Part shown: positions 1 through 25,080 of the stretch, piece by piece | How the letters are laid out: each line of letters starts with the position of its first letter | Numbering within the stretch: position 1 is the stretch's first letter | Source of the DNA: Pseudomonadota bacterium | GTDB lineage: Bacteria; Bdellovibrionota; FAC87; UBA2466 | Reading direction: 5' to 3' | Assembly: GCA_043767805.1 (NCBI GenBank) | Contig: JAYUGC010000148.1 | Location: forward strand, 1-25,080 | Length of the DNA: 25,080 nucleotides | Position numbers and translations under genes: made by a program | Notes under the pieces: model-generated | Databases searched by the model: none | What the model saw: the letters and a program-made list of their open reading frames with translations, nothing else | What the model was told of the DNA's origin: nothing

Positions 1-2
1 TT

Positions 3-437
3 GTGGGACGCGCGCGGATCCGTGGGGTGGTACCGAAGCTTGAGAACGCGTCACTGACGACCACCTCGGAAACGCCGCATGAGCCCTCTGACACGGCGAA
101 GGCAGGCATGGGGTTTCTGTTCTTGTTCGTGATTCTTGGTGTCCACACTTTGTGGCTGGGCATTTGTTTGCAGCAGATGAAGTCCCGCTCGTCCGCGCCG
201 GCCTTCTGGCGGTGGTTGCCGGTGCTGAACCTCGCGGTTTTGTGCGATGTCGCGGGACATAGCCGCGTGTTTGTGATGTGGCTTATGCTGCCCTTCGTGA
301 ACGTGTTGTTTTGGGCGTACATGTGGGCGTCGGTCGCGCGGTCGAAGTCGATGAGTAGTGCTTGGGGATGGTTGTGCGTGTTTCCGGGGTTGTCGCTGTT
401 TCTTGCTCCTTACATTTCAGCGAAGACAGTGAGGTAG
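3..437 (+). CDS. DUF5684-like integral membrane protein, probably 5'-truncated by the window edge
   Basis: Frame is open from the window start. The hydrophobic C-terminal half has the W-x-W-L-P-V-L-N ... L-P-F-V-N-V-L-F pattern of DUF5684-type proteins. True start not determinable (an internal ATG lies at 108). Confidence 0.6.
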   Translation: MGRARIRGVVPKLENASLTTTSETPHEPSDTAKAGMGFLFLFVILGVHTLWLGICLQQMKSRSSAPAFWRWLPVLNLAVLCDVAGHSRVFVMWLMLPFVNVLFWAYMWASVARSKSMSSAWGWLCVFPGLSLFLAPYISAKTVR

Positions 438-681
438 CCTTCTTACAGATCGTCTCCATCTCGCAGAACGAGCCGTCCCAAGTGACAAGTGGAAGCTCAA
501 ATCGGCGGAGCTCTGTAAGTCGGCGGAGCCCTACATTAGAAAAGTCGATGCGGCGAACGATGCCGACGCGCAATCGGCCTTCCTGGCGGAATGCCCGGAG
601 CTCGCCAAGCTCGTTTGGCCCAAGTAATTCAACCACTTAGGGCGGCATTATCCCTACACCTTGTTCGGGTACGCTCGGGGG

Positions 682-1530
682 ATGGGTTTAGCCGCCGTAA
701 AAGACTTCGAGAAGCCCCGAGTCCTCAGGTACCGCGCGCACGTGCGGTGGATATTCAAAGGATGTTACGCCCTGGGCGCTCTCTTCGCGGTGTTCACGCT
801 AGCGATCCTCGCGCTCAAGGGGCAATTTAGAAATCCGAACGGCGGGCTCATCTCCGGGGCTTTCATGGCTTTCATTTCAGCCGAGTGTTTCTTTTTGGGC
901 CGCTTTCTAGTGCGTCCGCTTAGCCAATTCAAAGTTCAAATCTACGACGACTCGATGACGCTCTTTCGCGTCGGAAAAGAAATCGTCATCCCCTTTAGCT
1001 CCATCGCCAAAGTGCGCTTTTCGAGCATCCCCTACATCGGCGGCTGGTTCATGATCAAGCTCGAGAACCGAAAGAGCTACCGCTTTACCGTGGTCCTCGA
1101 GCGCAGCGATTATCTCTTGGACGCCATTCACCAAGCTCGCCCCGGACTCTGTCAGGAAAAGAAGTTCTTTAGATACCGGCGTACGGCCATCTTTGCGGAC
1201 CACAGCTGGGCGCGCCTCTACGACGCCTGCCGCCGCTGGCCTCTGCTCGTCGTAAAATATGGCCTCTTCCCCATCACCGGGTTTTTTGTCGTGCGCGAGC
1301 GAGGCCTTCCGCTTCTCGCGCCGACCGCGGCCCTCCTAATGCCGATGTTCGGTTACGCGCTCTACCTGCTTGGCGAGATGATCTTCGCGGCGCGTGTGCG
1401 CAAAGCGCTTAAGATCGACGCGAGTAACGTCCGGAGAGACGTGACCAAGGAGAACTCGCTACTACGAAAGCTCAACTGGTTCTACTACGGCTCGCTGACT
1501 CTGGCGCTCGCGCTGCTCTTTCTCAAATAA
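682..1530 (+). CDS. Membrane protein with a bacterial PH-like domain
   Basis: ORF 661..1530; ATG at 682 follows a G-rich SD-like tract. Two TM helices, then a beta-rich segment (VQIYDDSMTLFRVGKEIVIPFSSIAKVRF) typical of bPH domains, then further TM helices. Confidence 0.65.
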   Translation: MGLAAVKDFEKPRVLRYRAHVRWIFKGCYALGALFAVFTLAILALKGQFRNPNGGLISGAFMAFISAECFFLGRFLVRPLSQFKVQIYDDSMTLFRVGKEIVIPFSSIAKVRFSSIPYIGGWFMIKLENRKSYRFTVVLERSDYLLDAIHQARPGLCQEKKFFRYRRTAIFADHSWARLYDACRRWPLLVVKYGLFPITGFFVVRERGLPLLAPTAALLMPMFGYALYLLGEMIFAARVRKALKIDASNVRRDVTKENSLLRKLNWFYYGSLTLALALLFLK

Positions 1531-2152
1531 CCGACTTCTCGACATTCTCATAGACCATGAGCCCCCAGATGCCCCATAGGGCGAGGCACAGGATGAGCGC
1601 TCCCATCGCACTGAAGTAGGCGACCGCTCCCACCATGAGATAAGCGGGCACGCCGAGCACCAATCTCCTGCGAATACGGCCAAGCTGACTCTGCGGCACG
1701 TCTGGTCGCAAGAGGCGCCGATTGTGCGAGGCCGCGAGCCAGAGCAAATTGAAAGCGAGATTCAAAGCGAGCATCACGCCCGCGTAAGCTGCCATGGCCG
1801 TGGAAGCGCCAGGTTCCAGCAGATAGCGGGCGACTAGCGCCGTCGGAAACGGCACCACCGTTACGATGAGCAGCACCACACCATTGGCGATGAGAAAAAA
1901 GCCGTCCGCTCGACGGACAAACTGAAAGAGCGCGTGATGGCCCATCCAAAGTACCAGCACCGTGCCGAAACTGATGACGAACGCGATGTAGGTGGGCCAG
2001 CTCTTAATCAGCGCGTCGGCTAGCTCCGCCGGCGTCGCGCCCGCGGCAAGAACCGGCACCTTCAAGTCGAGACTGAGTAGTGTCAGCGCAATCGCAAATA
2101 CGCCATCGCTCAAAGCTTCGAGCCGAACGACGTCCCGGACGGCGGCGCTCAT
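1523..2152 (-). CDS. TMEM175 family (DUF1211) potassium channel
   Basis: N-terminal signature RLEALSDGVFAIALTLL (consensus RLEAFSDGVFAIAxTLL), W-x-x-H-H motif (LWMGHH), VVPFPT, about 6 TM helices, 209 aa. Confidence 0.92.
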   Translation of the reverse strand: MSAAVRDVVRLEALSDGVFAIALTLLSLDLKVPVLAAGATPAELADALIKSWPTYIAFVISFGTVLVLWMGHHALFQFVRRADGFFLIANGVVLLIVTVVPFPTALVARYLLEPGASTAMAAYAGVMLALNLAFNLLWLAASHNRRLLRPDVPQSQLGRIRRRLVLGVPAYLMVGAVAYFSAMGALILCLALWGIWGLMVYENVEKSVI

Positions 2153-3165
2153 AGGGGCGACTTCAGCTTCATCTCGTAAACCCCGGATTTACCCACGCCT
2201 TGTGAGGCGCCCGCGATAAAGAGCTGGCCACCCTTCGGCGCGTAGCCGAATAGACCCGGATGAAAGTCCTTCGCGTCACTCAGTAACGTGCTCACGCCCG
2301 GCTGCTGAGGAAAGAAGAGCTGCAAATCATCCGCTTGATTGCGAATGAGTACGACGGGCCTGTTGATATCGAGCTGCACGATGTCCTTCGGGCTCAAATC
2401 AAAATAGCTGCGCACGCCCGCTTCGCGCCAGAGTACGCCTTCGTGGCTCGTGAGCATCACCGCGCCCTGCTTCGGGAAACGCAGCAAGACTTCCGTATCA
2501 CGCACCTCAGGCACCTCTTCGAAGCCCGGCTCTTCCTCCCACTTGCAGTTCGGCAAGTTCAAGCGGAACAAGCGCACCAAAGCGCGTCCCCCTTTGGCGC
2601 GGCGGATGGCGTGAAAGTAAGCGTAAGGAAACTGACTGCCGCGCGAGAGCTTTAACTCCGCGACGGGCGGCGTCTTACAAAGCGGTGCCGGATCCTTCGC
2701 GGCATCGGCGAGACTATAAAGCTGGTACCAGGTGCCGAAGAGGCCTCGTTTTGCGACCGCACCCGTGTAGCTAATCGGCGTCTGCAAAACCGTCTCGGCC
2801 ATTTGAAACCACTTCGGCAAAACGCGCGGGCGAAGAGTGGCGAGCGGATACACCGTCATGGGATTCGCAAACACCGCAAATGATCCGGTATTGGCCGATA
2901 CGCAAGAGCCGGGCTCGTACTCGACGACTTTGGCTTCGCCTTTTGCCGTCTGAAAGAGGAGTCGCTTTTCCAGCTCGAAAGGAACCAAGTTGCGAATGTC
3001 GTCGTTCGTTTGGTGGTAATTTTTCGTCGAGACGAAATCGGAAATGAGATCCGGCACCGGGCACGGGCCGTCTCCGTAAGTTCCGCCCTGCGCCGGACGG
3101 GCCGGCATCAAAAGCAAAAGAGAAAAGAACGTGGAGGCCAAGTAGTGCCGTTTATCTTTTACCAT
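2149..3165 (-). CDS. Secreted hypothetical protein, possibly beta-propeller-like
   Basis: 338-aa ORF with a signal peptide (FFSLLLLMPARPAQG). Its stop overlaps the TMEM175 start (ATGA) and its start overlaps the upstream stop. The C-terminus (YAPKGGQLFIAG...GVYEMKL) resembles a propeller blade. Confidence 0.7.
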   Translation of the reverse strand: MVKDKRHYLASTFFSLLLLMPARPAQGGTYGDGPCPVPDLISDFVSTKNYHQTNDDIRNLVPFELEKRLLFQTAKGEAKVVEYEPGSCVSANTGSFAVFANPMTVYPLATLRPRVLPKWFQMAETVLQTPISYTGAVAKRGLFGTWYQLYSLADAAKDPAPLCKTPPVAELKLSRGSQFPYAYFHAIRRAKGGRALVRLFRLNLPNCKWEEEPGFEEVPEVRDTEVLLRFPKQGAVMLTSHEGVLWREAGVRSYFDLSPKDIVQLDINRPVVLIRNQADDLQLFFPQQPGVSTLLSDAKDFHPGLFGYAPKGGQLFIAGASQGVGKSGVYEMKLKSPL

Positions 3166-4211
3166 TGGGCAAGCCCTCCATTGGCTTTGGCGCTCACTCG
3201 CAACGCAGGCACGAGATGCACCCGGATTCCTTCGAAACCTAGACTATCTTTCGGAAGCTGTAATTCCGTAAGGCGCGAGGCAAAACGCGCGGCGGTTTCC
3301 CGCAGCTCGTCTTGCGAGACTTTGAGCAAATTGGTCGCCTTGCGGATGGTAAGGGTCGGCTTGTGCCCGAAGAGCTGAATCATCTCCCGCATCCCGGGCT
3401 GATTCACCCGGATAGTGTGACCCAGGTGAGACAGCTCGGTCGTGCCGCGCTTCTCAACGGCTAAAATCGTGCGCTGGGAAAGCTGTTTGCGGTACACGTT
3501 ATCGAGCCGCTCGATATGGATGCCGACTGTGCGAAACTTGCCCCACTCCGCTTCCCGGCTGATGGCGCCGATTTCAGCACGGGCCGAGTCGAACTCCATC
3601 GCTTGCAGGTGCGCGCGGATGAGCGCGTCCTTCGCGGAGAGCAGGCAATACCACTCTTTTTGCGAATCTGTCGACGAGACTAGGGTGCTAAGCCGCTGAA
3701 TGGATTCCCCCGTGCGACCCTGGTGGCGAAGCGCGATGCACCGCCAGATCTCCAGGAGTTTCGCCAGCTGTGGATCTCTCGCCTCGAAATTCAAGGAATG
3801 GATCAGCGCCACCGTGTCACTCACGGGAGAAAGCCAGGCGAGCATCATCACGGCCTTGATGCGCATGTCGGGATCCTCGCCCGCCTTATCTCTCGCATAC
3901 TCGAAAAGCCGCTGCCCCCGCACCTTAGAGCCAGTGAAAGCGTGGACGTAACCAAGCGCGTAGGCGATTTGCGGGTTTTGCGCCTTCTCGAAATGCTGCT
4001 CGAGAATGGGCAGATAAAATTTGAGCTCGTCCACGCGATCGAGCTCGAGGAGCGTGCGCGCGTAATGACTCACATGCTCTAAATGGGCGTCGCTCAACTG
4101 AAACGGCAGCGTGGAAAACGACTGCCGGTAGATGTGATACGCCTGGCGAAATTGATAGCGACGGAAGTACTCCTGCGCCTCAGCCAGTTTCTCTTTCTCA
4201 GAGGGTCTCAT
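3159..4211 (-). CDS. TPR-like helical-repeat protein with a putative C-terminal winged-helix DNA-binding domain
   Basis: ORF 3159..4319. Start reassigned to ATG 4211 (MRPSEKEK) because a promoter-like element lies in the upstream part of the ORF. TPR-like helices (e.g. IAYALGYVHAFTG...GQRLFEYA). The C-terminal ~90 aa have a beta-helix-helix-helix-beta pattern like OmpR-type wHTH domains. Confidence 0.65.
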   Translation of the reverse strand: MRPSEKEKLAEAQEYFRRYQFRQAYHIYRQSFSTLPFQLSDAHLEHVSHYARTLLELDRVDELKFYLPILEQHFEKAQNPQIAYALGYVHAFTGSKVRGQRLFEYARDKAGEDPDMRIKAVMMLAWLSPVSDTVALIHSLNFEARDPQLAKLLEIWRCIALRHQGRTGESIQRLSTLVSSTDSQKEWYCLLSAKDALIRAHLQAMEFDSARAEIGAISREAEWGKFRTVGIHIERLDNVYRKQLSQRTILAVEKRGTTELSHLGHTIRVNQPGMREMIQLFGHKPTLTIRKATNLLKVSQDELRETAARFASRLTELQLPKDSLGFEGIRVHLVPALRVSAKANGGLAQW

Positions 4212-4243
4212 CTTAGATTTTTTTGGGAGTGCGTTAAGGCATA

Positions 4244-4271
4244 ACTCTAGCATTCGCGTCTTCCAACTCAA
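4244..4271 (-). promoter_or_regulatory. Putative sigma70 promoter for the TPR/secreted/TMEM175 operon
   Basis: Minus strand reads TTGAGT-N16-TAGAGT with a TG extension (TGcTAGAGT), about 30 nt upstream of ATG 4211. Confidence 0.4.
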
Positions 4272-4322
4272 AACATTCGAAAACGAGCGTTCGCTTTTGT
4301 TAATGCCGAATTTGGACAATTG

Positions 4323-4357
4323 CGGCGGGAGAAGGGAACCGTGCCCTTCTCCCGCCG
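4323..4357 (-). terminator. Strong hairpin, probable terminator of the protease gene
   Basis: Perfect 14-bp inverted repeat CGGCGGGAGAAGGG-N7-CCCTTCTCCCGCCG, 10 nt after the protease stop. No clear U-tract. Confidence 0.65.
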
Positions 4358-4367
4358 ACAGGTAAGA

Positions 4368-5588
4368 TCACTTCACGCCGTAGCGCACCGTGCAAGCCGA
4401 CGACCCGCCCGGCCCTTTTACGAGTCCCGCCGCGATGAAGACACCCGACGTGGCGGGAGTGATGACCCGTTTTCCTCCGCCCGCGGACACTGCCTTGCCT
4501 TCCAATTGCGCGGTGCTCACGCTCCCACTCGGGATTAAGTCCAAGGTGAGTGATTGCCCCAAGGTCACGAAGGAAGGTGTCGCTGTCACCGTGCAACTGG
4601 GCGCGGCTTCCACCGGCCCGGTGACTTTGATGTTGAGGATGGTCTCGTCCGTTCCGCTCGCGCTTTTTACGGAGAGGCGCACGAAGTACTCGCCCGCGTC
4701 GTTCTTGCCGGGCTTCATGATGAGCGTGTCATCATAAACACTCATCCACGATGGCGCCGCGGACTCGATGGACCAGCTCAGGTTTCCCGACGCTCCGTTG
4801 ACCAAGACTTCCAGGGGCTGGTCGAGCTCGCCGCCGGCCGGGAACGAGAACGTAAAGACCTGCTTCTTGAAGAGCGGGGCCGCGGGCTTGCCATCGCAAC
4901 TTTCCGACACGCCGCAAATCTCGAGGCCACTGGTGTCCGCGACATCGACGAGAAACTTGCGTGTCTCGGGAAGAGCCAAATAAGAGCTGTAGTTCGTGTC
5001 TTTGATGTTGCCCTTGCTGTTGATACCCACCACTCGGTACTCACCGGCTTCCTTGGCTAGGGCCGGGCCACCGGAATCTCCAAAACAAAGGGCCGCACCG
5101 TTTGCCGTATTCGACACGAAGTCCGAGGCGGAAAAGGCGCTTACCACGGACGTCCCCATGCGAAGCGCTCCGTCATTGCCGCCGCCACCTCCCGGCGAGG
5201 TGCAGCCGTAGCCCAGCAGAAACACTTGATCGCCTACGGCGACCGTGCTGCCCACCGCGACGGGCCTTGCTCCGTTGATGTCTTCATCCACAACGACGAC
5301 GCTCACGTCCGTGTCCTTCGCGGGATAGTCCGGATGCCGAATGCCTTTTCCCCGATAAGGGCGGGCTCCATACGAAAACTCGACAGTATCTCCCGTCTTG
5401 AAGCAGTGAGCCGCGGCGATCAGCGCGCGAGGTCCCACCACCGTGGCGGTACAAGTCCCGCCGTTGGACTTCACCGTTACGATTTCCGAAAACGTCCCTT
5501 TGGGGACGACCACGCCATTGATGATGCGAGTACTGGCGCTAGCGACGAAACACAGCGCCAAAATAAGAGCCGTTATTGGGAACTTCAT
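4368..5588 (-). CDS. Secreted S1 (chymotrypsin/trypsin-fold) serine protease with two C-terminal Ig-like domains
   Basis: Signal peptide, activation site R|IING, catalytic motifs AAHC, DTDVSVV and GDSGGP. C-terminal He_PIG/cadherin-like module (APSWMSV...DAGEYFVRLSV) and a second Ig-like module. SD-like GAGG upstream. Confidence 0.93.
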   Translation of the reverse strand: MKFPITALILALCFVASASTRIINGVVVPKGTFSEIVTVKSNGGTCTATVVGPRALIAAAHCFKTGDTVEFSYGARPYRGKGIRHPDYPAKDTDVSVVVVDEDINGARPVAVGSTVAVGDQVFLLGYGCTSPGGGGGNDGALRMGTSVVSAFSASDFVSNTANGAALCFGDSGGPALAKEAGEYRVVGINSKGNIKDTNYSSYLALPETRKFLVDVADTSGLEICGVSESCDGKPAAPLFKKQVFTFSFPAGGELDQPLEVLVNGASGNLSWSIESAAPSWMSVYDDTLIMKPGKNDAGEYFVRLSVKSASGTDETILNIKVTGPVEAAPSCTVTATPSFVTLGQSLTLDLIPSGSVSTAQLEGKAVSAGGGKRVITPATSGVFIAAGLVKGPGGSSACTVRYGVK

Positions 5589-5762
5589 GAGTTGCCTCGT
5601 GATTTTGTTTTGAGAGTTTTGGGGTGTGTGATTTTCCGGAAATCAAACTGTCTACAATCGATACTGACACACGAAAAACGCGCGCCCCGGAAGCATCCGA
5701 ATTGGTTTAGACAAAAGTTAAGGACAAAAAGACGAGCCCAGTCGTGGTAGGCTTCTCCGAAC

Positions 5763-7016
5763 GTGCACTCCGTCGTCAGACTTCTCACGGCAGTATGGCT
5801 CTTGAGTCTATGCGCCTGCGCGTCACGGCAACTCGACTTCACCTGGAAACCGAAGGAAGTGAACGGCCGCAAGGTCATCCTCTTCGTCCCTGGGCTCTAC
5901 GGATCAGCTCTTGCCGAGACCAAGTCGGGAAGCCGCGTTTTTCAGACCCTCGGTCAGGCGCTTTGGGGAAAAATCCCGCTCGCTCTCTCCGGAAAAGAAC
6001 TGGGCATCGAAGACGCACGTGAGCTTCGCGCCGACGGGGTTTTAGATGGCGTCAACGTAATCCCGCTAATCTATACGGCCGATGGCTACGGAGATACCTT
6101 CGATTATCTAACCGATACCTTCAGTAAGAAAACGAAGGTCATTCCCTTCGCCTACGATTGGCGAAGAAACAACGTAGAAGCCGCTCAGTTACTCGGCCGC
6201 AAGATCCGGCAGCTGCGCGCGGCGGGCGCGAAATCCATCGCTCTCGTCGGTCACAGCCTTGGCGCCCTGCTCGTCGCCTATTACCTTAGGTACGGCGAGC
6301 AGGAACTCGAGAAGGCTGAAGAAAACTGGGAAGGCACGAAGTACGTCGATGCCGCGGTCGTCGCGGGGGGGCCCTACGCCGGCTCCATGACTTCCTTTCA
6401 TGATTTCCTGCGCGGCACTTCCGTCGGGCTCTCCAGCACTCCGCTCGCCGCGGAAAGTATCGGTACCTTCTACTCTTTCTATCAGTTTTTACCACGGGTG
6501 GAGACCGGCTACTTTCTCAGCCCGGACATGTCGTCTTTCGGAGAAGCTCTCTTTAGCGTCGACAACTGGAGAAAATGGAACGCCGGTCTCTTTAGCGGCG
6601 ACAAGAAAGCGAAGGGGCCGCTGCTTCTCAAACGAACGAAATACACCGAGCGGGCGCTGAGCGTGGGCCGTAAATTTTCGGACCTCATGGCCAGGCCGCA
6701 GTCTCATCCCCCGATTCGCAAGATTTCGCTACTAGCCATCTCTGGCACGGGAAAGAAGACTCTAGGACGTGCGTACTGGTCAGGAAAGCAGTGGCTCTTT
6801 AAGGACAAAGCCATGCGCGAAATTACCGGCTCAGAGGTGGCGACCTTGCTTGAAGACGGGGACGGCTTGGTAACGACGGCCTCCTCCAAGTTACCCGCGG
6901 CCTTTAACAGCCTTGCCGTGCAAATCTTTCAATTTCCCATGGAGCACAGAGGCATGTACTTGCAATCCGACGTGCAAGACAAGGTGACTCCCTTTCTCAC
7001 GAGTCTCGGGTATTAG
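5763..7016 (+). CDS. Lipoprotein alpha/beta-hydrolase, LCAT/phospholipase-like lipase or acyltransferase
   Basis: Lipobox-like LCAC; motifs FVPGLYGS (oxyanion), FAYDWR, nucleophile GHSLG, GDGLV (Asp) and a C-terminal EH (His), the typical LCAT-family motif order. Confidence 0.88.
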   Translation: MHSVVRLLTAVWLLSLCACASRQLDFTWKPKEVNGRKVILFVPGLYGSALAETKSGSRVFQTLGQALWGKIPLALSGKELGIEDARELRADGVLDGVNVIPLIYTADGYGDTFDYLTDTFSKKTKVIPFAYDWRRNNVEAAQLLGRKIRQLRAAGAKSIALVGHSLGALLVAYYLRYGEQELEKAEENWEGTKYVDAAVVAGGPYAGSMTSFHDFLRGTSVGLSSTPLAAESIGTFYSFYQFLPRVETGYFLSPDMSSFGEALFSVDNWRKWNAGLFSGDKKAKGPLLLKRTKYTERALSVGRKFSDLMARPQSHPPIRKISLLAISGTGKKTLGRAYWSGKQWLFKDKAMREITGSEVATLLEDGDGLVTTASSKLPAAFNSLAVQIFQFPMEHRGMYLQSDVQDKVTPFLTSLGY

Positions 7017-8803
7017 TTCGTCGGCAGCGTGGCCGGGATGCGGCCAGTGGTCTTTTGATAGGCTTGGGAAAGCCGCGAGAACGCAGCGCAGTTCCAGGTC
7101 AAACCGACGGCGCCGATGGAAACCACGGGTGCATCCGGATCGCCGCTGAACTGTTCGCTCGTGAACCCGTTGGCGTCGATACCGCTCGCCAGGATGCGAG
7201 CGCCGATCTCATTACCCCGGTGCTCAAGCTTCTTTTGAATCTTAGAGAAAAGCTCTGGGTGCGTTTTCGCGTTGATCTTGAGGCTGCTGTCCGGATGTTT
7301 CTCGAGTTGCTGCGCCCATTCCTCGGGAAACGCCCCGTTCATGACGATTTCATAAAATCGGCGGTTAAAGGTATTGACCTCGAGCTCTCCCGCTTTCGCG
7401 TTCTCGTTGGCGACGCGATAAAACATCTCGCCCATCGCCATGGTGGTGATGATCCACGGGTGACCGGCCGATTTCGGGCTACCATCTTCGTTCTGAAGCC
7501 GGCGCTCGCCCGTCCAAGGATCTTTCCGATAGCGGCCGTAGGCGGTTCCGGGAATGCCTTCGATGCGATTCATGGTGAAAGCCGGATCGTTTTTGAAGTC
7601 GTCGTGCAATTTCGCGGCAGTGGCCTGGACTTTGGGGTCACTGACGGAGAATCGTCCCCGTTTACGGCGGAGCGCCGCCATGATGACGAGCATGTCGAGA
7701 TCGGAGTCTTTGCGCATGCCGCCCTTAATATTGATACTCGACTTGATATAACCATCCTGGAAAAAGTGATCCAGGGACGCAGCCGCCTGGAGGCCGGCAT
7801 TCCTATACGGTTCCGCGCCGGGTAAACCCTGGCGCTCCATGAGCCTCGCGCCCTCAAGCAAAGCTTCCGCCTGGACTGCGCGCGTGAAGAAGTGATCGCC
7901 GTACACTTCTTCCCAAGCATCGTAAGAAGGATCTCCCCAGCGGCCTTTCAAGAAGTCCAAGTCGTGTTTCAAGACGGCGAGCGAAGTCTCCATGGCTTTG
8001 GTGACTTCTTCAGGAACCGCTTGGTTAGCCTTAAGAACGTCTTTTCTATCCAGCTGAAAACCTGCGTACGCTTGAATGACGGCCACAGCCCGCAACGCGG
8101 GACCATCATTTTGAGGACGTCCCCAAGGCTCGTCGAACGCGGCCGGCTCCCACGTCTTTCTTCCGTCCTCATGGGTCACTTCGATGACCCGGTACTTTGG
8201 CTCGCCGTAACGCACCGGAATCGCGCCGTGGTGTTTTTCATCCACGAAAAAGCCCGCGCCTTTTTCATCGAAAACCATCCACTCGTGCTTGATGGGCGTT
8301 TGCTGAACCTTTCGGGAAAAATCGACAAAAGCTCTGAGCACGGTGGAGTACTGCTTTTTCTCTTCGCTCGTGGAGGCCGGGCTCATGCGCATGTAGGCCA
8401 CGCTTTCGGCGGCAATCCCCGAATCGCGAATCCAGTGGAAGCGGTAATCGGGCTCGCCCGGATCTTCGCCCTCGGGCGGACGACCGCCGGACGGAGACGC
8501 GAGCACCGCTCCCGAATAGGAGCCGTCGCTATTTTTTATGAAATTAGTAAGAAGGTGTTCCTTTTGCGAGGCACGCCATTTCGATCCTTCAGCATCGAAA
8601 GTCTGGCGAAGCCTGTCGGCGCTCTCGTCCTGGGTCAAAGAAGGCAAGGACCACCACGAACGAGGCGCCTTCTGTTCGGCGTCGGGCGCGGGCGCGGGAG
8701 TGCCATCTTTTGGCGGCTCCGCTTTTGAAATTGTGGTCAGTGCCAAGCCTAGCAAGACCAAATATAGAAGCCTCTTCAACCCATACCCCCTAATGCGACC
8801 CAT
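7013..8803 (-). CDS. Secreted glycoside hydrolase family 15 glucoamylase (fungal-type motif set)
   Basis: Signal peptide; motifs ASPS, PDY-x-x-HWIRDS, GEPKY, WGRPQNDGPALRA, DAWEE (catalytic acid), GRY-x-x-D, GHPW, SEQ (catalytic base), LTW. Confidence 0.9.
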   Translation of the reverse strand: MGRIRGYGLKRLLYLVLLGLALTTISKAEPPKDGTPAPAPDAEQKAPRSWWSLPSLTQDESADRLRQTFDAEGSKWRASQKEHLLTNFIKNSDGSYSGAVLASPSGGRPPEGEDPGEPDYRFHWIRDSGIAAESVAYMRMSPASTSEEKKQYSTVLRAFVDFSRKVQQTPIKHEWMVFDEKGAGFFVDEKHHGAIPVRYGEPKYRVIEVTHEDGRKTWEPAAFDEPWGRPQNDGPALRAVAVIQAYAGFQLDRKDVLKANQAVPEEVTKAMETSLAVLKHDLDFLKGRWGDPSYDAWEEVYGDHFFTRAVQAEALLEGARLMERQGLPGAEPYRNAGLQAAASLDHFFQDGYIKSSINIKGGMRKDSDLDMLVIMAALRRKRGRFSVSDPKVQATAAKLHDDFKNDPAFTMNRIEGIPGTAYGRYRKDPWTGERRLQNEDGSPKSAGHPWIITTMAMGEMFYRVANENAKAGELEVNTFNRRFYEIVMNGAFPEEWAQQLEKHPDSSLKINAKTHPELFSKIQKKLEHRGNEIGARILASGIDANGFTSEQFSGDPDAPVVSIGAVGLTWNCAAFSRLSQAYQKTTGRIPATLPTN

Positions 8804-9132
8804 GAATTGAGAGCAAAGGACGGGCCAGGCTTTTAAGCACTCGATGACTTTTGGTGCCCGTATTTAAAAACGACAATGAAGAAAAGCTGAGGCGATATCG
8901 GCGTACTCAGCGGGGATACGGCCGGTCGGCGGAAAGGCCATGAAAAAGGCGAACTAACCGCCCGTACGCGAGGGTTCTGTGGTGGGCTTCCAAACGCCCT
9001 TCCCTAAGAAGGACAGAGCCATTGTTTCCATGAACGCGGTACCGATACAGGCAGAACTCGTTGCATGCCCAAGTGGATGCTTCGGGCAACTTGCTCTGGG
9101 ACAACCAGACCGTCTGGAACCGCGTCCGCTAA

Positions 9133-11136
9133 TCAAGCAAAAGCCGAAGGCACGAATTGCGGATGCTGCAGGATGCGCGCCTCAAAAGACGCGCGCGCCG
9201 TTTCGGCGAGGCCTTCCGGGAATTTCGCCTGGCTGCGTCCCCAGCGATCTAGCCATTCTCCGCCGAGTAGCGCCGTGCTGACGGGCTTTGCGTAAGCCGC
9301 CGTCGTCTCCGCCTTGGGGCCCGTGCCCACGCCTGGCGCCACGAAAAAGCCCGCGGAAAGAAGCGCGGCTCTCACCGCTGTCGATGCGGAGTAAGTAAAA
9401 AGCTCGGCTTGGCGGCCCATACAAGCGCGGTGGACTTTCGCGAACGTCTCCGGAGTCCAAAGCCCCGAATCGGTTTTCGCCGAGAATGGATCGTAGAAAA
9501 TAAAATCAGGAGGAGGCGCGCTTTCCAAGTAATCGAGGAAGTTTCCTTTTAAGAGCTCCCATTTTAGGAGACCGCCCGCGGCTTCCCACTTGCCTTGGCC
9601 CACGAGGCCATGAGGGGCGCCGTGACAGAGGTGAGGGAATTTCGTCGGGTGCTTGAGCGCGAGCTTCAGCGGATCGAGATCGCACTCGAAGCTCACGATT
9701 TTGAGAGGACGAATCAAGGGATTTTCTTTATATGCCGCTTCGAAGCAGCGAATGGTCGCCATGGCGTTCGTTGCGGCGCCGAGACCCACGTCCCAGATGA
9801 CGAGCGGGTCGCCGCTCTGTTTGAGCCGTTCGGAAAGCTTGGCCTGCTCGACGTAAAGGCGGTTCGCCTCTTCGGTCGGCTCGCTCACCGAGTGCATCAC
9901 TTCGCCCGAGCTCACTTGGCGGATGCTCGAAAAACCTCTGCCTGAGTCATGCACTTCGTAATCGCCGCGCTTTAAAGGTGGCTGTTTTTTCACGCGCGGC
10001 ACGGTGGCGCTGCTCCAGTTGTCGGTGCGAGAGAGCGCTTCCCGGCGGCCTTTGTAATACTCGGCAAAAGTTCCCGCAAGAATGTTCGCGCGGATTTCTC
10101 GCATCATGCGGTGAAAGAAAGTGAGGTTATGGAAAGAGAGCAGATGCCAGCCGAGCACTTCTCCCGTCTTATAGAGATGATGCAAATAGGCGCGCGAGTA
10201 CCGCGTGCAAGTCGTGCAGCCGCAATCCTCGTCCAGACTCTCCTCGGAAAACTTGTACTTCTCGCGCCGAAGCTGCAGGCGGCCTTCTTTAGTATAGGCG
10301 GTACCGCGCTGGGCGACTTGCGAGGGAAGGATGCAATCAAACATGTCGACGCCCCGGTGCACCGCTTCGAGAATGTCGATGGGAGTTCCCACCCCCATCA
10401 AATAGCGCGGCAAATCCCGGGGGAGGAGCGCCGCCGTCATTTCGCAGAAATCCTCGCGCTCCTGCTTAGTTTCGCCCACCGCGAGCCCTCCGATGGCGAA
10501 GCCGTCGAAAGGAAGCTGCGTCAGAAATTCCGCGCTCTGTTTTCTCAAATCGGGAAAGCACGCGCCTTGCACGATGGCGAACATCGACTGCGGCGAATCT
10601 CCCCGAGCCGCGAGACTTCGCTTCGCCCAGCGGTGGGTGACGCCGAGTGCCGCCAAGGCTTCTTCACGCCCCGCCGTGGAGGCAATGCATTGGTCGAGCA
10701 CCATCATGATGTCGCTGCCAATGGCCTTCTGCATCCCGATGCTGATCTCCGGCGAGAGCAGATGCATTTTGCCGTCGACGTAACTTTGAAAGCGCGCCCC
10801 TTCCTCGTTCATTTCGCGGGAATGAGGGAGCGAGAAAATCTGAAAGCCACCCGAGTCGGTCAATATGGGCCCGTCCCAGTTCATGAAGCGGTGGATGCCG
10901 CCGAACTGGCGGAACACTTCGGGACCGGGCCTGAGAAGCAGGTGATAGGTATTGGCGAGCAGCACCCGCGATCCCGCTTCCTTCAGGGAATCGATGGTCT
11001 GGCTTTTCACTGTTGCCTGGGTGCCGACCGGCATGAAGATGGGCGTTTGCACCTCACCATGGAGCGTCTTAAAGGTGGCGGCGCGGGCGCGGGAACCCTC
11101 GGCTTCCTTTGCTACGGTAAATCCCAGTCTCGGCAT
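9133..11136 (-). CDS. tgt: tRNA-guanine(34) transglycosylase fused to a C-terminal MnmD/MnmC2-type SAM-dependent methyltransferase
   Basis: N-terminal ~370 aa: TPIFMPVGT, NTYHL, DSGGFQ, LDQC, IVQG, GGLAVGE, YLMGVG, DMFDC, Zn site CGCTTC...HNL. C-terminal ~280 aa: DVGLGAATN, IVSFE, FYDPFS...LWT, TYSASTAVRAALLSAGF, GPKAET, matching the MnmC MTase motif order. Single uninterrupted ORF (9133..11172); ATG 11136 is the likelier start. Confidence 0.93.
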   Translation of the reverse strand: MPRLGFTVAKEAEGSRARAATFKTLHGEVQTPIFMPVGTQATVKSQTIDSLKEAGSRVLLANTYHLLLRPGPEVFRQFGGIHRFMNWDGPILTDSGGFQIFSLPHSREMNEEGARFQSYVDGKMHLLSPEISIGMQKAIGSDIMMVLDQCIASTAGREEALAALGVTHRWAKRSLAARGDSPQSMFAIVQGACFPDLRKQSAEFLTQLPFDGFAIGGLAVGETKQEREDFCEMTAALLPRDLPRYLMGVGTPIDILEAVHRGVDMFDCILPSQVAQRGTAYTKEGRLQLRREKYKFSEESLDEDCGCTTCTRYSRAYLHHLYKTGEVLGWHLLSFHNLTFFHRMMREIRANILAGTFAEYYKGRREALSRTDNWSSATVPRVKKQPPLKRGDYEVHDSGRGFSSIRQVSSGEVMHSVSEPTEEANRLYVEQAKLSERLKQSGDPLVIWDVGLGAATNAMATIRCFEAAYKENPLIRPLKIVSFECDLDPLKLALKHPTKFPHLCHGAPHGLVGQGKWEAAGGLLKWELLKGNFLDYLESAPPPDFIFYDPFSAKTDSGLWTPETFAKVHRACMGRQAELFTYSASTAVRAALLSAGFFVAPGVGTGPKAETTAAYAKPVSTALLGGEWLDRWGRSQAKFPEGLAETARASFEARILQHPQFVPSAFA

Positions 11137-11256
11137 CGGAAGTGCATAGCATAACGGCCGAACGGAAGCCATTTGAGCGCCGAGGCAGTTGTGGGTTTTG
11201 AGCCCCGCCTAGGCTATAGCTAGGAAATAATTCGCTTACTTGACGAGGAAATCCCG

Positions 11257-12336
11257 ATGAAAGCCGCCGTGGACCCCCACAAATACCACATCAGTTTATA
11301 TCTCTTTTTAGGCGCCCTTGCCTTGGCGGTGGGACTCAACATCGCCCTCATCGTTCCCTATATTCTGGCGCTTTTAATAGGCGTGATGCTCACAGTCCTG
11401 TCTCGGCCACTCTACCGCTATCTAAGGAAAAAGAAGTGGGGACCGAAATTAGCCGGAACTCTGGTGGTGGCTGCCATCCTGTTTCTCCTTATCGTTCCTG
11501 TCGGCGGATTTCTCGCGGTGGCGGTTAAGCAAGCCATCGCCTTCGGCCAGCAGCTCTCGGAGAAAGACGGGGGCTTTTCGATCAAATCGATCGCGGAAAA
11601 GATTAGTGAGATCGGTCCCGTTGGCGAGTTCATCGGCGGCCCCGAAAAGCTCGAGGCGAAGTTTCGCTCGAGCCTTCAAAACTCCGGCAAATTCCTGAGC
11701 GGTGCCGTGCTGGTGGGAGCCAAAAGGTTTCCGGACCTCGTGCTTCAGCTTTTCATCTCCCTCATTACGGTCTTTTTCCTGCTGCAAGACGGAGGCGCCT
11801 TCACCAAATGGCTAAGCGATAAGCTGCCGCTCGACAACGACGTGCAAAAGGAAGTCTCAAAAGCCTTTAAGGACACTTCCGTTTCGGTCGTCTGGTCGAC
11901 TCTCGCCGCGGCGGCGGTACAAGCCATTTTGATGTTCGCGGCCTTTCTTCTGCTTGGAGTGCCGGGGGCATTTCTCGCTGCGGGCGCGACGTTCATTTTC
12001 GCCTGGATCCCAATTCTGGGCAGCACGCCGGTCTGGGTGCTGGGAATCATTTATCTAGTCAGCCAGTCGAACCTTTGGGGAGCCGGCGGTATGTTGGTGG
12101 CGGGCATCATTACAGGCGTCTCGGACAACTTCGTGCGGCCGCTCATCCTGAAGGGCCGAGGCGACATGCATCCGCTGGTCAGCCTCGTCGTCATCTTCGG
12201 CGGCATCGAGCTCTTTGGCATCTTCGGCGTCTTTATCGGGCCGGTTCTCGCCGGTATTATGATCGCCCTTTTCCAGATCTGGCCCGTCATCGGCCGGCGG
12301 TTCGAGGTGCTTCCGCCCCATCGGGCCAAAGCTTGA
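11257..12336 (+). CDS. AI-2E family (PerM/UPF0118) transporter
   Basis: 359 aa, multi-TM; motifs FFLLQDG, IPILGS, DNFVRPLI, MHPLVSLVVIFGGIELFGIFGVFIGPV. SD GAGGA upstream. Confidence 0.93.
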   Translation: MKAAVDPHKYHISLYLFLGALALAVGLNIALIVPYILALLIGVMLTVLSRPLYRYLRKKKWGPKLAGTLVVAAILFLLIVPVGGFLAVAVKQAIAFGQQLSEKDGGFSIKSIAEKISEIGPVGEFIGGPEKLEAKFRSSLQNSGKFLSGAVLVGAKRFPDLVLQLFISLITVFFLLQDGGAFTKWLSDKLPLDNDVQKEVSKAFKDTSVSVVWSTLAAAAVQAILMFAAFLLLGVPGAFLAAGATFIFAWIPILGSTPVWVLGIIYLVSQSNLWGAGGMLVAGIITGVSDNFVRPLILKGRGDMHPLVSLVVIFGGIELFGIFGVFIGPVLAGIMIALFQIWPVIGRRFEVLPPHRAKA

Positions 12337-12360
12337 AATGACCTGCCTCTGTGGTAAATC
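12333..12360 (+). promoter_or_regulatory. Putative sigma70 promoter with extended -10 for DUF1993 and the MTase
   Basis: TTGAAA-N16-TAAATC with TGTG immediately upstream of the -10; AGGAG SD precedes ATG 12388. Confidence 0.45.
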
Positions 12361-12387
12361 AAGAGCTCGCTTTCTCAAGGAGATTTT

Positions 12388-12894
12388 ATGACCTACGAAT
12401 TCGTGCCGCAATTTGCCAAGATGCTAACGAACCTTTCCGCCCTTTTGGATAAGGCGCAGCAGTACGCGGACGCCAAAAAATGTGACGTGGGCAATCTGCT
12501 CACCCACCGACTCGCGCCCGATCAGTTTCATTTCACCCGCCAGGTGCAAATCACCTGCGACTCCGCGAAAGCTTACGTGGCGAAGCTCACCGACAAAGAA
12601 GCGCCCAAGCACGAGGACAACGAGACTACGGTGGCCGAACTCAAAGAACGGATTCAAAAGACCATCGCGTTCTTGAACACCATCAAGGCCGAGGATTTCA
12701 AGGGCTGGGAGACCAAAAAGGTCACCAATCCGCGCCGCGAAGGCAAATACCTTCCGAGCAACGAGTACGCCATGGAACAGGCGATTCCCAATTTCTATTT
12801 TCACATGGCCACCGCCTACTCCATCCTGCGTGCGAGCGGCATCGACGTGGGTAAGAAGGATTTCCTGGGCGAGCTGAAGTGGCGTCCCCTCTGA
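12388..12894 (+). CDS. DUF1993 family protein (DinB/YfiT-like fold)
   Basis: Motifs RLAPDQF-x-F-x-x-QVQ-x-x-CD, DNETT-x-x-EL-x-x-RI-x-KT, PNFYFH-x-x-TAY-x-ILR, GKKDFLG; strong SD. Confidence 0.93.
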   Translation: MTYEFVPQFAKMLTNLSALLDKAQQYADAKKCDVGNLLTHRLAPDQFHFTRQVQITCDSAKAYVAKLTDKEAPKHEDNETTVAELKERIQKTIAFLNTIKAEDFKGWETKKVTNPRREGKYLPSNEYAMEQAIPNFYFHMATAYSILRASGIDVGKKDFLGELKWRPL

Positions 12895-14057
12895 TCTACG
12901 ACCCCTGGTTCAAAGTCAGCCTGCCGCTCATCGCGGCGGGAGCGAACTTGAAGCTACACGTGCCCCATGACGTGTTCTCCACCCAGCGCATCGACGAGGG
13001 CACGCTGCTGCTTCTCGATCACCTGCCTCCTCACGCGCCGAGTTCCGTTTTGGACATGGGCTGTGGCTATGGGGCCCTAGGCCTTCCGGTCGCGGCTCAT
13101 TATCCCGAGGCCGTCATCGAAATGGTCGACAGAGACCTACTCGCGGTGCATTGGTCCCGGCTAAATGCCGAAGCGAACGGTCTCGCCAACGTTGAGGCGT
13201 ACGGGAGTCTCGGCTTTCGAGACATCCCGCCGAAGACGTTCGACTGGATTCTCTGCAACGTTCCGGCGCGCATCGGCCGTCCGTTCATGGAAACTTTACT
13301 AAGCGAGAGCCAGAATCGGCTCCACGCCGGAGGTGAGCTTCGTATCGTCGTCATCAACGATCTGAATCCGGTGCTCGATGAGATAAAGAAGGCGAATCAC
13401 TGGGGCCTGGTCGAGATTGCCCGAGGCCCGCGCCATACCGTTTTTGCCTTGCGGGCCTCCGACAAAAAGCCCGACCTCGCCACGCCCGATCTTTATTTCC
13501 GCGACCGGGTCGACATCGCGGGCCTCACCCTCGATAGACCCTTCGATTTGGGTGGAGACGATCCGAAACGGCTCGCCAAGGGACTTCCGGTTTTGATAGA
13601 CGTCCTGCCACGCCAAACCCCGAAGGGTTCCGTATTTTGCTTTCGCAGCGGCTATGGCGTCTTGCCGCTCCTCGCCCGCACCCGCTGGCCAGAGAATGAG
13701 ATCGTCGCCGTCGACCGCGATCTTCTCGCCACGACTTTTACGAAGAGAAATGCGCAAGCTCTCGGCCTCGCGGGACCGTTACTCACGGTGAAAGAGAGCG
13801 CCCACTTTCCGGAGCTCCTCGCGGGCGAAGCTCGTTATGGGCTCATCGTGGGAGAACTTTCTCCTTCTGCGGGAGAGAAAGTGGCGGCCGCGGAATTAGA
13901 AGCCATCGCGGGCTCGCTGGCGCCAGGCGGAAAAGCACTGCTCCTCGGTCTCGAGAAATTAGAGCGCGATTGGGTCCGTCCCTTCGCGGCAAAGAAGCGT
14001 CTCACCATTATCCCCCTCATCACCCGAGACGGCCACACCGTCTTGAGCCTTACGTAG
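12879..14057 (+). CDS. Tandem-domain class I SAM methyltransferase, RsmC/MTS-like
   Basis: VFS-x-x-x-IDEGT-x-LLL, VLDMGCGYG, VDRD, FDWILCNVP in the N-half; degenerate second copy (RSGYG, VDRDLLA) in the C-half. GTG start overlaps the end of DUF1993 by 16 nt. Confidence 0.85.
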   Translation: MASPLIYDPWFKVSLPLIAAGANLKLHVPHDVFSTQRIDEGTLLLLDHLPPHAPSSVLDMGCGYGALGLPVAAHYPEAVIEMVDRDLLAVHWSRLNAEANGLANVEAYGSLGFRDIPPKTFDWILCNVPARIGRPFMETLLSESQNRLHAGGELRIVVINDLNPVLDEIKKANHWGLVEIARGPRHTVFALRASDKKPDLATPDLYFRDRVDIAGLTLDRPFDLGGDDPKRLAKGLPVLIDVLPRQTPKGSVFCFRSGYGVLPLLARTRWPENEIVAVDRDLLATTFTKRNAQALGLAGPLLTVKESAHFPELLAGEARYGLIVGELSPSAGEKVAAAELEAIAGSLAPGGKALLLGLEKLERDWVRPFAAKKRLTIIPLITRDGHTVLSLT

Positions 14058-14060
14058 CCT

Positions 14061-15068
14061 CTAGACTTCGCAGACGACGATTTTGAGCGGGGGTTTTCCG
14101 TCGAAGGAGGGGAAATCGCTCTCAGGCTCGAGCGGCGTCACGGTTCTGAGCGGACGGCCGGCTTTGCGCGCGCATCGTTTGAGCGAATCGATCCAGGCGT
14201 CTCTATCGACGGAAGCGAGGTGGTTCGTCGCGACGATGCGGCCTCCCCCCGGACGAGCGATGAGGACCGCCGGCTTAAATAGACTCTGGTAATCGTTCTC
14301 GATGTCCACGGCTCCAAAAGCCCCTTTGGACCAAGCGGGCGGATCCAGGAAAACCAAGTCAAAATTTCTGGCGTCGAGTTTCGTCGTTTCGCGGGCCTTA
14401 TTGCGACGTCCACCGGCGGGAAGCCCGGCCAACTGACGAAGCGCGGGAAAACAATCTTCTCTTAGCGAGCGGATCCGTTCGGGAGCGACGCCATTCAAAA
14501 CCGCATTGCGATCGCCAACTTCGAGGCTCGAAGCGGCGAAGTCGATATTGCAAATCTCCGTGGCGCCGGCAACGGCGGCGGCAATGCCAGCGCTGCACGT
14601 ATAGGCAAAGAGGTTCAGCACCGATCCGGTCCGCACGGTGTCTTTCAAATAGCGGCGGCCCACCCGGAGATCGAGAAATAGCCAGGGGTCGATACCCTGA
14701 TGGCGCGCTCGGATCAGATACTTCACGCCGAGCTCATGACCGATCTTTTCTTCGAGCGCTTTAGGGGAAGGCTCATGCCAAGTCTCGAAAGTTTCCCCTC
14801 GAGATTTACCCCGGTGGTTATAAGCGAGCTCCAGGGGCAGAGAGAGCGACGCGCGCAGAGCAGCCTCGAGCTCTTTTTGCTCGGCTTCCATCAAAGGCTC
14901 CCGAAACGTTTGGACGAGAACGAGACTGCCGTACCGATCGATGGTGAGACCCGCTCTGCCTTCGGAAACCCCGTGAAAAAGGCGGAAACAATCCGTCTTT
15001 TCGTCCCGGAGACGATTGATGAGACCCGAGCGCGCGGCCAGGGCTTTTTCCAAAAGCGGCAAAAACAT
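14061..15068 (-). CDS. RlmI/RlmK-family SAM-dependent (rRNA) methyltransferase, lacking the N-terminal PUA domain
   Basis: Motifs FRLFHG-x-x-EG-x-x-GLTIDRYG, LFLDLR, VLNLFAYT, NIDFA, FDLVFLDPP. Confidence 0.88.
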   Translation of the reverse strand: MFLPLLEKALAARSGLINRLRDEKTDCFRLFHGVSEGRAGLTIDRYGSLVLVQTFREPLMEAEQKELEAALRASLSLPLELAYNHRGKSRGETFETWHEPSPKALEEKIGHELGVKYLIRARHQGIDPWLFLDLRVGRRYLKDTVRTGSVLNLFAYTCSAGIAAAVAGATEICNIDFAASSLEVGDRNAVLNGVAPERIRSLREDCFPALRQLAGLPAGGRRNKARETTKLDARNFDLVFLDPPAWSKGAFGAVDIENDYQSLFKPAVLIARPGGGRIVATNHLASVDRDAWIDSLKRCARKAGRPLRTVTPLEPESDFPSFDGKPPLKIVVCEV

Positions 15069-15190
15069 GGAAGCCCGTACTTATCACACTGTCTCCGAAT
15101 AGATACAGGGGGAAACAGCGGTGTCAGCCTCTGCCATCGATGGCGCACCGTTTGCATTCTTGCCTCGTAGACTTTTTACAGCCCGGAAGG

Positions 15191-16921
15191 ATGATGAAGC
15201 GGAGTATTTTCATAGCGGCAATGCTGGGGCTCGTTTCCTGTTCAGGCGAACCCAAAACCTCTCCCTTGTGCCCTCATTTTGAGATGGTTAAAGGCGAAGT
15301 CGACGACTTCACGGACGTCGAAAAGGCCATGGTCTGCGGAAAAGCGGACAACCCCGGCTGGAACAACATTCCCGATAACCAAGCCACCTTTCACCTCAAG
15401 TCGTTTTTAGAAGCGCGGGGTTACTTCAACCCGAAATTCGAGTCGAAAAACGGAAAGGTCTTCATCGACGTGGGTCATCGTACCAAGGCGACCTCTCTTA
15501 AGGTGGAGGGCGCTCCCAAGGAAATCCGGCCCGAACGGCTGAGGGGCTTTAAAGGCAATGTGCTGAACCCGGCTCTGCTGAACGGCGAAAAATCCCAGGT
15601 CAGGCAGCTTCTCGAGTCCGAAGGATACGCCTGCCCCACCGTCGAAATGCAGGCGAGCTCCGAGACCGGAGCTCTGATTGCCACCGTCACTCCGGGGCCG
15701 AGAGAGCCCGTCATGAGCATCGAAACCGATCCCGTAGAGGGTCTCGATCCTCTCGTGCTCCGACGCTATGACGCTTTCCTTTTAGGCGAGCCCTACAACG
15801 CTGATTTACTTGGATTGACGACTCAAAGAACTCTCGTGGACGGCGTAGTCCAGAGCACTTATTTCACTGCCGCTTGCACTCCGGAAGGGACGATCTTACG
15901 TCAGCACGTAGTCGCCGGTCCCTCTCGCACGGTTGCTTTGGGATTGGGTGCCAATACCGAGCGCGGTCCCGTCGTGCGGGCAAGTTGGAAGAATGCTCGG
16001 CTGGGCACTTACGGTTCGAGCCTCGAAACGATAGCTTCCGGATCTTTTAAGGAACAATCGCTCAACGCGAAGTTTTCTTGGTACTACCAGAACCACGCCT
16101 CTCGCCATTATTTGCGCCCGGAATTGCTTTTGCGCCACGAGAACATCAACCCCCACGACAACCTCACGGGTAAGTTGCAGGTGGCTCCCGCCTGGAGCAA
16201 CGATAGCCAAAGCCTCGGCTGGACGTTTTTCACGGGACCCATACTGAACTTCGAGCACACCTACCGCGGAGTGGGTCCGAAACGTTTTGCGTTCTTGTCT
16301 CTCGGCGTGGACCTGAAAATAACCGATCACTATTACGAGCTCTATAAGAGCGAGCCCCAGGAAGGCTTCGAGGTAGGCCTTCAGGCCAACCTTGCGCAAA
16401 GAGGCGCCGCTTCGGCCATTACCGCGCAAAGTCTGCAGCTCACCTTCTCGAAGCTCTGGAACTTCAAGAGTTACTTGCCCCCGCTTATGGTGTTCGGCTT
16501 TAGGGCGGGATTGAAAACCACCGTGACTCAAGAAAAGGTCACGAACGCGGCCTTACCGACGAGTTATCGCTACACTTTGGGCGGCTCCAATAACATTCGC
16601 GGCTTTTCGCTCGATGAATTACCGGGCGACGACCAGGGAGCCCTTACCACTCTCTACGCGTCCGTCGAAGCTCGGGTGAACGGTTTACTTCCTTTCAAGA
16701 TTCAACCTTTTCTCTTTTTCGATGCGGGCGCTCTCGGCAAAGGTTCCGCGACCCTCTCGAGCCCCCTCTTCCTGTCCCCCGGTCTGGGACTTAGATCCCA
16801 CTCCCCCATCGGGGTCATTCGGGTGACGGGCGCGCGGGGCATGATTTCGGGGAATCGAGGCGCCTTCGCCGGTCTTTCCCCCCATTGGCAATTCTATTTC
16901 AGTTATGGGGAGGAGTTTTGA
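15191..16921 (+). CDS. tamA: Omp85 family outer-membrane protein, TamA-like, with a predicted lipoprotein signal
   Basis: ORF 15140..16921, likelier start ATG 15191. POTRA-like segments (LEARGYFNP, LESEGYA), barrel L6 motif GGSNNIRGF, SPIGVIR, C-terminal FYFSYGEEF; directly upstream of a tamB-like gene. Confidence 0.85.
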   Translation: MMKRSIFIAAMLGLVSCSGEPKTSPLCPHFEMVKGEVDDFTDVEKAMVCGKADNPGWNNIPDNQATFHLKSFLEARGYFNPKFESKNGKVFIDVGHRTKATSLKVEGAPKEIRPERLRGFKGNVLNPALLNGEKSQVRQLLESEGYACPTVEMQASSETGALIATVTPGPREPVMSIETDPVEGLDPLVLRRYDAFLLGEPYNADLLGLTTQRTLVDGVVQSTYFTAACTPEGTILRQHVVAGPSRTVALGLGANTERGPVVRASWKNARLGTYGSSLETIASGSFKEQSLNAKFSWYYQNHASRHYLRPELLLRHENINPHDNLTGKLQVAPAWSNDSQSLGWTFFTGPILNFEHTYRGVGPKRFAFLSLGVDLKITDHYYELYKSEPQEGFEVGLQANLAQRGAASAITAQSLQLTFSKLWNFKSYLPPLMVFGFRAGLKTTVTQEKVTNAALPTSYRYTLGGSNNIRGFSLDELPGDDQGALTTLYASVEARVNGLLPFKIQPFLFFDAGALGKGSATLSSPLFLSPGLGLRSHSPIGVIRVTGARGMISGNRGAFAGLSPHWQFYFSYGEEF

Positions 16922-19245
16922 ACGTCGTGAAAAAAATTGGAAAGGGACTCCTCTTCGGCTTAGGTTTCCTGACTGCTTGGGTCTTCATCCTCGCCCTCGT
17001 GATTTGGATTTTTCCCGCCCTACTCGTCACCAACAAGAACCTCGAACGAACCTCGCATTTTCTGAAGGGTAAAGGGATAGTGATCACGTGGCGGACTATT
17101 GACGTACACGCGAAATCCGCCTCGTTTTTGAAGAAGCAGCTTTCTCTCAAAGCCACCGATCTTTGCTACGGCGCCGAAGAGGAGCCGATGCGAGCCTGCT
17201 TTGGCTCCGCGGATCTTCTAGCGGCTTTTTCTCTAAAGGCTCCCGCCTACCAGGTCGATCACCTGGTACTCGCCGGAGGCGATGTCACGCTCCGCCCCAC
17301 TCCGGCTAAAAAGGAAGCCGAGAAGGAGAAAAGCCCTTCGACGGAGCTCTGGCCTCGGGCTCCCAAATTTTTGGAGTCCATGACGTTCCAGTCGATCGAC
17401 GTAGCCGTCGATAAATTACGGTATTTTCTCGAGGATGGCTCAATTCAGGGCAAAGCTCGCCTTATCGGCAAAGCGGAAGGAAAAGGCGCCAAGTTCGACG
17501 TCCAGAGCGACGCGGTCTTTGAAACGAAGGACAAGCCGTACGCTTTGAAGGCCAAGATCGATTTAGCGAGCAAGGACTCTCTCTGGTTTGGCCCCTATGT
17601 CATCGATGGCGATGCCAGCGCCAATCTCCCGGGTAAGCAGGTCGGCTGGGTCAAGATTCACGGGGTGCCCGACAAGGACGCCACGTCCATGACCTACGCC
17701 ATTGAAGGAGACTATCGTCAGCGTAAAGAACGTTTTGTCGGTAAAGTCAGCGGCGTCGCCGGCAAGAAGTCTATCGAAGCGCTCATCAACATGCAGGCCC
17801 AAGGCCTCGTCCCTCAACTCGCTAAAATCACGGCCATGGACTGCAAGGTTCAACTGAAGCCTCAGAACCCTGAAGGCACGAAGAGTCAGCTTTTACTGAA
17901 CTGCCCCGTTTCCCTGGTCGCCAATCGCGAAGTGTACCGAGGTGTCTTTTATGAGGAGATCCTCCGCGAGATGAAGCTACTCGTGAACCTTAAAGTCGAT
18001 CGCGAAGACAAGGGAGAAAAACGCGGCTCGCTGACCGGAGAGCTTGCCGTCTTGGTAGACCCCTTGCTTCAGCGCGCGAAAGAAGGAAACGCTACCCTTT
18101 CCACGAAGTTCACGGGCAATGCGCTCGAGTCCCCCAGCAGCTGGCAGTTTGATTCCAATCTCGATCTCAATATCCCTCATTTCGAGACCCTAGTGGCGGT
18201 CTCTCATAAAAAACCATGGGCCGTCCCCGCCCCACTCAATCATCTGAAAGGGAGTGTGGTCTTGAAGGTCTCCGGCAAAGGCGACCTGGCGAAGCTGCAA
18301 GCCAATCTTCCGGTGACTCTGACGACCAGACTTTCCGCGCAGGACCAAGTCATGAATATCGACGGCAAGGGTGCGCTCAGCATGGGGAAGAAGGCTGACG
18401 GAACCCATACCCACCTAGGATTCGAGGTGACGCTCGCGAACCTGAAGCTCATTCTCCCCGAGCTCGCGCAAAGCTCGCCGCCGCAGCTGCTTCCCGATTC
18501 TCGGATCAATCCCAATCCTAAAAAGGAAGCCGCTTCCGCTTTCACCTACGACATTAAAATTCTCACGCCTCAGCAGCAGCCTTTGCGCCTGGTTTCCAAT
18601 CTCGTGAAACAGGAGGTCCCCATCGCGGTGGACGTGCGTTTGCAAACGGGGCAAGACCCGAAAGGCTTCGTGCGGGTCGCGGGCGTGCCGGTCGAGATGT
18701 TTCGCCGGGTCGCCCAGCTGAAGCACTTAAATCTCTTGCTCACCGGAAATTCCGAGGCCACCGCCATCGACGGCCTCATCCAAGTCGCCTATACGGATTA
18801 CACGGTCTTCGTGATGATCGAAGGCAAAGCTTCCGAGCCCCAGATCAAGTTCCGGAGCGAGCCTCCCCTTCCCGAAGATCAGGTGCTGGCGGTCCTTCTC
18901 TTCGGCCGCAAGATGGACGCGCTCGATTCGAACGAAAGTAGCTCGGTCGGCAATACGAAGGCCGCCATCGCCGACAGCGCCATCAGCTTGGCCTCAATGT
19001 ACTTACTGGCCAGTACGCCGGTCGAGAGCGTTGGCTTCGATCCGTTCACCCACGAGTTCAAGGCAAAGCTAAAGCTCGCCGACGGGACCTCGCTCAATGT
19101 GGGAACCGACATGAAAGCCCTTTCCGAGATCGGGATCCGTAAGAGGCTTGGGCCGCACTGGAGCGTTACCACTTATCTAGAGAACCCGCTTTCTCCACTC
19201 GGCCAATCCGTCACCGCGTTTCTCGAGTGGAGCAAGGCTTACTGA
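16918..19245 (+). CDS. tamB: TamB-like (DUF490) translocation and assembly module protein
   Basis: N-terminal TM anchor, beta-rich body, DUF490 motif G-x-A-x-x-P-x-I-x-F-x-SEPPLPEDQVLAVLLFGR, terminal EWSKAY. Start uncertain: TTG 16918 overlapping the tamA stop, or GTG 16927 after GGAGGAG. Confidence 0.85.
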   Translation: MNVVKKIGKGLLFGLGFLTAWVFILALVIWIFPALLVTNKNLERTSHFLKGKGIVITWRTIDVHAKSASFLKKQLSLKATDLCYGAEEEPMRACFGSADLLAAFSLKAPAYQVDHLVLAGGDVTLRPTPAKKEAEKEKSPSTELWPRAPKFLESMTFQSIDVAVDKLRYFLEDGSIQGKARLIGKAEGKGAKFDVQSDAVFETKDKPYALKAKIDLASKDSLWFGPYVIDGDASANLPGKQVGWVKIHGVPDKDATSMTYAIEGDYRQRKERFVGKVSGVAGKKSIEALINMQAQGLVPQLAKITAMDCKVQLKPQNPEGTKSQLLLNCPVSLVANREVYRGVFYEEILREMKLLVNLKVDREDKGEKRGSLTGELAVLVDPLLQRAKEGNATLSTKFTGNALESPSSWQFDSNLDLNIPHFETLVAVSHKKPWAVPAPLNHLKGSVVLKVSGKGDLAKLQANLPVTLTTRLSAQDQVMNIDGKGALSMGKKADGTHTHLGFEVTLANLKLILPELAQSSPPQLLPDSRINPNPKKEAASAFTYDIKILTPQQQPLRLVSNLVKQEVPIAVDVRLQTGQDPKGFVRVAGVPVEMFRRVAQLKHLNLLLTGNSEATAIDGLIQVAYTDYTVFVMIEGKASEPQIKFRSEPPLPEDQVLAVLLFGRKMDALDSNESSSVGNTKAAIADSAISLASMYLLASTPVESVGFDPFTHEFKAKLKLADGTSLNVGTDMKALSEIGIRKRLGPHWSVTTYLENPLSPLGQSVTAFLEWSKAY

Positions 19246-20906
19246 GCTGCAGTCAGATAAGAGCGCAGGCTTTTTACTTCCTCTGAGGCGAGCCGCGCTC
19301 CGTGAGGCGGCATCTGGCCTTCGCCGTCCGTTGCGACTCGCTCCAAGATGTCCTCGAAGAGCGTACGCCCCGAGGCCGCCTTCTCTTTGAGCGTTTCTTT
19401 GAGAAGAGCTGGGGAGCTGAAGGGAATTTTTCTACCGATGGAGAGCGCGGCCTTACCCTCGTGGCAAGTGGTGCACCGCTGAAAGGGCAGCTGCGTGAGT
19501 CCTAAACGCCCCTGAACTTCAGGCACGGTCGGTGCCTTCACGGCCTGGCGGGTGGCATCCGTTGGCGCGGGCAACGTAACGCCGCCTTCTTTTTTGATGA
19601 GGAGCGGACAGGCATTTAACGCCGCTTCGAAATTGAGTCGGTTACCAAACACGTAGCCGTAGTCGCGGTAGACGTCGTCGGTTTTGTAGTACGGCCGAAA
19701 CTGAGGATCTTCCACGGCCAGGTCCTTCAAGATCTCCAGCATGAAGTCTTCCTTGAAGTAATAGTCCCGGCCGTCGTAAATGCTGCTCAAAATGCCGTCA
19801 AAGAATGAGTATGAGCTCTTCTCGAAAGCGAGCGACCACTCCGTGCGGTCGATGCCGAGAGCGTCGGCGAGGTAAGCAACCTGCACGAGGTTCTCGCTTG
19901 AATCGAGTTCCTGCATGTCCAAAGTTCCGGCGCCTGGTCCCTTCGGACGAGAGCCGAGACGAACCAGGCGATCGGTATTCTCTTCGGTCAAAACCTTCAA
20001 GGCGGCATCGACATCGGCCTGACCGAGCGGCAGATCGTGGCAGCCCAGGAAACCCGCGAGTAAACCGTACTTATACTTATCGTAGAGCGGCGACGCTTTG
20101 ATTTTGCGCTGGATGCGCTTGCGATTGAGCTCCGTCCACGCCATGCCAAGCCGGGTGTTGGGAAGATATTTTAGCGCGTCGACGCCTTCCTCGGCGGCGT
20201 TCGAGTCGAACTTGCGGGGATCGAGATAAGGCGGCACCGAGGTTCCCTTGGGCCAGCTCAAATATTTATAGAGACCCGCGTTCTTTTGCTTCTTCAAGAA
20301 GGCGCGGTACCAGCCGCCTTCGGGAGAATCTTTCGGAAAGGTATCGCGGACGCTTCCATAAAAGCCGGGCCACAAAGGATAAGAGTCCGAGACCGGGCGC
20401 GGGTCCGCGCCATGGCAGCGAAGACACGCGGAAGGGTTCGGGGCTCCATTTTCCTTGGCCAGCTCGGCGTCTCTGGGGTTGGCGGCCGCGGCATCGGGAA
20501 GAACAAAGCGGGAAAACTCGAAACGAGCTCCCTTATCGTGAAAACGGATGGCTTCGAGGGTATTGTAGCCCGGTTTTTCCGGATTGCCGGTAAAAGCGAG
20601 GGTCAAGCGGCCGTCCGGCGTAAAGAGAATGAGCCGGGGAGTCATTTTATCGACGGCACTTTCCGCCTCGTCGCCGAGACCTCCATGAGGGCTGCGGCTC
20701 TTATAGACGAACGTGAAATTCGCCCGGAGATCTCTCGAGAGAAGCGGCATCAGCTCTTCCATATTTTTCACCGGAAGGCCCGTCTTCGGGCTCTTTTTCA
20801 ACACAGAGACTAGTTCGTCGTAAGCATCCGCGTGCGCCGAAGCCGAGAGCACCGTCCCAAGAACCAACCCCACCGCACCGACGATTTTGAACCAATTCCC
20901 TCTCAT
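19239..20906 (-). CDS. Exported diheme c-type cytochrome of unknown function
   Basis: ORF 19239..20978, likelier start ATG 20906 followed by a signal peptide (...SASAHA). CxxCH at 20412-20426 (CLRCH) and 19461-19475 (CTTCH); the latter has a distal MPP ligand motif as in class I cytochromes c. Confidence 0.8.
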   Translation of the reverse strand: MRGNWFKIVGAVGLVLGTVLSASAHADAYDELVSVLKKSPKTGLPVKNMEELMPLLSRDLRANFTFVYKSRSPHGGLGDEAESAVDKMTPRLILFTPDGRLTLAFTGNPEKPGYNTLEAIRFHDKGARFEFSRFVLPDAAAANPRDAELAKENGAPNPSACLRCHGADPRPVSDSYPLWPGFYGSVRDTFPKDSPEGGWYRAFLKKQKNAGLYKYLSWPKGTSVPPYLDPRKFDSNAAEEGVDALKYLPNTRLGMAWTELNRKRIQRKIKASPLYDKYKYGLLAGFLGCHDLPLGQADVDAALKVLTEENTDRLVRLGSRPKGPGAGTLDMQELDSSENLVQVAYLADALGIDRTEWSLAFEKSSYSFFDGILSSIYDGRDYYFKEDFMLEILKDLAVEDPQFRPYYKTDDVYRDYGYVFGNRLNFEAALNACPLLIKKEGGVTLPAPTDATRQAVKAPTVPEVQGRLGLTQLPFQRCTTCHEGKAALSIGRKIPFSSPALLKETLKEKAASGRTLFEDILERVATDGEGQMPPHGARLASEEVKSLRSYLTAAQ

Positions 20907-21067
20907 ACCTAGGAACGCGTGAGACCAGGACGTATCGGCTCGCCGGGCTATATTTTTGCGGCGTGAGCCGTTTTCCAATCTTTCCGCGCGCTAACCGGTG
21001 GGAGGCGAAAAAAACTCGCCACCCCGGGTCGCCCTTCAAGCGGGCCGAACTTTCTAGGAGATTAGTC

Positions 21068-21976
21068 ATGAAACAAACGTTCACCAGAGCCCTCGTACTC
21101 GCCGGGCTCTTATCTTTCGCCGGGGCGGAAGCGGGAGCCGCGGGCGGACCCATTGTCCGCGATCATCGTGGTTCGGGTCCCATCGTCCGCGACCATCGTG
21201 GCGGTAACTTCAAACCTTCCCCCTTCAAGCCACCCATGGGGGTAAAACCACAGCCCATCGGCATCAAGGTCGGTATCGTTAAGCCGCCCATCAAAGTGGG
21301 CATCGTGAAACCGCCTCTCATCGGCATCGTGAAGCCGCCGATTAAAGTCGGCATCATTGGCATTAAGCCCATTGGGATCATCAAACCGCCCATTAAGGTC
21401 GGTATCATCGGCATTAAGCCCATCGGGATCATCAAGCCGCCCATCAAGGTTGGCGTAATCATCGGCATCGTGAAACCGCCGAAACATCCGCCCGTCATCG
21501 GCATCATCATCCCGCACCCGCCGCACTACCCCGGTCACTGGCCGCGGTGGCCGCACTGCCCGCGTCGTCCGGGCGGCGGATACTACCCGATTGTCGTCGG
21601 CGAACCGTACCCGGTCATGGTGCCGGTGGCTCAAGGAGTCACGGTATACAACCTGCAGTGCGCTCTCCCCGAGGGCTCCGAGGCGCAAGGTCTGTCGGCT
21701 GTGAACGTGAACCTCATGGCGATGTCCGACGGCAACTACCAGGTGTTCGGTAACTTCATGGACGGCGAAAAGAAGGAAGCTACCTTGAACACGGTCGCGA
21801 GAGGAACCCTCACGAACGAGCTGAACCTGTCCCTCGACGGCTCGGATGAGATCCTGCTCCAAGCCAAGATGGACGAGCAAGGCACGGAGTTCCTCCAGGG
21901 TAAAGTCACCCTGAAAGGCAACTCGGATCAAGACGGCCTCGCTTGCACCCTCTCGGTGGTCAAGCTCCAGCAGTAG
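21068..21976 (+). CDS. Secreted protein with an N-terminal Pro/Ile/Lys/Gly low-complexity repeat region and an acidic C-terminal beta domain
   Basis: AGGAG SD before ATG 21068, signal peptide (MKQTFTRALVLAGLLSFAGAEAGA), strongly biased codon usage, downstream terminator hairpin. Confidence 0.85.
   Translation: MKQTFTRALVLAGLLSFAGAEAGAAGGPIVRDHRGSGPIVRDHRGGNFKPSPFKPPMGVKPQPIGIKVGIVKPPIKVGIVKPPLIGIVKPPIKVGIIGIKPIGIIKPPIKVGIIGIKPIGIIKPPIKVGVIIGIVKPPKHPPVIGIIIPHPPHYPGHWPRWPHCPRRPGGGYYPIVVGEPYPVMVPVAQGVTVYNLQCALPEGSEAQGLSAVNVNLMAMSDGNYQVFGNFMDGEKKEATLNTVARGTLTNELNLSLDGSDEILLQAKMDEQGTEFLQGKVTLKGNSDQDGLACTLSVVKLQQ
21146..21202 (+). repeat. Coding tandem repeat, 2 x GPIVRDHRG (30-bp period)
   Basis: 21146-21172 and 21176-21202 encode identical 9-mers with only synonymous differences. 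Confidence 0.9.
21254..21484 (+). repeat. Coding repeat array of KPP(I/L)/IKVGI/IGI units, including 2 exact 17-aa copies of KPPIKVGIIGIKPIGII
   Basis: 51-bp units at 21332-21382 and 21383-21433 are identical in protein and differ at third codon positions; shorter KPPIKVG(I/V) units flank them. Confidence 0.9.
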
Positions 21977-22002
21977 GAGCCGAAGTAAGTCGGTAAGAGA
22001 CG

Positions 22003-22040
22003 GCGCCCACCTTGGCGAAAGCTGGGGTGGGCGCTTCTCT
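22003..22040 (+). terminator. Rho-independent terminator
   Basis: 14-bp stem GCGCCCACCTTGGC-GAAA-GCTGGGGTGGGCGC (3 G-U pairs, GNRA loop) followed by TTCTCT, 26 nt after the stop at 21976. Confidence 0.8.
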
Positions 22041-22041
22041 A

Positions 22042-22052
22042 TGTGGTAATTT
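22042..22052 (+). promoter_or_regulatory. Extended -10 element, probable leaderless promoter of the DUF421 gene
   Basis: TGTGgTAATTT ends 5 nt before ATG 22058; no SD; lies just after a terminator. Confidence 0.5.
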
Positions 22053-22057
22053 GAGCC

Positions 22058-22561
22058 ATGCCCGCTTTGTCGTCCCTCTTTATTCCCTCCGTACCGATCT
22101 TAAATCTCTGTTTGCGAGCTTTTGTCGTCTACATCTGGGTTCTGCTCCTAGTCAGAATCTCCGGAAAAAGACAGATGGGCCAGATGGGGCCAACGGAGTT
22201 CGTCGCGATTCTTCTCATCAGCAACGCCGTTCAGAACTCCATGAATGGTGGAGATAACTCTCTGGTGGGTGGGCTAGTGCTCGCGGCCGTTTTGATTTTT
22301 CTGAGCTGGGGCATATCGGTACTCACCTACCGAAGCCGAAAAATTCAAGATCTCTTCGAGGGCACGCCAACTCTTGTCGTAAATAAAGGCAAGATCATTT
22401 CCAAGCATTTGCAGCAGGAACATTTTCGTGAAAGCGAGCTAGTCACCATGCTGCGTAAACAAGGCATTCATCATTTGCACGAAATCGATACCGCCATTCT
22501 CGAATCGGACGGCACGCTCAGCGTAACGAAGGTAACCGACGGCCCCACCCCGCGCGTCTGA
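22058..22561 (+). CDS. DUF421 / YetF family membrane protein
   Basis: Motifs RISGKRQMGQM-x-x-x-EFV-x-ILLISNAVQN, EGTPTLVV-x-x-G, LRKQGI, AILESDGTLSV. Confidence 0.92.
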   Translation: MPALSSLFIPSVPILNLCLRAFVVYIWVLLLVRISGKRQMGQMGPTEFVAILLISNAVQNSMNGGDNSLVGGLVLAAVLIFLSWGISVLTYRSRKIQDLFEGTPTLVVNKGKIISKHLQQEHFRESELVTMLRKQGIHHLHEIDTAILESDGTLSVTKVTDGPTPRV

Positions 22562-22571
22562 CCTCGGGCCA

Positions 22572-22607
22572 GGGACGCGCCGGCTCTTTCGAGCCGTCAC
22601 GCGTCCC
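22572..22607. terminator. Hairpin between convergent genes (possible bidirectional terminator)
   Basis: GGGACGCG-c-CGGCTC-TTTC-GAGCCG-tca-CGCGTCCC: 8-bp plus 6-bp stems with an internal loop; no U-tract on either side. Confidence 0.5.
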
Positions 22608-22620
22608 CTCCCAGGAAGTA

Positions 22621-22995
22621 TCAGGGGAAAACCACGACTTGCCCGATCATGCCCATACTTTCGTGTGGCAGGCACACGTATTGGTAGGTGCCGGCTTCCG
22701 TGAAGGTGTGCGAGAACGCAGCTCCAGGGATAAGACGGCCCGAGTTGAAAGCCTTGGCGCCTCGGGGAAGGCGCACGTTATTCGGGTCACTGGCGAGCTT
22801 GGGATCCGCCGTAACCGTATGGGTGCCTCGGGAAACGTTTTTGAACTCGACCGTCTGCCCAGCCCGGATCTGAACCGTGCTCGGCGAGAAGACGCGTTGG
22901 TCGGTGATATTGACCCGCGCGCCCACCGCGGCGAAGGCCGGGCTGCCGGCGAAAATGGCCAAAAGGCCTGCAACGAAACTAGAACGTAAAGTCAT
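22621..22995 (-). CDS. Periplasmic type-1 blue copper protein (plastocyanin/halocyanin/amicyanin-like cupredoxin)
   Basis: ATG 22995 after AGGAG; signal peptide (...SPAFA); FSPSTVQIRAGQTVEF, HTVT, and ligand loop YVC-LP-H-ESMG-M giving a His/Cys/His/Met set. Confidence 0.92.
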   Translation of the reverse strand: MTLRSSFVAGLLAIFAGSPAFAAVGARVNITDQRVFSPSTVQIRAGQTVEFKNVSRGTHTVTADPKLASDPNNVRLPRGAKAFNSGRLIPGAAFSHTFTEAGTYQYVCLPHESMGMIGQVVVFP

Positions 22996-23089
22996 CTTGA
23001 ACTCCTTTGTTGCCCCATCCATAGCAACAAAGCGGTGCCGAGATCGACTGACCAAATTTCAGGAAAATCGCCCTAAAAAAGTAAACGGT

Positions 23090-23113
23090 ATTTTAAAAGG
23101 TACCTTTTAAAAT
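23090..23113. promoter_or_regulatory. Perfect 24-bp AT-rich palindrome, candidate operator
   Basis: ATTTTAAAAGGTACCTTTTAAAAT equals its own reverse complement. It abuts the amine oxidase stop and lies about 95 nt upstream of the cupredoxin start. The palindrome is certain; its function is not. Confidence 0.5.
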
Positions 23114-25050
23114 TAGCGCGCCGCTTTTTTCACGGGGGCTGGGACGTCCATCGACGGGTTGCGGGCGAAAAAGTTCAAAGGAATCAGCTTAAAGCCCGCG
23201 CGGTGGACCGACATGATAGGCCAATCCTCGGGGCGCGCGATGTGAGTGATGCCGAAGGTATACCAAAGCACGACGTCCTCGTTCTCGAGTTTCTCGTTGT
23301 TGGAAATGTACTTCGGCAAGCCTTCGCCCCCCGGCGCCTGGTTCGGGTACTCGCCCGCCGCGCCCTGCTCTTCCGTCCGGTACTTCGTGAACCACACGTG
23401 GTGGTTGATGAAGCCCGCGCGCTGGCGCACTTGGCTTTGCGGTTTGAGATAAGGCACCGAGTTCTCGCCGGCCACGAGCGCATAGCCCGTGGGATGCTCG
23501 AGCGCGTTCTTAACCGTAGAGCTCATCACTTTCCATTTGCGGGAAGACGCGAGATTGAGATCCCGCGCGGCGGCCTTCTCCGTCTTGAACGTCGTCTGCA
23601 CCACGTCGAACGCGTTATGAAACGGGTTCAAGGCGGTGGACTCGATGGCTTTCGTATTCATCTCGACGGGAAGATTCTTCGGCCCGTCGACGTCGAGATC
23701 CACGCGGAAGGCGAAAAAGTGCTGGTGGCTCGGCGCGATGATGTTCGCTTCGACCAAATGAGAGCAACCCTCGACGCACGGATTCGTGGTGAGCTTCGTT
23801 CCCTTGGCCTGCAAAATCCCGGTGAGCTGCGCCTCAACTTCGATCGTGCCGTCGAGCTTGAAGATGTAAGAGAAGCCGTAATCGTAGTTCGCGACGACCG
23901 TCATGAACGATAAAACGAGCTCGCGGCCCATGCGCGCGTCGACCAAATCGCGGTTTGCTTGATCCTGATGCTTCCAGAGAATGCCCGACTCACGCTCGAA
24001 GAGCGCGACCGTGCGGGGAATGGCGAATACCTTGCCGCCGTCATCGGCAAATTCCACGTCGAAGAAACGCGCGGATTCGGGCGCGTCGATGCCGGGAACG
24101 AGCGTATGAGCCGTGCGGCCGACGCCGTACTCGCCCAAATCGAAAGCATTGCGAAAAGCCCAGGTCTTATCGGGATCGCCGTAGGGAACGACCATCTCGG
24201 AAAGCCCAACCTTGTAAGCCACCGAGCGGCGCACGCCTTTGTCCATGAACGCCACCTGATAGAGCGTGAGGCCTTTTTGCGGGTGCACGGAAAAACGAAA
24301 GCGCCAGTTGTCCCAGCTCACTTCACCGTCCTTGAGGCTGAAGGAAACGCCATCGGGCAGAACGAGAGACAAAGGTTTCAGAGAAGGCCGCGCGCCGTTC
24401 GCAGCTTCGGTGAGCTCTTGCGTGCCCGCGGCAACCGGAACCGGTCCCGTGTCGACGAGCTCTATGACTTTCTTCGTGCTCATGTCGACCGTCGCGATGA
24501 GGCCTTCGATGGGGCGGGCGAAGAAGTTGATGCTCTTGCCCTTCAAATACGAGACGGCCCGCATGAGGCGCGCGCCGGATTTTCGTTCTTTGGCGGAGAG
24601 AATGCCGGGCACCCAGGAATCGAGCGCCACGTCTTCGATCTTCAAGCCCCGCTTTTCGATGGCTTTGATGTAGCCCGGATCCTGGCGAACGATGTTCGCG
24701 GTGATATCGTACTCTTCGAGAAGGATCGGCGCCTGGCCTTTTTGTTCGACGGCCGCTTCGAGCTTTCCGGTCGTGAGATCGACCGTGGCTTCCCAGAATT
24801 TTTGCTCCTTGGGCGCCAGGACGGACGCCTTGGCGCGGCGGGGAACGGGTTGACCCGCAAGGACGGTGGCTTTATCCGGCTCCTCCAAGGCAAGGATGGG
24901 GAACCGGGAGGTCTCCGGGAATTGCTTCGAGGCCCGGATGATTTCCACGGTGCGAGTGATTTCCTCGCCCGTCAGATCCTGCAAAGCATGGGGCACGGCC
25001 CAGCCCAAAGTAGAAGCGCACAGGCAGGTGCCCAAGAGTAAAAGCCGCAT
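23113..25050 (-). CDS. tynA: Periplasmic copper-containing (TPQ) primary amine oxidase
   Basis: ATG 25050 after GGAGG; signal peptide; catalytic Asp motif AFDLGEYG, TPQ consensus NYDY, Cu ligands HQH and THI, RPEDWPIM, NFFARNP. Confidence 0.95.
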   Translation of the reverse strand: MRLLLLGTCLCASTLGWAVPHALQDLTGEEITRTVEIIRASKQFPETSRFPILALEEPDKATVLAGQPVPRRAKASVLAPKEQKFWEATVDLTTGKLEAAVEQKGQAPILLEEYDITANIVRQDPGYIKAIEKRGLKIEDVALDSWVPGILSAKERKSGARLMRAVSYLKGKSINFFARPIEGLIATVDMSTKKVIELVDTGPVPVAAGTQELTEAANGARPSLKPLSLVLPDGVSFSLKDGEVSWDNWRFRFSVHPQKGLTLYQVAFMDKGVRRSVAYKVGLSEMVVPYGDPDKTWAFRNAFDLGEYGVGRTAHTLVPGIDAPESARFFDVEFADDGGKVFAIPRTVALFERESGILWKHQDQANRDLVDARMGRELVLSFMTVVANYDYGFSYIFKLDGTIEVEAQLTGILQAKGTKLTTNPCVEGCSHLVEANIIAPSHQHFFAFRVDLDVDGPKNLPVEMNTKAIESTALNPFHNAFDVVQTTFKTEKAAARDLNLASSRKWKVMSSTVKNALEHPTGYALVAGENSVPYLKPQSQVRQRAGFINHHVWFTKYRTEEQGAAGEYPNQAPGGEGLPKYISNNEKLENEDVVLWYTFGITHIARPEDWPIMSVHRAGFKLIPLNFFARNPSMDVPAPVKKAAR

Positions 25051-25080
25051 GAAACCCTCCAAGTAGGCGCGGAATATGAC

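Follow-up and report, generated by a model that had tools for sequence, protein, structure and literature searches.

The queuosine pathway is regarded as closed and well mapped, each bacterium having a single Tgt. For the Z. mobilis enzyme we take the catalytic aspartate pair to be D102 and D280, the zinc site to be CxCxxC...H, and the preQ1-type base pocket to consist of D156, C158, G230-L231-A/S232-V233 and M260. Eukaryotes possess two Tgt-family paralogues in one cell, of which one, QTRT2, lacks catalytic activity and partners QTRT1. The precursor base preQ1 carries the same aminomethyl group as nm5(s2)U and, to our knowledge, N-methyl-preQ1 has never been reported in RNA. MnmC2 methylates the aminomethyl group of nm5(s2)U34; its motif I is defined as (GX)GXGXN and its motif IV as DXF with the catalytic Asp (accessible text of PMC3527978).

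Two further systems resemble the locus described here. The earlier note had mentioned a methylated preQ1 in phage DNA, and the available sections of a 2023 NAR paper (PMC10516641) bear this out: DpdA and DpdM produce 7-(methylamino)methyl-7-deazaguanine in DNA, in a chemistry like the one we propose, with a transglycosylase inserting preQ1 before N-methylation. However, the phage substrate is DNA, and DpdM, as described in those sections, is a DUF3109/YkgJ-type metal protein with a Cys-rich metal-binding domain, unrelated to MnmC2. A Pfam scan of our whole protein finds TGT and Methyltransf_30 only and no DUF3109/YkgJ-type domain, and a link to DpdM was rejected. The second system is the architecture itself: TGT/MnmC2 fusions (COG0343/PF01702 + MnmC2) are listed in ‘Alternate routes to mnm5s2U synthesis in Gram-positive bacteria’ (bioRxiv 10.1101/2023.12.21.572861), whose accessible portion offers no function, paralogy analysis or experiment for them. 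The earlier note had guessed that the architecture might exist in databases and had missed that it was already in print.

The window, i.e. the whole stretch of DNA analysed, comprises 25,080 nucleotides. A single uninterrupted minus-strand frame opens at 11172 and closes with a TGA stop at 9133-9135 (Table 1); residue numbers refer to the 679-residue ORF counted from 11172. From N to C terminus it encodes a complete Tgt domain joined by a linker of 25 residues to an MnmC2-like SAM methyltransferase. ORF, domain and motif analyses agree on this continuous arrangement, which had been read from the letters as Tgt, Pro/Lys linker and methyltransferase. Alignments of the fused homologues (consensus of 59 sequences) begin at about residue 12-13, which points to the ATG at 11136 (M13) as the probable true start, in agreement with the end coordinate given in the earlier note. 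The scan for promoters and terminators around the gene stayed at chance level, and its neighbourhood in the window holds no specific functional clue. We use ‘Tgt2’ for the clade of fused-type Tgt paralogues and ‘T-MT’ for the family of the fused MnmC2-like methyltransferase.

Table 1. Coordinates of the fusion gene and its features in the window
Feature	Positions	Strand	Remarks
Whole ORF	9133..11172	-	679 aa; 667 aa from ATG 11134-11136 (M13)
Tgt2 domain, residues 28-379	10036..11091	-	PF01702 476 bits; TIGR00430 446 bits
LDQC motif	10687..10698	-	equivalent of Z. mobilis D156-E157-C158; Asp and Cys kept, Glu -> Gln
Nucleophile Asp279 and downstream helix DCILPSQVAQRG	10303..10338	-	canonical PTR-N-A-R-N motif replaced
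Zinc-site CxCxxC: C317, C319, C322	10207..10224	-	fourth ligand H348 at 10129-10131
Interdomain linker, residues 380-404	9961..10035	-	Pro/Lys/Arg-rich; pLDDT <50 at 388-395
T-MT domain, residues 405-679	9136..9960	-	class I SAM N-methyltransferase, sister family of MnmC2/MnmD
Motif I WDVGLGAATN	9766..9795	-	SAM binding, G-x-G-x-A-x-N
Motif IV FYDPFSAKTDSGLW	9457..9498	-	D561-P-F563, equivalent to catalytic DxF of MnmC2

The Tgt half is a close relative of the characterised bacterial enzymes (E. coli, Z. mobilis, T. maritima; TIGR00430; PDB 1ozm, 2ash), with ~45-50% identity, the same fold family (E 1e-106 to 1e-110 to solved chains) and a score of 446.1 bits, above the cut-off of 306.75, against the Tgt equivalog model TIGR00430. 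The PF01702 profile check proposed earlier succeeded, as did that for PF05430 discussed below. The catalytic Asp motifs and the Zn site noticed from the letters are all there (D106, D279, CGCTTC 317-322, H348), and alignment to PDB 1ozm places D106 and D279 at the catalytic Asp pair and C317, C319, C322 and H348 at the zinc site. The preQ1-type pocket is likewise kept (D160, C162, GGLAVGE 228-234, M259), including the Cys of LDQC (159-162) and the Val of GGLAVGE singled out in the earlier note. D106, D160, C162, Q202, G228-E234, M259, D279, C317, C319, C322 and H348 are invariant in 59 fused sequences, and column counts find the catalytic Asp, preQ1-pocket and zinc residues unchanged in 43/43 Tgt2 rows. 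These features, pocket residues (D, C, GGL-A/S-VGE, M) included, are identical to those of bacterial Tgt. With its Cys and Val the pocket is that of ordinary preQ1 enzymes, and no new base is therefore demanded.

The helix that follows the nucleophile differs from that of bacterial Tgt. It reads S284-Q285-V286-A287-Q288-R289, in place of the canonical PTR-x-x-R-N. Position 285 is R (19) or K (2) in 21 canonical rows and R in 0/43 Tgt2 rows; position 288 is R in 21/21 canonical rows and Q (32), E (7), K (3) or R (1) in Tgt2; position 289 is N in 21/21 canonical rows and mostly R (22) or Q (19) in Tgt2, with N in 1/43. We take these positions to be the equivalents of Z. mobilis R286, R289 and N290. 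R286 and R289 reportedly take part in reading U35, according to a 2003 TGT-RNA complex paper; the accessible parts of the TGT literature searched contained no statement on such a role. Other changes run through the clade. Position 161, the equivalent of Z. mobilis E157, is E (20) or Q (1) in canonical rows and Q in 31/43 Tgt2 rows; near the base-pocket motif, position 165 is S in 42/43 and position 166 (Z. mobilis P162) is T in 41/43; Z. mobilis M240 is replaced by R in 43/43.

Tgt2 separates from canonical Tgt with 100% SH-aLRT (43 rows against 24), and the canonical tgt of the same genome (C168) falls in the other clade, so that the fused Tgt does not group as an orthologue of the housekeeping gene. 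That housekeeping copy lies in tgt-yajC-secD and the fused gene does not. Tgt2 thus appears to be a catalytically intact, extra paralogue with an altered RNA-facing helix, a point which the earlier note had missed. Such a helix in an extra paralogue points to a different RNA site, and Tgt2 probably serves one other than the U33-G34-U35 loops of tRNA Asp/Asn/His/Tyr. The coexistence of two paralogues recalls QTRT1/QTRT2, and QTRT1 is matched at E ~1e-92; in contrast to that pair, both bacterial proteins keep all catalytic residues.

The methyltransferase half shares with MnmC2/MnmD (DUF752; the N-terminal domain of E. coli MnmC and the stand-alone Aquifex aeolicus enzyme) a class I N-methyltransferase fold, motif I and the catalytic DxF. 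Motif I runs G463-L-G465-A-A-T-N469, with Ala for the third Gly, and 59 fused sequences all keep D461, G463, G465, N469 and D561 unchanged. PF05430 (Methyltransf_30) covers residues 554-628 with 48.4 bits against a cut-off of 22. In the AF2 model of the domain (pLDDT 96.4), the nine top Foldseek matches in the PDB are all MnmC2/MnmC (E 8.7e-15 to 8.7e-12; the next stands at 2.7e-8), and the best predicted structural resemblance is to 3vyw, 3awi, 3ps9 and 2qy6 (TMq 0.56-0.69). By analogy, T-MT may be counted as a tRNA wobble enzyme acting on an aminomethyl group, and both halves of the fusion look active.

T-MT nevertheless differs from MnmC2/MnmD in several respects. It is only ~20% identical; the NCBIfam MnmC2 model NF033855 aligns to residues 422-627 with 76.1 bits, below the cut-off of 136; motif IV is DPF(S) rather than D(A/G)F(A/S)P; and a family-specific C-terminal helical extension occupies ~residues 630-679. 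The T-MT clade (68 rows) receives 99% SH-aLRT, and in the drawn tree 19 of the 21 MnmC/MnmD-like rows stand apart from it, the other two lying on the T-MT side. Scores from phmmer are bimodal (>=91 bits versus 19-50 bits). Its score below the equivalog cut-off, its own clade and its coexistence with canonical MnmC argue that T-MT is distinct from the housekeeping MnmC2/MnmD, and orthology with the characterised enzymes was not recovered.

The uninterrupted fusion was found in 67 of the 251 Bdellovibrionota genomes sampled and also in Leptospira, Verrucomicrobiota and other MAGs. Each of the best 120 database matches is 64-72% identical and shows the same pair of Pfam domains, and the fusion lies on long contigs and complete chromosomes; an assembly artefact absent from relatives, a possibility raised in the earlier note, was rejected on these grounds. 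The fusion occurs in roughly one in four of the Bdellovibrionota species sampled and, outside that phylum, in some Verrucomicrobiota, Leptospiraceae and other lineages. The cultured Lacunisphaera limnophila, named among the best database matches, is one of the carriers.

A second tgt in the carriers, for which the earlier note had suggested a check, turned out to be general: among the 251 genomes, all 67 carriers have at least two PF01702 matches and possess a stand-alone Tgt, as do 4/4 carriers from other phyla and 4/4 Leptospiraceae carriers. Unlike bacterial Tgt at large, Tgt2 is a separate clade always found beside a canonical Tgt in the carriers checked, and it comes with a methyltransferase, by fusion or some other coupling. 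Of 76 Tgt2 genomes, 75 carry a T-MT gene, in five cases unfused and on a different contig. The domain identities, the intact active sites, the paralogous nature of both halves, their co-occurrence and their fusion are direct observations. In the reverse direction, a T-MT-family gene occurs in 89 genomes, 14 of which possess a single Tgt, so the T-MT family is not strictly dependent on Tgt2. No conserved neighbourhood was seen at 24 stand-alone T-MT and two fusion-type loci (89 of 204 candidate ORFs scanned). The stand-alone loci have scattered tRNA and translation neighbours, including LeuRS, Pth, a TrhO-like gene and truA.

The note had offered the fusion as an alternative to QueA/QueG maturation, pointing to the lack of queA in the window. 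There is indeed none there, but queA lies elsewhere in the genome, together with queG, queF and the canonical tgt. Nearly all carriers have it as well: queA was found in 248 of the 251 genomes and in 66/67 carriers. Judged by the refuting condition that the note itself had set (ordinary Q in the carriers), the idea of a replacement fails, and the fusion appears to work beside the ordinary queuosine pathway. An aragorn search of the draft genome gave 41 tRNAs; Asn, Tyr, Ile and Trp are missing from the draft, and no target clue emerged.

Judged from sequence comparison, preQ1 insertion followed by N-methylation remains the best single explanation. Tgt2 would swap guanine for a preQ1-type 7-deazaguanine at an RNA site beyond the classical U33-G34-U35 loops and unserved by the housekeeping Tgt, and the fused T-MT would then methylate that base at its free aminomethyl group to give N-methyl-preQ1, a product not taken further by QueA. 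Which base is inserted, where in the RNA it goes, which group accepts the methyl and which step comes first are all inferences, and we give the insertion-and-methylation scheme somewhat less than an even chance; that the pair writes an RNA modification not yet described is probable. The scheme is strengthened by the distinction of T-MT from housekeeping MnmC2 and by the presence of T-MT in nearly every Tgt2 genome, and a methyl-preQ1 made by an unrelated enzyme does occur in phage DNA (available sections of PMC10516641).

A wider form of the proposal is possible but doubtful. Tgt2 and T-MT would constitute an unrecognised 7-deazaguanine RNA-modification branch, which places preQ1 outside the four GUN tRNAs and caps it as N-methyl-preQ1. 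The second Tgt, with its rewritten nucleotide-35-side recognition helix, would then address another G34 tRNA or another loop. The system would be accessory and horizontally mobile, and stand-alone T-MT paralogues would extend its chemistry.

Alternatively, the chain may hold two independent wobble activities, which we consider unlikely. T-MT would be a divergent MnmD converting nm5(s2)U34 to mnm5(s2)U34 in Glu/Lys/Gln-type tRNAs, and Tgt2 merely a second Tgt (e.g. with another tRNA preference or regulation) that the fusion co-localises or co-regulates. MnmC2 is the closest family by sequence and fold, stand-alone T-MT genes exist in single-Tgt genomes, and fusions of MnmC2 to several other, unrelated partners are known (accessible portion of bioRxiv 10.1101/2023.12.21.572861). 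The genome itself also counts against coupled action and fits a plain MnmD role, as it has MnmG and MnmA and its only MnmC2-type gene found is the fused domain, with no other PF05430 match and no MnmM. The carriers checked do have MnmG, which leaves nm5U at hand as a competing substrate. An apparent lack of MnmG in some carriers was dismissed: PF13932 at E 1e-10 detects it in 182/251 genomes, with misses clustered in families f9 and f4 at borderline E-values, and these are a threshold artefact of a 57-position model, as TIGR00136 recovers MnmG above cut-off in 5/5 f9/f4 carriers tested. MnmG presence therefore does not discriminate between the readings.

The search of carriers for a separate mnmC, mnmD or mnmM, also suggested earlier, gave a divided answer. 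None was found in the window's own genome. Canonical MnmC is already above cut-off in 14/67 Bdellovibrionota carriers and in two Leptospiraceae carriers, which weighs against two independent activities, and carriers of genus g7 have a separate MnmD-like gene of 254-257 aa. G133, a genome from the same genus as the window, lacks any MnmC2-type gene, and the lineage can therefore do without one. The well-supported separation of T-MT from MnmC2/MnmD-like genes also speaks against two independent activities, which would not predict the coupling between Tgt2 and T-MT.

It is improbable, in our estimation, that Tgt2 acts mainly as a module for RNA binding or targeting, or places a base at some new site, while T-MT works on another nucleotide of that RNA. 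Such a division of labour would suit the flexible linker (residues 388-395 are the sole low-confidence stretch of the AlphaFold model, whose overall pTM is only 0.64 though both domains are confident) and the translation-related neighbours of the stand-alone T-MT paralogues. A predicted complex of the isolated Tgt2 and methyltransferase domains, run without controls, scored 0.00 and 0.00 and speaks neither for nor against this reading. The invariance of all Tgt catalytic residues in the clade argues against a purely targeting role, and the MnmC2 fold with its DxF motif points to an amine acceptor.

Least probable is the same chemistry with another order or acceptor, namely methylation either of free preQ1 before its insertion by Tgt2 or, on ordinary GUN tRNAs, of epoxyqueuosine or queuosine at the secondary amine: the changes at positions 161, 165 and 166 adjoin the base-pocket motif near D160/C162 and could fit a bulkier base, Tgt2 hardly ever occurs without T-MT but T-MT does occur without Tgt2, as expected if T-MT makes the Tgt2 substrate, and queA is common in carriers, but the pocket-size setters C162 and V232 are unchanged, methylating Q made by the first Tgt needs no second Tgt, and the characterised MnmC2-type enzymes all act on tRNA rather than on free bases (accessible text of PMC3527978).

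Preferring preQ1 insertion with subsequent N-methylation has several implications. Were it true, the fusion would provide a new modified RNA nucleoside, N-methyl-preQ1, a new substrate class for Tgt enzymes and a natural case of recombined wobble-modification modules. In any case, a second Tgt lineage, intact in its catalytic residues but altered in those that face the RNA, is linked with a methyltransferase family of its own through fusion or co-occurrence, and is widespread in several phyla. Annotation pipelines name the fusion proteins plain ‘Tgt’, as seen in the source names of the best database matches, and comparative surveys tally the methyltransferase half under MnmC2; either habit would distort the counts of queuosine and mnm5s2U pathways in the lineages concerned.

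The fusion is encoded by a single uninterrupted open reading frame of 679 residues. Fused homologues begin to align at residue 12–13, so the true start is probably the ATG at 11136, which matches the end coordinate of the earlier note. On the protein, Pfam recognises TGT at residues 28–379 (476 bits) and Methyltransf_30 at residues 554–628 (48.4 bits, cut-off 22). The NCBIfam Tgt equivalog scores 446 bits (cut-off 306.75) and the MnmC2 domain model, over residues 422–627, only 76.1 bits (cut-off 136). Alignment to the solved Tgt enzymes of Z. mobilis and T. maritima confirms D106, LDQC (159–162), GGLAVGE (228–234), D279, CGCTTC (317–322) and H348 in the fused Tgt. Domain matches, motifs and the unbroken frame uphold the earlier description of a complete Tgt and a methyltransferase domain on one chain. 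In the AlphaFold model of the protein (pLDDT 92.4, pTM 0.64; 59-sequence alignment), a 25-residue linker, 380–404, is the sole low-confidence part.

The fusion is real and common, and its architecture is already listed in print (bioRxiv 10.1101/2023.12.21.572861). In a collection of 5.8 billion proteins, all of the best 120 matches carry both Pfam domains at 64–72% identity; source names among them include Oligoflexia, Bdellovibrionales, Opitutaceae, Lacunisphaera limnophila and Spirochaetes. Our phylum sample comprises 251 genomes of the source genome's phylum (Bdellovibrionota, going by how the nearest named locus is labelled), each at least 90% complete and the source genome included. In 67 of them (the carriers), the fusion runs through a single open frame of 525 residues or more, and pieces lie at contig ends in two further genomes, G207 and G061. 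The fusion also turns up in named records, among them a complete Leptospira sp. chromosome and MAGs of Chthoniobacterales, Bacteriovorax and others; in a sample of 41 Leptospiraceae genomes, four contain it whole and one in split form. An assembly artefact is ruled out by the two-domain matches, the 67 open frames and the complete Leptospira chromosome.

Every carrier examined has another Tgt besides the fused one. The source genome (4.52 Mb, 100% complete) holds two PF01702 genes; the other one, a stand-alone tgt of 376 residues, precedes yajC and secD, as in the classical tgt context. All 67 carriers contain at least two PF01702 matches, a count checked by hand; a stand-alone Tgt also accompanies the fusion in the four Leptospiraceae carriers and, with the higher score, in all four carriers from other phyla. 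For a maximum likelihood tree (IQ-TREE quick search, SH-aLRT support only), 67 Tgt domains were picked by hand, 31 from fusions and 36 from stand-alone genes, the duplicate locus L003 being left out. With 100% support, the tree separates a canonical group of 24 rows, which includes the stand-alone tgt of the source genome, from a clade of 43 rows, Tgt2, which unites all 31 fused domains with 12 stand-alone ones and has stand-alone rows at its base. Within Tgt2, the fused domains of Leptospira, Chthoniobacterales and other phyla are nested among Bdellovibrionota rows, which, together with the patchy distribution within the source genome's own family (13 of 27 genomes), indicates that the fusion spread horizontally.

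Other Tgt genes are also worth recording. A third lineage (L061, L062 and L063) comes from the phylum sample's families f9 and f6, where two high-scoring stand-alone Tgt genes and no fusion occur in most genomes of f9 and in all six of f6. In the tree, the second copies branch together (97% support) within the canonical side; the helix after the nucleophile is altered in them (e.g. PTKFARGG, PTRYARNA) and one has DMSDC instead of DMFDC. G231 and G207 contain Tgt2-clade genes that lack a methyltransferase domain, in frames of 688 and 648 residues, respectively. The ~265–295 residues upstream of their TGT domain matched no Pfam family and may represent a new N-terminal domain, or simply a reading frame that happens to stay open upstream.

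Residue columns were counted over 43 Tgt2 and 21 canonical rows. The catalytic aspartates, D160, Q202, M259 and the zinc ligands are identical in every row of both groups. C162 is kept in 42 of the 43 Tgt2 rows, and V232 in all of them and in 20 canonical rows (the remaining one has isoleucine). Clade-wide differences are concentrated at two places, the helix after the nucleophile and the residues beside the base-pocket motif. In the 2003 TGT–RNA complex paper, U35 is reportedly read by R286 and R289. E. coli Tgt requires UGU in the loop (cited in PMC1635277). From these columns we infer that Tgt2 is probably catalytically competent, accepts a preQ1-sized base and reads the RNA 3′ of its target differently.

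Residue columns that distinguish Tgt2 from canonical Tgt (fusion protein numbering)
Position	Z. mobilis residue	Place	Canonical	Tgt2
161	E157	beside base-pocket motif	E20, Q1	Q31, others 12
165		beside base-pocket motif	L13, H4, Y2, F2	S42, A1
166		beside base-pocket motif	P21	T41, others 2
239		elsewhere in Tgt	M21	R43
285	R286	helix after nucleophile	R19, K2	A22, Q13, K3, S2, M2, E1
288	R289	helix after nucleophile	R21	Q32, E7, K3, R1
289	N290	helix after nucleophile	N21	R22, Q19, N1, H1

By sequence, the family of the fused methyltransferase, T-MT, is placed as a sister of MnmC2 and not as MnmC2 itself. The motifs described in PMC3527978 as defining MnmC2 are found in the fusion: motif I as G463-x-G465-x-A-x-N469 and the catalytic motif as D561-P-F563. 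The domain model (pLDDT 96.4, pTM 0.93; 45-sequence alignment) has MnmC2/MnmC as its nine best PDB matches (E 8.7e-15 to 8.7e-12; next 2.7e-8). Used alone as a query (285 residues), the domain retrieves 1817 representatives at E<=1e-3 and 261 at E<=1e-30, a mix of stand-alone proteins of ~270–300 residues and fusions of ~660–690. All 13 representatives tested, ten stand-alone and three fused, score below the MnmC2 cut-off (50–104 bits). Among the fetched loci, phmmer scores are bimodal, with T-MT at 91 bits or more and canonical MnmC and MnmD-like proteins at 19–50 bits. In a tree of 88 domains (LG+G4, quick search, SH-aLRT; three duplicate loci left out), T-MT forms a clade (68 rows, 99% support), and 19 of 21 MnmC/MnmD-like rows fall outside it. 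The exceptions are L094, a long branch just outside, and L020, an 88-residue fragment inside. Within T-MT, one group (93%) holds the fused domains with a few stand-alone ones, and two other groups are exclusively stand-alone. In G160 (family f9), truA (PseudoU_synth_1) ends 4 bases ahead of the fusion gene start; a stand-alone T-MT, 5 kb downstream, is the fused domain's nearest relative in the tree, apparently the product of a recent duplication of that half of the fusion.

The coupling of Tgt2 to T-MT is near-obligate. A Tgt2-clade gene is present in 76 genomes of the phylum sample (67 fused, 2 fragmented, 7 unfused), and 75 of these have a T-MT gene at E<=1e-15, the exception being G099 (92% complete). 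Tgt2 and T-MT are on separate contigs in G075, G103, G194, G216 and G219. Strict coupling is counted against by the 14 of 89 T-MT genomes with a single Tgt and by the one or two additional stand-alone T-MT paralogues of many carriers.

The proposal that the fusion replaces QueA/QueG maturation is ruled out. The source genome contains queA, queF and queG (227 bits, cut-off 200), with queH not found, and queA is present in 248 of the 251 genomes and in 66 of the 67 carriers (missed in G156, 93% complete); the fusion is therefore no substitute for this route, and the earlier note's own refuting criterion goes against this part of its idea. Among all contigs of the source genome, aragorn lists just 41 tRNA genes, and those for Asn, Tyr, Ile and Trp are missing; the draft, whose completeness is given as 100%, thus lacks two of the four tRNAs that are classical Tgt substrates.

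We tentatively favour a coupled two-step process, which we consider possible: Tgt2 would insert a preQ1-type base at a non-canonical RNA site, and the inserted base would then be N-methylated. Methyl-preQ1 is described in phage DNA as the product of DpdM, a DUF3109 protein (PMC10516641). Alternatively, an independent MnmD activity and a second Tgt may simply share one chain. This reading stays alive for the source organism, which encodes MnmG and MnmA, because the fused domain is its sole MnmC2-type gene; neither a second PF05430 match nor MnmM was found there. However, 14 of the 67 carriers already possess an MnmC2 match above the cut-off, in frames of 610–780 residues (the size of bifunctional MnmC), as do two Leptospiraceae carriers (227 and 215 bits). 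In genus g7, carriers possess an additional, separate MnmD-like gene of 254–257 residues, and G133, of the same genus as the source genome, has no MnmC2-type match at all; overall, we regard independent activities as unlikely. Methylation of another nucleotide of the same RNA is improbable, and a different order of steps or a different acceptor quite improbable.

Our literature search found no characterisation of a Tgt–methyltransferase fusion or of a second bacterial Tgt of the Tgt2 kind; 'Tgt paralog' matches were DpdA. New here are the paralogy of both halves, the constant second-copy status of the fused Tgt, the rewritten helix and the Tgt2–T-MT coupling.

The fusion gene stands alone in the window, with a divergent AI-2E transporter gene upstream and, as remarked earlier of queA, no queuosine-related gene besides it. 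Two RNA-methyltransferase-like genes (MTS and Methyltrans_SAM) lie tail-to-tail 1.7 kb away and are not co-oriented with it. The copper amine oxidase, Omp85/TamB-like and GH15 genes look ordinary and unrelated to the fusion.

Genes in the window and at selected loci of sampled genomes
Feature	Location	Strand	Remark
GH15 glycosidase (glucoamylase-type)	window 7013-8803	-	329 bp downstream of fusion
Fusion	window 9133-11172	-	full ORF
MTS protein	window 12879-14057	+	392 aa, two MTS (RsmC/RlmG-type) matches
Methyltrans_SAM protein	window 14061-15068	-	RlmI/RlmK-type
Omp85/TamB-like pair	window 15140-19245	+	
Copper amine oxidase	window 23113-25062	-	447 bits
Third-lineage Tgt, L061	G104:C1:1554181-1555236		
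Tgt2 without methyltransferase (G231)	L049:1209-3272		
Tgt2 without methyltransferase (G207)	L140:1063-3006		
truA (G160)	L122:2130-2933		L122 = G160:C1:1226000-1240000
Fusion (G160)	L122:2937-4976		
Stand-alone T-MT (G160)	L122:9957-10805		
Stand-alone T-MT (G194)	L095:2898-3770	-	
UPF0176 + rhodanese gene (G194)	L095:3688-4479	+	

A scan of 89 ORFs (of 204 candidates) flanking 24 stand-alone T-MT and two fusion-type loci found no conserved neighbourhood; recurring tRNA and translation genes were LeuRS (twice), Pth with PRPP synthetase (twice), a TrhO-like gene, RlmF and DbpA. In G194, a stand-alone T-MT lies head-to-head with a UPF0176 and rhodanese gene of the TrhO-type tRNA U34 hydroxylase family, which a Methyltransf_32 gene then follows; this pairing is a hint that the T-MT family acts on wobble bases.
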